Assembly (NCBI RefSeq): GCF_988243305.1
Contig: NZ_OZ547136.1
DNA length: 64,000 bases
Strand: one strand, 5' to 3'
Shown here: in pieces, positions 1 through 64,000 of the stretch
How the letters are laid out: each line of letters starts with the position of its first letter
Numbering within the stretch: position 1 is the first letter of the stretch
Notes under the pieces: model-generated
Seen by the model: the letters and a program-made list of their open reading frames with translations, nothing else
What the model was told of the DNA's origin: nothing
The model's database searches: none
Program-made: the position numbers and the translations under genes

Positions 1-81
1 ATCCGCACCGGCAAAAAAAGCGTGCTGGATTATCTGTTGAAACCCTTTAATAAAGCACAGGAGGCGTTGCGCGAACGATGA
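1..81 (+). CDS. 3' end of upstream CDS, truncated by window start (26 codons plus stop)
   Basis: Open frame from position 1 to TGA at 79-81; the stop overlaps the cueR ATG (ATGA at 78-81). By synteny possibly ybaT, not verified. Confidence 0.4.
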
Positions 82-485
82 ACATTAGCGATGTAGCAAA
101 AATTACCGGCCTGACCAGCAAAGCCATTCGCTTCTATGAAGAGAAGGGGCTGGTGACGCCGCCGATGCGCAGCGAAAATGGTTATCGAACCTACACGCAG
201 CAGCATCTCAACGAACTGACCTTACTGCGCCAGGCGCGCCAGGTGGGCTTTAACCTGGAAGAGAGCGGCGAACTGGTGAATCTGTTTAACGACCCACAGC
301 GTCACAGCGCCGATGTAAAACGGCGCACGCTGGAGAAGGTAGCGGAGATCGAACGGCACATTGAGGAGCTGCAATCCATGCGCGACCAGCTACTGGCGCT
401 GGCGAATGCCTGCCCTGGTGATGACAGCGCCGACTGCCCGATTATCGAAAATCTCTCCGGCTGCTGTCATCATCGGGCGGGGTGA
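78..485 (+). CDS. cueR: MerR-family copper-responsive regulator CueR
   Basis: 135-aa ORF; N-terminal MerR HTH ([25 protein letters not shown]) and C-terminal Cys motif ([10 protein letters not shown]) recognised. Confidence 0.9.
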
Positions 486-488
486 AAA

Positions 489-692
489 TCAGTTAATCCC
501 CGTTTGCACCGAAAGAATATGCTGCAAACTTTCTACCATAATGCGCCCCGACTGAAATAAGCCTTCCTGGATTTCGTTGTTAACATTCACAGCGTGAACC
601 AGGGAGGCTAATAACACCACTTGCAAGAAGGCAAAAATAAACGCACCGATAATCATAATATGCGTCAGGGGGATTTTCCTTTGCTCCTTCAT
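489..692 (-). CDS. hypothetical small membrane protein (67 aa)
   Basis: ORF with one hydrophobic helix (IMIIGAFIFAFLQVVLLASLV); its ATG overlaps the stop of the upstream lipoprotein gene (ATGA at 689-692). Confidence 0.4.
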   Translation of the reverse strand: MKEQRKIPLTHIMIIGAFIFAFLQVVLLASLVHAVNVNNEIQEGLFQSGRIMVESLQHILSVQTGIN

Positions 693-1111
693 TTTAAATA
701 ACCCACAAACTGACCTTCTTTCATTAAGGCGACTTTTCCTGTGTGATGATAAACAATGACGTTATACAGACCTGACTGATAAACAGTGGCATCTTTATTG
801 TCTTCATCAATTGCACATAATGAATCATTGAGATAAGCAAAGTTTTTACTGCTCATTCTAAAGGTCATGCCAAATCCTTTATAAATGGCTTTCTTTGCCG
901 CCTGGGCATGTTGTGCGGCTTCTGCATTTTTAAATGCCTGCGCTTCGGATGCACTTAAAATAGCCGTCTGACGCTGTTGTTCTGCGAGATAACAGGTGTC
1001 ATGGCTGACGCCCTGCGCCTGGCAATCTGCGATGCGGGAAGTGGGTGAACTACAGCCAGCCAGTAATATAACCGCCAGCAGGGAAAACGATTTAATGGAG
1101 CTATTCATCAT
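689..1111 (-). CDS. putative lipoprotein (140 aa), co-transcribed downstream of the trimeric autotransporter
   Basis: Signal peptide with lipobox LLAGC; 53-bp gap to the upstream adhesin gene, same strand. Confidence 0.55.
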   Translation of the reverse strand: MMNSSIKSFSLLAVILLAGCSSPTSRIADCQAQGVSHDTCYLAEQQRQTAILSASEAQAFKNAEAAQHAQAAKKAIYKGFGMTFRMSSKNFAYLNDSLCAIDEDNKDATVYQSGLYNVIVYHHTGKVALMKEGQFVGYLK

Positions 1112-1164
1112 TGTTAACCTTAAATAATGTACGGAAAATTGCGAATAAGAAATTGCTGTTAAAA

Positions 1165-2181
1165 TTAGAACGAATATCCCACGCCGACACCCGCACCGAA
1201 ATCAGATTGTGTATCCGCAGAAATACCTGCTTTAAGTACCGTATGCGTTCCGGCATTAAAAGATGTTCCTACAGACACCGCAGATTCACCGTTGAACGTT
1301 CCCGCTCCCGCTGACACCATCATCAAGTCACCGGTTTTCACCTGTGGTTGTGAGGCGATAGCGATGGCAGATGCAGTTCCCGCATTGGCTTCTTTACGAT
1401 TGTCCTCAACTTCGTTTTTCAGAGAATCGAAATGGTTATTGAGCGTGTTAATTTGTTGGCTGTTATCTGCGACCCGTTTTTGCGTGTTGGTTAACTGTTG
1501 CTGCGTTTGTGCGGAATCTTGTCTCAGACTTTCAATTTGCTCATGTGCCTGGACAGACTTCTGCGCCAGACTTTGCATTTGTTTATCGTATTGAGCCCTT
1601 TCTTTTTGCTGTTGTGCTGCCACATCGGTTGTCAGTGCATTCATTTTCTGCCCTTGTTCCGTGGTAGTGCGCTGATTAGCCTCATTTTGAGCCGCCAGCC
1701 TGGCATTAATCATCTCCTGATAATGCGCGGTATTTTGCGTATCTCCAGTCGCGGCGAGCGTTTTTTGTGTGGCTACGATCTGCGCCTGTTGCTCTGTAAT
1801 TTGCGTTTGCTGGGCATCAGTTACCGCAGACTGTCGGGCGTTGATCATGCTCTGATAACGGGCGGTTGTCTGTACATCACCTGTAGCGGCAACGGTTTTT
1901 TGTCCTGCGTCAGGATCTGTCTGGACAGGGGGAGTCTGAGTGGTATCAGGTGTTTCAGAAGGGATGTAGTGATGTTCAGTCAAATAGGTATACGCAGCGG
2001 GGCTGTTGTCTGTGCGTTCTAAAAAGCGGGTAATCTTCTGCTCAATCTCCGATTGCGACATGCCAGAGTTAATGGCTGAAAGCTCTGTTGCCGCCGCTTC
2101 AATGGTATCACCAGCTAAAACAACAGGGCTGGATGTTGCTGAAATTATGAGTGCCAGTAAAGCTACGTTTACAGTTTTCAT
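1165..2181 (-). CDS. short trimeric autotransporter adhesin-like protein (YadA-type C-terminal anchor, coiled-coil stalk)
   Basis: 338-aa ORF; N-terminal signal peptide; C-terminus ...GESAVSVGTSF...FGAGVGVGYSF resembles the YadA membrane anchor; two tandem 45-aa stalk repeats. Confidence 0.7.
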   Translation of the reverse strand: MKTVNVALLALIISATSSPVVLAGDTIEAAATELSAINSGMSQSEIEQKITRFLERTDNSPAAYTYLTEHHYIPSETPDTTQTPPVQTDPDAGQKTVAATGDVQTTARYQSMINARQSAVTDAQQTQITEQQAQIVATQKTLAATGDTQNTAHYQEMINARLAAQNEANQRTTTEQGQKMNALTTDVAAQQQKERAQYDKQMQSLAQKSVQAHEQIESLRQDSAQTQQQLTNTQKRVADNSQQINTLNNHFDSLKNEVEDNRKEANAGTASAIAIASQPQVKTGDLMMVSAGAGTFNGESAVSVGTSFNAGTHTVLKAGISADTQSDFGAGVGVGYSF

Positions 2182-2214
2182 TCATTTTCTCTTGTTCAAA
2201 ATAAGTCGCATTAA

Positions 2215-2231
2215 TGTTTCTATAAGAAACA
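2215..2231. promoter_or_regulatory. inverted repeat TGTTTCT-ATA-AGAAACA in the adhesin/HTH divergent intergenic region
   Basis: Read directly; 7-bp arms; same half-site recurs at 2344-2362. Confidence 0.35.
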
Positions 2232-2343
2232 AATAATATTGTTTTAAGAAATAAACTGCGTTGCAATTTAATCGAAATCTACGCCGCCATTTGTGTGATG
2301 TAAAGCGCATTTTTGTCTGGTGTAAGCGTGAACACCACCAATA

Positions 2344-2362
2344 AGAAACAAAAAATGTTTCT
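2344..2362. promoter_or_regulatory. everted repeat AGAAACA-AAAAA-TGTTTCT in the same intergenic region
   Basis: Read directly; the 10-mer ATAAGAAACA occurs at both 2222-2231 and 2341-2350. Confidence 0.35.
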
Positions 2363-2547
2363 TATATAAATAAAATCGAAAATCATTTTGTGCTCTTTCA
2401 ATGTAAAAAAGAGTAAAGACTTGTTTTGATAAGCGAAATAAATTCTGTTTCTGGACTAAACGTGAAGCGGTTCCTGATGTGTGCTAAAATGCGTTTCTTT
2501 GATAAATCTCAATTTTTAAGAGGTTTACGCCAGGCAGGAAAATTTAA

Positions 2548-2910
2548 ATGAATGAATTTGAGAAGATTTTTAATGAAATGAATCTGGACCGGGCATTGCT
2601 ACCGATCCTTTTTCGTTCGAACCGGTCAACAGTGTGGAAATATTTAAGTGGCGATAGTACGGCTCCTGCCTCAGCTATGTCACTGATTATGCTGTTGCAG
2701 TTAATCCAGAAACGAAACCCCGATCTGTTAGCCGAATGGTTAACGCTTTCTGATTTCACCATTCCGCCAGAAGTTTACCTGGACCAGCCTGATTACTGGA
2801 AAGGGTGGGTGTATACGCAACACAAGGTCAATAAAAACGTCCTGGAATATCTAAAAAAACATTATCCGGATGAAGACCAAAAAAACATGAATAAAGGTAG
2901 TGACGAGTAA
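2548..2910 (+). CDS. hypothetical small protein (120 aa), possible HTH DNA-binding protein
   Basis: ORF divergent from the adhesin gene across a 366-bp AT-rich spacer; helix-turn-helix-like segment RALLPILFRSNRSTVWKYLSG. Confidence 0.45.
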   Translation: MNEFEKIFNEMNLDRALLPILFRSNRSTVWKYLSGDSTAPASAMSLIMLLQLIQKRNPDLLAEWLTLSDFTIPPEVYLDQPDYWKGWVYTQHKVNKNVLEYLKKHYPDEDQKNMNKGSDE

Positions 2911-2929
2911 TTTGCCAATGCCAGTTAAT

Positions 2930-3094
<165 letters not shown>

Positions 3095-3100
<6 letters not shown>

Positions 3101-3553
3101 AATGACCGCACGGATGATCAGCGTTATCCCTTCTATCGCAATGACTTCAACATGCGTACCTGCACCGAGATCCTCGCTGGCGCTGACAGGCCATGAACTG
3201 TCACCGACGCGCATATGACCGCGCCCGTTGACCAGTGGAGATTCCAGCACAAAACGTCGGCCAATCAGCTGCTGCCCGCGCTGGTTTAAATGACTGTCGC
3301 TGTGCTTTTGTTCGCGCACCCGCCGCGACAACCATTTCCACCACAGCCAGGCGGCGAGCAGCGTCAGGACGGCAAACATCACCCCTTGCCACTCCCAACC
3401 CAGCGGCACCAGCCAGACCACCAGGCCGGTAATCACCGCTGCCACGCCGCTCCAAAGCAGATAACCATTGCCGCCCAACATCTCGGCTGCCAGCAGCAAC
3501 CCGCCGAGACTGAGCCAGAAAATATGTGGATGAACGACCATTAACTCCATCAT
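3095..3553 (-). CDS. ybbJ: NfeD-like inner membrane protein YbbJ
   Basis: 152-aa ORF with N-terminal TM helices; stop-start overlap with qmcA. Confidence 0.85.
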
Positions 3554-4467
3554 GGCTGAGTCCGCTTGTTGGCGCTGTCTTTCACCAGCTCGGCAATCCC
3601 GGCAATCGACCCCATCAGGCTGCTGGCCTCTAATGGCATCATCACTACTTTGCTGTTACTGGACGAACCGATCTGCTGTAACGCTTCGGTGTATTTCTGT
3701 GCGACGAAGTAGTTCACCGCCTGAATATCACCGGAGGCAATGGCTTCAGATACCATTTTGGTGGCGCGGGCTTCTGCTTCGGCAGAACGTTCACGCGCTT
3801 CGGCCTGTAAGAATGCCGATTGACGTTCACCTTCCGCTTTCAGGATTTGCGACTGTTTTTCACCTTCAGCTTTGAGGATTTCCGCCTGACGGATCCCTTC
3901 CGCTTCAAGGATGTAAGCGCGTTTGGTACGTTCCGCTTTCATCTGCGCGTTCATTGAAGAGATAAGCTCTGCCGGTGGGCGCACGTCGCGAATTTCAATA
4001 CGGGTGACTTTAATCCCCCACGGGTTGGTGGCTTCATCGACAATACGCAGCAGGCGTGAGTTGATGCTGTCGCGCTGAGAGAGCATTTCGTCAAGTTCCA
4101 TTGAACCCAGCACGGTACGGATGTTAGTCATGGTCAGGTTGATGATCGCCAGCTCCAGATTGCTGACTTCATAAGCCGCGCGCGGCGCGTCAATCACCTG
4201 AATAAAACAGACTGCGTCGATGGTAACGTTGGCGTTATCTTTCGAGATAACTTCCTGGGAAGGGATATCGAGCACTTGCTCCATCATATTGATCTTGCGA
4301 CCAATGCGATCCATAAACGGCACCACCAGGCTTAGACCTGGCTGTAACGTTTTGGTATAGCGACCAAAGCGTTCTACCGTCCATTGATAGCCCTGCGGCA
4401 CGATTTTGACGCCCGCGCCGACAATGACCAGTGCGACAAAAATGAGAATCGGGATAAAGATAAGCAT
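3550..4467 (-). CDS. qmcA: SPFH/stomatin-family membrane protein QmcA
   Basis: 305-aa ORF; SPFH domain and C-terminal coiled-coil repeats ([29 protein letters not shown]). Confidence 0.9.
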
Positions 4468-4612
4468 CGGAAAAACCTCCTGTTGTACCGTCCATAATCA
4501 GCAAAATTGCTGCTTGATTAAACAAATTATACCTGATTACTGAAAGAGAGTTCCCCCTTATTCCTGGGAAGGATAAACTGTTTTTAGTAAAAATCAGAAA
4601 AAGGGAACAGCG

Positions 4613-5290
4613 ATGCAGGAAAATAGTCCTTTGCTTCAGCTACAAAACGTAGGATATCTGGCGGGTGATGCGAAGATTCTTAATAACATCAATTTTTCGC
4701 TGCGTGCTGGCGAATTTAAGTTAATTACCGGTCCTTCTGGTTGTGGCAAAAGTACGCTGCTAAAAATAGTTGCTTCATTGATCAGCCCAACCAGCGGAAC
4801 GTTACTGTTTGAAGGTGAGGATGTCAGGACACTAAAGCCAGAAATCTACCGCCAGCAAGTGTCTTACTGCGCCCAGACGCCGACGCTGTTTGGCGATACG
4901 GTATACGATAATCTGATCTTTCCCTGGCAGATCCGTAACCAGCAGCCTGACCCGGCCATTTTTCTCGATTTTCTTGAACGCTTCGCTTTGCCGGACAGCA
5001 TTTTGACGAAGAATATCGCCGAGCTATCTGGTGGTGAAAAACAACGCATCTCATTGATTCGTAACCTGCAATTTATGCCGAAGGTTTTATTGCTGGATGA
5101 AATCACCAGTGCGCTGGATGAAAGTAATAAACATAACGTTAATGAGATGATCCATCGTTATGTGCGCGAGCAAAATATTGCTGTGCTGTGGGTGACACAC
5201 GATAAAGACGAAATTAATCATGCGGATAAGGTGATTACACTGCAACCGCATGCCGGAGAAATGCAGGAAGCACGCTATGAACTCGCATAA
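4613..5290 (+). CDS. fetA: ABC transporter ATP-binding protein FetA (YbbL)
   Basis: Walker A GPSGCGKST, ABC signature LSGGEKQR, Walker B LLLDE. Confidence 0.9.
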   Translation: MQENSPLLQLQNVGYLAGDAKILNNINFSLRAGEFKLITGPSGCGKSTLLKIVASLISPTSGTLLFEGEDVRTLKPEIYRQQVSYCAQTPTLFGDTVYDNLIFPWQIRNQQPDPAIFLDFLERFALPDSILTKNIAELSGGEKQRISLIRNLQFMPKVLLLDEITSALDESNKHNVNEMIHRYVREQNIAVLWVTHDKDEINHADKVITLQPHAGEMQEARYELA

Positions 5291-6056
5291 TATTACTAAC
5301 GAATCATTGGCACTGGCATTAATGCTGGTGGTGGTGGCAATCTTAATTAGCCATAAAGAAAAACTGGCGCTGGAGAAAGATATTCTCTGGAGCGTCGGGC
5401 GCGCGATAATTCAGCTGATTATTGTCGGCTATGTGCTGAAGTATATTTTCAGCGTGGATGATGCCAGCCTGACATTATTGATGGTGTTATTTATCTGCTT
5501 TAATGCGGCGTGGAACGCGCAAAAACGCAGTAAATATATTGCTAAAGCTTTTATCTCATCGTTTATTGCCATTACGGTTGGTGCGGGAATTACCCTGGCG
5601 GTGCTGATTCTCTCCGGGTCGATTGAATTTATCCCGATGCAGGTGATCCCTATCGCCGGGATGATAGCCGGTAACGCCATGGTAGCGGTGGGGTTGTGTT
5701 ACAACAATTTAGGGCAACGGGTGATTAGCGAACAGCAACAGATTCAGGAGAAACTGAGTCTTGGCGCTACGCCGAAACAGGCTTCAGCGATATTGATTCG
5801 CGACAGTATTCGCGCGGCTTTAATTCCGACGGTCGATTCAGCAAAAACGGTTGGCTTAGTGAGTTTACCAGGAATGATGTCCGGGCTGATATTTGCCGGG
5901 ATTGATCCGGTGAAGGCGATTAAATATCAGATTATGGTGACCTTTATGCTGCTCTCAACCGCCAGCCTGTCGACCATTATTGCCTGCTATTTGACCTATC
6001 GTAAGTTTTACAATTCGCGCCACCAGTTGGTGGTGACGCAATTGAAGAAGAAATAA
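5277..6056 (+). CDS. fetB: ABC transporter permease FetB (YbbM)
   Basis: Polytopic membrane ORF; start chosen at MNSHNITNE (259 aa) rather than the upstream ATG at 5250. Confidence 0.85.
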   Translation: MNSHNITNESLALALMLVVVAILISHKEKLALEKDILWSVGRAIIQLIIVGYVLKYIFSVDDASLTLLMVLFICFNAAWNAQKRSKYIAKAFISSFIAITVGAGITLAVLILSGSIEFIPMQVIPIAGMIAGNAMVAVGLCYNNLGQRVISEQQQIQEKLSLGATPKQASAILIRDSIRAALIPTVDSAKTVGLVSLPGMMSGLIFAGIDPVKAIKYQIMVTFMLLSTASLSTIIACYLTYRKFYNSRHQLVVTQLKKK

Positions 6057-6062
6057 TGCAAT

Positions 6063-6090
6063 GCCGGATGCGCAGCATCGCATCCGGCGT
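6063..6090. terminator. hairpin between convergent fetB and ybbN (REP-like stem GCCGGATGCG...CGCATCCGGC)
   Basis: Inverted repeat read directly. Confidence 0.4.
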
Positions 6091-6118
6091 TGTGGTTCAT
6101 GTGCCGATCAACGGAAAC

Positions 6119-7015
<897 letters not shown>

Positions 7016-7033
7016 TTAAGTGCGCGCTTCAAC

Positions 7034-7843
7034 TCACCCCTGCAATATTTTGTCCATCACGCGCCCCGGCAGCAGGCGCTTAAGCACCATTACTGCCCAG
7101 GTCACCAGCGTTACCGGATAGCGCATCTTCGGTTTCTCGCTAATAAAAGCATGGCGTACTTTGTCGACCACCGCTTCCGGTCCCAACGTAAAGCGGGCGG
7201 CGATGCCAGGATTTTCGACTGGTTTATCACTTTGCGTCTGGTTGACGTTGTCGGTGAAGCGAGTACGAATGGGACCGGGTTCGATCAGGCTAACTTTAAC
7301 TCCGCTGTGGCGCAGCTCCATGCGCAGCGCATCCGACCACGCCTCCAGCGCATATTTACTGGCCGCGTAAGCGCCACGACCCGGCGTGGAGATTAATCCC
7401 ATCACCGATGAGGTCATCACAATACGTCCTTCACCGTGCGGTAACATCGCGGGTAACAGGCGCATGGTGAGCTGGTGTGCGCCGAAAAAGTTGGCGGAAA
7501 ACTGCTGTTCCATCTGCGCACGGCTGATGGTGGAAAGGGGGCCATACATGCCGAATCCGGCATTGTTAAAGATCCCATACAGACAATTATCGGTCAGGGC
7601 GATCACTTCGTCGGCTGCGCGATCAACACTTTCTGGCGAATCCAGATCGATCAACACGCCGGTAAATCCCATGCTGTTCATGCGCTCAACATCATCCGCT
7701 TTCCGGCAACCTGCCAGCACATGAAAACCCTGGCGTTTTAATTCGAGCGCGCTTTCCAGGCCAATTCCACTGGAACATCCGGTAATTAAGACCGATTTTT
7801 GCATAACTTTACCTGTCAGGATCTCCGTTGCTTTATGAGTCAT
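7034..7843 (-). CDS. ybbO: short-chain dehydrogenase/reductase YbbO
   Basis: SDR motifs TGCSSGIG and YAASKYAL. Confidence 0.9.
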   Translation of the reverse strand: MTHKATEILTGKVMQKSVLITGCSSGIGLESALELKRQGFHVLAGCRKADDVERMNSMGFTGVLIDLDSPESVDRAADEVIALTDNCLYGIFNNAGFGMYGPLSTISRAQMEQQFSANFFGAHQLTMRLLPAMLPHGEGRIVMTSSVMGLISTPGRGAYAASKYALEAWSDALRMELRHSGVKVSLIEPGPIRTRFTDNVNQTQSDKPVENPGIAARFTLGPEAVVDKVRHAFISEKPKMRYPVTLVTWAVMVLKRLLPGRVMDKILQG

Positions 7844-8459
7844 GATTTACTAAAGGCTGCAACTGCTTCGCCATCCAGTCGGCAATAAACGGCTGGGCGT
7901 CGCGGTTGGGATGAATACCGTCATCCTGCATCCATTGTGGTTTGAGGTAGACCTCTTCCATAAAAAAGGGCAGCAGCGGAACATCAAACTCTTTGGCGAG
8001 TTTGGGGTAAATGGCGCTAAAGGCTTCATTATAACGGCGACCATAGTTTGCAGGCAGACGTATTTGCATTAACAATGGTTCAGCGTTGGCGGCTTTGACA
8101 TCCTGCAAAATCTGGCGCAGCGTTTGCTCGGTTTGTTGTGGCTGAAAACCACGCAAACCGTCATTGCCGCCCAGTTCTACCAGCACCCAGCGCGGCTGAT
8201 GCTGTTTCAGCAGAGCCGGAAGGCGCGCCAGCCCTTGTTGCGAGGTGTCGCCGCTGATGCTGGCATTGACTACCGACGTTTTATTCTGCCACTTATCATT
8301 CAACAAGGCAGGCCAGGCCGCGCTGGCAGACATTCGATACCCGGCGCTCAGGCTATCACCCAGAATCAATAACGTGTCCGCTGCGGCGGCACGGAAGGTT
8401 AACAGGACCAGGAACAGGAAGGGCAAATGCCAGCGGAAAACATTGTTGAAGTTCATCAT
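7833..8459 (-). CDS. tesA: acyl-CoA thioesterase I / lysophospholipase L1 (SGNH hydrolase) TesA
   Basis: GDSLSAGY catalytic motif; start at MMNFNNVF (208 aa). Confidence 0.9.
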   Translation of the reverse strand: MMNFNNVFRWHLPFLFLVLLTFRAAAADTLLILGDSLSAGYRMSASAAWPALLNDKWQNKTSVVNASISGDTSQQGLARLPALLKQHQPRWVLVELGGNDGLRGFQPQQTEQTLRQILQDVKAANAEPLLMQIRLPANYGRRYNEAFSAIYPKLAKEFDVPLLPFFMEEVYLKPQWMQDDGIHPNRDAQPFIADWMAKQLQPLVNHDS

Positions 8460-9113
8460 CTTAAGAAGTCCGTCGGTCAGGGGGAGCATGAACTCTCCAT
8501 CCTCACCGGAGTTGAGCTGGTTGTCAAACGTGGCGAGACCATCGCACTGGTGGGCGAGTCGGGATCGGGTAAGTCAACCTTGCTGGCGATCCTCGCCGGG
8601 CTGGATGACGGCAGCAGTGGCGAAGTGAGTCTGGTGGGACAACCGCTACATAATATGGACGAAGAAGCGCGGGCAAAGTTGCGCGCGAAGCACGTCGGCT
8701 TTGTTTTTCAGTCATTTATGTTAATTCCTACCCTTAACGCGCTGGAAAACGTCGAGCTTCCGGCGCTGCTGCGCGGTGAGAGTAGCGCGGAAAGTCGTAA
8801 CGGAGCGAAAGCGTTGCTCGAACAGTTAGGGCTGGGTAAACGTCTTGATCATCTTCCGGCACAGCTTTCCGGCGGCGAACAGCAACGAGTGGCGCTGGCG
8901 CGAGCTTTTAATGGTCGACCTGATGTGCTGTTTGCCGACGAACCCACCGGCAACCTTGACCGCCAGACGGGCGATAAAATTGCCGACCTGCTGTTTTCCC
9001 TCAACCGTGAACATGGCACCACGTTGATTATGGTGACCCACGACCTGCAACTGGCGGCACGCTGCGACCGCTGCTTACGGCTGATGAACGGGCAATTGCA
9101 GGAGGAAGCATGA
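8427..9113 (+). CDS. ybbA: ABC transporter ATP-binding protein YbbA
   Basis: Walker A GESGSGKST, signature LSGGEQQR. Confidence 0.9.
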   Translation: MPAENIVEVHHLKKSVGQGEHELSILTGVELVVKRGETIALVGESGSGKSTLLAILAGLDDGSSGEVSLVGQPLHNMDEEARAKLRAKHVGFVFQSFMLIPTLNALENVELPALLRGESSAESRNGAKALLEQLGLGKRLDHLPAQLSGGEQQRVALARAFNGRPDVLFADEPTGNLDRQTGDKIADLLFSLNREHGTTLIMVTHDLQLAARCDRCLRLMNGQLQEEA

Positions 9114-11524
9114 TTGCACGTTGGTTCTGGCGCGAATGGCGTTCGCCGTCGCTATTAATTGTCTGGCTGGCGCTAAGCCTGGCGGTGGCCTGCGTGCTGG
9201 CGCTGGGCAATATCAGCGATCGCATGGAGAAGGGCTTAAGCCAACAAAGCCGGGAGTTTATGGCGGGCGATCGGGCGTTGCGCAGTTCGCGCGAAGTGCC
9301 GCAAGCGTGGCTGGAGGAAGCGCAAAAGCGCGGCCTGAAAGTCGGCAAGCAGCTGACTTTCGCCACCATGACATTTGCAGGCGACACACCGCAGCTGGCG
9401 AACGTCAAAGCGGTGGATGATATCTACCCGATGTATGGCGATCTGCAAACTAATCCCCCTGGCCTGAAACCGCAGGCGGGCAGCGTATTGCTGGCCCCAC
9501 GCCTGATGGCACTGCTTAACCTGAAAACAGGCGACACCATCGACGTGGGCGATGCCACCTTGCGGATTGCCGGAGAAGTGATTCAGGAACCGGATTCCGG
9601 TTTTAACCCCTTCCAGATGGCTCCGCGTCTGATGATGAATCTGGCGGATGTCGATAAAACCGGAGCCGTGCAGCCGGGGAGTCGGGTCACCTGGCGCTAT
9701 AAATTCGGCGGCAACGAGAACCAGCTCGACAGCTATGAGAAATGGTTGTTACCTCAGCTTAAACCCGAACAACGCTGGTACGGTCTGGAACAGGACGAAG
9801 GCGCGCTGGGGCGCTCGATGGAACGCTCGCAACAGTTCCTGCTGCTTTCGGCGCTTCTGACCTTGCTGCTGGCAGTGGCAGCGGTGGCGGTGGCGATGAA
9901 TCATTACTGTCGCAGTCGCTACGATCTGGTGGCGATCCTCAAAACGCTGGGGGCAGGGCGAGCGCAACTGCGTAAGCTAATCGTCGGTCAGTGGTTGATG
10001 GTGCTGGCGCTTTCAGCCGTTACCGGCGGGGCGATAGGCCTGTTGTTCGAAAACGTGTTGATGGTGCTGCTCAAGCCCGTTCTGCCTGCTGCACTACCGC
10101 CAGCCAGCCTCTGGCCGTGGCTGTGGGCGCTGGGCACCATGACAGTCATCTCGCTGCTGGTGGGGCTACGACCGTACCGCTTGTTGCTGGCAACGCAGCC
10201 TTTACGCGTATTGCGTAATGATGTGGTCGCGAACGTCTGGCCGCTGAAGTTTTATCTGCCGATTGTCAGTGTGGTGGTTGTGCTGCTGCTCGCCGGATTA
10301 ATGGGTGGCAGTATGCTGCTCTGGGCGGTGCTGGCGGGCGCGGTAGTGCTGGCTTTGCTGTGCGGTGTGCTGGGCTGGATGCTGCTGAATGTACTTCGCC
10401 GCATGACGCTGAAATCGCTACCTCTGCGCCTGGCGGTTAGCCGCCTGTTACGTCAGCCGTGGTCAACGTTAAGCCAGCTTTCGGCATTTTCGCTCTCCTT
10501 TATGCTGCTGGCGCTATTGCTGGTATTGCGTGGCGATCTGCTCGACCGCTGGCAACAGCAGCTACCGCCAGAAAGCCCGAACTACTTTTTAATCAACATC
10601 GCCACAGAACAGGTTACGCCGCTAAAAACGTTCCTCGCGGAACATCAGATAGTCCCGGAATCATTTTATCCGGTGGTGCGGGCGCGACTGACGGCGATTA
10701 ACGACAAGCCGACAGAAGGCAATGAAGATGAGGCGCTTAACCGCGAACTCAATCTTACCTGGCAAAATACGCGGCCCGATCATAATCCGATTGTCGCCGG
10801 TAACTGGCCGCCAAAAGCCGATGAAGTGTCGATGGAAGAGGGGCTGGCGAAACGCTTAAACGTTGCCCTCGGCGATACCGTGACTTTTATGGGCGATACC
10901 CAGGAGTTCCGCGCTAAAGTGACCAGCCTGCGCAAAGTGGACTGGGAAAGTCTGCGGCCTAATTTCTATTTTATTTTCCCGGAAGGGGCATTAGACGGGC
11001 AACCGCAGAGCAGGCTTACCAGTTTCCGCTGGGAGAATGGCAACGGCATGTTGACGCAACTCAACCGCCAGTTCCCGACCATTAGCCTGTTAGACATTGG
11101 CGCGATTTTAAAACAGGTCGGCCAGGTGCTGGAGCAGGTAAGTCGGGCGCTGGAGGTGATGGTGGTGCTGGTCACCGCCTGCGGTATGTTGCTGTTGCTG
11201 GCACAGGTGCAGGTGGGAATGCGTCAGCGCCATCAGGAGCTGGTGGTGTGGCGCACACTCGGTGCGGGGAAAAAACTGCTGCGCACCACGTTGTGGTGTG
11301 AGTTCGCCATGCTCGGGTTTGTTTCTGGCCTGGTGGCCGCAATTGGTGCGGAAACGGCGCTGGCAGTGTTGCAGGCGAAAGTGTTTGATTTCCCGTGGGA
11401 GCCAGACTGGCGATTGTGGATTGTGCTGCCGTGCAGCGGTGCACTGCTGCTGTCGCTTTTCGGCGGCTGGCTGGGCGCGCGGCTGGTTAAGGGTAAGGCG
11501 CTGTTCAGGCAGTTTGCGGGGTGA
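9110..11524 (+). CDS. ybbP: FtsX-like ABC transporter permease YbbP
   Basis: 804-aa polytopic membrane ORF, stop-start overlap with ybbA. Confidence 0.9.
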   Translation: MIARWFWREWRSPSLLIVWLALSLAVACVLALGNISDRMEKGLSQQSREFMAGDRALRSSREVPQAWLEEAQKRGLKVGKQLTFATMTFAGDTPQLANVKAVDDIYPMYGDLQTNPPGLKPQAGSVLLAPRLMALLNLKTGDTIDVGDATLRIAGEVIQEPDSGFNPFQMAPRLMMNLADVDKTGAVQPGSRVTWRYKFGGNENQLDSYEKWLLPQLKPEQRWYGLEQDEGALGRSMERSQQFLLLSALLTLLLAVAAVAVAMNHYCRSRYDLVAILKTLGAGRAQLRKLIVGQWLMVLALSAVTGGAIGLLFENVLMVLLKPVLPAALPPASLWPWLWALGTMTVISLLVGLRPYRLLLATQPLRVLRNDVVANVWPLKFYLPIVSVVVVLLLAGLMGGSMLLWAVLAGAVVLALLCGVLGWMLLNVLRRMTLKSLPLRLAVSRLLRQPWSTLSQLSAFSLSFMLLALLLVLRGDLLDRWQQQLPPESPNYFLINIATEQVTPLKTFLAEHQIVPESFYPVVRARLTAINDKPTEGNEDEALNRELNLTWQNTRPDHNPIVAGNWPPKADEVSMEEGLAKRLNVALGDTVTFMGDTQEFRAKVTSLRKVDWESLRPNFYFIFPEGALDGQPQSRLTSFRWENGNGMLTQLNRQFPTISLLDIGAILKQVGQVLEQVSRALEVMVVLVTACGMLLLLAQVQVGMRQRHQELVVWRTLGAGKKLLRTTLWCEFAMLGFVSGLVAAIGAETALAVLQAKVFDFPWEPDWRLWIVLPCSGALLLSLFGGWLGARLVKGKALFRQFAG

Positions 11525-11531
11525 TGTGATA

Positions 11532-11566
11532 AAGCCGTTTATTTCTACCTGGTAGATAAACGGCTT
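11532..11566 (+). terminator. hairpin downstream of ybbP (AAGCCGTTTAT...ATAAACGGCTT), left edge of the AT-rich island
   Basis: Inverted repeat read directly; weak T tract. Confidence 0.4.
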
Positions 11567-11692
11567 CATTATTAGTGCATCACGTAATTAAAAAATTGTT
11601 ATGCCCAAACATATAATTAATATACATTGCCAAATGAGTTGTTTATTAAGTTTATATTATATAATTAAAATCTATGGAATGGGTATAATCAT

Positions 11693-13696
11693 ATGGGTGA
11701 CATTATATATTTACGCATTACAGGGGAGCAACAAGGGGATATTTCTGCAGGATGCGGGACGCAAGCCTCTGTCGGGAATCGGTATCAACAGGGACATGAG
11801 GATGAAATATTTGTTTTTAGTTTTCATGGAGGAGTAAGTAACACAGGATTTGGCATTAATCATCAAACGATACAATTTTGTAAAATTCTCGATAAAAGCT
11901 CACCGCTGCTGATGAATTGCATTAATAATAACGAACGATGCCGTTTTGAGTTTTATTTTTATCGTATTAATAAATATGGAAAATGGGAAAGGTATTATTA
12001 TATTGAAGTCCGTGGTGCCACGTTAACTCAGAATCAGATTATAATAAAAGAAAATGAACTTGACTATCAATATATAACAATACACTACGAATATATCTAC
12101 TGTAAGCATCTTACAGCCAATACAGAATTTAGTTATTTACTCACACCTGAAAATTATAATCGCCTTTTCCCACCGACGCTCTTACCTGTTGAGGAAAAAC
12201 CAGAAATACCGCCTGAACGAGAAATTATCCTCACCATTGGTGTATTCTTTGATGGCACAGGAAACAATTTAACCAATACGAATTTACGTATGAGTTTTTT
12301 CCAACCAGAAACCTATGGTCTGGATGTCCAGGATTTGGCCTCGTTTAATAAACAATGTATGAGCAAGCAGGGTAAAACGGGATCCGGAGTACAGAGCTAT
12401 TTGAATTACTATACGAATATTCATTGGTTGAATGAGTTGTATCATAAAGATTCAGAAATAAATGCGGGGTCAGTAAAAATTCAACGTGAAATTTATATTG
12501 AAGGAATAGGGACTGAAAATAATAAAGCAGACTCTCTGATAGGAATGGGGTTAGGAAATAATGATACAGGGGTAATTGCCAAAACTGACCGTGCGATATC
12601 ACTGCTCCGTGAAAAACTGACGGAGATTGTTATTTCTTTAAAAGAGAATAAATTAGTAATTAAGTGTCTACAGTTTGACGTATTTGGCTTTAGTCGTGGG
12701 GCAGCAGCCGCACGGCACTTTACTAATCGCGTATTTGAGTGTGATCCCGTACTGATTAAAACCATTACGACGGCATTTCAGTCAGTTGAATATTTAGGTA
12801 AACCTTCCGGGGAAGTGCAATTTTTAGGTATTTTTGACACAGTTGCAGCCATCGGAGGGCTGATGGATGGTTTTGACCCTCATGATGGTAATAACTTTCC
12901 GGTAAAAGTGAAGTTACCGCCAGGTGTGGCCAAACATGTATTCCAGCTCACAGCAATGAACGAATGTCGCTATAACTTTTGCCTCAACAGCATAAAGGAA
13001 AGCTGGCCAGAATTAAGTTTCCCTGGATCTCATGCTGATATTGGTGGCGGCTATGACCCACTGGAAGATGAGTACCTGTTTTTAAGTCGCCCGGCGATTG
13101 CAACGGTACTGGGAAATGTGCCGGTGGAAGCGACAAGCGCTTACCAAAAAGCAGCACAGCAGGCAGAGTTATTGTGGCGCTATTCGACGCTGGCTCCGAT
13201 TCTGCCTTCTGGTGTCCTAAAAATTGAATCCAATATTGATGAAATAGCGTCGCCTGACCACTTAGGTAATGTGAGAAAACGGGTCGCTGCAGCGGTGACA
13301 TTTCGCAGAACGATCACCAATGACTGGTCAAAGATTGCGTTAAGAGTAATGTATGAAGTCGCTAAAGAGGCAGGGGTAGTATTTGATGCCATTTCTGTTG
13401 CTGATAAGGAATTAAAAGTTCCCAGTCATTTAAAGGTAATATGTGAAAAAGCAATTTCTCAGGGTAAAGCCGTTCTCTTGTGTACAGCGCCGATACCTTT
13501 TTCTGATGATGAGCTTAAAACCATTGGAAAATATATACACTGCTCTTCCAACTGGAATACCGTCGATTATCGATTAAAAAATAAGGTGTCTGCTGAAGTA
13601 TCAGCGTTTAAGACGTTTAGTTTTGTTAATCGGCCGGATGAAAATTGGACCAGAACTATATACGATATGCAAGGGAATAAACAAAATGGAATTTAA
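11693..13696 (+). CDS. Hcp-domain / DUF2235 (Tle1-like phospholipase) fusion protein, putative T6SS-delivered effector
   Basis: 667-aa ORF. Residues 1-~150 align with Hcp (IYLRITGEQQGDISAGCG...GHEDE...SPLLMNCI); FFDGTGN at residues 185-191; GFSRG (GxSxG) with Ser334; FDTVAAIG and HADIGGGY motifs; AT-rich relative to flanks. Confidence 0.8.
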   Translation: MGDIIYLRITGEQQGDISAGCGTQASVGNRYQQGHEDEIFVFSFHGGVSNTGFGINHQTIQFCKILDKSSPLLMNCINNNERCRFEFYFYRINKYGKWERYYYIEVRGATLTQNQIIIKENELDYQYITIHYEYIYCKHLTANTEFSYLLTPENYNRLFPPTLLPVEEKPEIPPEREIILTIGVFFDGTGNNLTNTNLRMSFFQPETYGLDVQDLASFNKQCMSKQGKTGSGVQSYLNYYTNIHWLNELYHKDSEINAGSVKIQREIYIEGIGTENNKADSLIGMGLGNNDTGVIAKTDRAISLLREKLTEIVISLKENKLVIKCLQFDVFGFSRGAAAARHFTNRVFECDPVLIKTITTAFQSVEYLGKPSGEVQFLGIFDTVAAIGGLMDGFDPHDGNNFPVKVKLPPGVAKHVFQLTAMNECRYNFCLNSIKESWPELSFPGSHADIGGGYDPLEDEYLFLSRPAIATVLGNVPVEATSAYQKAAQQAELLWRYSTLAPILPSGVLKIESNIDEIASPDHLGNVRKRVAAAVTFRRTITNDWSKIALRVMYEVAKEAGVVFDAISVADKELKVPSHLKVICEKAISQGKAVLLCTAPIPFSDDELKTIGKYIHCSSNWNTVDYRLKNKVSAEVSAFKTFSFVNRPDENWTRTIYDMQGNKQNGI

Positions 13697-14345
13697 TATA
13701 AAATTACTGTTTGTTATTACGTCTATGGTTCTTAACTTTAACGCAGCAGCGAAAGAAAAAATATCGTTGCTTGCACCCTATGATGAGTGGTATTTCAATT
13801 TTTTCTACCCTGATTCCCTACCAGCAAAAGTTACCTATGTGGAATTATTAGATACCGATGGCATCTATTATCAGTTCAGAACGCTGGCCAGTACTAATGC
13901 CAGTCCAGGAAGTGTTGGACAATGGAGCGAGAAAGTATCAGGGATGTCGTCAGTTTTTAATAAAGCCAAAAACCCACCAATGTCTATCCATTTTTGCTGG
14001 GATTCAGTGATTGATAAAAAAGTGTATGAAACCTGGATAACGCTGGCGGGAGACGTCTGGAAATTGATGCTCACACCTTATTCACCACCAGGCGATGGCA
14101 GTGAAAAATATTATCTACAGTATCTGTTAATCGGACTGGCTCCGGAAGGAAAAGTACGGGTATGGCTTGATAAACGTGACAAACCCAATATTCGCCTGAC
14201 GGATAAGCAGATTCTGATAGAAACGTTTTCAGGTGAAAAAATGGAAATGTGTAAAGGAATTTCCCGGCATGATTTTTCTCTTGGAGACGATGAATATGTT
14301 CTTGAGTTTATCAAAGATAAAAAATATCCCTATGGTAACTGGTAA
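13686..14345 (+). CDS. putative periplasmic immunity protein, copy 1 (219 aa, signal peptide)
   Basis: Start overlaps effector stop by 11 bp; cleavable signal peptide without lipobox; paralogue of next gene. Confidence 0.6.
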   Translation: MEFNIKLLFVITSMVLNFNAAAKEKISLLAPYDEWYFNFFYPDSLPAKVTYVELLDTDGIYYQFRTLASTNASPGSVGQWSEKVSGMSSVFNKAKNPPMSIHFCWDSVIDKKVYETWITLAGDVWKLMLTPYSPPGDGSEKYYLQYLLIGLAPEGKVRVWLDKRDKPNIRLTDKQILIETFSGEKMEMCKGISRHDFSLGDDEYVLEFIKDKKYPYGNW

Positions 14346-14351
14346 GTAACA

Positions 14352-15020
14352 ATGAAAATAATAGCTAAAATAATTTATAGATTAACCATTGCGTTAATGA
14401 TAGCCGGATCAGTCCAGACAGCAGCGAAAGAAAAAATATCGTTGCTTGCACCCTATGATGAGTGGTATTTCCTTTTTTTCTACCCTAATGCGCTACCGGC
14501 ACGAGTTACCTATGTAGAACTATTGGACACTGATGGTATCTATTATCAGTTCAGAACGCTGGATGCTACCGCTCCGAGTTCCACAACTATTGATCAATGG
14601 AGAGATAATCTTCGGGTTGGGGTGTTATCATTCAATAAAGCTAAAAATCCCCCTATGTCTATCCATTTCTGCTGGGATTCAGTGATTGATAAAAAAGTGT
14701 ATGAAACCTGGATCACGCTGGCGGGAAAAGTCTGGAAATTGATGCTAACACCTTATTCACCACCAGGTGGTGGCAGTGAAAAGTATTATCTGCGGTATCT
14801 GTTAATCGGGCTGGCTCCGGAAGGGAAAATAGGAGTGTGGCTGGAGAAACCTGATAAACCCAATATTCGCCTGACCGATAAGCAGATTCTGATAGAAACG
14901 GTTTCAGGTGAAAAAATGGAAATGTGTAAAGGCCGAAGTGTCTATAAAAATGGGTATTCTTACCCGGAAAGTACAAAAAACTTTATCAAAGATAAAAAAT
15001 ATCCCTATGGCAACTGGTAG
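14352..15020 (+). CDS. putative periplasmic immunity protein, copy 2 (222 aa, signal peptide)
   Basis: Tandem paralogue of 13686-14345 with long identical peptide blocks (KEKISLLAPYDEWYF; KAKNPPMSIHFCWDSVIDKKVYETWITLAG) and divergent middle and C-terminus. Confidence 0.6.
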   Translation: MKIIAKIIYRLTIALMIAGSVQTAAKEKISLLAPYDEWYFLFFYPNALPARVTYVELLDTDGIYYQFRTLDATAPSSTTIDQWRDNLRVGVLSFNKAKNPPMSIHFCWDSVIDKKVYETWITLAGKVWKLMLTPYSPPGGGSEKYYLRYLLIGLAPEGKIGVWLEKPDKPNIRLTDKQILIETVSGEKMEMCKGRSVYKNGYSYPESTKNFIKDKKYPYGNW

Positions 15021-15071
15021 TTAACCAGTTGCACAATTTCTTAAAGAGGCACGGAAAAGCATTTTTGTGGG

Positions 15072-16193
<1,122 letters not shown>

Positions 16194-16246
16194 TCAAATC
16201 AGCTTGCGCGCTATTTTACGCGCCAACGCGCAAGGAAACTTGATTT

Positions 16247-17173
16247 TTAACTGCGTGGGTTGCCGAAAATTTCTAAAAATCCGCTGATTTCCGGCCTGCG
16301 CTGGGTAAACAAGGTCACAATATCTTCTACCGCTTTGCCGCTGCCAAATTTGCGCCATGCCAGACTCAATGGCGAAGGGGGGCGCATCGTTGGGATTACC
16401 CGGCTGACCAGTTGTTGATTATCGATCATTGACTGGCAAAGTGATTTTGGCAAAAAACCAATGCCAACGCCCGCCAGATGGGCGGCGATTTTCGTTTCCA
16501 TATCGGGAACAATAATCTCTTTTTGCCCCGGCAATCGCCAGGCGACGCGTTTGGTTAGTGTGCGGGCGCTGTCTTCAATATTAACCGCCGGAAAGCGCCG
16601 CAACTGCGCTTCTGTTAGCGGCTCTTCAACGTTCGCCAGCGGATGATCCGCCGCCATGACAAAGCGCCATTGCACCGATCCTAAGGGATCAAGACTAAAG
16701 GTATTTGCCAGCGCCTCGGTTCCCGTGACGCCGATAGCCAGTGAAAAACCTTCGTATAATAGCGAATCCCAGACGCCCATATAGATTTGTCGGGAGATGT
16801 GAAACTGGGTAAAGGGGTAACGTTCATTCAGCCACGCCAGCAACTGGGCGACGGCCTGGGGGTTGTAGAGCAGGTTGTTGATGACAATATTCACCTGGCG
16901 TTCCACGCCATCATTCACCTGTTGCAGCTCGCTGGGCATACTTTCCAGCCAGCTCAGCCAGTCTCTGGCCTGGGAAAGTAGATGCTCGCCAGCCGCTGTC
17001 AATGTCACGCTGCGAGTCGTGCGGAAAAACAGCGCTACTCCGGTATTCTCTTCCAGAAGTTTAATGCGATAACTGATTGTCGCCGTGGTTTTACATAATC
17101 GTTCTGCCGCTTTTGAAAAACTTCCTGTTTCAGCAACCGCAATGAAAGTCCGCAAGGTTTCTGGATCGAACAT
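16247..17173 (-). CDS. allS: LysR-family activator of the allantoin regulon AllS
   Basis: LysR HTH N-terminus; divergent from allA. Confidence 0.85.
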
Positions 17174-17280
17174 CTTCAGGTATCCCCTTTTAAATCCGCA
17201 AGTTGCGTGATTTTCTTATCCTCTGATTTATCAGTATTTTTACATGATAACCCTGTTCAATTTGTGGACTAAATCTAGTT

Positions 17281-17297
17281 TTGGAAAAATATTCCAA
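17281..17297. promoter_or_regulatory. AllR-type operator TTGGAA-AAATA-TTCCAA (allS-allA intergenic)
   Basis: Inverted repeat read directly; same architecture as the site upstream of gcl. Confidence 0.55.
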
Positions 17298-17402
17298 CTT
17301 TTGTATTGATGTTGTTCTCTTAAGGTTTTAGATTGCCTGTTATTGAAACCAAGCTGACCGGTCGGCAGTGGTTGAACGGAATTATGTTACAAGGATAAAA
17401 AG

Positions 17403-17885
17403 ATGAAACTTCAGGTATTACCGTTAAGTCAGGAAGCCTTTAGTGCTTATGGCGATGTAATCGAAACGCAGCAACGGGATTTTTTCCATATTAACAATGG
17501 CCTGGTGGAGCGTTACCACGATTTGGCGCTGGTTGAGATTCTTGAGCAAGACCGTACGCTCATCAGCATTAACCGCGCGCAACCGGCGAATCTGCCGCTG
17601 ACCATTCACGAACTCGAACGTCATCCGCTGGGCACTCAGGCCTTTATCCCGATGAAAGGTGAAGTGTTTGTGGTGGTCGTGGCGTTAGGTGACGACAAAC
17701 CAGACCTGTCAACGCTGCGGGCGTTTATCACCAACGGTGAACAGGGGGTGAATTACCATCGTAACGTCTGGCATCACCCACTTTTCGCCTGGCAGCGCGT
17801 CACCGATTTTCTGACCATCGATCGCGGCGGCAGTGACAACTGTGATGTTGAAAGTATTCCTGAACAGGAACTCTGTTTTGCGTGA
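17403..17885 (+). CDS. allA: ureidoglycolate lyase AllA
   Basis: 160-aa ORF, synteny. Confidence 0.85.
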
Positions 17886-17962
17886 CGCCTGCAACCGACT
17901 TGCATAAGATAAACTAATTGTTCATTGTTTATGCTCACTTGTAGGTCGGAGTTAACGTAGGT

Positions 17963-18778
17963 ATGACGGAAGTTAGACGGCGCGGCAGGCCAGGACAGGC
18001 GGAGCCTGTGGCACAGAAGGGCGCACAGGCGTTAGAGCGGGGAATTGCGATTCTGCAATATCTGGAAAAAAGTGGGGGAAGTTCGTCGGTTAGCGATATT
18101 TCTCTCAATCTGGATTTGCCGCTCTCCACGACCTTTCGCTTGCTGAAGGTTTTACAGGCAGCGGATTTTGTCTATCAGGACAGTCAGTTAGGCTGGTGGC
18201 ATATAGGATTAGGTGTCTTTAACGTCGGTGCGGCGTACATCCATAACCGCGATGTCCTCTCCGTCGCCGGGCCGTTTATGCGCCGCCTGATGTTACTTTC
18301 CGGCGAAACGGTCAATGTCGCTATTCGTAACGGCAATGAAGCAGTATTAATTGGTCAGTTAGAGTGTAAATCGATGGTCAGGATGTGTGCGCCGCTGGGC
18401 AGTCGTCTGCCGCTGCATGCTTCCGGTGCGGGCAAGGCGCTGCTTTATCCGCTGGCGGAAGAAGAGTTGATGAGCATCATTCTGCAAACCGGTTTGCAGC
18501 AGTTTACGCCAACGACGCTTGTGGATATGCCCACCTTGCTGAAGGACCTGGAACAAGCGCGTGAACTGGGCTATACCGTAGATAAAGAAGAGCATGTTGT
18601 CGGCCTGAATTGCATAGCTTCAGCAATTTACGATGATGTAGGTAGTGTTGTTGCCGCTATCTCCATCTCCGGGCCTTCATCAAGACTGACAGAAGATCGT
18701 TTTGTCAGTCAGGGTGAGCTGGTCAGAGACACCGCCCGCGATATCAGCACGGCGTTGGGACTGAAAGCACATCCATAG
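17963..18778 (+). CDS. allR: IclR-family repressor AllR
   Basis: IclR HTH N-terminus plus effector domain; synteny. Confidence 0.9.
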
Positions 18779-18790
18779 TGTCTGTCGCAT

Positions 18791-18817
18791 CCCGCTCTGC
18801 GGAGCGGGTTTTTTTGA
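18791..18817 (+). terminator. rho-independent terminator after allR (CCCGCTCTGCGGAGCGGG + T7)
   Basis: GC stem followed by T tract. Confidence 0.7.
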
Positions 18818-18830
18818 CAAAATTTGAAAG

Positions 18831-18847
18831 TTGGAAAATTTTTCCAA
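18831..18847. promoter_or_regulatory. AllR-type operator TTGGAA-AATTT-TTCCAA upstream of gcl
   Basis: Inverted repeat read directly, ~20 bp upstream of the gcl start. Confidence 0.6.
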
Positions 18848-18867
18848 TTTATAGAGGTAGGAATAAA

Positions 18868-20649
18868 ATGGCAAAAATGAGAGCCGTTGACGCGGCAATG
18901 TATGTGCTGGAGAAAGAAGGTATCACCACCGCCTTCGGCGTTCCGGGAGCAGCAATCAATCCGTTCTATTCAGCGATGCGTAAGCACGGCGGTATTCGTC
19001 ACATTCTGGCGCGTCATGTGGAAGGTGCTTCGCACATGGCGGAAGGTTATACCCGCGCAACGGCAGGGAATATCGGCGTATGTCTGGGGACTTCCGGTCC
19101 TGCGGGCACGGACATGATCACCGCGCTCTATTCCGCTTCTGCTGATTCCATTCCTATTCTGTGTATTACCGGCCAGGCTCCGCGCGCCCGTCTGCATAAA
19201 GAAGATTTCCAGGCCGTTGATATTGAAGCAATTGCTAAACCGGTCAGCAAAATGGCGGTTACAGTTCGTGAAGCGGCGCTGGTGCCTCGTGTGCTGCAAC
19301 AGGCGTTTCACCTGATGCGTTCTGGTCGCCCGGGTCCGGTACTGGTGGATTTACCGTTCGACGTTCAGGTTGCGGAAATCGAGTTTGATCCTGACATGTA
19401 CGAACCGCTGCCGGTCTACAAACCTGCTGCCAGCCGTATGCAGATCGAAAAAGCGGTAGAAATGTTAATTCAGGCCGAACGTCCGGTGATTGTTGCCGGG
19501 GGCGGGGTAATCAATGCTGACGCTGCTGCACTGTTACAACAGTTTGCTGAACTGACCAGCGTTCCGGTGATCCCAACGCTGATGGGCTGGGGCTGTATTC
19601 CCGACGATCATGAACTGATGGCCGGGATGGTGGGTCTGCAAACCGCGCATCGTTACGGTAACGCAACGCTACTGGCGTCCGACATGGTGTTTGGTATCGG
19701 TAACCGTTTTGCGAACCGTCATACCGGTTCGGTAGAGAAATACACCGAAGGGCGCAAAATCGTTCATATCGATATTGAGCCGACGCAAATTGGCCGCGTG
19801 CTGTGTCCGGATCTCGGCATTGTCTCTGATGCTAAAGCGGCGCTGACGCTGCTGGTTGAAGTGGCGCAGGAGATGCAAAAAGCGGGTCGTCTGCCGTGTC
19901 GTAAAGAATGGGTCGCCGACTGCCAGCAGCGCAAACGCACTTTGCTGCGCAAAACCCACTTCGACAACGTGCCGGTGAAACCGCAGCGCGTGTATGAAGA
20001 GATGAACAAAGCCTTTGGTCGCGATGTTTGTTATGTCACCACCATTGGCCTGTCACAAATCGCTGCGGCACAAATGCTGCATGTCTTTAAAGACCGCCAC
20101 TGGATCAACTGTGGGCAGGCAGGCCCGCTGGGCTGGACCATTCCGGCGGCGCTGGGGGTTTGTGCCGCTGATCCAGAGCGCAAAGTGGTGGCGATTTCCG
20201 GTGACTTCGACTTCCAGTTTCTGATTGAAGAATTAGCCGTTGGCGCACAGTTCAACATTCCGTACATCCATGTACTGGTCAATAACGCCTATCTGGGTCT
20301 GATTCGCCAGTCGCAGCGCGCGTTTGATATGGATTACTGCGTACAGCTCGCGTTCGAAAATATTAACTCCAGTGAAGTGAACGGGTACGGCGTCGACCAC
20401 GTAAAAGTAGCGGAAGGTTTAGGTTGTAAAGCGATTCGGGTCTTCAAACCGGAAGATATTGCACCAGCCTTTGAACAGGCGAAAGCCTTAATGGCGCAAT
20501 ATCGGGTACCGGTAGTCGTGGAAGTTATTCTCGAGCGTGTGACCAATATTTCGATGGGCAGCGAACTGGATAACGTCATGGAATTTGAAGATATCGCCGA
20601 TAACGCAGTGGACGCACCGACTGAAACCTGCTTCATGCACTATGAATAA
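18868..20649 (+). CDS. gcl: glyoxylate carboligase (ThDP-dependent)
   Basis: Start at [13 protein letters not shown] (593 aa); ThDP-enzyme motifs. Confidence 0.9.
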
Positions 20650-20661
20650 GGGAGATAAATA

Positions 20662-21438
20662 ATGTTACGTTTCTCTGCTAATTTATCGATGTTATTTGGT
20701 GAATATGATTTTCTCGCCCGTTTTGAGAAAGCTGCGCAGTGTGGTTTTCGCGGCGTTGAATTTATGTTCCCTTATGACTATGACATTGAAGAATTAAAAC
20801 AGGTGCTGGCGAGTAATAAACTCGAACATACGTTGCACAATTTACCGGCAGGTGACTGGGCGGCGGGCGAGCGGGGTATTGCTTGTATTCCTGGTCGTGA
20901 AGAAGAGTTTCGGGATGGCGTAGCAGCAGCGATTCGTTATGCTCGTGCGCTGGGTAATAAAAAAATTAACTGTCTGGTCGGTAAAACGCCGGCTGGTTTC
21001 AGCAGTGAACAGATTCACACAACGCTTGTAGAAAACCTGCGTTATGCCGCGAATATGCTGATGAAAGAAGATATTTTATTACTGATTGAACCTATCAACC
21101 ATTTTGATATTCCTGGTTTCCATCTCACCGGAACTCGCCAGGCACTGAAACTGATTGACGATGTTGGTTGCTGCAATTTGAAAATTCAGTATGACATTTA
21201 TCACATGCAGCGGATGGAAGGTGAATTAACTAATACCATGACTCAGTGGGCCGATAAAATTGGTCACCTGCAAATTGCTGATAATCCGCATCGCGGCGAA
21301 CCGGGAACCGGAGAAATTAATTATGATTATCTCTTTACGGTAATCGAAAATTCTGACTACAACGGTTGGGTTGGGTGTGAATATAAACCCCAAACCACCA
21401 CGGAAGCCGGTTTACGCTGGATGGATCCGTACCGTTAA
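20662..21438 (+). CDS. hyi: hydroxypyruvate isomerase
   Basis: 258-aa ORF; synteny. Confidence 0.9.
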   Translation: MLRFSANLSMLFGEYDFLARFEKAAQCGFRGVEFMFPYDYDIEELKQVLASNKLEHTLHNLPAGDWAAGERGIACIPGREEEFRDGVAAAIRYARALGNKKINCLVGKTPAGFSSEQIHTTLVENLRYAANMLMKEDILLLIEPINHFDIPGFHLTGTRQALKLIDDVGCCNLKIQYDIYHMQRMEGELTNTMTQWADKIGHLQIADNPHRGEPGTGEINYDYLFTVIENSDYNGWVGCEYKPQTTTEAGLRWMDPYR

Positions 21439-21537
21439 AACGTAACGCTATTCAGACAATGCTTTTTTAGGCCGCTAAGTTGGCAGGGGATCGTGTTGTC
21501 TGAATTCAGGAAAAGCGAAATTTAAAAGAGGTTAATT

Positions 21538-22416
21538 ATGAAACTGGGATTTATTGGCTTAGGCATTATGGGTACACCGATGGCCATTAATCTGGCGCGA
21601 GCCGGTCATCAACTGCATGTCACAACCATTGGTCCGGTTGCTGATGAATTACTGTCACTGGGTGCCGTCAGTGTTGAAACTGCGCGCCAGGTAACGGAAG
21701 CAGCGGACATCATTTTTATTATGGTGCCGGACACACCACAGGTTGAAGAAGTTCTGTTTGGTGAAAATGGTTGTACCAAAGCCTCGCTGAAGGGCAAAAC
21801 CATTGTTGATATGAGCTCCATTTCCCCGATTGAAACTAAGCGTTTCGCTCGTCAGGTGAATGAACTGGGCGGCGATTATCTCGATGCGCCAGTCTCCGGC
21901 GGTGAAATCGGTGCGCGTGAAGGGACGTTGTCGATTATGGTTGGCGGTGATGAAGCGGTATTTGAACGTGTTAAACCGCTGTTTGAACTGCTCGGTAAAA
22001 ATATCACCCTCGTCGGCGGTAACGGCGACGGTCAAACCTGCAAAGTGGCAAATCAGATTATTGTGGCGCTCAATATTGAAGCGGTTTCTGAAGCCCTGCT
22101 ATTTGCTTCAAAAGCCGGTGCGGACCCGGTACGTGTGCGCCAGGCGCTGATGGGCGGCTTTGCTTCCTCACGTATTCTGGAAGTTCATGGCGAGCGTATG
22201 ATTAAACGCACCTTTAATCCAGGTTTCAAAATTGCGCTGCACCAGAAAGATCTCAACCTGGCACTGCAAAGTGCGAAAGCACTGGCGCTGAACCTGCCAA
22301 ACACTGCGACCTGCCAGGAGTTATTTAATACCTGTGCGGCAAACGGTGGCAGCCAGTTGGATCACTCTGCGTTAGTGCAGGCGCTGGAATTAATGGCTAA
22401 CCATAAACTGGCCTGA
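21538..22416 (+). CDS. glxR: tartronate semialdehyde reductase
   Basis: NAD-binding GxGxxG (GFIGLGIMG). Confidence 0.9.
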   Translation: MKLGFIGLGIMGTPMAINLARAGHQLHVTTIGPVADELLSLGAVSVETARQVTEAADIIFIMVPDTPQVEEVLFGENGCTKASLKGKTIVDMSSISPIETKRFARQVNELGGDYLDAPVSGGEIGAREGTLSIMVGGDEAVFERVKPLFELLGKNITLVGGNGDGQTCKVANQIIVALNIEAVSEALLFASKAGADPVRVRQALMGGFASSRILEVHGERMIKRTFNPGFKIALHQKDLNLALQSAKALALNLPNTATCQELFNTCAANGGSQLDHSALVQALELMANHKLA

Positions 22417-22585
22417 TACCCGCAATAAAAATGGCCGATATCAGAAAATGAATCGGCCAGCAATATTAAAAAAAGAAAGCAGCCAAAGATGTTGCTTCAG
22501 TATTAAAAATAATATTTTTATTTTATTTGTTCCTCATAGCTAGATTAAAACAACGTTATTCGATACGTGAAATTAAGAGGGATTT

Positions 22586-24040
22586 ATGGAACATCAGAGA
22601 AAACTATTCCAGCAACGCGGCTATAGCGAAGATCTATTGCCGAAAACGCAAAGCCAGCGGACCTGGAAAACATTTAACTATTTTACCTTATGGATGGGTT
22701 CGGTTCATAACGTTCCCAATTATGTGATGGTCGGCGGCTTTTTTATTCTCGGCTTGTCTACCTTTAGTATTATGCTGGCAATTATCCTCAGCGCCTTTTT
22801 CATTGCCGCGGTAATGGTATTAAACGGCGCTGCGGGCAGTAAATACGGCGTACCGTTTGCCATGATCCTGCGTGCTTCTTACGGCGTACGTGGCGCACTG
22901 TTTCCCGGATTATTAAGAGGCGGTATTGCTGCCATTATGTGGTTTGGCCTGCAATGTTACGCGGGGTCACTGGCCTGCTTGATTCTGATTGGCAAAATCT
23001 GGCCGGGATTTTTAACTCTCGGTGGTGATTTTACCCTGTTAGGGCTTTCTCTACCGGGCTTAATTACTTTCTTACTCTTCTGGCTGGTTAACGTTGGTAT
23101 TGGTTTTGGCGGCGGCAAAGTTTTAAATAAATTCACTGCCATTCTTAACCCGTGCATCTATATCGTTTTCGGCGGTATGGCGATTTGGGCGATTTCGCTG
23201 GTCGGGATCGGTCCAATCTTTGACTACATCCCGAGCGGTATTCAGAAAGCAGAAAACGGTGGCTTCCTGTTCCTGGTGGTGATTAACGCAGTGGTTGCGG
23301 TCTGGGCAGCACCGGCGGTTAGCGCATCCGACTTTACGCAAAATGCTCACTCGTTTCGTGAGCAGGCACTTGGGCAAACGCTGGGTTTGGTCGTAGCTTA
23401 TATTCTGTTTGCGGTCGCCGGGGTATGTATTATTGCCGGAGCCAGTATTCACTACGGCGCTGATACCTGGAACGTGCTGGATATTGTTCAGCGTTGGGAC
23501 AGCCTGTTTGCCTCGTTCTTTGCGGTACTGGTTATTCTGATGACGACCATTTCCACTAACGCCACCGGTAATATTATTCCGGCTGGTTATCAGATTGCCG
23601 CCATTGCACCGACAAAACTGACCTATAAAAACGGCGTACTGATTGCCAGTATTATCAGTTTGCTGATCTGCCCGTGGAAATTAATGGAAAATCAGGACAG
23701 TATTTATCTGTTCCTCGATATCATCGGTGGGATGCTGGGTCCGGTAATTGGTGTCATGATGGCGCATTATTTTGTGGTGATGCGTGGACAAATTAATCTT
23801 GACGAACTGTATACCGCAGCAGGTGATTTCAAATATTACGATAACGGCTTTAACCTCACCGCGTTTTCAGTAACTCTGGTGGCCGTTATTTTATCTCTCG
23901 GTGGTAAATTTATTCCGTTCATGGAGCCTTTATCACGCGTTTCATGGTTTGTCGGCGTTATTGTCGCATTCGCTGCCTACGCGTTATTAAAAAAACGTAC
24001 AGCAGCAGAAAAAACAGGAGAACAAAAAGTCACAGGTTAA
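22586..24040 (+). CDS. ybbW: NCS1-family allantoin permease (YbbW)
   Basis: 484-aa polytopic membrane ORF; synteny. Confidence 0.85.
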   Translation: MEHQRKLFQQRGYSEDLLPKTQSQRTWKTFNYFTLWMGSVHNVPNYVMVGGFFILGLSTFSIMLAIILSAFFIAAVMVLNGAAGSKYGVPFAMILRASYGVRGALFPGLLRGGIAAIMWFGLQCYAGSLACLILIGKIWPGFLTLGGDFTLLGLSLPGLITFLLFWLVNVGIGFGGGKVLNKFTAILNPCIYIVFGGMAIWAISLVGIGPIFDYIPSGIQKAENGGFLFLVVINAVVAVWAAPAVSASDFTQNAHSFREQALGQTLGLVVAYILFAVAGVCIIAGASIHYGADTWNVLDIVQRWDSLFASFFAVLVILMTTISTNATGNIIPAGYQIAAIAPTKLTYKNGVLIASIISLLICPWKLMENQDSIYLFLDIIGGMLGPVIGVMMAHYFVVMRGQINLDELYTAAGDFKYYDNGFNLTAFSVTLVAVILSLGGKFIPFMEPLSRVSWFVGVIVAFAAYALLKKRTAAEKTGEQKVTG

Positions 24041-24099
24041 TTAATCCCGATATTGAACATTGAGTTAAAAACCAATCTGTATTTTACAAGGAGTTTGTT

Positions 24100-25461
24100 A
24101 TGTCTTTTGATTTAATCATTAAAAACGGCACCGTTATTTTAGAAAACGAAGCTCGCGTTGTAGATATCGCCGTTAAAGGCGGAAAAATTGCTGCTATCGG
24201 TCAGGATCTGGGTGATGCAAAAGAAGTTATGGATGCGTCTGGTCTGGTGGTTTCGCCGGGCATGGTTGATGCGCACACCCATATTTCTGAACCGGGTCGT
24301 AGCCACTGGGAAGGTTATGAAACCGGTACTCGCGCAGCGGCAAAAGGTGGTATCACCACCATGATCGAAATGCCGCTCAACCAGCTGCCTGCAACGGTTG
24401 ACCGCGCTTCAATTGAACTGAAGTTCGATGCCGCTAAAGGCAAGCTGACTATCGATGCGGCACAACTCGGTGGCCTGGTGTCTTACAACATCGACCGTCT
24501 GCATGAGCTGGATGAAGTGGGCGTTGTCGGCTTCAAATGCTTCGTTGCGACCTGTGGCGATCGCGGTATCGACAACGACTTCCGTGATGTAAACGACTGG
24601 CAGTTCTTCAAAGGTGCGCAGAAGCTGGGCGAACTGGGTCAGCCGGTGCTGGTGCACTGCGAAAACGCGCTGATCTGTGACGAACTGGGCGAAGAAGCGA
24701 AGCGTGAAGGTCGCGTAACCGCACATGACTATGTGGCTTCGCGTCCGGTATTTACCGAAGTGGAAGCGATTCGCCGCGTGCTGTACCTGGCGAAAGTTGC
24801 TGGTTGCCGTCTGCACGTTTGCCATATCAGCAGCCCGGAAGGTGTTGAGGAAGTGACTCGTGCACGTCAGGAAGGCCAGGATGTTACCTGTGAATCCTGC
24901 CCGCATTACTTTGTACTGGATACCGATCAGTTCGAAGAAATCGGTACTCTGGCGAAGTGTTCACCGCCGATCCGCGATCTGGAAAACCAGAAAGGCATGT
25001 GGGAAAAACTGTTTAACGGTGAAATCGACTGCCTGGTTTCCGACCACTCTCCATGCCCGCCGGAAATGAAAGCCGGTAACATCATGAAAGCATGGGGCGG
25101 TATCGCCGGTCTGCAAAGCTGCATGGACGTGATGTTCGATGAAGCGGTACAGAAACGCGGAATGTCTCTGCCAATGTTCGGCAAATTAATGGCGACTAAC
25201 GCAGCAGATATTTTCGGTCTGCAGCAAAAAGGCCGTATCGCCCCAGGAAAAGATGCCGACTTCGTCTTCATTCAGCCGAATAGCAGCTATGTTCTTACCA
25301 ATGACGATCTGGAATATCGCCACAAAGTCAGCCCGTATGTTGGCCGTACCATTGGCGCGCGTATCACGAAAACCATCTTACGTGGTGATGTGATTTACGA
25401 CATTGAACAGGGCTTCCCTGTTGCGCCGAAAGGTCAATTTATCCTTAAACATCAGCAGTAA
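24100..25461 (+). CDS. allB: allantoinase
   Basis: Amidohydrolase metal-binding DAHTH motif. Confidence 0.9.
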
Positions 25462-25517
25462 TCTGGCCCCTGCAATGCCCGTCCTTGCGGCGGGCATTCT
25501 CCGGTTAAGGTGTGTTT

Positions 25518-26819
25518 ATGTTCAATTTTGCAGTCAGCCGCGAAAGCCTGTTATCAGGATTTCAGTGGTTTTTCTTTATTTTTTGCAACACGGTTGTGGT
25601 TCCTCCTACGCTACTTTCTGCTTTTCAGTTGCCGCAAAGTAGCCTGCTTACGCTCACGCAATATGCTTTTCTTGCTACTGCACTGGCCTGCTTCGCTCAG
25701 GCGTTCTGCGGTCATCGTCGCGCTATTATGGAAGGGCCGGGTGGCCTGTGGTGGGGAACCATCCTTACTATCACCCTTGGCGAAGCATCGCGCGGGACAC
25801 CGATCAACGATATCGCTACCAGCCTGGCGGTGGGAATTGCGCTCTCTGGCGTGCTGACGATGTTGATTGGTTTTAGCGGATTAGGTCATCGTCTGGCGCG
25901 GTTATTTACGCCGTCGGTGATGGTCTTGTTTATGTTGATGCTGGGCGCGCAGCTGACCACTATCTTTTTCAAAGGTATGCTCGGGCTGCCGTTTGGCATA
26001 GCCGACCCGAATTTTAAAATTCAGTTACCGCCGTTCGCGCTTTCGGTCGCGGTGATGTGTCTGGTACTGGCGATGATTATCTTTCTGCCGCAACGTTTTG
26101 CCCGTTATGGCCTGCTGGTCGGTACGATAACCGGCTGGTTGTTGTGGTACTTTTGCTTTCCTTCTTCGCATTCGCTCTCCGGTGAGTTGCACTGGCAGTG
26201 GTTCCCGCTCGGCAGTGGCGGTGCTTTGTCGCCGGGGATTATTCTGACGGCGGTGATTACAGGTCTGGTTAATATCAGCAATACCTACGGTGCGATTCGG
26301 GGCACGGATGTTTTTTATCCGCAGCAGGGCGCGGGGAATACGCGTTATCGTCGTAGCTTTGTGGCGACCGGATTTATGACGCTGATAACCGTACCGCTGG
26401 CGGTAATTCCATTTTCACCGTTTGTTTCATCCATTGGTTTATTAACCCAGACTGGCGATTACACGCGGCGTTCGTTTATTTATGGCAGCGTTATTTGCCT
26501 GCTGGTGGCGCTGGTTCCGGCACTCACGCGTCTGTTTTGCAGTATCCCCTTACCAGTGAGTAGCGCGGTCATGCTGGTTTCTTATCTGCCTTTACTCTTT
26601 TCGGCGCTGGTGTTTAGCCAGCAAATAACCTTTACCGCTCGCAATATTTATCGACTCGCATTGCCGTTATTTGTCGGCATATTTTTAATGGCATTACCGC
26701 CTGTGTATCTGCAAGACCTTCCATTAACGCTGCGTCCTCTGCTCAGTAACGGCTTACTGGTCGGGATTTTACTGGCTGTTCTTATGGATAATCTTATTCC
26801 GTGGGAACGCATCGAATAA
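25518..26819 (+). CDS. ybbY: putative purine/uracil permease YbbY
   Basis: Polytopic membrane ORF; start set to second ATG (433 aa), ORF begins at 25512. Confidence 0.8.
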   Translation: MFNFAVSRESLLSGFQWFFFIFCNTVVVPPTLLSAFQLPQSSLLTLTQYAFLATALACFAQAFCGHRRAIMEGPGGLWWGTILTITLGEASRGTPINDIATSLAVGIALSGVLTMLIGFSGLGHRLARLFTPSVMVLFMLMLGAQLTTIFFKGMLGLPFGIADPNFKIQLPPFALSVAVMCLVLAMIIFLPQRFARYGLLVGTITGWLLWYFCFPSSHSLSGELHWQWFPLGSGGALSPGIILTAVITGLVNISNTYGAIRGTDVFYPQQGAGNTRYRRSFVATGFMTLITVPLAVIPFSPFVSSIGLLTQTGDYTRRSFIYGSVICLLVALVPALTRLFCSIPLPVSSAVMLVSYLPLLFSALVFSQQITFTARNIYRLALPLFVGIFLMALPPVYLQDLPLTLRPLLSNGLLVGILLAVLMDNLIPWERIE

Positions 26820-26840
26820 TTTGTTGAAAAAGGATTGATA

Positions 26841-27986
26841 ATGAAGATTGTCATTGCGCCAGACTCGTTTAAAGAGAGCTTAAGTGCAGAAAAATGTTGT
26901 CAGGCAATTAAAGCCGGGTTTTCGACCCTCTTTCCCGATGCGCACTATATCTGTTTGCCGATAGCGGATGGCGGCGAAGGGACGGTGGATGCGATGGTCG
27001 CCGCGACGGGCGGCAACATCGTGACGCTTGAAGTCTGCGGGCCGATGGGCGAAACAGTGAATGCTTTTTATGGCCTTACCGGCGACGGGAAAACAGCGGT
27101 GATTGAGATGGCTGCGGCAAGCGGCCTGATGCTGGTCGCGCCTGAAAAGCGTAATCCGTTGCTGGCCTCCAGTTTTGGTACGGGGGAGTTAATTCGTCAT
27201 GCGCTGGATAACGGTATTCGCCATATTATTCTCGGCATTGGCGGCAGTGCGACGGTCGACGGCGGTATGGGCATGGCGCAGGCGCTTGGTGTGCGTTTCC
27301 TTGATGCCGACGGCCAGGTGCTGGCGGCTAACGGCGGCAATTTAGCGTGCGTGGCAAGCATTGAGATGGAGGAATGCGATCCGCGTCTGGCGAACTGCCA
27401 TATTGAAGTAGCATGTGACGTTGATAACCCGCTGGTAGGGGCACGCGGCGCGGCGGCGGTGTTTGGCCCGCAAAAAGGGGCAACACCGGAAATGGTCGAA
27501 GAGCTGGAACAGGGGCTGCAAAATTACGCCCGTGTTTTACAACAGCAAACTGAAATTAATGTCTGCCAGATGGCGGGCGGCGGCGCGGCGGGCGGGATGG
27601 GTATTGCGGCGGCGGTATTCCTCAATGCGGATATTAAACCGGGTATTGAGATTGTACTGCGGGCGGTCAACCTGGAGCAGGCGGTGCAGGGCGCAGCGCT
27701 GGTGATCACCGGGGAAGGGCGCATCGACTCGCAAACGGCAGGTGGTAAAGCGCCGCTGGGCGTGGCGTCGGTGGCGAAGCAGTTTAATGTCCCGGTGATT
27801 GGGATTGCTGGCGTATTGGGTGATGGCGTGGAAGTGGTGCACCAGTACGGCATTGACGCGGTGTTCAGCATTTTGCCACGTCTGGCACCTTTAGCCGAAG
27901 TGCTCGCCAGCGGTGAAACCAATCTCTTCAACAGCGCACGAAATATTGCCTGCGCCATTAAAATAGGTCAGGGAATTAAAAACTGA
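26841..27986 (+). CDS. glxK: glycerate kinase II
   Basis: Glycerate kinase family; start at [14 protein letters not shown]. Confidence 0.9.
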
Positions 27987-28000
27987 CTCTTGCCATTAGA

Positions 28001-28031
28001 GCGGATGCATTTTATCCCGCATCCGTTTTTT
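28001..28031 (+). terminator. putative terminator after glxK (stem CGGATGC...GCATCCG + T tract)
   Basis: Hairpin and T run read directly. Confidence 0.55.
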
Positions 28032-28046
28032 ACCTGAATTTACCGC

Positions 28047-28073
28047 AAAAAAAGCCACGGTATAAACCGTGGC
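28047..28073 (-). terminator. putative terminator after allE (stem GCCACGG...CCGTGGC, T tract on minus strand)
   Basis: Hairpin and A run on plus strand. Confidence 0.55.
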
Positions 28074-28115
28074 AAAATCCAACATAGCTAAAAATAATCA
28101 GGCGAGTGGTATGAC

Positions 28116-28901
28116 TTAAATCTCTACGTCGCGGTTGCAATCTTTTGAGTAAATATAACTAAACGCTTCACCACGCCCTACGCCATAACCGGCCTGTAAG
28201 GAATAAGCGCCCATAAAGATGTAATCGCCTTTTTTCACCGGGATCCAGTTATTGTCGAGGTTATAAACCCCCTGACCGGAAAGAATATAGGCACCGTGTT
28301 CCTGGACGTGAGTTTCGATATAACCGTGGCTGGCACCTGGCGCAAAAGAGAGGATATGCATGTTCATATCAAAACCTAACTCTTTGGGCAGAAAATCCAG
28401 CAGAATAACATCGTCCATGCCTTCATAATGAATGCGTTCGAGTTCGCTGGCATTGCCAGAAACCAGCCACGGCGCATGACCTTCTACCGGAACATAGCGA
28501 CGCTTATATAAAAAGATTTGGCTGTCTTCGGCCTGGGCGTTAACAAACGTCATTAAGGAGCCTGGTGGGCAATAAAGATAGCCACCTTCGCTTAAGGCAA
28601 ATGTTTTACCTTCGGCTTTGGCAGTGATATTTCCAGAGATCACATACAGGAACGTTTCAATGCCTTCGCCCCCGAAGCCCTGTTGGTTGCCACCGTTTTG
28701 ATGCAGTGTGACCAGATAATCAACAAAAGAGGCACCCAGCTTTGGCGTGGAGAGGATTGTCGCGTCACAATTTTCAAAGCCCGGAATAATATTTTTTACC
28801 AGACCGTCCGGGGTTAGCAGCGCGAAATTACCGTGTTTCACAATCGCACGGTTAGCCAGTAAATCATCGCGGTAACCGGTGACGTTATTTAAATATCCCA
28901 T
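28116..28901 (-). CDS. allE: (S)-ureidoglycine aminohydrolase (cupin) AllE/YlbA
   Basis: 261-aa ORF; synteny. Confidence 0.85.
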   Translation of the reverse strand: MGYLNNVTGYRDDLLANRAIVKHGNFALLTPDGLVKNIIPGFENCDATILSTPKLGASFVDYLVTLHQNGGNQQGFGGEGIETFLYVISGNITAKAEGKTFALSEGGYLYCPPGSLMTFVNAQAEDSQIFLYKRRYVPVEGHAPWLVSGNASELERIHYEGMDDVILLDFLPKELGFDMNMHILSFAPGASHGYIETHVQEHGAYILSGQGVYNLDNNWIPVKKGDYIFMGAYSLQAGYGVGRGEAFSYIYSKDCNRDVEI

Positions 28902-28911
28902 TTATAACTCC

Positions 28912-30147
28912 TTATTTCTGCCAGGCAAGTTGATAAAGCATGAGTGCCAACGTTTTGACCCCTTCGGCAAGGTCGGTAATATTGGTGCGTTCCGCCGGGT
29001 TATGACTGATCCCGTTGATGCTGGGAATGAAAATCATGCAGGTTGGTACGCGAGGCGCGAAAATTTGCGCGTCGTGCCCGGCACCACTGTGCATCACCCG
29101 GTAATTCAGTTTTTCGCTTTCACACATTTCTGTCAGGGTGGCGACCAGTTCCTTGTTCATCGGCACGGGTTCTTCGTCCATCCATAAATCGATATCAATA
29201 CCAATGTCCATTTCATCGCAAATCGCCCGCATGTCGTTTTCTAACTGTTGGGTGAAATCGCGCAGCACGGCAGCATCGGTATGACGACAATCAATGGTGA
29301 ACGTGGTTTTACCCGGCACCACATTCACCGTATTCGGGCGCGGCTCCACCTTGCCAAAGGTCAGCACCAGCGGGTCGCCCATCTTTTTCGCTTTTTCGAT
29401 CGACTGATGGCAAATGCGACTGAAAGCGTAAACCGTATCACGACGATAACCCATCGGCGTGGTGCCTGCATGGTTTGATTCGCCGTTCAGCGTCACCGTA
29501 TAGCGACGTTGCCCGACAATTGCATTCACCACGCCAATTGACTGCCCATTACTTTCCAGCACACAGCCCTGTTCAATATGCAGTTCAACAAAGGCTTTAA
29601 TATCCTGACGCGGAGTTAGTGGGGCGTTCGGCAGAGTAAATCCGCAAGCCTTCATCGCATCGACAAAACTATTTCCTTTGGCATCACAGATATTCCGCAC
29701 GTCGTCAGGATTCGCCAGCCCAAAGATATTTTTACTGCCCCAGAAGACATACGGGAAGCGACTGCCTTCTTCTTCTGCCATCGCCACCACTTCGACCGTA
29801 CGTAACGGCGCGCCGTATTGCGTTTTCAACCAGTCAATTGCCAGCCACGCCGCCAGCGCGCCGAATTGCCCGTCGAGGTTACCGCCGTTAACCACGGTAT
29901 CGATATGCGAACCGCTCAGAACCACTTCCTGTGGATATTCGGTCCCACTCAGGCGACCGTATAAATTGCCCACTTCATCGAAACGTGTTTCCAACCCGCT
30001 TGCTGCCATTCTTTTTTTAAATTGCTGCTGGGTTTCCAGCCATTCCGGCGAATAAAGTAAACGGGTCATACCACCCGTTGGGTCAGCGCCAAAAGAGGAA
30101 AGCCAGGGCAGCGTTTCTTCTATGGCTTGACGAAAATGTGTAATCAT
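28912..30147 (-). CDS. allC: allantoate amidohydrolase
   Basis: M20 peptidase family; start at MITHFRQAIE (411 aa), ORF extends to 30165. Confidence 0.85.
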   Translation of the reverse strand: MITHFRQAIEETLPWLSSFGADPTGGMTRLLYSPEWLETQQQFKKRMAASGLETRFDEVGNLYGRLSGTEYPQEVVLSGSHIDTVVNGGNLDGQFGALAAWLAIDWLKTQYGAPLRTVEVVAMAEEEGSRFPYVFWGSKNIFGLANPDDVRNICDAKGNSFVDAMKACGFTLPNAPLTPRQDIKAFVELHIEQGCVLESNGQSIGVVNAIVGQRRYTVTLNGESNHAGTTPMGYRRDTVYAFSRICHQSIEKAKKMGDPLVLTFGKVEPRPNTVNVVPGKTTFTIDCRHTDAAVLRDFTQQLENDMRAICDEMDIGIDIDLWMDEEPVPMNKELVATLTEMCESEKLNYRVMHSGAGHDAQIFAPRVPTCMIFIPSINGISHNPAERTNITDLAEGVKTLALMLYQLAWQK

Positions 30148-30168
30148 AAGAAAGTCCTGTCTCAATAA

Positions 30169-31218
30169 TTATTGCGCAAAGGGATTTTTCGTTTCGTATG
30201 ACGTGTTATAAAGCGCGTCGGAAATTAAATACTGGTAAATATCATCAACAATTTCGATGCCTTCGACGGCGGCTTTGCGTTGTTTAATATCCTGATCCTG
30301 TCCGGGATAATAAACCTGGTTAAAACCGGGCGCGGGGGTTATGGCATTTAATTCGCGCATGGTCTGGCTAAGATGTTGACGGAATAGTTCGCTGGAGGAG
30401 AAAAAGTTCGGGTTAATAACGATATGTAATTGCCCCAAATTACGCCCGGCGTGTAAATCGTCATACATCGAACTAACCTGTCGCCCGAACGGTAAGCCGA
30501 GTAAGACGCCTGAGAGGACGTCAATCATCATCATCAGGCCATACCCTTTCGGTCCGGCGGCAGGGAGCAGGGCGTTAACTGCAAATGGATCGGTTGTTGG
30601 TGCTCCGTTTTTATCGACCGCCCAGGTATCCGGGATAGACATATTACGCGAGCGGGCGTCGAGCACTTTTCCCCATGCCTGTACGGTAGTCGCCATATCA
30701 AAGGTAAGGATCTCGTCGCCTTCTCCCGGCGCGGCAAAGGCCAGTGGGTTAGTACCGTAGTAAATTTCCGCGCCGCCAAACGGCACCACCATTGGATCGG
30801 ACTGGCACATCGAAATGCCAATTAATCCGGCGCGGGCTGCCTGCTGCACAAAATAAGAGATTGCGCCGCTGTGACCCATCCGGCTGATACCGACCACCGC
30901 AACGCCATTTTGCTGGGCGGTTTTGATGGCATGTTCCATACCCATTTTCGCCGCGACCTGTCCGGCAGCATTGTCGGCATGTAAAATTGCCGAACACGGC
31001 CCGGTTTCTTCAAGACGAAATTCCGGTTCACGGTTGGTGCCGCCTTTTGAAATGCGTTCCGCGTAGTATTCCACGCGCACCGCGCCATGAGAGTGGATCC
31101 CTCTGGCATCGGCGTAAACCAATACTTCAGCCACGGTTGCAGCGTGCTCACGTTTTAACCCAGCCTGGCAGAGTTTATTCTCGATTAGCTGGTGGAGTGT
31201 TTCCCGACTGATTTTCAT
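30169..31218 (-). CDS. allD: ureidoglycolate dehydrogenase
   Basis: 349-aa ORF; synteny. Confidence 0.9.
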   Translation of the reverse strand: MKISRETLHQLIENKLCQAGLKREHAATVAEVLVYADARGIHSHGAVRVEYYAERISKGGTNREPEFRLEETGPCSAILHADNAAGQVAAKMGMEHAIKTAQQNGVAVVGISRMGHSGAISYFVQQAARAGLIGISMCQSDPMVVPFGGAEIYYGTNPLAFAAPGEGDEILTFDMATTVQAWGKVLDARSRNMSIPDTWAVDKNGAPTTDPFAVNALLPAAGPKGYGLMMMIDVLSGVLLGLPFGRQVSSMYDDLHAGRNLGQLHIVINPNFFSSSELFRQHLSQTMRELNAITPAPGFNQVYYPGQDQDIKQRKAAVEGIEIVDDIYQYLISDALYNTSYETKNPFAQ

Positions 31219-31534
31219 CTGTCTTCCTTTTTAACGACGGTGTGAAGCATGACTGCTATTAACATACAGGGAAAATATCTGGATTATGTGATCCAGACAG
31301 GCAAAAAAATATAGTTAGAATTTATTTGATAATCCGCTCGCTTTTAACCTGGTTTTTAAAACAACCACGCTTATTAAAAAATAACACGTAATAGCATGGC
31401 GGTTATTTGAATTCTTTTGTTAATAATCCCTGTGTGATATTCATCACCTTATTTTCCCGTTCTCATCGATACCGTAATCGCCACATTAACACTGCTCGTG
31501 CAATTGCCATGGGTGCAATTTTTAAGGAGTTGTT

Positions 31535-33202
31535 ATGATCCACGCCTTTATTAAAAAAGGGTGTTTTCAGGATTCTGTCAGTTTAATGATTATTTCACGA
31601 AAACTCAGCGAATCAGAAAATGTTGATGATGTTTCCGTAATGATGGGTACGCCCGCCAATAAAGCGTTATTAGATACCACAGGTTTCTGGCATGACGATT
31701 TTAATAACGCCACGCCGAACGATATTTGCGTGGCAATTCGTAGCGAAGCGGCGGATGCGGGGATCGCGCAGGCGATTATGCAACAGCTTGAAGAGGCGCT
31801 AAAACAACTGGCGCAGGGTTCAGGCAGCAGCCAGGCGTTGACGCAGGTGCGTCGCTGGGACAGTGCCTGTCAGAAATTACCCGATGCCAGTCTGGCGCTG
31901 ATTTCAGTGGCTGGCGAGTATGCGGCGGAGCTGGCTAATCAGGCGCTGGATCGCAACCTCAACGTGATGATGTTCTCCGATAACGTCACGCTGGAAGATG
32001 AAATCCAGCTCAAAACCCGCGCACGCGATAAAGGCTTGCTGGTGATGGGGCCGGACTGCGGTACGTCGATGATTGCCGCCACGCCGCTGGCTTTTGCTAA
32101 CGTGATGCCGGAAGGCAATATTGGCGTCATTGGCGCTTCCGGTACCGGGATTCAGGAGCTGTGTTCGCAGATTGCGCTGGCAGGTGAGGGAATTACCCAC
32201 GCGATTGGTCTTGGCGGGCGCGACCTCAGCCGTGAAGTGGGCGGCATCAGTGCGCTAACGGCGCTGGAAATGTTAAGCGCCGACGCGAAAAGCGAAGTGC
32301 TGGCATTTGTTTCAAAACCACCTGCCGAAGCTGTGCGTCTGAAAATTGTTAATTCCATGAAAGCAACCGGCAAACCGACGGTGGCGCTGTTTTTAGGTTA
32401 TACCCCGGCGGTGGCCCGCGACGAGAATGTCTGGTTTGCCTCCTCGCTTGATGAGGCCGCACGCCTGGCTTGCCTGCTTTCACGCGTCACGGCGCGACGT
32501 AACGCAATAGCACCTGTCAGCAGCGGATTTATTTGCGGTTTGTATACCGGCGGTACGCTGGCCGCCGAAGCGGCGGGATTACTTGCCGGACAGCTTGGCG
32601 TGGAAGCCGATGATGCCCATCATCACGGCATGATGCTCGACGCCGATGGTCACCAGATTATTGACCTCGGCGATGATTTCTACACCGTCGGGCGTCCCCA
32701 TCCGATGATCGACCCGACCTTACGCAACCTGTTAATTGCCGATCTCGGCGCTAAACCGCAAGTGCGCGTGTTGCTGCTTGATGTCGTGATTGGCTTCGGT
32801 GCGACCGCCGATCCTGCCGCCTCGCTGGTGAGCGCCTGGCAAAAAGCCTGTGCCGCGCGTTCTGACAGCCAACCGCTGTACGCCATTGCCACGGTGACAG
32901 GCACTGAACGTGACCCGCAATGCCGCTCGCAGCAAATCGCCACGCTGGAAGATGCGGGGATTGCGGTAGTGAGTTCGCTGCCGGAAGCCACCTTGCTGGC
33001 GGCGGCGCTGATTCATCCGCTCTCGTCTGCCACACAGCCACATACACCGTCATTACTGGAAAACGTCGCCGTGATTAACATTGGATTACGCAGCTTTGCG
33101 CTGGAGCTACAAAGCGCCAGCAAACCGGTTGTGCATTACCAATGGTCGCCAGTCGCCGGCGGCAATAAAAAACTGGCTCGTTTATTAGAACGTTTGCAAT
33201 AA
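31535..33202 (+). CDS. fdrA: FdrA (acyl-CoA synthetase-like)
   Basis: 555-aa ORF; synteny. Confidence 0.85.
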   Translation: MIHAFIKKGCFQDSVSLMIISRKLSESENVDDVSVMMGTPANKALLDTTGFWHDDFNNATPNDICVAIRSEAADAGIAQAIMQQLEEALKQLAQGSGSSQALTQVRRWDSACQKLPDASLALISVAGEYAAELANQALDRNLNVMMFSDNVTLEDEIQLKTRARDKGLLVMGPDCGTSMIAATPLAFANVMPEGNIGVIGASGTGIQELCSQIALAGEGITHAIGLGGRDLSREVGGISALTALEMLSADAKSEVLAFVSKPPAEAVRLKIVNSMKATGKPTVALFLGYTPAVARDENVWFASSLDEAARLACLLSRVTARRNAIAPVSSGFICGLYTGGTLAAEAAGLLAGQLGVEADDAHHHGMMLDADGHQIIDLGDDFYTVGRPHPMIDPTLRNLLIADLGAKPQVRVLLLDVVIGFGATADPAASLVSAWQKACAARSDSQPLYAIATVTGTERDPQCRSQQIATLEDAGIAVVSSLPEATLLAAALIHPLSSATQPHTPSLLENVAVINIGLRSFALELQSASKPVVHYQWSPVAGGNKKLARLLERLQ

Positions 33203-33211
33203 GGGGTTCCC

Positions 33212-34471
33212 ATGTTTACATCAGTGGCGCAAGCCAATGCTGCGGTTATCGAACAAATTCGTCGCGCTCGTCCACACTGGCTGGATGTGCAACCGGCTTC
33301 TTCACTTATCAGCGAACTAAACGAGGGCAAAACACTGCTTCACGCCGGGCCGCCAATGCGCTGGCAGGAGATGACCGGACCCATGAAAGGGGCATGTGTG
33401 GGCGCATGTCTGTTTGAAGGCTGGGCGAAAGATGAAGCGCAGGCGCTGGCAATACTGGAGCAGGGGGAAGTGAACTTCATTCCTTGTCACCATGTGAATG
33501 CCGTCGGGCCAATGGGCGGCATTACTTCTGCCAGTATGCCGATGCTGGTGGTCGAGAACGTGACCGACGGCAACCGGGCGTACTGCAACCTCAACGAAGG
33601 TATCGGCAAAGTGATGCGTTTTGGCGCTTACGGCGAAGATGTCCTGACTCGCCATCGCTGGATGCGCGATGTGTTAATGCCGGTATTAAGCGCGGCGCTG
33701 GGGCGCATGGAGCACGGTATCGATCTCACGGCAATGATGGCGCAGGGCATTACCATGGGCGATGAGTTCCATCAACGCAATATTGCTTCCTCAGCACTGT
33801 TAATGCGTACGCTGGCCCCACAAATTGCTCGCCTCGATCATGATAAACAGCACATTGCGGAAGTGATGGATTTCCTCAGCGTGACCGATCAGTTCTTCCT
33901 CAACCTCGCGATGGCTTACTGCAAGGCGGCGATGGATGCTGGCGCGATGATCCGCGCAGGCAGCATCGTCACGGCAATGACCCGCAACGGCAATATGTTC
34001 GGGATTCGGGTAAGCGGGCTGGGCGAACGCTGGTTTACTGCGCCTGTAAACACTCCGCAAGGTCTGTTTTTCACCGGCTTCTCGCAGGATCTGGCGAACC
34101 CGGATATGGGCGATAGCGCGATTACCGAAACCTTTGGTATTGGCGGAGCCGCAATGATCGCAGCGCCTGGCGTAACGCGCTTTGTCGGTGCGGGTGGCAT
34201 GGAAGCGGCCAGAACCGTTTCTGAAGAGATGGCGGAAATTTACCTTGAGCGCAATATGCAGTTGCAGATCCCAAGCTGGGATTTTCAGGGCGCGTGCCTG
34301 GGGCTGGATATTCGTCGCGTGGTAGAAACCGGCATTACGCCACTCATCAATACCGGTATCGCCCATAAAGAGGCGGGGATCGGGCAGATTGGCGCAGGCA
34401 CTGTGCGGGCACCGCTGGCGTGCTTTGAACAGGCGCTGGAAGCACTGGCTGAAAGCATGGGGATTGGTTGA
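33212..34471 (+). CDS. ylbE: DUF1116-family protein YlbE
   Basis: 419-aa ORF; synteny. Confidence 0.8.
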
Positions 34472-34481
34472 GGAACGCACA

Positions 34482-35297
34482 ATGACGATCATCCATCCTC
34501 TGCTTGCCAGCCGTAGTGCACCGAATTATCGCCAGTCCTGGCGGTTAGCGGGCGTGTGGCGGCGGGCGATTAACCTGATGACGGAAAGCTGTGAATTGTT
34601 AACACTACATCGTCAGGGTAGTGGTTTCGGCCCCGGAGGATGGGTGCTTCGCCGCGCGCAATTCGATGCGTTATGCGGTGGATTATGCGGCAATGAACAA
34701 CCGCAGGTTGTGGCACAAGGGATTCGCCTCGGGCGTTTCACGGTTAAACAGCCACAGCGTTATTGTTTGCTGCGTATTACGCCGCCTGCGCATCCTCAAC
34801 CGCTTGCAGCTGCATGGATGCAACGCGCGGAGGAAACCGGGCTTTTCGGGCCACTGGCGTTGGCGGCAGGCGATCCGCTTCCTGCTGAATTACGCCAGTT
34901 TCGCCACTGTTTTCAGGCCGCGCTCAATGGCGTGAAGACTGACTGGCGGCACTGGCTGGGTAAAGGTCCGGGATTAACGCCAAGTCATGATGACACGCTG
35001 AGCGGAATGCTGCTGGCGGCCTGGTATTATGGCGCTTTAGATGCGCGCTCCGGTCGCCCGTTTTTTGCCTGTTCCGACAATCTTCAACTCGTTACCACAG
35101 CGGTGAGCGTCAGTTATTTACGTTATGCCGCGCAAGGATATTTCGCCTCGCCACTCCTGCACTTTGTCCATGCTCTGAGTTGCCCGAAACGTACCGCTGT
35201 TGCGATTGATTCGCTGCTGGCGCTGGGGCATACGTCAGGGGCAGATACGCTGCTGGGGTTCTGGCTTGGTCAACAATTATTACAAGGAAAACCATGA
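34482..35297 (+). CDS. ylbF: YlbF
   Basis: Start at [10 protein letters not shown] (271 aa); stop-start overlap with next gene. Confidence 0.75.
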
Positions 35298-36187
35298 AAA
35301 CACTGGTTGTAGCTCTTGGGGGCAATGCCTTGCTTCAGCGCGGTGAGGCGCTGACGGCAGAAAATCAATATCGCAATATCGCCAGCGCTGTACCCGCACT
35401 GGCGCGCCTGGCCCGTTCTTATCGGCTGGCGATTGTTCACGGCAACGGGCCACAGGTGGGGCTGTTGGCGTTACAGAATCTGGCGTGGAAAGAGGTAGAA
35501 CCGTATCCGCTGGATGTGCTGGTGGCGGAAAGCCAGGGGATGATTGGCTATATGCTGGCGCAGAGCTTGAGCGCACAGCCGCAGATGCCGCCTGTCACGA
35601 CGGTGCTGACGCGCATTGAGGTTTCGCCTGATGATCCGGCGTTTTTGCAGCCAGAGAAGTTTATCGGTCCGGTTTATCAGCCAGAAGAACAAGAGGCACT
35701 GGAAGCGGCTTACGGCTGGCAGATGAAACGTGATGGTAAATATTTGCGCCGGGTGGTGGCGTCTCCGCAACCGCGTAAAATTCTCGACAGCGAAGCCATC
35801 GAGTTGTTGCTCAAAGAGGGGCATGTGGTGATTTGCAGTGGCGGCGGCGGTGTGCCTGTGACGGATGACGGAGCAGGGAGTGAAGCAGTGATTGATAAAG
35901 ATCTCGCCGCTGCGTTGCTCGCCGAGCAGATTAATGCCGATGGGCTGGTGATCCTCACCGATGCTGATGCGGTATATGAAAACTGGGGAACGCCGCAGCA
36001 ACGTGCCATTCGCCATGCCACACCGGATGAGTTAGCGCCATTTGCCAAAGTCGATGGTTCGATGGGGCCGAAGGTAACGGCGGTGAGTGGCTATGTCAGA
36101 AGCCGTGGTAAACCCGCGTGGATTGGGGCGTTATCGCGGATTGAAGAGACGCTAGCGGGCGAAGCGGGGACCTGTATTTCGCTGTAG
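35294..36187 (+). CDS. ybcF: carbamate kinase-like protein (YbcF/ArcC family)
   Basis: Amino-acid kinase family N-terminus [14 protein letters not shown]. Confidence 0.85.
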
Positions 36188-36204
36188 TGATGAGAGCATC
36201 CGGC

Positions 36205-36310
36205 AATCGGCGCACCATGCCTGATGCGACGCTTGACGCGTCTTATCAGGCCTACAATGGGTACCGGAGCGGTAAGCCGGATAAGGCGTTCACGCCGAAT
36301 CCGGCAAGAA
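36205..36310. repeat. REP element cluster between ybcF and purK
   Basis: GCCTGATGCGACGCTTGACGCGTCTTATCAGGCCTAC and GCCGGATAAGGCGTTCACGCCGAATCCGGC. Confidence 0.8.
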
Positions 36311-36323
36311 TATGAGCACCAGG

Positions 36324-37391
36324 TTAATTGAACTTACTCTGCGCCCAAATCACGCCGCTGGCATACTCCGGCGGCAGAAGCGGGATTAAGGCTTCCAGCG
36401 TTGCGGTCAGACGCGATGTGTCGCTGTCGGTCAAATTCAGATGCCCCACTTTACGGCCCGGACGGACTTCTTTGTCGTACCAGTGCAGATGCACCAGCGG
36501 CAGTTTCAGCCAGTCATAATTCACATCGCTACCAATCAGGTTGATCATCACCGACGGACTATTCACTACCGGTTGCGGTAACGGCAGATCGGTAATCGCC
36601 CGCAGATGCAGCTCAAACTGGCTGATGCTGGCACCGTTTTGTGTCCAGTGACCGCTGTTATGCACACGAGGAGCCAGTTCGTTGATCAACAGACCTTGCG
36701 GGGTGACAAAACACTCCATTGCCATCACGCCTACATAGCCCAGCTCCTGCATAATCGCCGACAACATCTCTTCGGCTTGTGTTTGTTGCTGTGCGTTGGC
36801 CTGCGGAAAAGCGACGCTGGTGCGCAAAATGCCTTCCTGATGCAGGTTATGCGTCAGCGGATAAAACACGGTGCTGCCATCAAAACCGCGCGCGCCAACC
36901 AGCGACACTTCACCAGAGAAGTTAATGCCCTGCTCGACAATACATTCGCCGTAACACTCTGCCGGTAACTGTTCGGTTTCATCGGCGCGTAAACGCCATT
37001 GACCGCGTCCGTCATAGCCACCAGTGCGACGCTTAACAATCGCCAGCTCACCTAAACGATCAAACACCGCAGGCCACTCGCTGCGATCGGCAAGTAACTG
37101 CCACGGTGCGGTCGGCAGGTGAAGCTTGTCGAAAAGCAGCTTCTGAGTCAGACGGTCAGCAATAATCGGGAATACATCGCGGTTCACAAAGGCCGGATGG
37201 CGCGCCAGCTCGCGGGTTAATGCGGTTTCCGGCCAGCGTTCGATCTCAGCGGTAATCACGCTTTGTTGAAAAGGCACCGCCGCCGGTTCAGCGTCCAGTC
37301 CGACCGGCCAGACAGCAATGCCTAACGGTTCGCCTGCCTGACGCAGCATACGGCCTAACTGCCCGTTACCGAGGACGCAAACCTGTTTCAT
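36324..37391 (-). CDS. purK: N5-carboxyaminoimidazole ribonucleotide synthase
   Basis: ATP-grasp fold; synteny. Confidence 0.95.
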
Positions 37392-37897
37392 GCCGCACCT
37401 CGCGGGTCCGGGTTTTCCAGCACTTCATCAGTTTGTGCTTTGCGCCAGTCATTCAGACGCTGGTGCAGTTCTTTATCATGAGTCGCAAGAATTTGTGCTG
37501 CCAGTAATGCCGCGTTTGCCGCGCCAGCTTTACCAATCGCCAGCGTACCCACCGGAATGCCGCGTGGCATTTGTACGATGGAGTAGAGGCTATCGACACC
37601 GCTCAGTGCGGCGCTCTGTACTGGCACGCCCAGCACCGGCACCAGCGTTTTGGCGGCAATCATACCTGGCAGGTGCGCTGCGCCGCCTGCGCCCGCAATA
37701 ATCACCTGATAACCGTTCTCTTCGGCACTTTCGGCGAAGCTGAACAGTTTATCGGGGGTGCGGTGAGCAGAAACCACTTCAACGTGGTGTGGGACATTCA
37801 GGATTTCGAAGATTTCGGCGGCGAACTGCATGGTAGCCCAGTCGCTTTTGGACCCCATCACGATGGCGACACGCGCCGGATTATTGCGGGAAGACAT
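37388..37897 (-). CDS. purE: N5-CAIR mutase
   Basis: Start at [20 protein letters not shown] (169 aa); overlaps purK start. Confidence 0.95.
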
Positions 37898-37965
37898 GCG
37901 TCTTAAAACTCCTGTGGTGCACAACTCTCGGCTTTAGAGGGCACAGAGAATAGCACGGAAAGAGA

Positions 37966-37985
37966 GCAAGGAAAACGGTTGCGTG
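37966..37985 (-). promoter_or_regulatory. putative PurR box upstream of purEK (minus strand ACGCAACCGTTTTCCTTGC)
   Basis: One mismatch to the PurR consensus ACGCAAACGTTTTC as I recall it. Confidence 0.4.
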
Positions 37986-38014
37986 GCTGTGAAATCAGCA
38001 AAGTTGCGGGTTTT

Positions 38015-38737
38015 TTAAAACGGGAAATGAATTAGCTCAACGTCATCCGCCGTGACTTTCACCATTGAACCTTCCGTATGCCAGGCACCCAGCACGACGC
38101 GGAAAGCAGGTTGCTGATTGGCGATAAGTTCATGTACTGCCGGGCGATGGGTATGCCCGTGAATCAGCCATTGCACCTGATGTTTTTCCATCGCACTGAC
38201 CACCGCGTTTTGGTTAACGTCCATGATCGCCAGCGATTTACTGCTGTTGGCTTCTTTGCTGTTCGCTCGCATTCGCGCGGCAATGCGTTTGCGCACAAAC
38301 AACGGCAGGGCGAGGAATAGCGTCTGCAGCCACGGCTTGTGGACTTTGGCGCGAAAAGCCTGATAACCCGCGTCATCGGTGCACAGCGTGTCGCCATGCA
38401 TAATCAACACCCGACGACCATACAGTTCGAGCACCTTTTCTTCCGGCAATAACGTCATGCCGCTTTCACGGGCAAAGCGTTTGCCGAGCAGAAAATCACG
38501 GTTGCCATGAATGAAATAACAGGGAACGCCGGAATCGGACACCGCTTTGATCGCTGCCGCCATCTGGCGATGGAGTGGGTTGGGATCGTCGTCGCCAATC
38601 CACGCTTCAAACAGATCGCCAAGAATATACAGCGCGTCGGCCTTGCGGGCTTCCCCCGCTAAAAAACGCAGAAAACCGGCGGTGATCGCCGGTTCTTCCG
38701 CGCAGAGATGAAGATCTGCAATAAAGAGTGTCGCCAC
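38015..38737 (-). CDS. lpxH: UDP-2,3-diacylglucosamine hydrolase
   Basis: Calcineurin-like metallophosphatase motifs (GDLFEAW, GNRD). Confidence 0.95.
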
Positions 38738-38739
38738 GA

Positions 38740-39234
38740 TTACTCGCTAACGGTCACGCTTTCAATGATAACGTCTTCTTTTGGCACGTCCTGGTGCATA
38801 CCGCTACGACCGGTTGCAACACCTTTGATTTTGTCTACCACGTCCATGCCTTCAACCACTTCAGCAAACACGCAGTAACCCCAACCTTGCAGGCTTTCGC
38901 CAGAGAAGTTCAGGAAGTCGTTATCAACCACGTTGATGAAGAACTGTGCAGTTGCAGAGTGCGGTGCCTGAGTACGGGCCATTGCCAGCGTACCACGGGT
39001 ATTTTTCAGACCGTTGTTGGCTTCGTTTTTGATCGGGTCTTTGGTGGTTTTTTGCTTCATGCCCGGTTCAAAACCGCCGCCCTGAATCATAAAGCCGTTG
39101 ATTACACGGTGGAAAATGGTGTTGTTGTAAAAACCTTCGCGGCAGTAGTCCAGGAAGTTTTTAACTGTTTCAGGTGCTTTATCGTCAAAAGTTTTGATGA
39201 CAATATCGCCGTGATTGGTGTGGAAAGTAACCAT
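38740..39234 (-). CDS. ppiB: peptidyl-prolyl cis-trans isomerase B (cyclophilin)
   Basis: Cyclophilin fold; [16 protein letters not shown]. Confidence 0.95.
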
Positions 39235-39407
39235 TTTTGCATCCTGTTCCGTTTGATTGGTGCTTCAACCCGGTTCGGGTCATATATAGGGTGGTGTTAT
39301 AGCATAACCGCACGATCGGATCATCACGCAATGTATGCTGATTCGCGCGGGAAATATGGGTATTATACGCAACTCAATTACCCACACATGTCTAAACGGA
39401 ATCTTCG

Positions 39408-40793
39408 ATGCTAAAAATCTTCAATACTCTGACACGCCAAAAAGAGGAATTTAAGCCTATTCACGCCGGGGAAGTCGGCATGTACGTGTGTGGAATCACC
39501 GTTTACGATCTCTGTCATATCGGACACGGGCGTACCTTTGTTGCCTTTGACGTGGTTGCGCGTTACCTGCGTTTCCTCGGCTATAAGCTGAAGTATGTGC
39601 GTAACATTACCGATATCGATGACAAAATCATCAAACGCGCCAATGAAAATGGCGAAAGCTTTGTGGCGCTGGTGGATCGCATGATCGCCGAAATGCACAA
39701 AGATTTTGATGCTTTGAACATTCTGCGCCCGGATATGGAGCCGCGCGCGACGCACCATATCGCAGAAATTATTGAACTCACTGAACAACTGATCGCCAAA
39801 GGTCACGCTTATGTGGCGGACAACGGCGACGTGATGTTTGACGTACCGACCGATCCGACATATGGCGTGCTGTCGCGTCAGGATCTCGACCAGCTGCAGG
39901 CAGGCGCGCGCGTTGACGTGGTCGACGACAAACGCAACCCGATGGACTTCGTTCTGTGGAAGATGTCGAAAGAGGGCGAACCGAGCTGGCCGTCTCCGTG
40001 GGGCGCGGGCCGTCCAGGCTGGCACATTGAATGTTCGGCAATGAACTGCAAGCAGCTGGGTAACCACTTTGATATCCACGGCGGCGGTTCTGACCTGATG
40101 TTCCCGCACCACGAGAATGAAATCGCGCAGTCCACCTGTGCCCATGATGGTCAGTATGTAAACTACTGGATGCACTCCGGGATGGTGATGGTTGACCGCG
40201 AGAAGATGTCCAAATCGCTGGGTAACTTCTTTACCGTGCGCGATGTGCTGAAATACTACGACGCGGAAACCGTGCGTTACTTCCTGATGTCAGGCCACTA
40301 TCGCAGCCAGCTGAACTACAGCGAAGAGAACCTGAAGCAGGCACGCGCGGCGCTGGAGCGTCTCTACACTGCGCTGCGCGGCACAGATAAAACCGTTGCG
40401 CCTGCGGGTGGCGAAGCGTTTGAAGCGCGCTTTATTGAAGCGATGGATGACGATTTCAACACCCCGGAAGCCTATTCCGTGCTGTTTGATATGGCCCGTG
40501 AAGTGAACCGTCTGAAAGCAGAAGATATGGCAGCGGCGAACGCGATGGCGTCTCATCTGCGTAAACTTTCCGCCGTATTGGGCCTGCTGGAGCAAGAACC
40601 GGAAGCGTTCCTGCAAAGCGGCGCGCAGGCAGACGACAGCGAAGTGGCTGAGATTGAAGCGTTAATTCAACAGCGTCTGGATGCCCGTAAAGCGAAAGAC
40701 TGGGCGGCGGCAGATGCGGCGCGTGACCGTCTTAACGAGATGGGGATCGTGCTGGAAGATGGCCCGCAAGGGACCACCTGGCGTCGTAAGTAA
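39408..40793 (+). CDS. cysS: cysteinyl-tRNA synthetase
   Basis: Class I HIGH (HIGH) and KMSKS motifs present. Confidence 0.97.
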
Positions 40794-40803
40794 TTGCGCA
40801 ATT

Positions 40804-40829
40804 GCCGGATGCGAGTTTTCGCATCCGGT
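40804..40829. terminator. hairpin after cysS (CCGGATGCG...CGCATCCGG)
   Basis: Inverted repeat read directly. Confidence 0.45.
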
Positions 40830-41350
40830 TATCGTCTGCGCCACCACAACATTCCCATCAGTAGCATCCCCGGCAACCACACCCACATCAATTCGGAAAT
40901 AATCACCTGATGCCCGTACGCTGTGGTGTAACGAGACAATGCAAACGGCGCGACTTTAATCACCTGCCAGGGAGCGAAAAAGCGTTCATCTGACCACGGC
41001 CATAGCCAGCCAACGCCTTTACCACCAGTGGTTACCGAATCCAGCAAGCTGTGCGATAGCAATGAGACGGTTAAAAACAGCCAGCAGCGAATCAGCCCAG
41101 CCCTGAACCATCGACGCCCAATCAGCACACATAACAGCGGGACAACAAACGCAAACACCAGCGAATGGGTAAACCCGCGATGACCAAAAACATTGCCGTA
41201 AGCAACGCCAAATTTAAACGACAACACGTCGGCATCGGGCAGCATCGCCAGGATGATTCCGGCAAATAACAGACGCGGAGGGATGACTTTCGAACCCAAC
41301 CCTAAACCAATGCAAAGGGGAACGGCGGCGTGCGTAATAACGGTTGGCAT
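40829..41350 (-). CDS. ybcI: DUF457 membrane-bound hydrolase YbcI
   Basis: Polytopic membrane ORF; synteny. Confidence 0.8.
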   Translation of the reverse strand: MPTVITHAAVPLCIGLGLGSKVIPPRLLFAGIILAMLPDADVLSFKFGVAYGNVFGHRGFTHSLVFAFVVPLLCVLIGRRWFRAGLIRCWLFLTVSLLSHSLLDSVTTGGKGVGWLWPWSDERFFAPWQVIKVAPFALSRYTTAYGHQVIISELMWVWLPGMLLMGMLWWRRR

Positions 41351-41457
41351 GATGGTCGCTTCGGCAAAATGTCGATGCTATCAGCATGGATGAACGGGGC
41401 GTAGAGGGCAAAAGTCTGAAAAGAGAACCGGCCTGTTGATACAGGCCGGGAAAGGGA

Positions 41458-41670
41458 TCAGGCAACAACCTGTACGCTGTGACCTGCAAAACTCACTGTC
41501 TGACCGGCGACGATTTTGCAGCGTTTGCGCGTTTCAACCGCGCCGTCGACTTTCACCTGGCCTTCGGCAATCGCGATTTTCGCCTGCGCGCCGCTTTCGC
41601 TCCAGCCTTCCAGTTTCAGCAAGTCGCACAGCTCAACGTGCGGATGTTTACCTAAAGAAAATGTCGCCAT
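41458..41670 (-). CDS. ybcJ: S4-domain RNA-binding protein YbcJ
   Basis: Start at MATFSLGKHPHVEL (70 aa); ORF extends to 41724. Confidence 0.8.
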   Translation of the reverse strand: MATFSLGKHPHVELCDLLKLEGWSESGAQAKIAIAEGQVKVDGAVETRKRCKIVAGQTVSFAGHSVQVVA

Positions 41671-41671
41671 G

Positions 41672-42538
41672 TTACTCACCCTGTGGATCATGATATTCAA
41701 CGCACGCCTGTAGCGTGTTTTCAATCAGCGTGGCAACCGTCATTGGGCCAACGCCGCCGGGAACAGGCGTAATGTATGAGGCGCGTTTAGCCGCGTCTTC
41801 AAACACGACGTCGCCCACAACTTTGCCATTTTCCAGACGGTTGATGCCAACATCAATCACAATTGCGCCTTCTTTGATCCAGTCACCAGGAATAAAGCCC
41901 GGCTTGCCGACGGCAACGATCAACAGATCGGCATTTTCTACGTGGTGACGCAGATTTTTAGTGAAACGGTGAGTCACGGTGGTGGTGCAACCTGCCAGCA
42001 GCAGTTCCATGCTCATTGGGCGACCGACGATATTCGATGCGCCAATCACCACGGCGTTAAGGCCGAAGGTATCAATGTTGTAACGCTCAAGCAGCGTGAC
42101 GATACCGCGCGGGGTGCAGGGACGCAGACGTGGCGCGCGCTGGCACAGACGACCGACGTTGTAAGGATGGAAACCGTCCACGTCTTTGTCCGGATGAATA
42201 CGTTCCAGCACTTTGACGTTATCAATACCCGCCGGTAACGGCAGTTGAACCAGAATGCCATCGATGGTGTTGTCGGCATTCAGCGCATCGATAAGCTCCA
42301 ACAGCTCCGCTTCGCTGGTGGTTTCCGGGAGGTCATAAGAGCGGGAGACGAACCCGACTTCTTCACAAGCCTTGCGTTTGCTTGCGACATAAATTTGCGA
42401 TGCAGGGTTACTACCCACCAGCACAACGGCCAGTCCTGGTGCCCGCAGTCCGGCTGCAATACGCGCCTGAACTTTTTGAGCAACTTCAGAGCGCACCTGC
42501 TGCGCAATCGTTTTACCGTCAATAATCTTTGCTGCCAT
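41672..42538 (-). CDS. folD: bifunctional methylenetetrahydrofolate dehydrogenase/cyclohydrolase
   Basis: 288-aa ORF; FolD family. Confidence 0.95.
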
Positions 42539-43017
42539 CAGAGAGAGGATTCCATCTGTTACGTAGGTCGAAGGGGATGCGCCTATTTTGTCAGAAGCGG
42601 GGCGCGCTGTCAGGTTTCGTTTCAGATTTATCGCGTGAAGCGACCTCTTGCGAAGGTTAGGCGCACCGTCGCTGAGGTCGCTGAGATTGAAAGCTTCATT
42701 TTTCGTCCATGATGGCGTTGTAAATCTGGAACTGACTTATTTCCTTGTCAAAGGATTAAGATAATTTAAGAAATACCTGACAATATAAAAAGAATTTTCA
42801 GCCTGGTAATTTACCGCTTCAGGTCTATATTTGTGTTGAATATATTTTGCGCGGAAGTATTCATCTAACGGGGCTCTCTATTTTTTAGAATAGAGTGCAT
42901 ATTTTCAATTAAGACATTCTTAGAGGATAAAAAGGAATTTACTACTATCAGTGTCTTAAATAAAGTAATCGGTTATATACGGATGTGGAGTCGATAAATG
43001 AGATTGAAGGAATATAT

Positions 43018-43560
43018 ATGAAATTAAGATTTATTTCGTCTGCGCTGGCCGCCGCACTATTCGCCGCTACGGGTAGTTATGCTGCCGTTGTAGATGGCGG
43101 TACAATTCACTTTGAAGGCGAACTGGTGAATGCTGCCTGTTCAGTGAATACTGACTCGGCAGACCAGGTTGTCACACTCGGTCAATATCGTACCGATATT
43201 TTCAATGCTGTTGGTAATACCTCTGCATTAATTCCATTCACTATACAGTTGAACGACTGCGATCCTGTCGTTGCCGCTAATGCTGCCGTTGCATTTTCTG
43301 GTCAGGCGGATGCAATCAATGATAATTTATTGGCCATTGCATCCAGTACTAATACAACAACAGCAACGGGTGTCGGTATTGAAATACTTGATAATACATC
43401 CGCAATTCTCAAACCTGATGGGAATAGCTTCTCAACCAACCAGAACTTGATCCCCGGGACCAACGTTCTTCATTTTTCTGCACGTTATAAAGGCACCGGT
43501 ACAAGTGCATCAGCAGGGCAAGCAAATGCTGACGCGACTTTTATTATGAGATACGAATAA
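43018..43560 (+). CDS. sfmA: type 1-like fimbrial major subunit
   Basis: Start at [12 protein letters not shown]; FimA-like; heads the chaperone-usher operon. Confidence 0.85.
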
Positions 43561-43778
43561 TCAAAACCACGTTGTTTTGAATTATATATCACGTCTTATA
43601 ACAAAGTAATGTACCGGTTGTCTGAAGCGGTATGGTGGCAATGTAAATCGAAATCACGTTCACTTTGTATCATGCCGCTTTATTAAATGAAAAGGGAATG
43701 ATGTGTGTAAGAAACCAAAGCAATCATTTCTTTATACTCCTTATTTTTGCCGTCAGGAATACACAAGGCGTATTAACT

Positions 43779-44471
43779 ATGATGACTAAAATAAAGTTAT
43801 TGATGCTCATTATATTTTATTTAATCATTTCGACCAGCGCCCATGCTGGCGGAGGGATCGCATTAGGTGCCACGCGTATTATTTATCCCGCTGATGCTAA
43901 ACAGACTGCGGTATGGATTAGAAATAGCCATACCAATGAGCGCTTTCTGGTCAATTCGTGGATTGAAAACAGCAGCGGTGTAAAAGAAAAGTCATTCATC
44001 ATTACACCGCCACTGTTTGTTAGTGAACCCAAAAGCGAAAATACTTTGCGTATTATTTACACCGGTCCACCGCTGGCGGCAGATCGTGAGTCTCTGTTCT
44101 GGATGAATGTTAAGACGATCCCTTCGGTAGATAAAAATGCATTGAACGGCAGGAATGTTTTGCAACTGGCGATTTTATCGCGCATGAAATTATTTCTCCG
44201 TCCAATTCAATTACAAGAATTACCCGCAGAAGCGCCGGACACACTCAAGTTTTCGCGATCCGGTAACTATATCAATGTTCATAATCCATCACCTTTTTAT
44301 GTCACCCTGGTTAACCTGCAAGTGGGCAGCCAAAAACTGGGGAATGCTATGGCTGCACCCAGAGTTAATTCACAAATTCCCTTACCCTCCGGAGTGCAGG
44401 GAAAGCTGAAATTTCAGACCGTTAATGATTATGGTTCAGTAACCCCGGTCAGAGAAGTGAACTTAAACTAA
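43779..44471 (+). CDS. sfmC: fimbrial periplasmic chaperone
   Basis: PapD/FimC-like; start at MMTKIKLL (230 aa). Confidence 0.85.
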
Positions 44472-44501
44472 CCGAATCATCTGACAATATCAGAGCTAAT
44501 T

Positions 44502-47111
44502 ATGAAAATACCCACTACTACGGATATTCCGCAGAGGTATACCTGGTGTCTGGCCGGAATTTGTTATTCATCTCTTGCCATTTTACCCTCCTTTTTAAGC
44601 TATGCGGAAAGTTATTTCAACCCGGCATTTTTATTAGAGAATGGCACATCCGTTGCTGATTTATCGCGCTTTGAGAGAGGTAATCATCAACCTGCGGGCG
44701 TGTATCGGGTGGATCTCTGGCGTAATGATGAGTTCATTGGTTCACAGGATATCGTATTTGAATCGACGACAGTAAATACAGGTGATAAATCAGGTGGGTT
44801 AATGCCTTGTTTTAACCAGGCACTCCTTGAACGAATTGGCCTTAATAGCAGTGCATTCCCCGAGTTAGCCCAGCAGCAAAATAATAAATGCATTAATTTA
44901 CTGAAAGCTGTACCTGATGCCACAATTAACTTTGATTTTGCAGCGATGCGCCTGAACATCACTATTCCTCAGATAGCGTTGTTGAGTAGCGCTCACGGTT
45001 ATATTCCGCCTGAAGAGTGGGATGAAGGTATTCCTGCTTTACTCCTGAATTATAATTTCACCGGTAACAGAGGTAATGGTAACGATAGCTATTTTTTTAG
45101 TGAACTCAGCGGGATTAATATTGGCCCGTGGCGTTTACGCAACAATGGTTCCTGGAATTATTTTCGCGGAAATGGATATCATTCAGAACAGTGGAATAAT
45201 ATTGGCACCTGGGTACAGCGCGCCATTATTCCGCTGAAAAGTGAACTGGTAATGGGAGACGGTAATACAGGGAGTGATATTTTCGATGGCGTTGGATTTC
45301 GTGGTGTACGGCTTTATTCTTCCGATAATATGTATCCTGATAGCCAGCAGGGGTTTGCTCCAACGGTACGTGGGATTGCCCGTACGGCGGCCCAGCTAAC
45401 GATTCGGCAAAATGGTTTTATTATCTATCAAAGCTATGTTTCCCCCGGCGCTTTTGAAATTACAGATTTACACCCGACATCTTCAAATGGCGATCTGGAC
45501 GTCACCATCGACGAGCGCGATGGTAATCAGCAGAATTACACTATTCCGTATTCAACAGTGCCAATTTTACAACGCGAAGGGCGTTTCAAATTTGACCTGA
45601 CGGCGGGTGATTTTCGTAGCGGTAATAGTCAGCAATCGTCGCCTTTCTTTTTTCAGGGCACGGCACTCGGCGGTTTACCACAGGAATTTACTGCCTACGG
45701 CGGGACGCAATTATCTGCAAATTACACCGCCTTTTTGTTAGGGTTGGGGCGCAACCTCGGGAACTGGGGCGCAGTGTCGCTGGATGTAACGCATGCGCGC
45801 AGTCAGTTAGCCGACGACAGTCGTCATGAGGGGGATTCCATTCGCTTCCTCTATGCGAAATCAATGAACACTTTCGGCACCAATTTTCAGTTAATGGGTT
45901 ACCGCTATTCGACACAAGGTTTTTATACCCTTGATGATGTTGCGTATCGTCGAATGGAGGGGTACGAATATGATTACGATTATGACGGTGAGCATCGCGA
46001 TGAACCGATAATCGTGAATTACCACAATTTACGCTTTAGCCGTAAAGACCGTTTGCAGTTAAATATTTCACAATCACTTAATGACTTTGGCTCGCTTTAT
46101 ATCTCTGGTACCCATCAAAAATACTGGAATACTTCGGATTCAGATACCTGGTATCAGGTGGGGTATACCAGCAGCTGGGTTGGCATCAGTTATTCACTCT
46201 CATTTTCGTGGAATGAATCTGTAGGGATCCCCGATAACGAACGTATTGTCGGACTTAATGTTTCAGTGCCTTTCAATGTTCTGACCAAACGTCGCTACAC
46301 CCGGGAAAATGCGCTCGACCGCGCTTATGCCTCCTTTAACGCCAACCGTAACAGCAACGGGCAAAATAGCTGGCTGGCAGGCGTTGGTGGGACCTTACTG
46401 GAAGGCCACAACCTGAGTTATCACGTAAGCCAGGGCGATACCTCGAATAATGGGTATACGGGCAGCGCCACGGCAAACTGGCAGGCCGCTTACGGTACGC
46501 TGGGGGTCGGGTATAACTACGACCGCGATCAACATGACGTTAACTGGCAGCTGTCTGGCGGTGTGGTCGGGCATGAAAATGGTATAACGCTGAGCCAGCC
46601 TTTAGGGGATACCAATGTTTTGATTAAAGCGCCTGGCGCAGGCGGTGTACGCATTGAAAATCAAACTGGCATTTTAACCGACTGGCGCGGCTATGCGGTG
46701 ATGCCGTATGCCACGGTTTATCGGTATAACCGTATCGCGCTTGATACCAATACGATGGGGAATTCCATCGATGTTGAAAAAAATATTAGCAGCGTTGTGC
46801 CGACGCAAGGCGCGTTGGTTCGTGCCAATTTTGATACCCGCATAGGCGTGCGGGCGCTCATTACCGTTACCCAGGGCGGAAAACCGGTGCCGTTTGGATC
46901 ACTGGTACGGGAAAACAGTACCGGAATAACCAGTATGGTGGGTGATGACGGGCAAGTTTATTTAAGCGGTGCGCCATTGTCTGGTGAATTACTGGTTCAG
47001 TGGGGAGACGGCGCGAACTCACGCTGCATTGCGCACTATGTATTGCCGAAGCAAAGCTTACAGCAAGCCGTCACTGTTATTTCGGCAGTTTGCACACATT
47101 CTGGCTCATAA
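44502..47111 (+). CDS. sfmD: fimbrial outer membrane usher
   Basis: 869-aa usher-family ORF. Confidence 0.9.
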
Positions 47112-47123
47112 AGGAAATTATCA

Positions 47124-48131
47124 ATGAAGATAATCTGCAGATTATTATTGGCAATGGCATGTTTGTGTCTGGCAAACATATCCTGGGCTACTGTTTGTGC
47201 AAATAGTACTGGCGTAGCAGAAGATGAACACTATGATCTCTCAAATGTCTTTAATAGCACCAATAACCAGCCAGGGCAGATTGTTGTTTTACCGGAAAAA
47301 TCCGGCTGGGTAGGTGTGTCAGCAATTTGTCCACCCGGCACGCTGGTGAATTATACATACCGTAGTTATGTCACCAACTTTATTGTTCAGGAAACTATCG
47401 ATAATTATAAATATATGCAATTAAATGATTATCTATTAGGTGCGATGAGTCTGGTTGATAGCGTGATGGATATTCAATTCCCTCCGCAAAATTATATTCG
47501 TATGGGAACAGATCCTAACGTTTCGCAAAACCTTCCGTTCGGGGTGATGGATTCTCGTTTGATATTTCGTTTAAAGGTTATTCGTCCCTTTATTAACATG
47601 GTGGAGATCCCCAGACAGGTGATGTTTACCGTGTATGTGACATCAACGCCTAACGATCCGTTGGTTACACCTGTTTATACCATTAGTTTTGGTGGCCGGG
47701 TTGAAGTACCGCAAAACTGCGAATTAAATGCCGGGCAAATTGTTGAATTTGATTTTGGTGATATCGGCGCATCGTTATTTAGTGCGGCAGGGCCGGGGAA
47801 TCGACCAGCTGGTGTCATGCCGCAAACCAAGAGCATTGCGATCAAATGTACGAATGTTGCTGCGCAGGCTTATTTAACAATGCGTCTGGAAGCCAGTGCC
47901 GTTTCTGGTCAGGCGATGGTGTCGGACAATCAGGATTTAGGTTTTATTGTGGCCGATCAGAACGATACGCCGATCACGCCTAACGATCTCAATAGCGTTA
48001 TTCCTTTCCGTCTGGATGCAGCTGCGGCAGCCAATGTCACACTTCGCGCCTGGCCTATCAGTATTACCGGTCAAAAACCGACCGAAGGGCCGTTTAGCGC
48101 GCTGGGGTATTTACGCGTCGATTATCAATGA
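47124..48131 (+). CDS. sfmH: fimbrial adhesin-like subunit
   Basis: 335-aa ORF; synteny. Confidence 0.8.
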   Translation: MKIICRLLLAMACLCLANISWATVCANSTGVAEDEHYDLSNVFNSTNNQPGQIVVLPEKSGWVGVSAICPPGTLVNYTYRSYVTNFIVQETIDNYKYMQLNDYLLGAMSLVDSVMDIQFPPQNYIRMGTDPNVSQNLPFGVMDSRLIFRLKVIRPFINMVEIPRQVMFTVYVTSTPNDPLVTPVYTISFGGRVEVPQNCELNAGQIVEFDFGDIGASLFSAAGPGNRPAGVMPQTKSIAIKCTNVAAQAYLTMRLEASAVSGQAMVSDNQDLGFIVADQNDTPITPNDLNSVIPFRLDAAAAANVTLRAWPISITGQKPTEGPFSALGYLRVDYQ

Positions 48132-48141
48132 GGTACGGAGA

Positions 48142-48657
48142 ATGAGAAGAGTACTCTTTAGCTGTTTCTGCGGGCTACTGTGGAGTTCCAGTGGATGGGC
48201 AGTTGACCCTTTAGGAACGATTAATATCAATTTGCACGGTAACGTTGTTGATTTCTCCTGTACCGTAAACACAGCGGATAAGGATAAGACGGTAGATTTA
48301 GGCAGATGGCCTACGACACAATTACTGAGCGCTGGCGATACCACGGCACTCGTCCCTTTTAGCCTGCGGCTGGAGGGATGTCCTCCGGGTTCAGTTGCGA
48401 TTTTATTTACGGGAACGCCGGCATCTGATGCCAACCTGCTGGCTCTGGATGATCCCGCAATGGCACAAACCGTCGCCATCGAATTACGTAATAGCGATCG
48501 CTCCCGGCTCGCACTGGGGGAGGCGAGCCCGACTGAGGAAGTAGATGCAAATGGCAATGTCACACTAAACTTTTTTGCCAATTATCGAGCGTTAGCCAGC
48601 GGTGTTCAGCCAGGTGTGGCGAAAGCGGATGCGATATTTATGATCAATTATAATTAA
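48142..48657 (+). CDS. sfmF: fimbrial minor subunit
   Basis: Start at MRRVLFSCFCGLL (171 aa). Confidence 0.8.
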   Translation: MRRVLFSCFCGLLWSSSGWAVDPLGTININLHGNVVDFSCTVNTADKDKTVDLGRWPTTQLLSAGDTTALVPFSLRLEGCPPGSVAILFTGTPASDANLLALDDPAMAQTVAIELRNSDRSRLALGEASPTEEVDANGNVTLNFFANYRALASGVQPGVAKADAIFMINYN

Positions 48658-48659
48658 TA

Positions 48660-49292
48660 TTATATTAATTCATATAATTTGGCATAGTCGATAAGCTCTA
48701 CAATTGAATGCAAACCTAGCTTGCCATAAATATTAGATTTATGCGCACTAACTGTTTTATTGCTAAGTAATAACTTATCGGCAATTTCTTTATTAGATAA
48801 TCCGCTAACCAGATAACGTAATATGGTTACTTCACGATTAGATAGCACAGTGACCGTTGAACTATTCGTACTACATTTATTGCTTTTTATATAGTTGAGC
48901 GTTTCGCTGGGAAAAAAAGTGTATCCGGAGAGGATCATCTGAACGGCATGAAAAATATCATTCTGATCATTGCATTTACTGACAAAACCGTTAGCACCAG
49001 CTTGTATCGCTCTGCCAGCATAAAAGCATTCTGATTTCGATGATAAAAATAATACTTTCACTGTACTCTGAATTTGTTTGATCCTTTTCAGGAAGGTAAA
49101 ACCGTCTGTACCGGGCAAGTCTATATCCATAATGATTAAATCAACAGGACGGGTTCGGAGATAATCGATGGTTATGCGGTAATCATCCGTTTTCAGGACA
49201 ATCTGCAATTCACTGTTTTTTTGCAACAGAACTTCAATAGACATTCTGATGATAGGATGAGTATCCATAATGATCACCGACGTTGGTTTCAT
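48660..49292 (-). CDS. fimZ: LuxR-family response regulator FimZ
   Basis: Receiver domain plus LuxR HTH; start at MKPTSVIIMD (210 aa). Confidence 0.85.
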   Translation of the reverse strand: MKPTSVIIMDTHPIIRMSIEVLLQKNSELQIVLKTDDYRITIDYLRTRPVDLIIMDIDLPGTDGFTFLKRIKQIQSTVKVLFLSSKSECFYAGRAIQAGANGFVSKCNDQNDIFHAVQMILSGYTFFPSETLNYIKSNKCSTNSSTVTVLSNREVTILRYLVSGLSNKEIADKLLLSNKTVSAHKSNIYGKLGLHSIVELIDYAKLYELI

Positions 49293-49533
49293 AGTTACCA
49301 GTCTCATTGGATCGGACAATTTTCCGTTAGGGCGGTAAATTGTACTTGATACATGAAAATACGGGTTTTCTTGATTCAGACGCGCAGCGGTGTGCGTTTG
49401 TTTGCCGCTATAACGAAATAAATCAGAAAATCAGACGCGGTCGTTCACTTGTTCAGCAACCAGATCAAAAGCCATTGACTCAGCAAGGGTTGACCGTATA
49501 ATTCACGCGATTACACCGCATTGCGGTATCAAC

Positions 49534-49610
49534 GCGCCCTTAGCTCAGTTGGATAGAGCAACGACCTTCTAAGTCGTGGGCCGCAGGTTCGAATCCTGCA
49601 GGGCGCGCCA
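49534..49610 (+). tRNA. argU: tRNA-Arg (anticodon UCU)
   Basis: 77-nt cloverleaf GCGCCCTTAGCTCAGTTGGATAGAGC...GGTTCGAATCCTGCAGGGCGCGCCA with CU-UCU-AA anticodon loop. Confidence 0.95.
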
Positions 49611-49655
49611 TTTCTTCTTCATTTATCCCCGTCTTATCCGTTTCCGCTTTGCCCT

Positions 49656-50417
49656 TCACCACATCACTTTTTGTCGCTGTTTGGCGAGATAATTCAACGG
49701 TGTCAGGCCGTAAAACGCCTTAAAAACAGAGATAAAGTACGACGTGCTGCTATAGCCACATAATTGCGCTACCTGAGTGATATTTTTGTTATCCATCAAT
49801 AACATCTGTACGGCGTAACGCATACGACACTCTGTGACAATCTGGCTATAGCTGGTATTTTCGTTTTTTAATTTCTTTTTGAGCAGGCTGGGGCTTAAGC
49901 ATAGCGAACTGGCGACAATTCGCAGATTCCAGTAATGCTGAATATCGCTTTGAATAATGCGGCAGACGCTGTCGCGGACGCTGCTGCGTAAGATATACAT
50001 CAGTAGGGCAATAAACCGCGATTGCTCAAGAAAGTTAGACAATACGGTAAAAAGCAATGCGCGCGTCAACTCCGCTTCGCAGGGTTTGCTGGGTTGCTGC
50101 TTGCTGTGGTTGGCGGCTAGCCGGAACACTTCCGGTGTACGGCTATGACAAGCGATAACCGGGGTAGCCAGCCGCGACCAGGGCTTTACGCAGGTTAAGT
50201 TCTTATTTAAAAACAACAGATAATCGTTGATGATGTTGCGGTTGATGTGGGTGATTAATACGTGATTTAACGTTGAGAGTTCAATGACGTTATTGTTGCA
50301 CGCGAAGGCGGCCAGGTAATTTTTCGGAAGGGTAAACGTGGCATGGTTATTGACGCTTACCTCTACCTCTTTTTCGGTCAGGATCACCACGCAAGGTTCA
50401 CTGCTGCTCAATTGCAT
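49656..50417 (-). CDS. envY: AraC-family transcriptional regulator EnvY
   Basis: 253-aa ORF with C-terminal AraC HTH. Confidence 0.8.
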   Translation of the reverse strand: MQLSSSEPCVVILTEKEVEVSVNNHATFTLPKNYLAAFACNNNVIELSTLNHVLITHINRNIINDYLLFLNKNLTCVKPWSRLATPVIACHSRTPEVFRLAANHSKQQPSKPCEAELTRALLFTVLSNFLEQSRFIALLMYILRSSVRDSVCRIIQSDIQHYWNLRIVASSLCLSPSLLKKKLKNENTSYSQIVTECRMRYAVQMLLMDNKNITQVAQLCGYSSTSYFISVFKAFYGLTPLNYLAKQRQKVMW

Positions 50418-50599
50418 TTCGCACTCCTCAGATATCAGAAACTCCGCTCAAAGGATCTATGCTTCCTGCATGAGTGATCGGCCCGTTCGCCGATAACGAT
50501 CTTCTTTCTTTAGCACACTTTTTAGCAATTAATCTTGATGGAATTCTGACGAGAGCGAAAGAGGTAAGCCAGGTCGTACCCGACTTACCTGGAGGAGAT

Positions 50600-51490
50600 T
50601 TAATACTCGAGAATGCCGTGCGCGACGGGCAAATAGCGCAGAGAGAAATAGAGCGTGTCTTTACCGCAAGAGGAACGTTTCGCTAACAGCGAGGCAATTT
50701 CTGCGTCCGGTTTCGGTTTCGCTGTAAAGGTTTTGCCTTTGCCGGCGACAAACAGTTCATAAACAATGCCGCTTGCTGGGGCGGAGCTTTGGCAATCGGC
50801 GCTGGCCTGTAGATAACGTTCACGCTGTTCAGCGGTCAGTTTATCCACGCCGCTGCCATCCTGTACCCAGACATTAACGCCGGTTGCTTTAACGTGTTCC
50901 AGCAGTTGGCGATAGCCATCGGGCGACATGTTTCCGGCGAAAAAACTACTGATATAAACCGGTTTTGCTGAAACATCGCTAATCAACCGCTGCGCGTTGT
51001 TTAACCATGTTAGCAAAGGCTGACGGGCGGCTTCGCTGCGCCAGTTCAGGTCGTCAATTTCCGCGCTGATGTACCAGCCATCCGGCGTTACGCCAGGTAC
51101 GGCGCTCCATAATCTGGCTTGCTGGAGATCGGCAGCCAGCAGGCGGTTAAGATAGCTTTCCAGCGCTGCAGACGACTGTTTCTGGTGCATAAAAAATTCC
51201 GGATCGGCATTCAGCCCGACAATCAGCTTCAGGCCAGCCTGTTGCGCAGCTGCTGCACGCTTAAACAATAACGCGCGCTGTTCTGGCTGGGTGAATGCAT
51301 CGCCGTAACGAGTCCATTGCAAAACCAGGGTATCGAAGCCTTGCAAACGTAACTGACTCATCAGCCCCTGCCACTGGGTATCGGTAACCTGACTATCACG
51401 GTTTTGTGGTTGCCAGATAATACCTTTCATCGCAAAGGAAAAAGGGCTGACCAAAAGCAGTGTCAGCAATACGAAAATGAACTTACGCAT
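50600..51490 (-). CDS. ybcH: YbcH (secreted protein of unknown function)
   Basis: 296-aa ORF with signal peptide; 1-bp gap to nfrA start. Confidence 0.8.
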   Translation of the reverse strand: MRKFIFVLLTLLLVSPFSFAMKGIIWQPQNRDSQVTDTQWQGLMSQLRLQGFDTLVLQWTRYGDAFTQPEQRALLFKRAAAAQQAGLKLIVGLNADPEFFMHQKQSSAALESYLNRLLAADLQQARLWSAVPGVTPDGWYISAEIDDLNWRSEAARQPLLTWLNNAQRLISDVSAKPVYISSFFAGNMSPDGYRQLLEHVKATGVNVWVQDGSGVDKLTAEQRERYLQASADCQSSAPASGIVYELFVAGKGKTFTAKPKPDAEIASLLAKRSSCGKDTLYFSLRYLPVAHGILEY

Positions 51491-54463
51491 TTACCAGTGC
51501 ACTCCAATGGTGAGAAACGCATTGTTGCGCTCTCCGTTACGTTGATTAATCGCCTTAAAGGTATGTTGATACTCGACGCCGAGACTGACTTTGTGCGGCC
51601 AGGCGTCGTAGTGCGTCTCGCCGGTCCAGATATTCCAGCGGACCCCGACACCGCCAAGCTGCGCGCCCTGAGTGCCTTTATCACGATAGCCGTTGTCCTG
51701 AACGTGAGCGTAAGGCTCAATAGTCTGTCCGTTAGCTACCTTCTGATGCCAGCTGACGCGATAATCTGCCGTCCACGCCTGAATATCCTGGCGGATATAT
51801 TGCGCTGCATCGAGGTACAGGTTTTGGGCAAACCAGCCTGAACCGTTCGGGTGCCATTCGTCGCTGTATTTGCCGCCATTAAAGAATGAGGCGCTGGCGC
51901 GCAGCATGGTATCGGATGCGCCATTTTGCCCGTTCAGCGGCAACTGCTGTTCGACGGCGAGGAAAAAGATCTGATCGCGCAGCGGCTTCCAGCGCAGACC
52001 GGTGCCGGACATCGGATTTTTCACCGGCATCATCACCCCGTTTTCTCCAGTATCGGCAAATACACGGCTGTAAACCGAGAGCAGGTCGCCTTCCAGCAGC
52101 ATATTGCGTCCGATGCGGTACTCGGCTTCCAGTTGCCCGTAGCTACGATAGCTTTTCCCTGGCGCTGCGCCGCCGACATTATTGTTAGCGGTACTCATTG
52201 CGCCGGAACGCAAGCCGATAGAAGAATCGAAACTGAACGTCCAGCGGCGACCGACCTCCTCATGCAGACGGCGGAAATTGAAGCGTTGCTGATTTTGCTC
52301 TGGGGTCAGTGGGGTTATCAGCGCCTGATTATCAATGTCATCAATCACCAGCCGGGCGTAGTGCTGCGTCGCAGGCATGTCATCCAGACGCTGGTTCACG
52401 TAGGCCAGTTGTCGGATAAGTGCCGGATCGTCCGGTAGCCCTTTATGCGCCTGTTCGAGCATTTCCCGCGACTGTGCGATATCACCGCTATCCCACAAGG
52501 CGTAACCGAGCGCTGCCTGGGTGTTGCTATTATTCGGTTCCAGTTCCAGCGCGGCGCGCAAATCACTCACCGCCGCCGGGACATTATGACGTTGGCGATA
52601 AATTGTCGCCCGCGCAACGTAAGCGTTGGCAGAAGGCGCAATATTGATTGAGCGCGTGAGATCGTTCAGTGCGAGTTCCGGCTGACCAGGAATGTAACGT
52701 TGCGCATGCAGCCACCAGTAGAGGGCATTGTTTCCCAGCCCACGTTGTTCTGCCTGCTGAAGCCAGCGATCGCGAGCCGCACCATTTCCTGCCGCCTGGG
52801 CGGTATTGGCAGCAGCAAGCAGATCCTCATTGCTCATGTCGTGAAGACTGATTTTCTGCCAGGCCGCCAGTGCGGTGGCGTAGTCCTCAACCTGATACGC
52901 CTGATAGGCTACCGCACGATGTTGCCAGGCGTTCGGTTGTCGTTGTTCGGCCTGAAGCCATGCATACAACGCCACACCGGGTAGCGTGTCCCGATAACAC
53001 TTTGCCAGACGGTTCCAGGCGGCGGCATCGTAGGAAGGCGACATATCGCCCAGCAAGCGAACTATAGCCGGGCAATTATCTGCAATACCCGGCAACTGAC
53101 TTTGCCACTGACGTTGCTCCGCCAGCGGTAAGGGTTTCGATAAAATCGCCACCTTCGCCGGCGTTGCCAGGTAAGGATGACTTTCCAGCAGAGACGCCAG
53201 TCGCGCCATTAACGTCTGGCTGACACGCGCATCGCCCTGGAAAGGATAGCGTTGCAGCAATAAATCGGCAGCTTCGCGTGACTGCTCGTTCTGCATCAGT
53301 TGCCAGGTCAGTTGATCCAGGCGGGTAAGATTTGCCGGTTCTTGCTGATACAGCAATCGTGCCAGACGCAGAGCTTCAGCCTTGTTATGGGTCGCTACGC
53401 TAACGGTATAACGCTCCTCAAGCATTTCATTGGCGGGGAGGGTGGCGAGCAGTTTTTGCGCTGCGTCGTACTGACCTTCTTTTAACAGCACCGGTAGCGT
53501 CGCGCCAACAACATACTGGCGGTTATCGGCAAACTGTACCGTATAATTCGCCAACGCCTGAACGGGGTTGGCGCTGTATTTAGATATCAGATAGAGCCAA
53601 CTTTTCTCTTGTGCGTCCGTGGTAAACAGCGGCTTATTTTCAATGAGATAATGCTGGAGGCGCGCTTTTTCGCCACGATAAGCCAGCGCGGTCGCGTAAG
53701 TAATATATGACTGAGGATCGGTGAAGATCCCCTGTGATTGCAGCGCCAGGATCCGATCGTCCAGCTGCCCGGCAAGAAGCACATCAAACCACTGGCGGCG
53801 TTCTGCCGCGCTTAATGTGTTCTGCTGGCGTGCTTCATTGTATAGCGTATCTGCCTGGGACCATTGCTTCAGGTAGATTGCCCGTTGCAGCAGATCGGTT
53901 CGCAGCGTTTTTCCTTCCGGCGATGCAGCAAACGTCGCATCGTTCAGTTGCGCTCTGGCGACAGGTAATTGTGCCAGCCGCAGGGCATTCTGCCCAACTT
54001 CACTGCGACAACGCAGGGTCGGCGCAGCATCGCACGCTTTTTGCTGGGCCAGCAGTTCTTCAACAGTCGTAACGCTTTTCACTTCAACTGGAATAGCCGC
54101 CAGACTGCGCTCAAGTCGGGCATCTCCTGGGTGACGTTTCAGTTGATCCTCAAGCAACAGCCGCGCCCGGTCATCATGACCAAAATGGCGATAGGCTTCC
54201 GCAAGGTATAAAGTCAGCGGAATATTATCCGGCACCTGTTGGTGTATATATTCAAATTCGCGGATGGCGGTTGCTTCGTCGTTATTTTTCTGTGCCTTCA
54301 GCGCCTTGTCGAGACGGGGATAAATAACAAAATGGCGATAATCGCTCAGCCCCAGCTCTTCTGCGCTGGTGCCGATATTGTCTGCGAGTGCGCTGGTACT
54401 CAATAAAGACGTCAGCAGTAAACCAGACCATCCGATGACGCGATTAAGGTTATTCTCCTTCAT
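51491..54463 (-). CDS. nfrA: TPR-containing outer membrane protein NfrA (phage N4 adsorption)
   Basis: Start at MKENNLNRVIGWSG (990 aa), ORF extends to 54484; signal peptide, TPR repeats. Confidence 0.85.
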   Translation of the reverse strand: MKENNLNRVIGWSGLLLTSLLSTSALADNIGTSAEELGLSDYRHFVIYPRLDKALKAQKNNDEATAIREFEYIHQQVPDNIPLTLYLAEAYRHFGHDDRARLLLEDQLKRHPGDARLERSLAAIPVEVKSVTTVEELLAQQKACDAAPTLRCRSEVGQNALRLAQLPVARAQLNDATFAASPEGKTLRTDLLQRAIYLKQWSQADTLYNEARQQNTLSAAERRQWFDVLLAGQLDDRILALQSQGIFTDPQSYITYATALAYRGEKARLQHYLIENKPLFTTDAQEKSWLYLISKYSANPVQALANYTVQFADNRQYVVGATLPVLLKEGQYDAAQKLLATLPANEMLEERYTVSVATHNKAEALRLARLLYQQEPANLTRLDQLTWQLMQNEQSREAADLLLQRYPFQGDARVSQTLMARLASLLESHPYLATPAKVAILSKPLPLAEQRQWQSQLPGIADNCPAIVRLLGDMSPSYDAAAWNRLAKCYRDTLPGVALYAWLQAEQRQPNAWQHRAVAYQAYQVEDYATALAAWQKISLHDMSNEDLLAAANTAQAAGNGAARDRWLQQAEQRGLGNNALYWWLHAQRYIPGQPELALNDLTRSINIAPSANAYVARATIYRQRHNVPAAVSDLRAALELEPNNSNTQAALGYALWDSGDIAQSREMLEQAHKGLPDDPALIRQLAYVNQRLDDMPATQHYARLVIDDIDNQALITPLTPEQNQQRFNFRRLHEEVGRRWTFSFDSSIGLRSGAMSTANNNVGGAAPGKSYRSYGQLEAEYRIGRNMLLEGDLLSVYSRVFADTGENGVMMPVKNPMSGTGLRWKPLRDQIFFLAVEQQLPLNGQNGASDTMLRASASFFNGGKYSDEWHPNGSGWFAQNLYLDAAQYIRQDIQAWTADYRVSWHQKVANGQTIEPYAHVQDNGYRDKGTQGAQLGGVGVRWNIWTGETHYDAWPHKVSLGVEYQHTFKAINQRNGERNNAFLTIGVHW

Positions 54464-56687
54464 TTTCGGACTCCAGTTGCGCAACCTTTTCTGTGTTTAA
54501 ACCTGCTTTGAGTAATAGTGATTGCATCGAAACTTGTAATTCGCGTTGAATTGTCAGGACGCGATCCAACGTTTCCTGGCTGATAACGCCTTCGGTGACC
54601 AAAAACTTGCCGAGCGGCAGAGAACTGCGTTCATGGCGCAATAACAACACGTTAATTGCTGAACGATTAATATGACCGAGCGTAGTCAGTATTTCGGCGA
54701 ACAGGAACTGATGCGGCACATATTGCCGCCAGATTTCACCGGCCTGCTGTTCCGTGAGCCACTGATGCTGAACTGCATTGTACAACATTGCCCGCGGATC
54801 GTGACCGCGTCGGCGTGCATACCAGTGGCGTAATCCGGTGACAATTTGTCCCCGCAGAACAATGACGTAACGCACTTTGCGTCCGACTTTACGCGTCAGG
54901 GCCGCCAGCGAAACCGGGTCAATACCATCTTCACTGCCGACAATTAACTCATCATTGTCCAGACGCAGCGGCAGTACCGCATAATGCAGCGCCACGGAGG
55001 CCGGCATTTCGGCAATCAGCGAGGAAGGGATCTGCCAGGCATCGATGGATTCCCACGCCACGCCGTTTTGCTCTGCCAGCGCCTGTGCCAGTTGCTCGGC
55101 GCTAATCAGCCCCTGCATCAGCATTGAACCGCCCAGGCGTAGACCTTCGACGCGATTACGCAGTGCTGTATCGAGTTGTTCTTCAGTGATGACCTGATTT
55201 TCCAGCAGGATTTGACCTAACGGGCGCAACGAGCGGGTATCGCCAGTCACGCTGGGGAAGTCATGCGTTGTTTTATCCCACGCCACTCGACGCGGATCGC
55301 CGTGTTGAAGTACCTGTTTTAACGCGCGCCAGTTGGCCATGAAGTTAATCAGGTTACCCCAGAAAAGACGCAGGACAGATAGCAGCCCCTGCGTCAGACC
55401 GTAGTAGCCAGTGACAAAAATCACCCGCTGCACGATGCGGTTAACCATCAAACCAAAGTTTAGCCACAGCAGGGTCATTAACCATGCGCTGCCGCTGAAA
55501 ATAGAAAGGAAATGCCAGGCATCGGGCCACAAACTTTCATACGCCAGTAACAGCAAAAGCTGGATCATCACCAGCATCGCGAGGAAGCTGACAAAGTTAC
55601 TGATTGCCCCTTTGCGGTCGCGCCAGAGAAAGTAGTTCAGCGTCAGGCTGGAGGTCCATTTGTGGGTTTTAAAGCCCTGGAAAACAATGCCGATGATCCA
55701 CCGAGATTTTTGTCGAACCGCAGTCGAAAAGGTATCGGGGAAATATTCGCGCACGCAGATCATGTTTGACGTCCGCGCATGCTGTAAAAATTTACGCTGC
55801 TCGCGTTCTTTGGCTTCGTCCACCACCGGAAAACGGACAAAAATTTCCGTCATACCTTTCTCTTTCAGGCGGAAGCCAATGTCGTAATCTTCAGTCAGAC
55901 TCTGCACGTCGAAAGCAATACCGTCACCGTCAGCTAACAGTGCGGTCACGGCGCGACGGCTGAAACAGGTACCGACGCCTGCGCTGGGCACCTGTCCGGC
56001 GAGGGCTTCACGCACCGGAACATCTTTGCCATGCAGTTCTGAAAACTCATCAATGTAGGTCATGCTGGTGAAGTGAGTCCATTCGCGTTCGAACGGATAC
56101 ACTGGGATCTGAATCAGATCTTTACGCTCGACCAGATAGTTGAACAGACGCAATTCCATCGGTGAAATCACATCTTCGGCGTCATGCAGAATAAAACCAG
56201 CAAAAGCGAAATTGGCGCTACGTTCAAATTGGGTGATGGCGTCCAGCACGTTGTTCAGACAGTCGGCTTTGCTGGTGGGGCCAGGACGCGCGCAGACTAC
56301 CTTATGCACGTTCGGGAAGCGAGCGCACACTTCGTCAACATCACGCTGAGTATCGGGGTCGTTGGGGTAGGTGCCAACAAAGATATGATAGTTTTCGTAG
56401 TCGAGCGTGGTCGCCGCCAGCTCGGCCATATTGCCGATGACGCCCGTTTCATTCCACGCCGGAACCATAATCGCTAACGGTTTTTCATCTGGTTTATACA
56501 GTTCGCGGTAACTCATTCGCGGGTAGCGGCGATAAACACTCAACTTGCGTTTAATGCGGCGTACCCAGTAGAAGACATCAATAAAAAAATCGTCCAGCCC
56601 GCTGATGAACATGATGACCGCTAACGTTATCGCGATTACTTTTAAGCCGTAGAGCCAGGTAGCAAAAACATCAAGAAGCCAGTCCAC
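54450..56687 (-). CDS. nfrB: family-2 glycosyltransferase NfrB (phage N4 adsorption)
   Basis: 745-aa ORF with N-terminal TM region and GT2 domain; overlaps nfrA start. Confidence 0.9.
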   Translation of the reverse strand: MDWLLDVFATWLYGLKVIAITLAVIMFISGLDDFFIDVFYWVRRIKRKLSVYRRYPRMSYRELYKPDEKPLAIMVPAWNETGVIGNMAELAATTLDYENYHIFVGTYPNDPDTQRDVDEVCARFPNVHKVVCARPGPTSKADCLNNVLDAITQFERSANFAFAGFILHDAEDVISPMELRLFNYLVERKDLIQIPVYPFEREWTHFTSMTYIDEFSELHGKDVPVREALAGQVPSAGVGTCFSRRAVTALLADGDGIAFDVQSLTEDYDIGFRLKEKGMTEIFVRFPVVDEAKEREQRKFLQHARTSNMICVREYFPDTFSTAVRQKSRWIIGIVFQGFKTHKWTSSLTLNYFLWRDRKGAISNFVSFLAMLVMIQLLLLLAYESLWPDAWHFLSIFSGSAWLMTLLWLNFGLMVNRIVQRVIFVTGYYGLTQGLLSVLRLFWGNLINFMANWRALKQVLQHGDPRRVAWDKTTHDFPSVTGDTRSLRPLGQILLENQVITEEQLDTALRNRVEGLRLGGSMLMQGLISAEQLAQALAEQNGVAWESIDAWQIPSSLIAEMPASVALHYAVLPLRLDNDELIVGSEDGIDPVSLAALTRKVGRKVRYVIVLRGQIVTGLRHWYARRRGHDPRAMLYNAVQHQWLTEQQAGEIWRQYVPHQFLFAEILTTLGHINRSAINVLLLRHERSSLPLGKFLVTEGVISQETLDRVLTIQRELQVSMQSLLLKAGLNTEKVAQLESENEGE

Positions 56688-56836
56688 ACAAAAACCTTAC
56701 ATTAACGCTGGTTATGTTTAGGGTGGCGTATATTAAGGTTTTTTATGAATTGTGACAGCTTTTTACCATTAATAGGTATGACTATTGCGGCACGTTATTT
56801 TTACACTGGTTATAAAAGTTGCCGTTTGCTGAATAA

Positions 56837-58279
56837 TTAAGCGGGTAATGTGATAACAAACCTTGTCCCCCGAGCATCTGACGTTACTGCAACCGTGCCT
56901 TTATGCGCGACAACAATCGATTTCACTATCGCCAGACCAATGCCGCTACCTTCGCCTTTTCGCTGGCGGGAGGGGTCAACGCGGTAGAAACGGTCAAACA
57001 ATCGCGGTAAGTGTTCGGGCGCAATGGGCGTACCGGGGTTTTCGACGGAAACTTGCACCTGGTGATCGACCGTCTGGCAGCGCACAACAATTGTCTCTCC
57101 GGTTGGCGTATAACGCAGGGCATTAGAAAGTAGGTTGCTTAACGCCCGACGCAGCATCAGCGGATCACCCGCAACCTGACACTCGTCGCCAACAAACCGC
57201 AGCTCCACGCCGCGATCTTCTGCTAACGCCTCGAAAAAATCGAACACTTTGCCGACTTCATCCGCCAGGTTGAGCATTTTCTTTTCGGGGATTAGCTGGT
57301 TGTTATCGGCCTGAGCGAGAAACAGCATATCGCTGACCATTTTCGCCATTCGCGTCAGCTCTTCGAGATTAGAGTAGAGCACATCTTCCAGCTCCTTCTG
57401 GCTGCGCGACTGGCTGAGGGCGATTTCCGTTTGCGTTATGAGATTCGTAATTGGTGTGCGAATTTCGTGGGCGATATCCGCTGAGAAATTGGACTGGCGG
57501 GTAAAGACATCCTCAATACGCTCGATCATATGGTTGAACGACAGCACCAGTTGTTCGAGTTCAATGGGCACGGTCTGTGGATCGAGGCGAACGTCGAGAT
57601 CTTTCGAGGTGATATTCTGGATTTGACGGCTGACGCTGCGGATCGGCGCGTGACCTTTATGTACCGCCAACAGCACGATAAAGACGATCAGGATGCTGAT
57701 TACCGATGCGGTCATAATAAGTTTATTCATCAAATCATTTATGTAATGAAGATGAAAATCGATCGACAGCGCGATGTAGAGCGTATAAATCGGTTTGCCG
57801 TCAACCAGCGGGCCAACCGGCAAGTTAATCATCCGCCAGTTGCTGTGTTCCATATGCCCGTGACCGTGCCCTGGCATCATCATCGTCGGGCCGGAAAGGA
57901 GATACACCTCGCCGCCCCGAGCGTCTTTATCGGGTATGGCATCACGTGCAAACTCGCGGATATCGGGCGCGTCGGGGGAGTGATACACCGTTTTACCCTG
58001 GCTATCTGCCAGGGAAATCAACACGTTGGAATAACCACTGACGATATCTTCCAGCGTCATTAAGCGTCGGGCTTGTGTCTCTTCGGGATGATTAAGAACG
58101 CGCTTGAGTGTGGCGCTAATCTCTTTTAAATCATTAATATCCTGCTCGGCAAAATGCACTTTTACTGAGTGGATCATGATCCATGCAAAGGCGAAAAACG
58201 CCGCGATGGTGGCCAGGCTGATAAAAAAGGTCAGGCGGGTTGCCAGCGAAAACGGGCGCTGAAATGGCTTATTGACCAT
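56837..58279 (-). CDS. cusS: copper/silver sensor histidine kinase
   Basis: Two TM helices flanking a periplasmic domain; H-box IAHEIRTP; start at MVNKPFQRP (480 aa). Confidence 0.9.
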
Positions 58280-58952
58280 CCGGCACCTCAAGCATGTAAC
58301 CCACGCCGCGCACGGTTTGAATCAGCTTCGGCTCAAAGTCGTTGTCGATTTTGCCGCGTAGCCGCTTCACCGCCACATCAATGGCGTTAGTGTCGCTGTC
58401 GAAATTCATGTCCCATACCTGCGAGGCGATAAGCGAGCGGGGCAGCACTTCGCCCTGATGGCGAAGGAAAAACTCCAGCAGAGTAAATTCTTTACTGGTC
58501 AGAGTGATGCGCGTGCCGCTGCGGGTGACTTTGCGGCTGACGAGATCGACCATCAGATCGGCAACCTGAAACTGACTTTCGATAATCACCGCCGCCCCGC
58601 GCCGCAGGAGAGTGCGCACCCGCGCCAGCAGTTCAGCAAAAGCGAACGGCTTCACCAGATAGTCATCGGCCCCCAACTCCAGCCCCTTGACGCGATGTTC
58701 AATGGTGCCAAGCGCGGTAAGCAACAGAATCGGCATCCCTTTATTGGCGGAGCGCAACATGCGCACGATATCCCAGCCGTTCACGTCCGGCAGCATAATA
58801 TCGAGGATTATCAGGTCATAATCACCGGTCATCGCCAGATGGTAGCCATTCAGCCCATTGTCGGCCAAATCGACCACAAAACCGGCTTCGGTTAACCCTT
58901 TGGTCAAGTATTCTCCGGTTTTCTTTTCATCTTCGACAATCAACAGTTTCAT
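58269..58952 (-). CDS. cusR: OmpR-family response regulator
   Basis: MKLLIVEDE receiver plus winged helix; overlaps cusS start. Confidence 0.95.
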
Positions 58953-59017
58953 ATTTCCTCCGCATGTTGCCCGGGCAATTCTAGAGTAGCGGGATCAGAT
59001 GGCAATCGCTTATTGGC

Positions 59018-59039
59018 AAAATGACAATTTTGTCATTTT
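59018..59039. promoter_or_regulatory. CusR box AAAATGACAA-TT-TTGTCATTTT in the cusR-cusC divergent promoter
   Basis: Palindrome with 10-bp arms read directly; matches the CusR/copper-box consensus as I recall it. Confidence 0.7.
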
Positions 59040-59108
59040 CCTGTCACCGGAAAATCAGAGCCTGGCGAGTAAAGTTGGCGGCATAAAATCACCAGAAATT
59101 ATGAGCCT

Positions 59109-60491
59109 ATGTCTCCTTGTAAACTTCTGCCATTTTGTGTGGCCCTTGCGCTAACCGGTTGTTCACTGGCACCGGATTATCAGCGCCCGGCAATGCCCGT
59201 GCCGCAGCAGTTCTCACTCAGCCAGAACGGCCTCGTTAACGCAGCAGATAACTATCAGAACGCGGGCTGGCGCACCTTTTTTGTTGATAATCAGGTGAAG
59301 ACGCTGATTAGCGAGGCGCTGGTGAATAACCGGGATTTGCGCATGGCGACGCTGAAAGTGCAGGAAGCGCGGGCGCAATATCGTCTGACCGATGCCGACC
59401 GCTACCCACAGCTCAATGGCGAGGGCAGCGGCAGCTGGAGCGGCAATCTTAAAGGCGATTCAGCCACGACGCGGGAGTTCTCGACTGGCCTTAACGCCAG
59501 CTTTGATCTCGATTTTTTCGGTCGCTTAAAGAACATGAGCGAAGCCGAGCGCCAAAATTATTTAGCCACTGAGGAAGCCCAGCGCGCGGTGCATATTCTG
59601 CTGGTTTCTAATGTCGCGCAAAGCTATTTCAATCAGCAGCTGGTGTATGCGCAATTGCAAATCGCCGAAGAAACGCTGCGTAATTATCAGCAGTCATATG
59701 CGTTTGTCGAAAAACAACTGTTGACCGGTAGCAGCAATGTTCTGGCGCTGGAACAGGCTCGCGGGGTGATTGAAAGTACCCGCAGCGACATCGCTAAACG
59801 TCAGGGGGAACTGGCGCAGGCGAATAATGCATTGCAACTGTTATTGGGAAGCTACGGCAAGCTGCCGCAAGCGCAGACAGTAAACAGCGACAGCCTGCAA
59901 AGCGTTAAATTACCGGCGGGCTTGTCGTCGCAAATCTTATTGCAGCGCCCGGATATTATGGAAGCTGAACATGCGTTAATAGCGGCTAATGCCAATATTG
60001 GTGCTGCACGCGCGGCATTTTTCCCGTCTATCAGCCTGACCAGCGGAATATCAACCGCCAGCAGCGATCTGTCGTCATTATTTAACGCCAGCAGCGGGAT
60101 GTGGAATTTTATACCCAAAATTGAGCTCCCCATTTTTAATGCCGGACGTAACCAGGCCAATCTGGATATCGCCGAAATTCGCCAGCAGCAGTCGGTGGTG
60201 AATTATGAACAGAAAATCCAGAACGCCTTTAAAGAAGTGGCAGATGCGCTGGCATTACGTCAAAGCCTGAACGATCAAATTAGCGCCCAGCAGCGTTATC
60301 TGGCGTCGCTGCAAATTACTTTGCAACGGGCGCGGGCATTATATCAGCACGGCGCGGTAAGTTATCTGGAAGTGCTGGATGCTGAGCGTTCTTTATTTGC
60401 AACCCGACAAACTTTACTTGACCTGAATTATGCCCGTCAGGTTAATGAAATTTCTTTATATACCGCCTTAGGCGGCGGTTGGCAGCAATAA
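59109..60491 (+). CDS. cusC: outer membrane efflux lipoprotein (OMF family)
   Basis: Lipobox LTGC; TolC-like repeats. Confidence 0.9.
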   Translation: MSPCKLLPFCVALALTGCSLAPDYQRPAMPVPQQFSLSQNGLVNAADNYQNAGWRTFFVDNQVKTLISEALVNNRDLRMATLKVQEARAQYRLTDADRYPQLNGEGSGSWSGNLKGDSATTREFSTGLNASFDLDFFGRLKNMSEAERQNYLATEEAQRAVHILLVSNVAQSYFNQQLVYAQLQIAEETLRNYQQSYAFVEKQLLTGSSNVLALEQARGVIESTRSDIAKRQGELAQANNALQLLLGSYGKLPQAQTVNSDSLQSVKLPAGLSSQILLQRPDIMEAEHALIAANANIGAARAAFFPSISLTSGISTASSDLSSLFNASSGMWNFIPKIELPIFNAGRNQANLDIAEIRQQQSVVNYEQKIQNAFKEVADALALRQSLNDQISAQQRYLASLQITLQRARALYQHGAVSYLEVLDAERSLFATRQTLLDLNYARQVNEISLYTALGGGWQQ

Positions 60492-60514
60492 TTTTTAACT
60501 CCAGGAGAGAATAA

Positions 60515-60847
60515 ATGAAAAAAGCACTGCAAGTCGCAATGTTTAGTCTGTTTACCGTTATTGGCTTTAATGCCCAGGCTAACGAACATCATCATGAAAC
60601 CATGAGCGAAGTACAACCGCAGGTTATTAGCGCCACTGGCGTGGTAAAAGGTATTGATCTGGAAAGCAAAAAAATCACCATCCATCACGATCCGATTGCA
60701 GCCGTGAACTGGCCGGAGATGACCATGCGCTTTACCATCACCCCGCAGACGAAAATGAGTGAAATTAAAACCGGCGACAAAGTGGCGTTTAATTTTGTCC
60801 AGCAGGGCAACCTTTCTTTATTACAGGATATTAAAGTCAGCCAGTAA
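60515..60847 (+). CDS. cusF: periplasmic copper/silver chaperone
   Basis: 110 aa, signal peptide, His/Met-rich. Confidence 0.9.
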   Translation: MKKALQVAMFSLFTVIGFNAQANEHHHETMSEVQPQVISATGVVKGIDLESKKITIHHDPIAAVNWPEMTMRFTITPQTKMSEIKTGDKVAFNFVQQGNLSLLQDIKVSQ

Positions 60848-60862
60848 CCCAGGTTTAATGAG

Positions 60863-62086
60863 ATGAAAAAAATCGCGCTTATTATCGGCAGCATGATCGC
60901 GGGCGGTATTATTTCTGCGGCAGGTATTACCTGGTTTGCAAAGGCTGAACCGCCCGCAGAAAAAACGCCGACCGCAGAACGTAAAATCTTATTCTGGTAC
61001 GACCCGATGTATCCCAATACGCGGTTCGATAAACCAGGTAAATCGCCGTTTATGGATATGGATCTGGTGCCGAAATATGCCGATGAAGAGAGTTCTGCGT
61101 CTGGTGTACGCATTGACCCGACCCAGACGCAGAATCTGGGGGTGAAAACGGCTACCGTTACGCGCGGGCCGCTGACTTTTGCCCAGAGTTTCCCGGCGAA
61201 TGTCAGTTACAACGAGTATCAGTATGCCATTGTGCAGGCTCGCGCTGCCGGGTTTATCGATAAGGTGTATCCGCTTACCGTGGGCGATAAAGTACAAAAG
61301 GGCACACCGCTTCTCGACCTGACCATTCCCGACTGGGTGGAAGCGCAGAGTGAGTATTTACTGCTGCGCGAAACCGGCGGTACGGCGACCCAGACTGAAG
61401 GCATTCTTGAGCGACTGCGACTGGCGGGAATGCCGGAGGCTGATATTCGCCGCCTGATCGCCACGCAAAAAATCCAGACTCGCTTTACGCTCAAATCGCC
61501 CATTGATGGCGTTATCACCGCGTTTGATCTGCGCGCGGGAATGAATATCGCCAAAGATAACGTGGTCGCGAAAATTCAGGGTATGGACCCGGTGTGGGTC
61601 ACTGCTGCGATCCCGGAGTCCATCGCCTGGCTGGTGAAAGATGCCTCGCAGTTTACGCTCACCGTTCCGGCGCGACCGGATAAAACACTCACCATCCGCA
61701 AATGGACGCTGCTACCCGGCGTGGATGCCGCGACCCGCACCTTGCAACTGCGTCTGGAAGTCGACAACGCCGACGAGGCGCTAAAACCGGGAATGAACGC
61801 CTGGTTGCAACTCAACACCGCCAGCGAACCGATGCTGCTCATTCCGTCACAGGCGCTGATTGATACCGGCAACGAACAGCGGGTGATTACCGTTGATGCC
61901 GACGGGCGCTTTGTACCGAAACGCGTTGCCGTTTTCCAGGCATCGCAAGGCGTCACCGCGTTACGCTCTGGTCTGGCGGAAGGTGAAAAGGTGGTTTCCA
62001 GCGGCCTGTTCCTGATTGATTCCGAAGCCAATATTTCTGGCGCACTGGAGCGGATGCGCTCTGAAAGTGCTACCCATGCGCATTGA
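60863..62086 (+). CDS. cusB: membrane fusion protein of the Cus efflux system
   Basis: 407-aa RND adaptor family. Confidence 0.9.
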   Translation: MKKIALIIGSMIAGGIISAAGITWFAKAEPPAEKTPTAERKILFWYDPMYPNTRFDKPGKSPFMDMDLVPKYADEESSASGVRIDPTQTQNLGVKTATVTRGPLTFAQSFPANVSYNEYQYAIVQARAAGFIDKVYPLTVGDKVQKGTPLLDLTIPDWVEAQSEYLLLRETGGTATQTEGILERLRLAGMPEADIRRLIATQKIQTRFTLKSPIDGVITAFDLRAGMNIAKDNVVAKIQGMDPVWVTAAIPESIAWLVKDASQFTLTVPARPDKTLTIRKWTLLPGVDAATRTLQLRLEVDNADEALKPGMNAWLQLNTASEPMLLIPSQALIDTGNEQRVITVDADGRFVPKRVAVFQASQGVTALRSGLAEGEKVVSSGLFLIDSEANISGALERMRSESATHAH

Positions 62087-62097
62087 GGGAATAACCA

Positions 62098-64000
62098 ATG
62101 ATTGAATGGATTATTCGTCGCTCGGTGGCGAACCGTTTTCTGGTGCTGATGGGCGCGTTGTTTCTGAGTATCTGGGGCACCTGGACCATCATTAACACGC
62201 CAGTGGATGCGCTGCCGGATCTCTCCGATGTGCAGGTGATTATTAAAACCAGCTATCCCGGTCAGGCACCGCAAATCGTTGAAAATCAGGTGACTTATCC
62301 GCTAACTACCACCATGTTGTCGGTGCCTGGCGCGAAGACTGTGCGCGGTTTCTCGCAGTTTGGCGACTCTTATGTGTATGTCATTTTCGAAGATGGCACC
62401 GATCCATACTGGGCGCGCTCGCGGGTGCTGGAGTACCTCAACCAGGTACAGGGTAAGCTGCCTGCGGGAGTCAGCGCCGAGCTGGGGCCAGATGCCACGG
62501 GTGTTGGCTGGATCTATGAATATGCACTGGTGGATCGCAGCGGTAAGCACGATCTTGCCGATTTACGCTCATTGCAGGACTGGTTTCTCAAATATGAGCT
62601 GAAAACCATTCCTGACGTTGCGGAAGTGGCGTCGGTAGGCGGTGTGGTGAAAGAGTATCAGGTGGTTATCGATCCTCAGCGCCTGGCGCAATATGGCATC
62701 AGTCTCGCCGAAGTAAAAAGCGCGCTGGATGCTTCAAACCAGGAAGCGGGCGGTTCGTCGATCGAACTGGCGGAAGCGGAATATATGGTGCGCGCCAGCG
62801 GCTATCTGCAAACGCTCGACGACTTTAATCACATCGTTTTAAAAGCCAGTGAAAATGGCGTGCCCGTTTATCTGCGTGATGTTGCGAAGGTCCAGATTGG
62901 CCCGGAGATGCGCCGGGGCATTGCCGAACTGAACGGCGAAGGCGAAGTGGCGGGCGGAGTGGTGATCCTGCGCTCCGGCAAAAACGCCCGTGAAGTGATC
63001 GCCGCCGTGAAGGACAAACTGGAAACGCTGAAAAGCAGTCTGCCGGAAGGCGTGGAGATAGTTACAACATACGATCGCAGCCAGCTCATTGACCGCGCCA
63101 TCGACAACCTCAGCGGCAAGTTGCTGGAAGAGTTTATTGTGGTGGCGGTAGTCTGTGCGCTGTTTCTCTGGCATGTGCGCTCGGCGCTGGTGGCGATTAT
63201 TTCGTTGCCGCTGGGGTTGTGTATTGCTTTTATTGTCATGCACTTTCAGGGACTGAACGCCAATATTATGTCGCTGGGCGGCATTGCGATTGCCGTCGGG
63301 GCGATGGTCGATGCCGCTATCGTCATGATCGAGAATGCGCATAAACGGCTGGAAGAGTGGCAGCACCAGCATCCTGACGCCACGCTGGATAATAAAACGC
63401 GCTGGCAGGTGATTACCGATGCGTCTGTTGAAGTGGGGCCGGCGCTGTTTATCAGTCTGCTGATTATCACGTTGTCGTTTATCCCAATCTTCACCCTGGA
63501 AGGGCAGGAAGGGCGTCTGTTTGGCCCGCTGGCGTTCACCAAAACGTATGCGATGGCGGGTGCGGCGCTGCTGGCGATCGTAGTGATCCCTATCCTGATG
63601 GGCTACTGGATCCGTGGCAAAATTCCGCCGGAAAGCAGTAACCCGCTCAATCGCTTTTTGATTCGTGTTTATCATCCGCTGTTGCTGAAAGTACTGCACT
63701 GGCCGAAAACCACGCTGCTGGTGGCGGCGCTTTCGGTGCTGACGGTTCTCTGGCCGCTCAATAAAGTTGGCGGGGAATTTTTACCGCAGATCAATGAAGG
63801 CGACTTGTTGTATATGCCATCGACGCTGCCGGGGATTTCCGCAGCAGAGGCGGCGAGTATGCTGCAAAAAACCGACAAGCTGATTATGAGCGTACCTGAA
63901 GTGGCGCGGGTATTTGGCAAAACCGGGAAAGCGGAAACCGCCACCGATTCTGCTCCGCTGGAGATGGTAGAAACGACCATCCAGCTTAAGCCGCAGGATC
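62098..64000 (+). CDS. cusA: RND heavy-metal efflux pump CusA, 5' portion (runs off window end)
   Basis: Open frame from ATG 62098 ([27 protein letters not shown]) to the window end; not in ORF track because no stop is present. Confidence 0.9.

Follow-up and report, generated by a model that had tools for sequence, protein, structure and literature searches.

Mosaic tandem DUF2931 genes behind an orphan Hcp–Tle1 effector gene of Escherichia coli: a putative Tli1-type immunity array

The effector island and its two tandem genes

On the plus strand of the window, the 64-kb stretch of DNA analyzed here, an effector gene of 667 codons (11693..13696) is followed by two tandem ORFs, copy 1 (ORF1; 13686..14345, 219 aa) and copy 2 (ORF2; 14352..15020, 222 aa). 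The effector joins an Hcp (TssD) domain to a Tle1-like (DUF2235) phospholipase domain. Specifically, residues 6–138 match Pfam T6SS_HCP (E 2.2e-12), residues 369–459 match T6SS_Tle1-like_cat (E 3.7e-10), the protein scores 125 bits against NCBIfam TIGR03344 (cut-off 58.9), and the GFSRG nucleophile motif (GxSxG) is intact at residues 332–336. A full N-terminal Hcp/TssD domain, a C-terminal Tle1-like catalytic domain, and GxSxG define the “Hcp-ET2” architecture, and all three are present; RefSeq names the product “tssD / Hcp family T6SS effector.” The effector and the immunity array form an island flanked by ybbP and mnmH, a site occupied by rhsD in K-12, and no T6SS core genes lie within the 64-kb window. 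The window's effector allele is rare, being at least 99% identical in 1 of 5426 complete E. coli genomes (others are ~95%), and effector alleles are themselves mosaic among the E. coli loci compared.

Upstream of the effector, a promoter-like site (TTAAAA-18-TATAAT; 11588..11617, plus strand; 10/12 matches in a consensus scan) is a candidate operon promoter, and a terminator scan returned a hairpin with a 9-bp stem (15010..15032, plus strand) that covers the stop codon of copy 2, where this gene and mnmH converge. Because regional counts of each kind of site are not above the shuffled expectation, both are weak evidence. A search of Rfam (E up to 0.1) with both strands of 11400–15200 gave no RNA family match.

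The two ORFs are tandem paralogues (BLASTP, 157/222 identities, 71%, E 1e-115), and both belong to DUF2931: PF11153 matches residues 30–197 of ORF1 (E 2.9e-27) and residues 28–220 of ORF2 (E 1.5e-26). The Pfam scans gave PF11153 alone, with no match to DUF3304 in either ORF; no NCBIfam model matches the ORFs, and PADLOC did not match them to catalogued anti-phage defense proteins. Minus-strand ORFs of 67–87 aa inside the genes were treated as spurious, given the strong family matches of the plus-strand ORFs. A repeat finder detected direct-repeat blocks at a constant 675-nt spacing (13744–13933, 83%; 13956–14255, 91%; 14307–14350, 93%). When the ORFs are divided into conserved and divergent parts, nucleotide identity is 0.90 in block 1, 0.91 in block 2, and 0.97 in the tail, and falls to 0.43 in the signal peptide, 0.51 in the loop (residues 68–93), and 0.31 in a C-terminal segment (residues 190–207), these three segments being essentially unalignable. 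In the conserved blocks dN is 0.04–0.05 and dS 0.35 (dN/dS ~0.12); both copies are intact, with their conserved blocks under purifying selection. The original prediction, made from the sequence, had placed ORFs of 219 and 222 aa at these coordinates, with about 90% DNA identity in shared blocks and divergent peptides quoted from each, and all of this was borne out, the conserved blocks being 90–97% identical. Of the three divergent sites it proposed, the signal peptide and the loop stand, and the third, given as the last ~30 residues, is really residues 190–207, because ORF1 and ORF2 share their final 12 residues (FIKDKKYPYGNW).

The genes are tightly packed. The ATG of ORF1 (13686) lies within the 3′ end of the effector gene, which ends with its stop at 13696, giving the 11-nt overlap that had been claimed; an SD-like AAGGGA lies 9 nt 5′ of this ATG, and copy 2 starts 6 nt past the copy 1 stop. 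AlphaFold2 (AF2) models mature copy 1 as a β-sandwich (pLDDT 90.1), and both of its Cys residues are conserved in copy 2. For DUF2931, no structure has been solved and no fold neighbor was detected.

Both N-termini carry the features of export signals, namely a basic n-region, a hydrophobic core of at least 10 residues, and a small-residue c-region (NAAA|KEK in copy 1 and QTAA|KEK in copy 2). The copy 1 signal peptide (MEFNIKLLFVITSMVLNFNAAA; 13686..13751, plus strand), referred to as type A, is by these features of the SPase-I type, with the hydrophobic core LLFVITSMVL (Kyte-Doolittle 2.75); type A is confined to array position 1 (16/16 loci), and copy 2 carries type B. Neither protein has a lipobox (L-x-[AGS]-C), because the first Cys is residue 104 in ORF1 and residue 107 in ORF2. 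The lipobox-bearing homologues in the alignment are at most 45% identical to ORF1, L-x-[AG]-C being common among distant homologues, and in a pair from E. hormaechei copy 1 has LLVSGC and copy 2 has Phe at that position. RefSeq starts a gene near-identical to ORF2 at the internal Met16, equivalent to 14397, a start at which the ORF2 signal peptide is lost. The signal peptides without a lipobox that had been predicted are thus supported by sequence features for ORF1, and for ORF2 only with the 14352 start.

Reassorting segments and copy number across E. coli

The loop and the C-terminal segment fall into discrete types. In copy 1 the loop is of type α (ASTNASPGSVGQWSEKVSGMSSV; 13887..13964, plus strand; residues 68–93), with 51% nucleotide identity to copy 2 vs. 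90% in its flanks, and the C-terminal segment, which directly follows the conserved Cys189, is of type x (GISRHDFSLGDDEYVLE; 14253..14306, plus strand; residues 190–207). Cassette typing assigned the copy 2 loop to type β (DATAPSSTTIDQWRDNLRVGVLS; 14562..14639, plus strand; residues 71–96) and its C-terminal segment to type y (GRSVYKNGYSYPESTKN; 14928..14981, plus strand; residues 193–210). Column entropy is 1.31 bits in the loop and 1.23 bits in the C-terminal segment, compared with 0.44–0.59 in the conserved blocks, and in the AF2 model of copy 1 the loop is mostly coil (pLDDT 76) and the C-terminal segment has pLDDT 72. A frameshift origin of the variable segments is rejected, since reading either copy in its alternative frames gives nothing similar to the other.

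Across array positions and strains, the three loop types (α, β, γ) and two C-terminal types (x, y) occur in all 6 of 6 combinations, and E. coli copies of any one type hardly vary. Types resembling α, x, and y are recognizable in Salmonella, Enterobacter, and Kluyvera, where the α type is identical at 13/23 positions across genera vs. 4/23 with the other type of its own genome, and the x type at 7–8/17 vs. 1–3/17. That there are few types, near-invariant in E. coli and recurring across genera, points to constraint within each type. The sequence patterns indicate that the mosaic is built of discrete cassettes, reassorted from copy to copy and strain to strain, rather than made by local drift through point mutation. 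The original reading of the localized divergence as simple diversification of a recent duplicate is accordingly not upheld, since the variable segments are as saturated in dS as in dN (dN ~ dS) and the cassettes reassort and recur in other genera.

The immunity blocks are present in 573 of 5426 complete E. coli genomes, ST131 included, with 1–4 DUF2931 copies (median 3), and at least 80% of the whole island is present in 569 of these 573. Arrays of 1, 2, 3, and 4 copies sit behind an identical or nearly identical effector allele. The 675-nt repeat period and the 6-nt spacers between copies hold in 3- and 4-copy arrays as well, and no effector remnants were found in these spacers, which argues that extra copies arose by tandem duplication or unequal crossover rather than by capture of a foreign effector–immunity module. 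Single-copy arrays behind the common effector allele are γ-y (locus L005) or α-y (L009, L024, and L026), so that, with either α or γ loops behind effector alleles one residue apart, no one loop type is obligatory. That a y C-terminal segment is required, as single-copy arrays might suggest, is contradicted by locus L006 (α-x + β-x). No consistent pairing of effector cassettes with immunity cassettes was seen in 16 loci, a small and clonal sample. When toxin, linker, and immunity protein were modeled as one fused chain (block-diagonal alignment, 8 paired rows), AF2 gave pTM 0.64 (mean pLDDT 74). Confidence in the variable segments did not rise above that of the monomer model, and the prediction favors no specific interface.

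Homologues and comparison with known systems

Homologues of the ORFs are consistently linked to toxins. Five contexts beyond E. coli had a visible upstream gene (Salmonella, Enterobacter, and three metagenomic or other lineages), and in every context examined a PF09994 toxin, whether Hcp-fused, VgrG-linked cargo, PAAR-fused, or standalone, lies directly 5′. Homologues routinely without an adjacent toxin, which had been named as a refuting outcome, were not seen, a Tle1-like toxin being present in all five. DUF2931 tandem pairs are common in several genera, a single-copy array occurs in Salmonella, and tandem pairs of S. bongori and E. hormaechei display the identical three-site mosaic pattern at 74% identity.

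The module itself is ordinary, of a known effector–immunity kind. DUF2931 proteins have been established experimentally as Tle1 immunity proteins in A. hydrophila (PMC7245790) and in V. cholerae (PMC10395195), and a DUF2931 domain with a lipoprotein signal has been assigned to a close homologue (97.8%) of enteroaggregative E. coli (EAEC) Tli1 (bioRxiv 10.1101/2024.03.05.583533, preprint). According to reviews, Hcp-ET2/ETI2 of E. coli is a validated Tle1/Tli1-type pair (PMC6730261, PMC6099711). Matched to it through these reviews and by shared architecture, the window locus appears to be of the Hcp-ET2 type: as in the accounts given there of Hcp-ET2/ETI2 (Ma et al. 2017, via PMC6730261 and PMC6099711), an E. 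coli host carries an Hcp N-terminus joined to a DUF2235/Tle1 domain, with one or more immunity genes immediately 3′ of it, on an island apart from the main T6SS cluster. In the literature consulted, neither the cassette structure nor the 1–4 copy variation of the immunity array is mentioned.

As described in papers that cite the original study, EAEC Tli1 (Flaugnatti et al. 2016, via PMC6099711 and PMC13133936) likewise provides immunity to a periplasm-acting Tle1 phospholipase, and a truncated second copy, tli1b, adjoins it. In these accounts, however, EAEC Tli1 is an outer-membrane lipoprotein, whereas the window proteins have no lipobox Cys; the toxins differ too, EAEC Tle1 being VgrG-delivered cargo and the window toxin an Hcp fusion. 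A. hydrophila Tli1/Tli2 and V. cholerae Tli1(tox-)/Tli1(tox+) resemble the window proteins in being DUF2931 proteins with an N-terminal signal encoded 3′ of a Tle1-family toxin; their paralogues are ~80% identical, and small differences decide protection (PMC7245790, PMC10395195). The V. cholerae paralogues belong to different strains and loci (PMC10395195), whereas the window copies are in tandem, and A. hydrophila needs both copies (PMC7245790), whereas E. coli tolerates single-copy arrays. The orphan immunity arrays of V. cholerae T6SS auxiliary clusters also hold several immunity genes per effector and differ between strains via homologous recombination (PMC5361080). Those arrays, however, comprise unrelated immunity families, with leftover 3′ ends of displaced effectors, that reflect sequential displacement of effector–immunity modules (PMC5361080), whereas in the window all copies are paralogues with 6-nt spacers and recombination is also intragenic, reassorting two segments. 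The DUF3304 Tli1 proteins of P. aeruginosa (Tli1a) and B. thailandensis share the Tle1 immunity role and a β-sandwich, with most toxin contacts predicted to come from a prominent loop (PMC13133936); they are lipoproteins of a different Pfam family (PMC13133936), and the window ORFs are neither.

Immunity function and alternative readings

Collectively, these data make it very probable that the two ORFs encode Tli1-type (DUF2931) immunity proteins of an orphan Hcp–Tle1 (Hcp-ET2) effector island. In the proposed mechanism, the operon would be transcribed from a site upstream of the effector, with copy 1 translation coupled to that of the effector via the 11-nt overlap and copy 2 translated by re-initiation 6 nt past the copy 1 stop. 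Both products would leave the cytoplasm via Sec and lose their signal peptides to signal peptidase I, yielding what we infer are soluble periplasmic β-sandwich proteins, possibly with a Cys104–Cys189 disulfide. There they would bind the phospholipase domain of Hcp-ET2 delivered from sister cells and thereby block hydrolysis of membrane phospholipids. Unequal crossover and gene conversion within the ~90% identical blocks of the 675-nt tandem unit would generate the copy numbers of 1–4 in E. coli, and the same exchanges would reshuffle the loop and C-terminal segment, the window pair (α-x, β-y) being one of many arrangements. The putative immunity pair of the original prediction is strengthened by the DUF2931 assignment, by the Hcp–Tle1 effector with its GFSRG motif, and by the toxin linkage of homologues; its account of the divergence is what had to be revised.

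A rather different role, in which the ORFs encode another type of exported effector accessory (a periplasmic co-factor, for instance), is highly improbable. A family that offers neither a structure nor a fold neighbor leaves room for it, but DUF2931 members neutralize and bind Tle1 (PMC7245790, PMC10395195), known T6SS adaptors are cytoplasmic and have no signal peptides, and a position directly 3′ of a toxin with overlapping frames is the standard effector–immunity layout. It is possible, though less likely than not, that only one copy, most likely copy 1, is the working cognate immunity gene, the other being an accessory that gives “orphan-like” protection against other Hcp-ET2/Tle1 alleles or has no current function. 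Copy 1 is the copy with proposed translational coupling and nearly always has the α loop, the single-copy arrays behind the common effector allele imply that one copy suffices for viability, and the mosaic effector alleles mean that non-kin variants exist. Moreover, a V. cholerae DUF2931 protein 80% identical to the protective one fails to protect (PMC10395195), and second immunity-like copies beside tle1 in P. aeruginosa PAO1 and EAEC are reported to be pseudogenes or nonfunctional (PMC13133936), so that one window copy could be inert. However, copy 2 is intact with purifying selection in its conserved blocks, three copies are kept in most carrier genomes, and effector alleles one residue apart are followed by single copies with either α or γ loops. 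That both copies are jointly required, as a two-component immunity like A. hydrophila Tli1/Tli2, seems improbable: protection of A. hydrophila NJ-35 needed both DUF2931 genes 3′ of tle1 together (PMC7245790) and tandem pairs are frequent in several genera, but in both E. coli and Salmonella an intact effector can be followed by a single copy.

With the ORFs taken as immunity proteins, two views of the variable segments can be set against each other. It is possible, but somewhat doubtful, that they are unconstrained surface loops, neutrally drifting and shuffled, with no bearing on specificity. In the AF2 model both are mostly coil and have the lowest confidence, dN is close to dS within them, and effector and immunity cassettes lack visible association in 16 loci; yet the variants form a few discrete types rather than a continuum, each nearly invariant in E. 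coli, and the α-, x-, and y-like types are more similar to their counterparts in other genera than to the other type in their own genome. A more speculative and rather unlikely view is that the array is a combinatorial immunity library, in which the loop (residues 68–93) and the post-Cys189 segment (residues 190–207) would be semi-independent specificity modules, each with a few ancient allelic types common to Escherichia, Salmonella, and Enterobacter, and the ~90% identical blocks would be recombination substrates at which unequal crossover changes copy number and makes new combinations. If this is true, a lineage could retune which mosaic Hcp-ET2/Tle1 alleles it resists without foreign DNA. 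Were the segments to decide which toxin alleles are neutralized, the array would offer a small natural model of how intragenic recombination shapes immunity specificity, and might account in part for kin discrimination between gut E. coli lineages.

The locus itself chiefly confirms that a T6SS effector–immunity island can be recognized by reading raw sequence, and the added value lies at the population level, in 573 E. coli genomes with 1–4 copies, freely reassorting segments, and a mosaic effector. In addition, RefSeq often places the starts of copies at position 2 or beyond at an internal Met, dropping the signal peptide, and such starts can mislead localization-based screens for immunity genes.

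Genomic setting and effector of the island

The window is an E. coli chromosomal segment in which an island with a GC content of 0.40, against ~0.50 in its surroundings, lies between tesA–ybbA–ybbP and mnmH–allS–allA–allR–gcl. The island (11.6–15.05 kb) consists of three genes, all on the forward strand: an effector gene (11693–13696, 667 aa), ORF1 (13686–14345, 219 aa) and ORF2 (14352–15020, 222 aa). By profile matching, the effector contains a complete Hcp/TssD domain as well as a catalytic domain of the Tle1-like (DUF2235) type, whose nucleophile motif GFSRG is at residues 332–336, in agreement with the original prediction of a Tle-type lipase upstream of the pair. These matches assign the effector to the Hcp-ET2 type, the E. 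coli Tle1-type phospholipase that, according to reviews, is delivered by the T6SS and has its immunity protein, ETI2, encoded downstream (PMC6730261, PMC6099711). The module is of a known kind, the Hcp-ET2/ETI2 module of those reviews. T6SS core genes were found nowhere within the 64-kb window. The ybbP–mnmH gap that holds the Hcp-ET2 island in the window (11525–15071) carries the rhsD–ybbC–ylbH–ybbD toxin island in K-12, where mnmH is also called selU (locus L029, 522831–530131); the site is thus a hot spot for polymorphic-toxin cargo.

ORF2 and mnmH are convergent genes 51 nt apart; a 9-bp-stem hairpin at their junction (15010–15032) includes the ORF2 stop codon and may be a bidirectional terminator. 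Elsewhere in the window (~1,100–3,600 and ~49,500–50,000, mapped from loci L027 and L028), a short gene for a YadA-family autotransporter adhesin and three genes for hypothetical proteins lie next to cueR, and the argU tRNA-Arg directly adjoins envY, without a DLP12-type prophage.

The tandem ORFs as a putative immunity pair

ORF1 and ORF2 are identical at 157 of 222 positions (71%, E = 1e-115), and a repeat finder returned three blocks of 83%, 91% and 93% identity at a constant offset of 675 nt, as expected of the tandem mosaic pair originally described. Nucleotide identity between the copies is 0.43 in the signal peptide, 0.90 in block 1, 0.51 in the loop (ORF1 residues 68–93), 0.91 in block 2, 0.31 in the C-terminal segment (residues 190–207) and 0.97 in the last 12 codons. 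The three divergent regions are therefore real, but the third, formerly placed in the last ~30 residues, is internal, because the C-terminal end FIKDKKYPYGNW is identical in both proteins. ORF1 starts inside the 3′ end of the effector gene, with the 11-nt overlap that had been reported, and only 6 nt separate its stop from the start of ORF2. Both N-termini have SPase-I-like signal peptide features, and since the first Cys occurs only at residue 104 (ORF1) or 107 (ORF2), neither has a lipobox; predicted signal peptides of the kind originally described are thus present in both copies, in ORF2 only with the 14352 start. In RefSeq/PGAP, many DUF2931 genes at position 2 or later, among them a near-identical allele of ORF2, are annotated from an internal Met16 (equivalent to 14397 instead of 14352 in the window), giving 207-aa products from which the signal peptide is deleted (WP_369775152.1, WP_059323208.1; L001 5898–6521, L002 4212–4835). 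The annotation is inconsistent, as sister alleles are given at their full 222 aa (WP_000704501.1).

Pfam searches place ORF1 (E = 2.9e-27) and ORF2 (E = 1.5e-26) in the DUF2931 family. In Aeromonas hydrophila, DUF2931 proteins encoded after a Tle1 toxin are immunity proteins by experiment, with both tandem copies required (PMC7245790), and in Vibrio cholerae a DUF2931 protein bound and neutralised a Tle1 toxin, whereas a paralogue 80% identical to it failed to do so (PMC10395195). The domain also occurs in a close homologue of the EAEC lipoprotein Tli1 (bioRxiv 10.1101/2024.03.05.583533). Homologues lie 3′ of an Hcp-fused toxin in Salmonella enterica and S. bongori, 3′ of a VgrG-adjacent cargo toxin within the T6SS cluster of Enterobacter hormaechei, and elsewhere behind a split Hcp plus Tle1, a PAAR-fused toxin or a standalone Tle1. 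One context that ended at a contig edge was left out as uninformative; in all the others the DUF2931 gene is directly 3′ of a PF09994 protein, often in overlapping frames and often as a tandem pair, so that in the contexts sampled no homologue stood apart from a toxin gene. The DUF2931 matches, this linkage and the published work on homologues together argue that ORF1 and ORF2 are a putative periplasmic immunity pair coupled to the Tle-type lipase effector. Within the pair, ORF2 may widen the protection, be redundant or be needed jointly with ORF1.

A fused model was built from a block-diagonal alignment of the toxin domain, a 30-residue linker and mature ORF1, eight of its rows being true pairs taken from different lineages. 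It reached a pTM of only 0.64 and a mean pLDDT of 74, and its variable segments were no more confident than in the ORF1 monomer model, scores that speak neither for nor against a place of these segments at an interface. In Salmonella, an Hcp–Tle1 gene with one or two DUF2931 genes occupies a different site, between kdpA/DUF2517 and phr (L030 4335–5681, S. bongori; L011, S. enterica), and the signal peptides are position-specific, with a 220-aa form in position 1 and a 226-aa form in position 2.

Cassette reassortment and its origin

Immunity blocks are present in 573 of 5426 complete E. coli genomes, and 569 have the island over 80% or more of its length. The 573 genomes hold 1764 DUF2931 copies, with a median of three per genome, which makes the two-copy array of the window a minority form. 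Cassettes were typed in the window and 15 further E. coli loci. Among the aligned copies of these loci, signal peptide type A is confined to position 1 and type B to later positions. The loop is of type alpha (ASTNASPGSVGQWSEKVSGMSSV), beta (DATAPSSTTI[D/G]QWRDNLRVGVLS) or gamma (DSTIPVSTTIGQWQENLSGGMTA), and the C-segment of type x (ISRHDFSLGDDEYVLE) or y (RS[V/A]YK[N/H]GYSYPESTKN); all six combinations occur. Written copy by copy, the 16 loci contain at least 10 distinct arrays, among them ax-by (the window), ax-gy, ay-bx-gy, gx-bx-by, ax-gy-bx-gy, single ay and single gy, and one, two, three or four copies are found behind effector alleles that are identical or one residue apart. In E. coli CUVET17-1136 (L025 4228–6208), the effector is intact and the annotation gives a frameshift in each of the three DUF2931 copies; these frameshifts may be an artefact of assembly quality rather than a true loss of immunity.

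The original prediction had suggested that the localised divergence reflects diversifying selection or acquisition of an orphan immunity gene against a related non-kin toxin. In the conserved blocks, dS between the copies is 0.35 and dN 0.04–0.05, indicating purifying selection on both. Within the variable segments, dN has reached saturation as well as dS, and a frameshift origin was rejected, as no frameshift relationship exists between the copies; together, these observations indicate that the segments were swapped as units instead of being point-mutated since the duplication, which does not fit recent diversifying substitution. Nor does foreign acquisition fit, as all copies in the array are paralogous and the 6-nt spacers, devoid of effector remnants, point to unequal crossover or gene conversion inside the array and not to capture of a foreign module. 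On the sequence evidence, the divergence is best read as a small set of old cassettes reassorted by recombination within a tandem array of variable copy number.

The effector alleles of the same E. coli loci (L001–L010, L022–L026 and the window) are also mosaic, with cassette-like swaps at residues 252–266, 308–325 and 566–612, the second of which corresponds to the helix running into the nucleophile strand, just before GFSRG. The effector cassette combination of the window is rare, with at least 99% identity in one of 5426 genomes (99.9%) and ~95–96% in all others. Effector and immunity cassettes showed no consistent pairing among the 16 loci.

Cassettes across genera

Among 106 close homologues, those of Salmonella combine either an alpha-like or a gamma-like loop with either an x-like or a y-like C-segment, all four pairings being represented, and those of Enterobacter have at least three loop types and at least three C-segment types, likewise reassorted. 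The E. coli alpha loop matches the Salmonella alpha-like loop at 13 of 23 positions, versus 4 of 23 for E. coli beta. Across genera, x-like C-segments share 7–8 of 17 positions within their class, versus 1–3 of 17 between the x and y classes; y-like C-segments are more loosely conserved, down to 5 of 17 within the class. Column entropy is 1.2–1.3 bits in the loop and C-segment, versus 0.44–0.59 in the conserved blocks, and the three-site mosaic recurs in the tandem pairs of S. bongori and E. hormaechei, whose copies are 74% identical. The three-site cassette pattern is thus, as far as these alignments reach, a family-wide property. The existence of discrete, conserved, trans-specific types is evidence against pure neutral drift; a role of the cassettes in specificity would be compatible with, but is unproven by, such types. 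In the E. hormaechei T6SS cluster, copy 1 of the pair (L013 6001–6696) has the lipobox LLVSGC and copy 2 (6730–7425) reads LFISGF, with Phe replacing the Cys, so that lipoprotein and soluble forms coexist in one array.

What the first reader, a model, noticed from the sequence alone, without database searches (positions are those of the whole stretch)
13100..13696. C-terminal ~200 residues of the effector have no motif I can recognise
Downstream of the lipase motifs the protein continues for about 200 residues (from ...LFLSRPAIATVLGNV... to the end) without recognisable catalytic or transmembrane signatures. In Tle1-type enzymes the C-terminal region is implicated in membrane association or substrate access; in a Hcp fusion it could alternatively serve as a targeting or immunity-binding module.
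Basis: inference. Interest (0 to 1): 0.4.

Follow-up and report, generated by a model that had tools for sequence, protein, structure and literature searches.

The report
Known C-terminal module of Tle1-type phospholipase
The unrecognised last 200 residues are the accessory module that all enteroaggregative-E. coli-type Tle1 type VI secretion phospholipases carry after their catalytic domain; it is already seen in a solved structure, so the finding is largely ordinary.

Summary
Residues 470-667 of the 667-aa Hcp-Tle1 fusion (window 11693-13696) lie after the catalytic triad (S334, D382, H447). They match no Pfam or NCBIfam model and have no transmembrane segment.

In all 46 full-length relatives found, the module directly follows the Tle1 catalytic domain, whatever the carrier: Hcp, PAAR, VgrG or none. 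Downstream DNA was available for four family members (this locus, an Hcp fusion, a VgrG fusion, the Tle1-EAEC locus). All four have DUF2931/Tli1 immunity genes.

So it belongs to the toxin cassette and is not a delivery signal. It is a clade-specific accessory module, outside the canonical DUF2235 fold.

Its precise role is inferred, not shown: completing the enzyme, interfacial or substrate access, possibly immunity contact. It has a very conserved Y-x-H-x-S-x-x-W-N motif and one dimorphic recombination cassette (566-611).

Hcp-Tle1 fusions (Hcp-ET2) are published, and 573 of 5,426 complete E. coli genomes carry this locus. Interest is low.

The parts
11693..13696 (+). Whole gene: 667-aa Hcp-Tle1 fusion effector (Hcp-ET2 type)
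   Evidence: ORF. RefSeq CDS WP_089646572.1 in a 99.9% identical genome. Pfam Hcp plus PF09994. TIGR03344 at E=2e-36.
11693..12142 (+). Hcp (TssD) tube-protein domain, residues 1-150: the delivery carrier
   Evidence: Pfam PF05638 at 6-138. TIGR03344 at 1-149. PDB Hcp hits 3HE1 and 6A2V.
12143..12208 (+). Proline-rich linker, residues 151-172
   Evidence: Sequence. pLDDT below 50 over 136-171.
12209..13054 (+). Tle1-like alpha/beta-hydrolase catalytic domain, residues 173-454, with S334 (12692-12694), D382 (12836-12838) and H447 (13031-13033)
   Evidence: Alignment to Tle1-EAEC. PF09994. pLDDT mostly above 90. Residues checked.
13055..13693 (+). Tle1-EAEC-type C-terminal accessory module, residues 455-667; the finding covers 470-667. 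Beta-hairpin 457-473, helix 482-494, long beta-hairpin 508-542, helices 545-559, 578-595 and 605-612, then a conserved tail.
13388..13525 (+). Dimorphic recombination cassette C, residues 566-611 (loop, helix 578-595, helix 605-612)
   Evidence: 28 of the 32 amino-acid differences (31 substitutions, one deletion) in residues 470-667 between the window allele and allele L008 fall here. dS about 1.1 and dN about 0.68, against dS 0.03 in the flanks. The window type is in 560 genomes and the other type in 13.
13529..13561 (+). Most conserved motif of the module, residues 613-623 (K-Y-I-H-C-S-S-N-W-N-T; family consensus Y-I-H-C-S-A-N-W-N). H616, S618 and W621 are invariant in the 45-sequence alignment.
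   Evidence: Mean information 3.01 bits, against 2.14 for the catalytic core.
13619..13660 (+). Conserved tail, residues 643-656 (F-V-N-R-P-x-x-x-W-x-R), with P648 invariant and R654 nearly so
   Evidence: pLDDT here is 86-94 in the full-length model, against 52-85 when the module is modelled alone.
13686..14345 (+). Immunity gene 1 (DUF2931 / Tli1 family, 219 aa, signal peptide). Its start overlaps the toxin stop by 11 nt.
   Evidence: RefSeq CDS. 46% identity to Tli1-EAEC, E=9e-56.
14352..15020 (+). Immunity gene 2 (DUF2931 / Tli1 family, 222 aa from the ATG at 14352; RefSeq annotates it from 14397)

Best explanation
Residues ~455-667 are the clade-specific C-terminal accessory module of Tle1-EAEC-type type VI secretion phospholipases. 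They form a compact alpha/beta module plus a conserved tail that follows the alpha/beta-hydrolase catalytic domain. Together the two parts make one toxin cassette.

Shown here:
- The module is homologous to, and superposable on, residues ~325-543 of the solved Tle1-EAEC structure.
- It always sits directly after the catalytic domain, whatever the delivery carrier (none, Hcp, PAAR or VgrG).
- In all four family members for which downstream DNA was available, the cassette is followed by DUF2931/Tli1 immunity genes.
- It carries none of the catalytic triad and has no transmembrane segment.

Inferred, at roughly 50% confidence:
- It is needed for the enzyme to work, not for secretion.
- Its conserved core (helix 545-559, the Y-x-H-x-S-x-x-W-N motif and the F-x-N-R-P...W-x-R tail) packs on the hydrolase core. 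There it helps form the surface that meets the membrane and admits the phospholipid.
- Functionally it would take the place that the unrelated D2-D4 'membrane-anchoring' domains hold in P. aeruginosa Tle1.
- Its variable surface (cassette 566-611) is exposed and may be contacted by the periplasmic Tli1-like immunity proteins.

In this protein the Hcp domain replaces the N-terminal VgrG-binding strand of Tle1-EAEC as the delivery device.
For: - Sequence. phmmer of the whole protein hits 6SJL_D at E=6e-123, aligning query 173-661 with chain 30-541. A profile of the C-terminal region alone hits only 6SJL, at E=8e-61. BLASTP to an annotated Tle1-EAEC gives 44% identity over residues 174-664.
- Architecture. 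A search of 1.84 billion representative proteins with the 198-residue region finds 89 proteins. All 46 that are at least 400 aa long have the Tle1 catalytic domain immediately upstream. N-terminal carriers differ: PAAR, Hcp, VgrG, or none, as in Tle1-EAEC. Stand-alone 'C-terminal' ORFs checked so far are fragments of broken alleles at the same locus.
- Immunity. DUF2931 genes follow the Hcp- and VgrG-borne versions. The window's immunity protein is 46% identical to Tli1-EAEC.
- Conservation. M553, H616, S618, W621 and P648 are invariant in the 45-sequence alignment of the module. E460, R539, L550, P577, L580, Y614 and R654 are at least 90% conserved. The motif 613-623 carries 3.01 bits, against 2.14 for the catalytic core.
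- Context dependence. The tail gains confidence in the full-length model (versus 55).
- Literature. [quoted passage not shown] Hcp-ET2, an Hcp-DUF2235 fusion, is a described T6SS effector with Tle1 phospholipase activity (PMC6730261, PMC6099711).
Against: - No coordinates were available, so the contacts between the module and the catalytic domain, and the distance of the conserved motif from S334, were not measured. The packing role rests on conservation and on a pLDDT difference.
- The primary paper on 6SJL (Flaugnatti et al. 2020) and the Hcp-ET paper (Ma et al. 2017) could not be read. A function already assigned to this region there may have been missed.
- The helices are only moderately amphipathic (muH 0.3-0.6) and the module is nearly neutral (pI 7.9). 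There is no strong sequence signature of membrane binding.
- The module folds confidently on its own in silico, which would also fit a separable domain with a function of its own.
Confidence: 0.85

Rival explanations
1. The module is mainly the docking surface for the Tli1/DUF2931 immunity proteins, acting as a specificity determinant. Its variable cassette 566-611 would set which immunity paralogue neutralises the toxin.
For: - Cassette 566-611 is a sharply bounded mosaic segment: dN 0.68 and dS about 1.1, against dS 0.03 in the flanks.
- It is dimorphic in E. coli, 560 genomes against 13.
- It also varies between otherwise near-identical Salmonella alleles and among Tle1-EAEC alleles.
- Downstream immunity genes come as arrays of 2-5 mosaic paralogues.
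- The module co-occurred with DUF2931 immunity in all four family members with downstream DNA available.
Against: - Two more mosaic cassettes lie in the catalytic domain (252-266 and 308-319), so variability is not special to the module.
- The allele with the alternative cassette C (L008) has immunity proteins 95% and 97% identical to those next to the common cassette. No matched change is evident in five alleles.
- dN/dS in the cassette is 0.55-0.62, not above 1.
- The most conserved parts of the module cannot be explained by immunity escape.
- No complex model could be made or inspected with these tools.
Confidence: 0.25
2. The module is a membrane-anchoring domain equivalent to D2-D4 of P. 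aeruginosa Tle1. It would tether the lipase to the target's membranes from the periplasm.
For: [quoted passage not shown]
- The position after the catalytic histidine is the same here.
- The module contains amphipathic helices (muH up to 0.55-0.62) and a basic R-K-R / R-R stretch in the long beta-hairpin.
Against: - There is no sequence relationship. The C-terminal profile does not hit 4O5P or 9J3F even at E<=10. The full-length hits to them cover only residues 287-392 and 320-464.
- The module is less than half the size (~210 against ~430 residues) and has no marked hydrophobic or basic character.
Confidence: 0.3
3. The module is a secretion or loading determinant that contacts the T6SS carrier. 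In Tle1-EAEC this would be the gp5 needle or base of VgrG; here it would be the Hcp ring.
For: Apart from the N-terminal strand, Tle1-EAEC makes further contacts with the sides and base of the VgrG gp5-like domain, and VgrG binding inhibits the enzyme (PMC10715212, PMC10433429). Extensions on opposite sides of Tle1-EAEC touch VgrG (PMC9860674).
Against: The same module is kept in effectors carried by Hcp, PAAR or VgrG fusion, or as cargo. It cannot be adapted to one carrier. In this protein delivery is provided covalently by the Hcp domain. The strongly conserved motifs are shared across all carrier types.
Confidence: 0.07
4. The module is a second enzyme or a second active site built on the invariant His616 and Ser618. 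This might explain the dual PLA1/PLA2 activity reported for Tle1-EAEC.
For: H616 and S618 are invariant in 45 sequences, inside the most conserved motif of the whole toxin. Tle1-EAEC shows both PLA1 and, to a lesser extent, PLA2 activity (PMC9860674).
Against: Replacing Ser197 by alanine abolishes the phospholipase activity of Tle1-EAEC (bioRxiv 10.1101/2024.03.05.583533, citing Flaugnatti et al. 2016), which argues for one active site. No hydrolase fold or family is detected in the module. An H-x-S spacing is not a known nucleophile-base arrangement (own knowledge).
Confidence: 0.03

Closest known systems
Tle1-EAEC (EC042_4534), the phospholipase A1/A2 cargo effector of the enteroaggregative E. 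coli T6SS-1; cryo-EM structures 6SJL and 6SKI (Flaugnatti et al. 2020)
   Different: Tle1-EAEC is a 560-aa cargo protein loaded on VgrG through its first ~26-30 residues. Here those residues are replaced by a fused Hcp domain and a proline-rich linker. Tle1-EAEC has a longer loop between the Y-x-H-x-S-x-x-W-N motif and the tail, and about 20 extra C-terminal residues. Its Tli1 is a lipoprotein with an LTGC lipobox, while the window's immunity proteins have signal peptides without a cysteine.
Hcp-ET2 (Hcp fused to a DUF2235/Tle1 toxin) of ETEC strain PE321 (Ma et al. 2017, Virulence; summarised in PMC6730261 and PMC6099711)
   Same: The architecture is the same (Hcp plus a DUF2235 phospholipase followed by immunity genes), and so are the species and the class of T6SS effector.
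   Different: The reference sequence (A31K_02346) was not available, so identity to it was not measured. The reviews read describe only the DUF2235 domain and say nothing about the C-terminal ~200 residues.
P. aeruginosa Tle1 (PA3290; 4O5P) and TleB (9J3F)
   Same: The PF09994-type catalytic domain is related, with weak sequence hits inside residues 287-464 and Foldseek E of 1e-10 to 1e-9 for the whole model. Both have a large extra region after the catalytic domain; in P. aeruginosa Tle1 it is called membrane-anchoring (PMC13133936).
   Different: The regions after the catalytic domain are not detectably related in sequence or fold. Delivery of P. aeruginosa Tle1 uses VgrG4a plus a DUF4123 adaptor (PMC13133936).

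Membership tests
Tle1-EAEC-type T6SS phospholipase toxin cassette (catalytic domain plus C-terminal module) | Full-length sequence homology to Tle1-EAEC, including the region after the catalytic histidine | tested here: met
   E=6e-123 over query 173-661 against chain 30-541. The C-terminal profile alone gives E=8e-61. 44% identity.
Tle1-EAEC-type T6SS phospholipase toxin cassette (catalytic domain plus C-terminal module) | GxSxG nucleophile motif and a Ser-Asp-His triad at the aligned positions | tested here: met
   G332-F-S334-R-G336, D382 and H447 align with S197, D245 and H310 of Tle1-EAEC.
Tle1-EAEC-type T6SS phospholipase toxin cassette (catalytic domain plus C-terminal module) | Three-dimensional fold of the C-terminal module as in 6SJL | tested here: met
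Tle1-EAEC-type T6SS phospholipase toxin cassette (catalytic domain plus C-terminal module) | Cognate Tli1 (DUF2931) immunity gene immediately downstream | tested here: met
   There are two DUF2931 genes. The first is 46% identical to Tli1-EAEC, E=9e-56.
Tle1-EAEC-type T6SS phospholipase toxin cassette (catalytic domain plus C-terminal module) | Phospholipase A1/A2 activity and periplasmic toxicity neutralised by the immunity protein | not testable with these tools
   Requires biochemistry and toxicity assays. Reported for Tle1-EAEC and for Hcp-ET2 in the literature (PMC9860674, PMC6730261).
Hcp-ET (Hcp with C-terminal extension toxin) effectors | N-terminal Hcp/TssD domain fused in one ORF to a toxin domain | tested here: met
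   TIGR03344 at residues 1-149, E=2e-36, above the curated cut-off. Pfam Hcp plus PF09994 in one 667-aa ORF.
Hcp-ET (Hcp with C-terminal extension toxin) effectors | T6SS-dependent secretion | not testable with these tools
   No T6SS cluster was looked for in the window, and secretion needs an experiment.
P. aeruginosa Tle1-type membrane-anchoring module (D2-D4) | Sequence or fold similarity of the post-catalytic region to 4O5P residues 451-882 | tested here: not met
Canonical DUF2235 / PF09994 catalytic domain | The region is covered by the Pfam catalytic-domain model | tested here: not met
   The PF09994 match ends at residue 459, model position 272 of 287. No Pfam match was found in any of 45 C-terminal regions.

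The most novel reading that the evidence does not exclude
The C-terminal module, together with two patches of the catalytic domain, carries exchangeable specificity cassettes. In the module this is residues 566-611, dimorphic in E. coli. These cassettes would be matched by the mosaic arrays of DUF2931 immunity paralogues. The module would then act as the recognition surface in a within-species toxin/immunity arms race, and swapping the cassette would change which immunity paralogue protects.
Probability: 0.2. Interest if true: 0.45.

Novelty: already known. Interest (0 to 1): 0.15.

Why it matters
It matters little as a discovery. The region belongs to a published effector class (Hcp-ET2 / Tle1-EAEC) with a solved structure, and about one complete E. 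coli genome in ten carries this locus.

The useful outcomes are practical:
- The ~210 residues after the PF09994 domain form a well-defined, conserved module that no Pfam or NCBIfam model covers. A family model could be built from the 45-sequence alignment.
- RefSeq names the whole 667-aa toxin 'tube protein TssD', which hides a phospholipase toxin.
- The module's invariant motif and its dimorphic cassette are concrete targets for mutagenesis, to ask what the non-catalytic half of this lipase family does.

Tried and rejected
- The primary papers (Flaugnatti et al. 2020 EMBO J; Ma et al. 2017 Virulence) are not held. A bioRxiv search found no preprint of the former. I had to rely on secondary descriptions.
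- Searching NCBIfam and Pfam for the region alone or as a family gave nothing.
- The word-indexed protein search with the 198-residue region mostly returned fragments. The exhaustive representative search was more informative.
- Apparent stand-alone C-terminal ORFs, such as the 154-aa P0006, looked like a possible orphan module. They proved to be pieces of a broken allele at the same locus.
- Model coordinates are not exposed. I could not measure inter-domain contacts, the distance from the motif to the active site, or attempt a linked toxin-immunity model whose interface could be inspected. I therefore did not spend the second structure job on a fusion construct.
- I considered direct-coupling analysis to infer contacts and rejected it. 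The family has only about 50 diverse full-length sequences in hand and 89 clusters at 50% identity.
- I looked for co-variation between toxin cassettes and immunity alleles. With five alleles there is no clear pairing.
- Several contigs of PAAR-fused relatives were too short to show the immunity gene.

Full report
**What is at the coordinates.** The window is E. coli chromosome. Between ybbP and mnmH/selU lies a low-G+C islet (40%, against about 50% in the flanks). It holds one 667-aa ORF (11693-13696, + strand) and two downstream ORFs. A 99.9% identical complete genome annotates them as 'tssD' plus two 'DUF2931 family' proteins. In total 573 of 5,426 complete E. coli genomes carry the locus. 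Position 13100 is codon 470 and the stop codon is 13694-13696. The quoted peptide begins at residue 462.

- Pfam finds Hcp (6-138) and the Tle1-like catalytic domain PF09994, which ends at residue 459, and nothing after it.
- NCBIfam finds only the Hcp model, and nothing for residues 470-667.
- None of 45 relatives of the region matches a Pfam family.
- There is no transmembrane segment.
- The catalytic residues S334, D382 and H447 all lie upstream. The Tle1-EAEC triad S197/D245/H310 is as given in bioRxiv 10.1101/2024.03.05.583533.

**The region is nevertheless not unknown.**
- The whole protein hits the solved Tle1 effector of enteroaggregative E. coli (6SJL/6SKI) at E=6e-123. The alignment runs from query 173 to 661 and chain 30 to 541, straight through the C-terminal region.
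- A profile of the region alone hits only that protein in the PDB, at E=8e-61, over chain residues 325-543.
- An AlphaFold2 model of the full protein is confident over the toxin part, with pLDDT mostly above 90. Foldseek aligns it to the entire 6sjl chain.
- The module therefore has no other solved relative. In particular it does not resemble the D2-D4 'membrane-anchoring' domains of P. aeruginosa Tle1 (4O5P) or TleB (9J3F). Those two proteins match only inside the catalytic domain.

**Anatomy of the module.** The parts are a beta-hairpin (457-473), a helix (482-494), a long beta-hairpin (508-542), three helices (545-559, 578-595, 605-612), a poorly ordered loop (about 624-642) and a tail (643-660).

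Conservation across 45-54 relatives is uneven:
- Helix 545-559 (L-R-V-M) carries 2.61 bits.
- The motif Y614-I-H616-C-S618-x-x-W621-N carries 3.01 bits, more than the catalytic core average of 2.14.
- The tail F-V-N-R-P648...W-x-R654 carries 2.27 bits.

The tail is predicted with higher confidence in the full-length model than in isolation (versus 55). I take this as a hint, not proof, that it packs on the catalytic domain.

**Distribution.** An exhaustive search of 1.84 billion representative proteins with the 198 residues gives only 89 hits.
- All 46 hits of at least 400 aa have the Tle1 catalytic domain directly upstream.
- What precedes the catalytic domain varies. It can be nothing (cargo proteins of about 500 aa, like Tle1-EAEC), an Hcp domain, a PAAR domain, or a complete VgrG.
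- The listed AFDB50 Foldseek matches of the module are almost all annotated as T6SS or DUF2235 proteins with these same architectures.
- Short 'stand-alone' hits are fragments. The 154-aa P0006 is the distal piece of a broken allele at this very locus.
- Downstream DNA was available for four family members: this locus, the Tle1-EAEC locus, an Hcp fusion and a VgrG fusion. All four have DUF2931 genes. The window's first immunity protein is 46% identical to Tli1-EAEC.

The catalytic domain plus the C-terminal module thus behave as one toxin cassette, paired with Tli1-type immunity and moved between delivery domains.

**Consequences for function.**
- A role in T6SS targeting is unlikely. The module is indifferent to the carrier. 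In Tle1-EAEC the loading determinant is the N-terminal strand that complements the VgrG TTR domain (PMC10715212), and that strand is replaced here by Hcp.
- A second active site is unlikely. The S197A change abolishes Tle1-EAEC activity (bioRxiv 10.1101/2024.03.05.583533), and no hydrolase fold is detected in the module.
- The most economical reading is an accessory module that completes the enzyme. It would stabilise the hydrolase core and shape the interfacial or substrate-access surface. Functionally it would occupy the place of the unrelated membrane-anchoring domains of P. aeruginosa Tle1 (PMC13133936). This step is inference. I could not inspect coordinates or read the structural paper.

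**A side observation bears on the immunity-binding idea.** E. coli alleles of the gene are segmentally mosaic. Three short cassettes are highly diverged: 252-266 and 308-319 in the catalytic domain, and 566-611 in the module. Their dS is 0.3-1.2 and dN 0.5-1.0 where alleles differ, within otherwise nearly identical sequence with dS of 0.01-0.06 for most flanks, though the stretch between cassettes A and B (267-307) reaches 0.1-0.33.

The module's cassette is dimorphic, with the window type in 560 genomes and the alternative in 13. It also differs between near-identical Salmonella alleles and among Tle1-EAEC alleles. The immunity paralogues are mosaic too. This fits an exposed surface under allelic replacement, possibly an immunity contact. 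However, dN/dS is below 1, the catalytic domain has such cassettes as well, and the five alleles examined show no matched change in immunity genes. I keep it as a rival or secondary role.

**Comparison with what is known.** The protein meets every testable criterion for a Tle1-EAEC-type toxin cassette and for the Hcp-ET class. Hcp-ET2, an Hcp-DUF2235 fusion with Tle1 phospholipase activity, was described in 2017 (PMC6730261, PMC6099711). It fails the tests for a P. aeruginosa-type membrane-anchoring module and for being part of the canonical PF09994 domain.

**Verdict.** This is already known biology. Interest is low.

Noticed in passing
window 12446-12490, 12614-12649 and 13388-13525 (residues 252-266, 308-319, 566-611): The Hcp-Tle1 gene is segmentally mosaic among E. 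coli alleles. Three short cassettes have saturated or high dS (0.3-1.2) and dN of 0.5-1.0 inside otherwise near-identical sequence (dS mostly 0.01-0.06; 0.1-0.33 in the stretch between the first two cassettes). The third cassette is dimorphic, in 560 against 13 genomes.
   Followed up: partly
window 13686-15020; loci L006-L008, L015: DUF2931/Tli1-type immunity genes occur as arrays of 2-5 paralogues. These are themselves mosaic, with a variable patch around alignment columns 78-100 and another in the ~20 residues before the conserved C-terminal end. The window's copies have signal peptides without a lipobox cysteine, whereas Tli1-EAEC has LTGC.
   Followed up: partly
loci L002/L003 (same ybbP-mnmH site); hit H30: In some strains the effector gene is broken: split into 437-aa and 154-aa ORFs, or interrupted by an IS1 element. 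The immunity genes remain, so toxin loss with immunity retention occurs at this locus.
   Followed up: partly
window 11693-13696 and 14352-15020: There are two annotation issues in RefSeq. The 667-aa toxin fusion is named only 'type VI secretion system tube protein TssD'. The second immunity gene is annotated from 14397 (207 aa), although the ORF from the ATG at 14352 restores a signal peptide like that of its 222-aa paralogues.
   Followed up: partly
window 13686-13696: The start of the first immunity gene overlaps the end of the toxin gene by 11 nt, which suggests translational coupling.
   Followed up: no
window ~11600-15050: The effector/immunity islet has about 40% G+C against about 50% in the flanks. 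It sits between ybbP and mnmH, the site occupied by rhsD in E. coli K-12 (the latter from my own knowledge). This suggests a hotspot for polymorphic-toxin insertions.
   Followed up: no

Follow-up and report, generated by a model that had tools for sequence, protein, structure and literature searches.

Two palindromes in the allS-allA and gcl control regions of an Escherichia coli allantoin/glyoxylate gene cluster as operators of the repressor AllR

Two palindromes in the DNA analysed here, a 64-kb stretch which we refer to as the window, are almost certainly operators of AllR, the allantoin/glyoxylate repressor of Escherichia coli. Operator 1 (17281–17297) lies between the divergent genes allS and allA and is common to their two promoters, operator 2 (18831–18847) lies in the control region of gcl. 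These two AllR operators are already known and the finding is correct but ordinary; what our analysis adds is a refined 8-1-8 motif, a polymorphism of the central base and an independent confirmation across genera. On this reading the region is the usual allantoin/glyoxylate cluster of E. coli, its repressor control intact, and the result validates the calls of allS, allA, allR and gcl, including the gcl start at position 18868. The AllR box, an 8-1-8 palindrome which is invariant from Escherichia to Providencia and in which the central base toggles, helps regulon prediction and the design of glyoxylate biosensors, and leaves existing knowledge unchanged.

Two palindromes and their gene neighbourhood

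The pattern TTGGAA-N5-TTCCAA (TTGGAANNNNNTTCCAA) has exactly two exact matches in the 64-kb window, at 17281–17297 (TTGGAAAAATATTCCAA) and at 18831–18847 (TTGGAAAATTTTTCCAA). Base composition predicts 0.0036 matches per 64 kb, or 0.00003 in both spacers when their own composition is used, and 100 dinucleotide-preserving shuffles of the sequence gave none. Copies with one mismatch are absent from the window, a single copy with two mismatches is present at 29978, and copies with up to three mismatches (21 observed vs. 32.6 expected in the window) are not above chance. Weak half-site-like matches at 17376–17392 and 18858–18874 were considered as auxiliary operators and rejected, their frequency being at chance level; the partial conservation of the former is owing to its overlap with the allA leader and ribosome-binding site, that of the latter to its overlap with the ribosome-binding site, ATG and first codons of gcl.

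The five bases between the two hexamers are themselves constrained, reading AAWTW in all but one of 17 orthologous sites, and the element is therefore better written as an 8-1-8 palindrome, TTGGAAAA-W-TWTTCCAA. Symmetry is perfect over all 17 bp in the gcl copy, and in the allS/allA copy seven of the eight arm pairs match. To judge from the aligned sites, A and T are interchangeable at the central base, as would be expected where the dyad axis of a symmetric dimer falls.

The window is from E. coli, sharing 99.8% nucleotide identity with strain E300010 over positions 16200–20700 and ~98.4% with K-12 derivatives (DH1) over 17100–19000. Each gene around the operators scored well above the curated cut-off of its equivalog model. 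The targets of operator 1 are allS, a LysR-type activator gene on the minus strand (16247–17173; NF007501 AllS equivalog, 644 bits vs. a cut-off of 372), and allA, the ureidoglycolate lyase gene on the plus strand (17403–17885; NF002948 equivalog, 365 vs. 275 bits). Next on the plus strand, and between both operators, is the gene of the cognate repressor itself, allR, of the IclR family (17963–18778; NCBIfam NF007548 AllR equivalog, 619 vs. 406 bits), the product of which is 100% identical to K-12 AllR by tblastn; a structure of the AllR effector domain is available (PDB 1TF1). The target of operator 2 is gcl, encoding glyoxylate carboligase, also on the plus strand (18868–20649; TIGR01504 equivalog, 1281 vs. 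711 bits) and the first gene of the gcl operon; hyi and glxR were identified as well, far above the curated cut-offs of their NCBIfam equivalog models. The GTG start of gcl proposed by the open-reading-frame tool at 18778 is an upstream extension, the true start being the ATG at 18868, which is preceded by a GAGG ribosome-binding site at 18854–18857. The same four genes, allS, allA, allR and gcl, are annotated under the match to the window in ~5,400 complete E. coli genomes. A further 34 E. coli records match positions 17100–19000 at only 80–90% identity, in two places on plasmids; these records of the allA-allR-gcl segment could be divergent alleles or mobile copies.

Operator 1 sits near the middle of the 229-bp divergent spacer, its centre (17289) lying 116 bp and 114 bp from the ATG codons of allS and allA, respectively. 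The left boundary of the gcl promoter region is the intrinsic terminator of allR on the plus strand (18791–18815), in which a stem-loop at 18791–18808 with seven pairs, six of them G-C, is followed by TTTTTTT; the stem and the T-run are kept across genera. Operator 2 starts 16 bp past this T-run, and 20 bp lie between its end and the gcl ATG. The initial annotation, which had named two exact copies of the pattern and the four genes and had placed one copy in the allS-allA spacer and the other before gcl, directly after the allR terminator, is thus borne out by the exact matches (0 of 100 shuffles), by the equivalog scores and matching annotation in ~5,400 genomes, and by the coordinates of spacer and terminator.

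The K-12 RefSeq record also contains a small RNA, AllZ (b4831), which spans the last ~200 nt of allR through the terminator. According to PMC8175672, AllZ was predicted from RIL-seq data and its existence confirmed by northern blotting; it interacts with grcA and may be transcribed from a promoter of its own. Its region corresponds to 18581–18815 in the window, mapping to K-12 positions 533,629–533,863, and the gcl operator starts 16 bp past the AllZ 3' end.

Agreement with K-12 sites and conservation across genera

The palindromes match AllR sites that have been published for K-12. Suvorova & Gelfand 2021 give the AllR motif as KTTGGAAWAWTWTTCCAAC, which in their account is attributed to Rintoul et al. 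2002, and their supplementary table lists K-12 sites at allS −124 (gTTGGAAtATTTTTCCAAA), allA −124 (TTTGGAAAAATaTTCCAAc) and gcl −39 (gTTGGAAAAATTTTCCAAt), with equivalent sites in Shigella and Salmonella Typhi (PMC8222616). The 19-mer containing operator 1 (TTTGGAAAAATATTCCAAC) fits this motif at all 19 positions and that containing operator 2 (GTTGGAAAATTTTTCCAAT) at 18 of 19, the last base being T, as it is in the K-12 gcl site. The 19-mers start 123 bp from the allA start codon, 125 bp from the allS start codon and 38 bp from the gcl ATG, which agrees with the published −124, −124 and −39 within the counting convention of the table. The proposal in the initial annotation that the two elements are AllR operators, expected rather than novel, holds on this evidence, as the palindromes fit the motif and the sites are already in the K-12 table, with the same sequences at the same offsets.

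The likeness to the K-12 AllR operators (PMC8222616) extends to the same genes in the same order, the start-codon offsets, the arms of the gcl operator and an AllR protein without a single difference, and the departures from K-12 are few. Operator 1 is identical to that of K-12 in the alignment, and the allS-allA spacer shows differences at only 2 of its 229 positions, neither of them close to the operator. The gcl operator differs from that of K-12 (TTGGAAAAATTTTCCAA) solely in its central base (18839), which is T in the window and A in K-12. The change is a symmetric one, so that the window operator is the reverse complement of the K-12 operator and still a perfect palindrome. The T-centred form is tabulated for Shigella flexneri (PMC8222616) and was also found in Citrobacter FP75 and in strain RIT691. 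Between the gcl operator and the ribosome-binding site, positions 18848–18850 read TTT in the window and TAA in K-12, a change located where one would look for the start of transcription or the early leader.

Conservation of a 17-bp site within E. coli is uninformative, since the region as a whole is at least 98% identical. More distant loci were retrieved with a pattern encoding ten residues of the gcl N-terminus, using one genome per species, a search which is blind to the upstream DNA. The N-terminal pattern is conserved far beyond the enterobacteria, and the scan, which is not a census, yielded at least 120 loci, mostly from alpha- and beta-proteobacteria, with eight from Enterobacterales.

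Among the matches listed, all seven loci with a close allR orthologue carried an exact TTGGAA-N5-TTCCAA 31–38 bp before the gcl ATG, whereas the 300 bp upstream of gcl contained no exact copy in any of the 112 other loci listed. The seven comprise three Citrobacter, Superficieibacter, the Enterobacteriaceae strain RIT691, Klebsiella oxytoca and Providencia, and from Citrobacter to Providencia the AllR orthologues beside gcl show 65–91% identity. In the six listed loci that reach the allS-allA spacer there was in each case exactly one second exact copy, located in that spacer, and no further copy with up to one mismatch in the 4 kb upstream of gcl. When the spacers are aligned with MAFFT, the operator stands out in each as the best-conserved block, with 15 of its 17 columns invariant. 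Of the remaining columns, 37 of 212 are invariant in the allS-allA spacer (Fisher p = 3.6e-9) and 17 of 93 in the gcl spacer (Fisher p = 4.5e-8), a share of ~18% in the surrounding spacers. Among the matches listed, the operators thus leave a phylogenetic footprint in other genera, at orthologous positions and co-occurring with allR.

Promoters and operator geometry

At gcl the room for a promoter is narrow. Only 45 bp separate the end of the terminator stem (18808) from the ribosome-binding site (18854), with operator 2 in the middle of this interval. In K-12, an 81-bp fragment that extends between the stop codon of allR and the ribosome-binding site of gcl suffices for lux expression under AllR repression (PMC13300388), which places the gcl promoter within a segment centred on the operator. 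From the short interval and the repressed fragment together, it is very likely that operator 2 overlaps the gcl promoter. The initial annotation described both operators as flanking promoters; their location in the promoter-bearing spacers stands, but at gcl at least the description is looser than the geometry suggests.

A sigma-70 scan of positions 17100–18950 gave no credible promoter for allS, allA or gcl. Two hits near the gcl start were rejected: on the plus strand, that at 18841–18869 has its −10 on the gcl ATG, and on the minus strand, that at 18874–18846 serves no gene. A candidate −35 hexamer for gcl, TTGACA, can be read on the plus strand at 18814–18819, abutting the terminator T-run; it is partly conserved, with TTGACC, TTCACA, TTGGAT and TAGACA at the same place in other genera. 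An alternative candidate element for gcl is the extended −10-like sequence (TGGAAAAT) inside the operator. Positions 18814–18829 (TTGACAAAATTTGAAA) resemble by eye, in the left half only, the RutR consensus. A RutR site upstream of gcl has been reported (PMC10163214).

For allA, a candidate promoter on the plus strand (TTGATG-N16-TAGATT, 17307–17334) matches at 8 of 12 positions, which is below the threshold of the promoter scan, and the spacers of Enterobacteriaceae retain both its hexamers, equally far from the operator. With this candidate, operator 1 would be centred near −52, on the upstream side of the −35 and not at a classical position for occlusion. On the minus strand, conservation across species suggests a candidate allS −10 region around 17236–17244 (TGTAAAAAT). 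Apart from the operator, the Enterobacteriaceae share four conserved blocks in the allS-allA spacer, at 17224–17246, 17261–17272, 17307–17314 and 17323–17334 (TGATTTAT.AGTATTTTTACAT, AATGTGG.CT, TTGATGTT and GGTTTTAGATT). They may be promoter elements of allS and allA, or may instead be bound by a further regulator of allS, responsive to nitrogen limitation or anaerobiosis, of which PMC12535856 makes mention.

Repression by AllR and alternative explanations

In K-12, AllR binds both the control region of allS/allA and the promoter of gcl, with glyoxylate as the inducer and allantoin as the corepressor (PMC12535856), and glyoxylate is described as lowering AllR DNA binding in PMC11323563, which cites Walker 2006 for it. 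By analogy with this literature, binding of AllR at the two window sites and its release by glyoxylate is the best-supported reading. Each 17-bp, A/T-rich palindrome would have the size and symmetry for one helix-turn-helix dimer, and operator 1 would serve both allS and allA. Bound AllR would bar RNA polymerase from the allS, allA and gcl promoters, presumably by steric hindrance. As glyoxylate, a product of the pathway branch, builds up, it would bind the AllR effector domain and DNA binding would fall, with derepression of allA, the gcl operon and allS as the result, and AllS would then activate allD and allF.

There is room for only one AllR dimer per operator, and a single-dimer model gives a second dimer no role. 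AllR is said, from Walker's 2006 work, to be active as a tetramer, and mutants deficient in tetramerisation are reportedly inactive in vivo, which would speak for a loop in which one tetramer, a dimer of dimers, bridges the operator pair across the 1.55 kb containing allA and allR and represses three promoters cooperatively. Such a loop would also make use of operators that each fit only one dimer and of a two-operator arrangement around allA-allR that is present in every genus examined, and IclR-family repressors are described as tetramers, in that case for IclR (PMC11323563). We nevertheless consider it unlikely. The operators are 1548–1647 bp apart in the different loci and do not keep a common helical phase, conserved gene order is a simple explanation of this distance, and the extra half-site-like matches at 17376–17392 and 18858–18874 are no commoner than chance. 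Moreover, the 81-bp gcl fragment is still repressed by AllR when placed at the ara locus (PMC13300388), so that repression does not require a second operator close by, although that chromosome still carries the native copies. An alternative proposal, similarly doubtful and, like the loop, supported by geometry only, is that each palindrome contains an extended −10-like element (TGGAAAAAT, or TGGAATATT on the other strand) of the promoters under its control, in which case one site would shut divergent promoters directly.

The AllR reading has also to be set against readings in which AllR is not the protein concerned, or not the only one. That the palindromes are chance A/T-rich sequences, or generic promoter or UP-element sequence without a specific protein partner, is extremely improbable: they do lie in A/T-rich spacers, where such sequences are likelier, and in the rest of the window degenerate copies are no commoner than chance predicts, yet the expectation for both spacers is only 0.00003 copies, the shuffles contained none, the elements are exactly conserved at orthologous positions in at least seven lineages in which the flanks diverge, and they match a published motif with an experimental basis (PMC8222616). 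Very unlikely, though less so than chance, is a role as operators of IclR, a paralogue which represses aceBAK and senses glyoxylate and pyruvate, whether of IclR alone or of IclR and AllR in common. The published IclR box of the aceBAK and iclR promoters (TGGAAATNATTTCCA) is indeed very similar (PMC8222616), being likewise an A/T-rich palindrome with TGGAA/TTCCA arms around one central base and recognised by a paralogous, glyoxylate-sensing repressor of the IclR family. AllR has been called a 'close sister' of IclR (PMC11323563), the window AllR scores 248 bits on the IclR model, and a response to glyoxylate is common to both proteins. The boxes nevertheless differ in the inner base of the half-site, which is T in the IclR box and A in the window, where both sites have TGGAAAA and not the IclR half-site TGGAAAT, and this inner A-A is invariant in 16–17 of the 17 orthologous sites. 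The window sites have in addition a conserved outer T/A pair (TTGGAA...TTCCAA) and belong to another regulon; they are published as AllR sites (PMC8222616), and among the matches listed the exact motif accompanies an adjacent allR orthologue in seven of seven loci, against none of the 112 others.

Boxes closer to the IclR type occur upstream of gcl in more distant bacteria. In six Ensifer/Sinorhizobium loci an IclR-family gene is divergent to gcl at a distance of ~190 bp. These loci share with the window a TGGAA...TTCCA palindrome upstream of gcl and adjoining an IclR-family gene, but the regulator is only 36–37% identical to AllR and is transcribed divergently from gcl, the box reads TGGAAAT-N-ATTTCCA or TGGAAATGAATTCCA at −74 to −76, and a partner site at allS/allA is lacking. 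That a gcl box beside so distant a regulator is IclR-like argues further against IclR as the partner of the window sites, and implies that control of gcl by an IclR-family protein and a TGGAA-type box appears to be older than the enterobacterial AllR system. No AllR-like gene was found in the gcl locus segment of Thorsellia anophelis, yet gcl is preceded there, at a distance of 192 bp, by a perfect palindrome of the IclR-like type (TGGAAATCATTTCCA).

Follow-up and report, generated by a model that had tools for sequence, protein, structure and literature searches.

In Escherichia coli K-12 MG1655, the tRNA gene argU and the regulator gene envY are separated by about 21.3 kb, in the order argU-intD-...-appY-ompT-partial argU copy (attR)-envY. 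The prophage DLP12 that fills this interval comprises intD, IS3, emrE, rusA, quuD, a porin gene disrupted by IS5 (nmpC::IS5), essD/rrrD/rzpD, bor, nohD, tail-fibre fragments, appY and ompT. In the 64-kb stretch of DNA analysed here, to which we refer in its full length as the window, the same two genes are only 45 bp apart. This raises the question of whether the window holds an intact and free phage attachment site or the degraded remains of a prophage, and of what the state of the site implies for the presence of ompT in the source strain. The original prediction had called the site empty and OmpT absent from it, on the premise that in K-12 DLP12 lies between argU and envY with ompT at its distal edge. 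For MG1655 this premise is correct, since both DLP12 and ompT are found between the two genes and not elsewhere relative to envY.

Taken as a whole, the window is an ordinary segment of the E. coli chromosome. It starts with cueR, a small island with a YadA-family adhesin gene and ybbJ-qmcA-fetAB-cnoX-ybbO-tesA-ybbAP, continues with an Hcp-effector cassette, mnmH, the allantoin/glyoxylate cluster and purKE-lpxH-ppiB-cysS-ybcIJ-folD, and ends with sfmACDHF-fimZ-argU-envY-ybcH-nfrA-nfrB, cusSR and cusCFBA. The island between cueR and ybbJ (489-2910) is an accessory segment containing the gene of a 338-aa YadA-family autotransporter adhesin (1165-2181, minus strand) and three short hypothetical genes. 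It occurs in a subset of E. coli genomes, 843 of 5426 covering at least 80% of window positions 1-14400. Between ybbP and mnmH (11693-15020), a position presumably held by the rhsD element in K-12, the window carries a gene whose 667-aa product combines Hcp (T6SS_HCP) with Tle1-like lipase domains and which RefSeq lists as an Hcp family type VI secretion system effector. This gene is followed by two DUF2931 genes (13686-14345 and 14352-15020), which have a 0.5-kb repeat of about 86% identity in common.

The locus of interest is anchored by the sole tRNA gene of the 64-kb window, called by ARAGORN as tRNA-Arg with anticodon TCT at 49534..49610 on the plus strand and recovered at the same position by the Rfam tRNA model RF00005 with 72.1 bits, compared to a gathering score of 29. 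All 77 nt are identical to argU of K-12 MG1655, and the gene is placed directly downstream of fimZ, which is the synteny also seen in K-12. Judged by cloverleaf and anticodon as well as by identity and synteny, the window argU is an intact tRNA-Arg(UCU) gene. The only long ORF downstream of it encodes 253 aa with one substitution relative to K-12 EnvY (K111R) and takes its name, envY, from the RefSeq annotation of the closest complete genome. Its stop codon occupies 49656-49658, so that the gap of 49611..49655 measures exactly 45 bp, and the predicted tRNA end at 49610 and stop codon at 49656 were reproduced by ARAGORN, the ORF and the sequence itself. The site consists of the following features, for which positions in the colinear region of strain Z1323HEC0462 (L002) were converted to window coordinates by adding 41333:

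48660..49292, minus strand: fimZ, a response-regulator gene, left chromosomal flank of the site (ORF and RefSeq annotation of the colinear region in strain Z1323HEC0462)
49475..49502, plus strand: sigma-70 promoter-like site upstream of argU, TTGACT, 16 nt, TATAAT (11 of 12 consensus matches)
49534..49610, plus strand: argU, tRNA-Arg(UCU) (ARAGORN, Rfam RF00005, K-12 identity)
49566..49612, no strand: attB in our reading, a single 47-bp core made up of the 3' 45 nt of argU and 2 nt (TT) (comparison with K-12 attL and attR)
49611..49655, no strand: pyrimidine-rich spacer of 45 bp from argU to the envY stop codon (sequence and K-12 comparison)
49656..50417, minus strand: envY, an AraC-family regulator gene convergent with argU, right chromosomal flank (ORF and RefSeq homologue annotation)
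50600..51490, minus strand: ybcH (DUF4434), the next chromosomal gene, in K-12 order (ORF, RefSeq and K-12 comparison)

From its consensus match, the promoter-like site at 49475..49502 may serve as the promoter of argU. The plus strand of the spacer is composed of 22 T, 16 C, 4 G and 3 A, and a consensus scan found no terminator-like hairpin in these 45 bp on either strand; in the empty configuration, the sequence shows no evident means of termination for the argU and the convergent envY transcripts.

We delimited the attachment core by a three-way comparison, in which the window was anchored on the tRNA against the left K-12 junction and on the envY stop codon against the right one. Identity with K-12 attL stops after 49612, identity with K-12 attR, read leftwards from envY, stops at 49566, and the two runs overlap in a 47-bp core at 49566-49612. 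The sequence of this core is the same in both K-12 copies and in the attR copy of Escherichia phage PhiR29_1. A search permitting up to 8 mismatches returned one copy of the core in the window, compared to two in the K-12 locus (attL and attR), so that the 3' end of argU, set against the DLP12 attachment sequence, contains a single intact core. The length obtained here agrees with the published 47-nt duplication, as attR of DLP12 has been described as 47 bp long and argU-like (PMC6379469) and PP_SE11-1 of strain SE11 as a 50.4-kb lambda-like prophage at argU with a 47-nt duplication (PMC2608844, Table 2). The 43 bp from the core to envY (49613-49655) correspond to the K-12 spacer between attR and envY with 2 mismatches and are, by this comparison, ordinary chromosomal sequence as found to the right of attR in K-12. 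Window and K-12 locus share the same argU, the same core and the same flanks (sfm-fimZ on the left, envY-ybcH-nfrA on the right). However, about 21 kb of decayed prophage separate two core copies in K-12, while the window has one copy and nothing between the flanks, which are directly joined, colinear and 98.4% and 98.9% identical to the outer flanks of K-12.

Neither in this gap nor elsewhere in the window did we detect DLP12-type sequence. A blastn search of the 64-kb window with the whole DLP12 interior, using 11-base words, gave no match at E ≤ 1e-3, in tblastn the best value for OmpT and IntD was E = 2.9, and AppY matched only the AraC-type domain of envY. The integrase gene that lies directly downstream of argU in the DLP12-type occupied state is absent, with only 45 bp remaining to envY, and blastn and tblastn likewise found no phage genes and no ompT/appY cargo between duplicated cores in the window. 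The prediction that no integrase, prophage or ompT lies between argU and envY is therefore confirmed, and can be extended to the rest of the 64 kb. The single core, the joined flanks and the absence of prophage DNA also support the predicted empty configuration, with OmpT lacking at the locus. A degraded prophage remnant at argU, considered as a candidate, could be ruled out based on the single core copy, the spacer colinear with K-12 and the lack of phage-derived bases.

The occupied counterpart of this site is represented by PhiR29_1 (PV340556.1), a lambdoid phage of 46.3 kb from host ECOR13. Of the 47-bp core, its record has the final 27 nt at the start and a full copy at the far end, where about 50 nt of chromosomal sequence follow and extend into the end of envY. 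The integrase gene, whose product shares 99.2% identity with IntD, precedes complete lambdoid modules for replication, lysis, head and tail. At the right end, tail-fibre genes are joined by genes for a methyltransferase, a hydrolase, an omptin with 99.1% identity to OmpT, an Xre-type regulator and an acetyltransferase, which places ompT next to attR. From this anatomy it follows that an IntD-type lambdoid phage carries ompT as cargo at the end close to attR and that DLP12, inside which ompT is located (PMC5723341), is a decayed copy of such a phage. PhiR29_1 in ECOR13 and PP_SE11-1 in SE11 have the same 47-bp core as the window, but they stand for the occupied state and possess complete modules for head, tail and lysis; the window constitutes the matching empty target.

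Taking together the 45-bp gap, the core that is present once here and twice in K-12, the absence of prophage DNA and the many genomes with the same junction, we are highly confident that 49566-49612 represents an intact, unoccupied attB for lambdoid phages with a tyrosine integrase of the DLP12 IntD type, where recombination would insert the phage between argU and envY, with ompT as phage cargo. Its identical core suggests that the site would be competent for integrase-mediated recombination. We propose a model in which the final 45 nt of argU and 2 further nt are duplicated on IntD-type phages, and in which recombination within this 47-bp identity would insert the phage between argU and envY, restoring argU in full at attL, the left junction, and leaving an incomplete copy of the tRNA gene at attR, the right junction, with ompT as cargo at the right end beside it. 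Such rebuilding of the target gene at attL is a well-established property of tRNA-targeting tyrosine integrases. The lineage of the source strain would either never have acquired a phage of this type or have lost it by recombination between the two core copies, which would restore the same sequence, and the outcome is a chromosome with the order sfm-fimZ-argU-envY-ybcH-nfrA and no ompT at the locus.

The junction seen in the window is widespread. Contiguity of argU and envY, defined as at least 80% of a 527-bp probe matching in one piece, was found in 2532 of 5426 complete E. coli genomes (47%). Carriers include 55989, SMS-3-5, O157:H7 and Z1323HEC0462, which are 99-100% identical to the window over the 527 bp and show no difference at the junction. 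K-12-type ompT is present in 3095 of the 5426. We additionally drew a spread sample of 60 genomes, taken evenly down the ranking obtained with a chimeric probe of junction region and ompT. In this sample 26 genomes were empty and matched the full 2.5-kb junction part of the probe, and one further genome with empty junction (H193) showed a match limited to the first 1.3 kb of the probe. The K-12-like arrangement, in which ompT adjoins envY, accounted for 18 of the 60; in the full search, 1579 genomes reached at least 80% coverage of the chimeric probe, and ompT next to envY is found in about 29% of complete genomes. Roughly a fifth of the sample (11 of 60) displayed a short remnant with the order folD-argU-truncated integrase-tail-fibre fragment-methyltransferase-ompT-ybcH, which lacks the sfm operon, fimZ, envY and the attR copy of the core, as exemplified by strain 4/4 (NZ_CP023826.1 583708-593342). 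This short ompT remnant can be considered a third common architecture of the argU locus, and a few deletion types, such as that of BL21, were also sampled. The empty argU-envY junction is one of the two major alleles of the locus in E. coli and as such common and ordinary, and the presence/absence polymorphism of prophages at this tRNA attachment site is already known, well documented and not new in kind.

While OmpT is lacking at the locus, its absence from the whole genome is a separate matter. In 24 of the 26 sampled full-length empty-junction genomes no ompT match was found anywhere on the chromosome, while the other two, both O157:H7, contained a second probe match. O157:H7 TR01 carries an ompT 100% identical to the K-12 gene beside minCDE, neighboured by a methyltransferase and tail-fibre remnant, a hydrolase, a regulator and an acetyltransferase that are all shared with PhiR29_1. 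O157:H7 thus differs from the window in that its argU junction is empty and yet ompT resides in a prophage remnant next to minCDE, which means that an empty argU is no proof of an ompT-less genome. For the nearest genomes, a chimeric probe of 6 kb of the window and ompT was used, and the 60 best matches were ranked by best match. The two top-ranking entries at the locus are short ompT-bearing remnants at the site, and all 58 empty-junction genomes among these 60, including SMS-3-5 and Z1323HEC0462, have one matching place each and hence no K-12-type ompT on the chromosome, where the megablast scope is ompT of about 85% identity or more, counted per record, and leaves room for plasmid omptins and divergent paralogues. 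Since none of these 58 chromosomes carries K-12-type ompT, its absence is likely for the source strain as well, which, as judged from its nearest empty-junction relatives and one 64-kb window, is probably without a chromosomal K-12-type ompT.

An ompT-negative state, viewed as the absence of an antivirulence gene, is described for Shigella/EIEC (Nakata et al. 1993, in the form in which it is cited in PMC5723341). The window resembles these lineages in that its argU region lacks both ompT and DLP12, but differs from them in that no IS elements interrupt it over the compared part (14.4-64 kb), that the sfm genes (from 44.5 kb) and envY-nfrA are full-length ORFs and that its genes are arranged colinearly with those of ordinary E. 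coli. No feature of the window points to Shigella or EIEC, although 64 kb give no basis for judging pathotype.

Of the complete E. coli genomes in the collection, none exceeds 98.8% identity to the window over 25 kb. Compared to the best of them, Z1323HEC0462 (window 14400-64000), similarity is mosaic, with 0-1 differences per kb at 49-56 kb, 1-10 at 43-49 kb and several blocks of 20-50 differences per kb, for example at 23-24 kb (allW) and 57-61 kb (cus genes). The window is therefore nearly identical to this genome at 43-56 kb and 1-5% different on either side, a pattern which indicates recombination. Exact-protein look-ups additionally yielded draft assemblies near-identical over 7-8 kb, with 1 mismatch (GCA_047575255.1 and GCA_012474415.1) or 2 mismatches (GCA_974490465.1 and GCA_051153335.1). 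A 23-mer scan of the GTDB species representatives with the core plus right arm returned as its sole match an E. coli-like contig that shows the occupied (attR) arrangement and belongs to a Collinsella metagenome-assembled genome, and none from other Escherichia species. One end of this contig (JAIJJM010000316.1, 'MAG: Collinsella sp.', 3563 bp) matches E. coli attR-envY DNA at 98.7% identity over about 155 bp, and the contig looks like Escherichia contamination.

Whether the site was never occupied or became vacant by excision is a matter of inference, as precise excision and lack of occupancy would give the same sequence. It may once have held a DLP12-like prophage carrying ompT that later disappeared, either cut out precisely by Int/Xis or deleted through homologous recombination of the 47-bp attL and attR repeats, with loss of ompT being secondary, as proposed for Shigella/EIEC. 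Such a history would be in agreement with the existence of full-length prophages with intact integrase at argU, and for ompT-negative lineages the literature leaves open whether DLP12 was never hosted or was excised (PMC5723341). Moreover, the occupied H20 and the empty H1 are both 100% identical to the envY-side flank of the window, so that occupancy does not track the flanking haplotype, which suggests that prophages came and went repeatedly or that recombination crossed the site. However, precise loss is scarless and hence leaves no positive evidence, and the 58 of 58 empty-junction genomes without chromosomal ompT among the 60 best matches fit a long-standing absence equally well. We therefore regard former occupancy followed by loss as conceivable but rather unlikely.

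The mosaic similarity to the best match likewise suggests that occupancy changes repeatedly or moves by recombination, and an argU-envY segment from an empty-site donor could have replaced earlier content of the locus by homologous recombination, the window differing from Z1323HEC0462 by 0-10 positions per kb at 43-56 kb as opposed to 20-50 per kb in neighbouring segments. Yet a mosaic attests to recombination somewhere in the history of either strain and not to changed occupancy, and the outcome would be the same intact attB; import of the empty allele thus seems improbable to us. A recent secondary loss of an ompT-carrying prophage, whether the prophage was excised precisely or an empty allele was imported within the recombinant block at 43-56 kb, is similarly doubtful. 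An assembly artefact, in which a prophage between the 47-bp repeats was dropped, was considered since repeats can cause assembly errors. We found no support for it and consider its probability negligible, since a 47-bp repeat does not make assemblers drop 20-50 kb of unique DNA and the identical junction is present in 2532 finished genomes. The intact, unoccupied attB, which no observation contradicts, remains our preferred reading.

The overall importance of the finding is small, since the window represents one of two common alleles at a well-described integration site. If a recent secondary loss had nevertheless taken place and was driven by selection, it would constitute a parallel to the ompT-negative state of Shigella/EIEC. 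For the strain itself, the probable lack of chromosomal OmpT bears on antimicrobial-peptide cleavage, virulence typing and the stability of recombinant proteins, and the locus would provide a free attachment site for lambdoid phages of the IntD type.

Follow-up and report, generated by a model that had tools for sequence, protein, structure and literature searches.

The CusR box in the divergent cusR-cusC spacer of Escherichia coli: a palindrome shared with HprR and overlapping a PhoB site

The window analyzed here, a stretch of 64,000 nt, has a gene order that is usual for the E. coli chromosome: ybbO, the allantoin cluster, cysS, the sfm fimbrial genes and fimZ, followed by a tRNA-Arg gene, envY, nfrAB, cusSR and cusCFBA. 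Within this array, nfrB adjoins cusS, and the two cus operons diverge from a spacer of 156 bp that extends from the boundary of cusR (minus strand, 58952) to the start of cusC (plus strand, 59109). The cus genes are arranged as follows.

56837–58279, minus strand: cusS, sensor kinase (NF007345, 981.9 bits)
58269–58952, minus strand: cusR, response regulator, 227 aa (equivalog model NF007346, 507.9 bits, cut-off 420)
59109–60491, plus strand: cusC, outer-membrane channel (NF007347, 902.4 bits; RefSeq annotation)
60515–60847, plus strand: cusF, periplasmic metallochaperone (NF007348, 205.1 bits)
60863–62086, plus strand: cusB, periplasmic adaptor (NF007303, 856.6 bits)
62098–64000, plus strand: probable cusA, RND permease, truncated by the window end (placed from the RefSeq annotation of L001 via the offset)

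These gene identities were assigned with NCBIfam models scoring above their curated cut-offs and with the RefSeq annotation of a genome that carries a 100% identical spacer, and both agree with the first-pass annotation, which had located the box between divergent cusRS and cusCFBA operons. The CusR protein of the window is 100% identical to WP_000770953.1, which is annotated in K-12 derivatives and is also encoded in L001. The start of cusS is probably an internal ATG: the mechanical open reading frame reaches 58291, and the NF007345 profile aligns from residue 5 of that frame. The first-pass annotation had also taken the box as confirmation of the cus locus; the locus is indeed cus, but the proof comes from the proteins and not from the box.

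The elements recognized within the spacer are listed below.

58978–59005, minus strand: putative cusR promoter, with −35 hexamer TTGCCA (59005–59000), 16-nt spacer and −10 hexamer TAGAAT (58983–58978) (promoter scan, 10 of 12 matches)
59018–59039, no strand assigned: CusR box, 22-bp palindrome AAAATGACAA-TT-TTGTCATTTT, also recognized by HprR (identity to the published box)
59021–59036, no strand assigned: 16-bp core ATGACA-ATTT-TGTCAT, a 6-4-6 arrangement in agreement with the family consensus ATKACANNNNTGTMAT
59031–59048, plus strand: Pho-box-like direct repeat TGTCAT-TTTCC-TGTCAC(C), made up of the right arm and the third half-site
59042–59047, plus strand: third half-site TGTCAC, confined to the cusC side, its start 11 bp from that of the right arm
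59056–59060, plus strand: conserved block CAGAG, followed after 9 nt by the putative −10 (invariant in the spacer alignment)
59070–59075, plus strand: putative cusC −10 hexamer TAAAGT, at a fixed distance of 22 nt after the third half-site

Read directly, positions 59018–59039 of the window are AAAATGACAATTTTGTCATTTT. The perfect-arm palindrome reported for these positions at first pass was recovered by the repeat finder, which returns two 10-nt arms (59018–59027 and 59030–59039), 100% complementary and separated by a gap of 2 nt. The check that had been proposed there, a comparison with the published CusR site, gave letter-for-letter identity to AAAATGACAAnnTTGTCATTTT, quoted in PMC11195947 as the E. 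coli CusR site and placed there where the cusRS and cusC(F)BA operons diverge. The K-12 CusR box (Yamamoto and Ishihama, 2005, as relayed in PMC11195947 and bioRxiv 10.1101/2020.08.17.251918) is the same 22 bp, in the same position and for the same regulator. The spacer of K-12 (MC1061) differs from that of the window by a single base outside the box, namely T instead of C at 59040. In a scan of the 64 kb with the pattern AAAATGACAANNTTGTCATTTT, 59018–59039 is the sole match, with 0 mismatches, and it is still the sole match when up to three mismatches are allowed, a setting at which 0.02 matches are expected by chance. The consensus ATKACANNNNTGTMAT matches only at 59021–59036 within the window (regular-expression scan).

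Binding of CusR to this spacer has been recorded in K-12 by two approaches. ChIP-chip of CusR in K-12 gave just one peak across the genome, at the cusR-cusC spacer (bioRxiv 10.1101/2020.08.17.251918), in agreement with Yamamoto and Ishihama (2005), and gSELEX detected a CusR peak in the same spacer (PMC8249747). Furthermore, experiments with reporters have demonstrated that copper induction of PcusC needs CusRS (PMC8966772). Given that K-12 and the window have exactly the same box and the same CusR protein, the K-12 experimental record transfers directly, and the view of the site as a CusR-dependent operator, already expressed at first pass, is upheld. We consider it almost certain that 59018–59039 is the operator of the CusS-CusR copper/silver two-component system; CusR binding and copper dependence would carry over from the literature on the identical K-12 site. 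This CusR box has been described before, and the additional traits discussed below have likewise been published, either for E. coli or for the homolog AgrR. It has also been reported that unphosphorylated CusR binds the cusR-cusC spacer, which was termed repression (PMC8249747), so that regulation without metal may be of either sign.

It is established in the literature that CusS responds to Cu(I)/Ag(I) by phosphorylating CusR, that CusR acts at this spacer to switch on cusCFBA and cusRS, and that HprR and PhoB bind the spacer as well. In detail, we propose that periplasmic Cu(I)/Ag(I) would activate the CusS kinase, resulting in phosphorylation of CusR, which would then bind as a symmetric dimer to the palindrome hexamers ATGACA and TGTCAT. 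Both divergent promoters could be activated from this one site, cusCFBA in the rightward direction and cusRS in the leftward direction, the latter amounting to autoregulation. HprR, a paralog of CusR, is reported to recognize the same sequence with a different affinity, and its highest gSELEX peak is in this very spacer (PMC8249747); PhoB, in K-12, occupies the direct repeat made up of the right arm and the adjacent TGTCAC. The palindrome common to CusR and HprR, combined with the PhoB direct repeat, would therefore make the spacer a small integration point for three regulators of the OmpR/PhoB family. The sharing of the site with HprR and its overlap with a PhoB site refine the first-pass account.

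The geometry of the two promoters can be estimated from their predicted hexamers. Relative to the cusC transcription start predicted from the −10-like hexamer, the box would be centered at about −53.5 and the third half-site would occupy about −40 to −35; relative to the start predicted for cusR, the center of the box would be at about −57.5. The predicted starts themselves would fall near 59082 (plus strand) for cusC and near 58971 (minus strand) for cusR. A distance of 22 nt between the third half-site and a −10-like hexamer recurs in Collimonas, hiuH, Kosakonia silE and pcoE, and Salmonella silE has 23 nt; the hexamers found at these distances are TAAAGT, TATAAT, TATCCT or TAGACT. GTAAAGT and CAGAG are both invariant in the spacers of E. 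coli, Klebsiella, Citrobacter and sil, and, with unchanged spacing to the −10, the pcoE promoter has CAGAG and the silE promoter CAGAA.

Other readings of the same stretch were discarded. TGTCAC is too far, at 22 nt, from the conserved −10-like hexamer to be a canonical −35 hexamer, and a sigma-54 reading of TGTCAC-N5-AATCA was rejected by eye, the −24 GG and −12 GC dinucleotides being missing. The mechanical 51-aa open reading frame that runs across the box (58999–59154) was dismissed as a coding sequence: it is unannotated in RefSeq genomes, and the alignment gaps in Klebsiella and sil seemingly are not multiples of three.

The identity of the sequence, its gene context, its conservation and its geometry come from the present analysis. 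The cusR-cusC spacer is found at 95% identity or more in 5333 of the 5426 complete E. coli genomes. The segment 59010–59039 is perfectly preserved in 5148 of 5334 E. coli records (~96%), another 184 carry a single mismatch and 2 carry two; in the rare N96 variant, AAAATGACAGTATTGTCATTTT, only the central four bases are altered. Over the longer segment 59009–59048, 3379 records match the window exactly, and the other 1955 depart from it by one or two differences. Two strains with a single mismatch were read (K-12 MC1061 and AR_0369), and in both the difference is at 59040, a common E. coli polymorphism located one base outside the box and inside the linker of the PhoB motif.

E. coli O19:H7 730V1 carries an insertion of the IS903B family that separates the CusR box from the cusC −10 region (L131, 3110–4222), with the break corresponding to ~59061 of the window, and a second insertion sequence, of the ISKpn26 family, interrupts cusC. 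The efflux operon of this strain is severed from its operator and pseudogenised.

Beyond E. coli, we aligned the spacer with its cusR-cusC counterpart from Klebsiella and with two plasmid-borne silR-silC spacers, one from Kosakonia and one from a Salmonella IncHI2 plasmid. Columns of this alignment are on average 69% identical, and the invariant or nearly invariant blocks are the box, the GTCAC just downstream of it, CAGAG and GTAAAGT; on the cusR side, the TTGnnA and TAnAAT hexamers are kept in the Klebsiella and sil spacers. The spacer of Citrobacter werkmanii displays the same pattern of conservation. The silR-silC spacers of the sil plasmids consist of AAAATGACAA(TA/CA)TTGTCATTAT, followed by CCTGTCAC, CAGAG and GTAAAGT, and their boxes differ from that of E. 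coli by one outer base (TTAT as opposed to TTTT). Natural variation, as seen in E. coli N96, Klebsiella, Citrobacter and sil, is confined to the central N4 and one outer flank base, and a "copper box" of the form ATKACA-N4-TGTMAT is kept in the spacers of Klebsiella, Citrobacter, Kosakonia and Salmonella sil, Collimonas and hprR-hiuH. The silE and pcoE promoters possess the box, the third half-site and the spacing as at cusC, and the pcoA box is of the ATTACA/TGTAAT type, without a clean third half-site.

The sil spacers (L002, 9020–9040, reverse strand, and the equivalent in L004) contain, in addition, a TGTAAT half-site on the silR side, located 12 bp start-to-start from the arm, which is absent from the spacers of E. 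coli, Klebsiella and Collimonas.

A pattern scan of genome contigs with AATGACANNNNTGTCATT yielded at least 120 loci, almost all of them chance matches. Among the matches listed, a full-length CusR homolog is encoded less than ~100 bp away only in Citrobacter werkmanii and Collimonas; the match in L026 has a partial, 41% CusR-like hit nearby. In the betaproteobacterium Collimonas sp. OK607 (L104, 3387–7716), a CusR-like regulator (57% identity) and a kinase are divergent from three genes, one for a 207-aa protein without a Pfam match, one for a cytochrome b561 and one for a molybdopterin oxidoreductase. The intergenic region contains a perfect ATGACAATATTGTCAT box and the third half-site TGTCAC, followed after 22 nt by TAGACT.

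Eight of the at least 120 loci listed for AATGACANNNNTGTCATT belong to Collinsella species (L018, L030, L037, L038, L045, L047, L073 and L078). This is an excess over chance, and the pattern may be part of a conserved gene or operator in these bacteria.

The third half-site is a recurrent companion of the box. Its GTCAC is invariant across the cus and sil loci, and comparable arrangements are found in the sil spacers, in Kosakonia silE (TGTCAT-N5-TGTCAT), in pcoE (TGTCAT-N5-AGTCAC) and in the K-12 hprR-hiuH spacer (TGTAAT-N5-TGTAAG); the silE copy of the Salmonella IncHI2 plasmid has a weaker third half-site, TGTTCA. For comparison, TGTMA occurs at +11 in 1 of 238 control flanks, which were those of chance matches to the 18-mer among the matches listed. 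The arrangement is not universal, since it is lacking at the pcoA promoter.

Among the other named systems, one within E. coli is the CusR/HprR box of hprR-hiuH, CATTACAAAATTGTAATG (PMC9302797), which is likewise a 6-4-6 inverted repeat in a spacer between a divergent regulator and its target, with an in-phase third half-site on the target side and 22 nt to a −10-like hexamer, as at cusC. It differs from the site in the window in its hexamers (ATTACA/TGTAAT versus ATGACA/TGTCAT) and in the loss of the outer A/T tracts. In Cupriavidus metallidurans, the footprinted AgrR box has the consensus ATKACANNNNTGTMAT accompanied by in-phase direct repeats (PMC7380067). The core in the window, ATGACAATTTTGTCAT, fits this consensus exactly, and both sites have an extra in-phase half-site proximal to the promoter. 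AgrR belongs to another organism and another regulon, and the contribution of its direct repeats is proven by mutation (PMC7380067), whereas for E. coli CusR such a contribution is a prediction. Another case is the palindrome recognized by CusR/CopR/CzcR in Pseudomonas paraeruginosa, printed as ATTCATnnATGTAAT (PMC11195947), which is also perfect, is also located in a divergent regulator/target spacer and is common to several response regulators, but has another hexamer sequence, is shorter and serves a pco-type operon.

The arrangement palindrome-N5-third half-site-N22-−10 is seen at cusC, silC, silE, pcoE, hiuH and Collimonas, and the box may be the core of a larger operator of this composition, a possibility that we put forward tentatively and that we would rate as somewhat less likely than not. 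The third half-site of E. coli might be needed for full CusR-dependent activation, besides serving PhoB; it might, for example, accommodate a further CusR protomer docked beside sigma region 4. If this tripartite organization is correct, the invariant CAGAG would be a further promoter element in the enterobacterial promoters.

The right arm of the palindrome and the third half-site also have a documented link to PhoB. The two TGTCA-type half-sites, at 59031 and 59042, form a direct repeat with an 11-bp period, as in a Pho box. The PhoB ChIP-seq motif at cusR/cusC in K-12, TGTCATTTTTCTGTCACC, corresponds to the right arm plus the third half-site (PMC10294691, Table 1), deletion of phoB lowers the cusC RNA counts from 208 to 50 (PMC10294691), and earlier work by ChIP-chip and EMSA had found PhoB at cusR/cusC and at yedW/yedX (PMC3465305). 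PhoB occupancy and PhoB-dependent expression of cusC would apply to the window by extension from this K-12 literature, its site being different in one linker base (C at 59040). Positions 59031–59048 share with the Pho box, CTGTCAT-A(AT)A(TA)-CTGT(CA)A(CT) (PMC3465305), the TGTCA direct repeat and the 11-bp period. The linker of the window repeat, TTTCC, with C at 59040 versus T in K-12, is less A/T-rich than that of the Pho box. Unlike the Pho box, the window repeat stops ~21 nt before the putative −10 and overlaps the palindrome of another regulator. In classical pho promoters, the distance between the Pho box and the −10 is ~10 nt.

The resemblance of TGTCAT-N5-TGTCAC to the Pho box (CTGTCAT-AWAW-CTGTMAY), the detection of PhoB at the spacer by ChIP-seq and EMSA, the PhoB dependence of cusC expression and the presence of the top HprR gSELEX peak in the same spacer (PMC8249747) could be taken to mean that the site is mainly a PhoB or HprR operator, with CusR as a secondary user. 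We regard this as very improbable. The PhoB ChIP signal at cusR/cusC is modest, with a score of 3 where the same table gives phoE 14 and phoA 20 (PMC10294691); the gene that adjoins the site is that of CusR; the left arm, which is outside the PhoB motif, is conserved as well as the right arm; and it is CusRS that the copper induction of PcusC requires (PMC8966772).

The statistics of inverted repeats bear on the remaining alternative. The window contains 4 perfect inverted repeats whose arms are 10 nt long and no more than 10 nt apart, versus ~1 expected from a first-order Markov simulation of the window, and 54% of the simulated windows contain at least one. Because 10-nt-arm palindromes alone are not rare, the significance of the box lies in its match to a published, pre-specified site and in its conservation across loci. 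Even though such repeats arise by chance about once per 64 kb and the single-stranded DNA fold of the box reaches −7.3 kcal/mol (z-score −3.8), it is hardly credible that the box is a chance palindrome or a structural element, i.e., a cruciform or a transcript hairpin or terminator, with no regulatory protein partner, given that it matches the published 20-base consensus exactly (expectation 0.02 even at three mismatches), that it is conserved across genera while its flanks diverge, and that published CusR binding contradicts a partnerless palindrome. The fold energy was set aside as evidence for a hairpin, −7.3 kcal/mol being what any palindrome gives, and so was the terminator or hairpin reading, with a scan that returned no terminator-like site here, two G/C bases per arm and a location upstream of both predicted promoters.

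The other perfect 10-nt-arm inverted repeats of the window are at 2341–2365, 6063–6088 and 40805–40828. Two of these three share a motif, GCCGGATGCG/CCGGATGCGA, and presumably resemble REP-type repeats.

The CusR operator described here has little significance beyond annotation: the window carries an intact, canonical cus regulatory region. The site is, however, not a simple palindrome, in that HprR shares it and a documented PhoB site overlaps it, and its geometry is kept in plasmid-borne sil and pco promoters, which move together with metal-resistance islands. These features are relevant to the design of PcusC-based copper biosensors and to the interpretation of promoter variants.

The part of the window between 20000 and 44000 has a best match of 98.3% over 24 kb among the 5,426 complete E. 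coli genomes, a low value that contrasts with the cusR-cusC spacer, which is 100% identical to that of some strains. The lineage of the window seems to be poorly represented among complete E. coli assemblies. The neighbor of cusS varies between strains: it is nfrB in the window (54450–56687) and in strain Z1323HEC0462, as opposed to a VgrG/TssI gene, of type VI secretion, in FDAARGOS_497 and 730V1.
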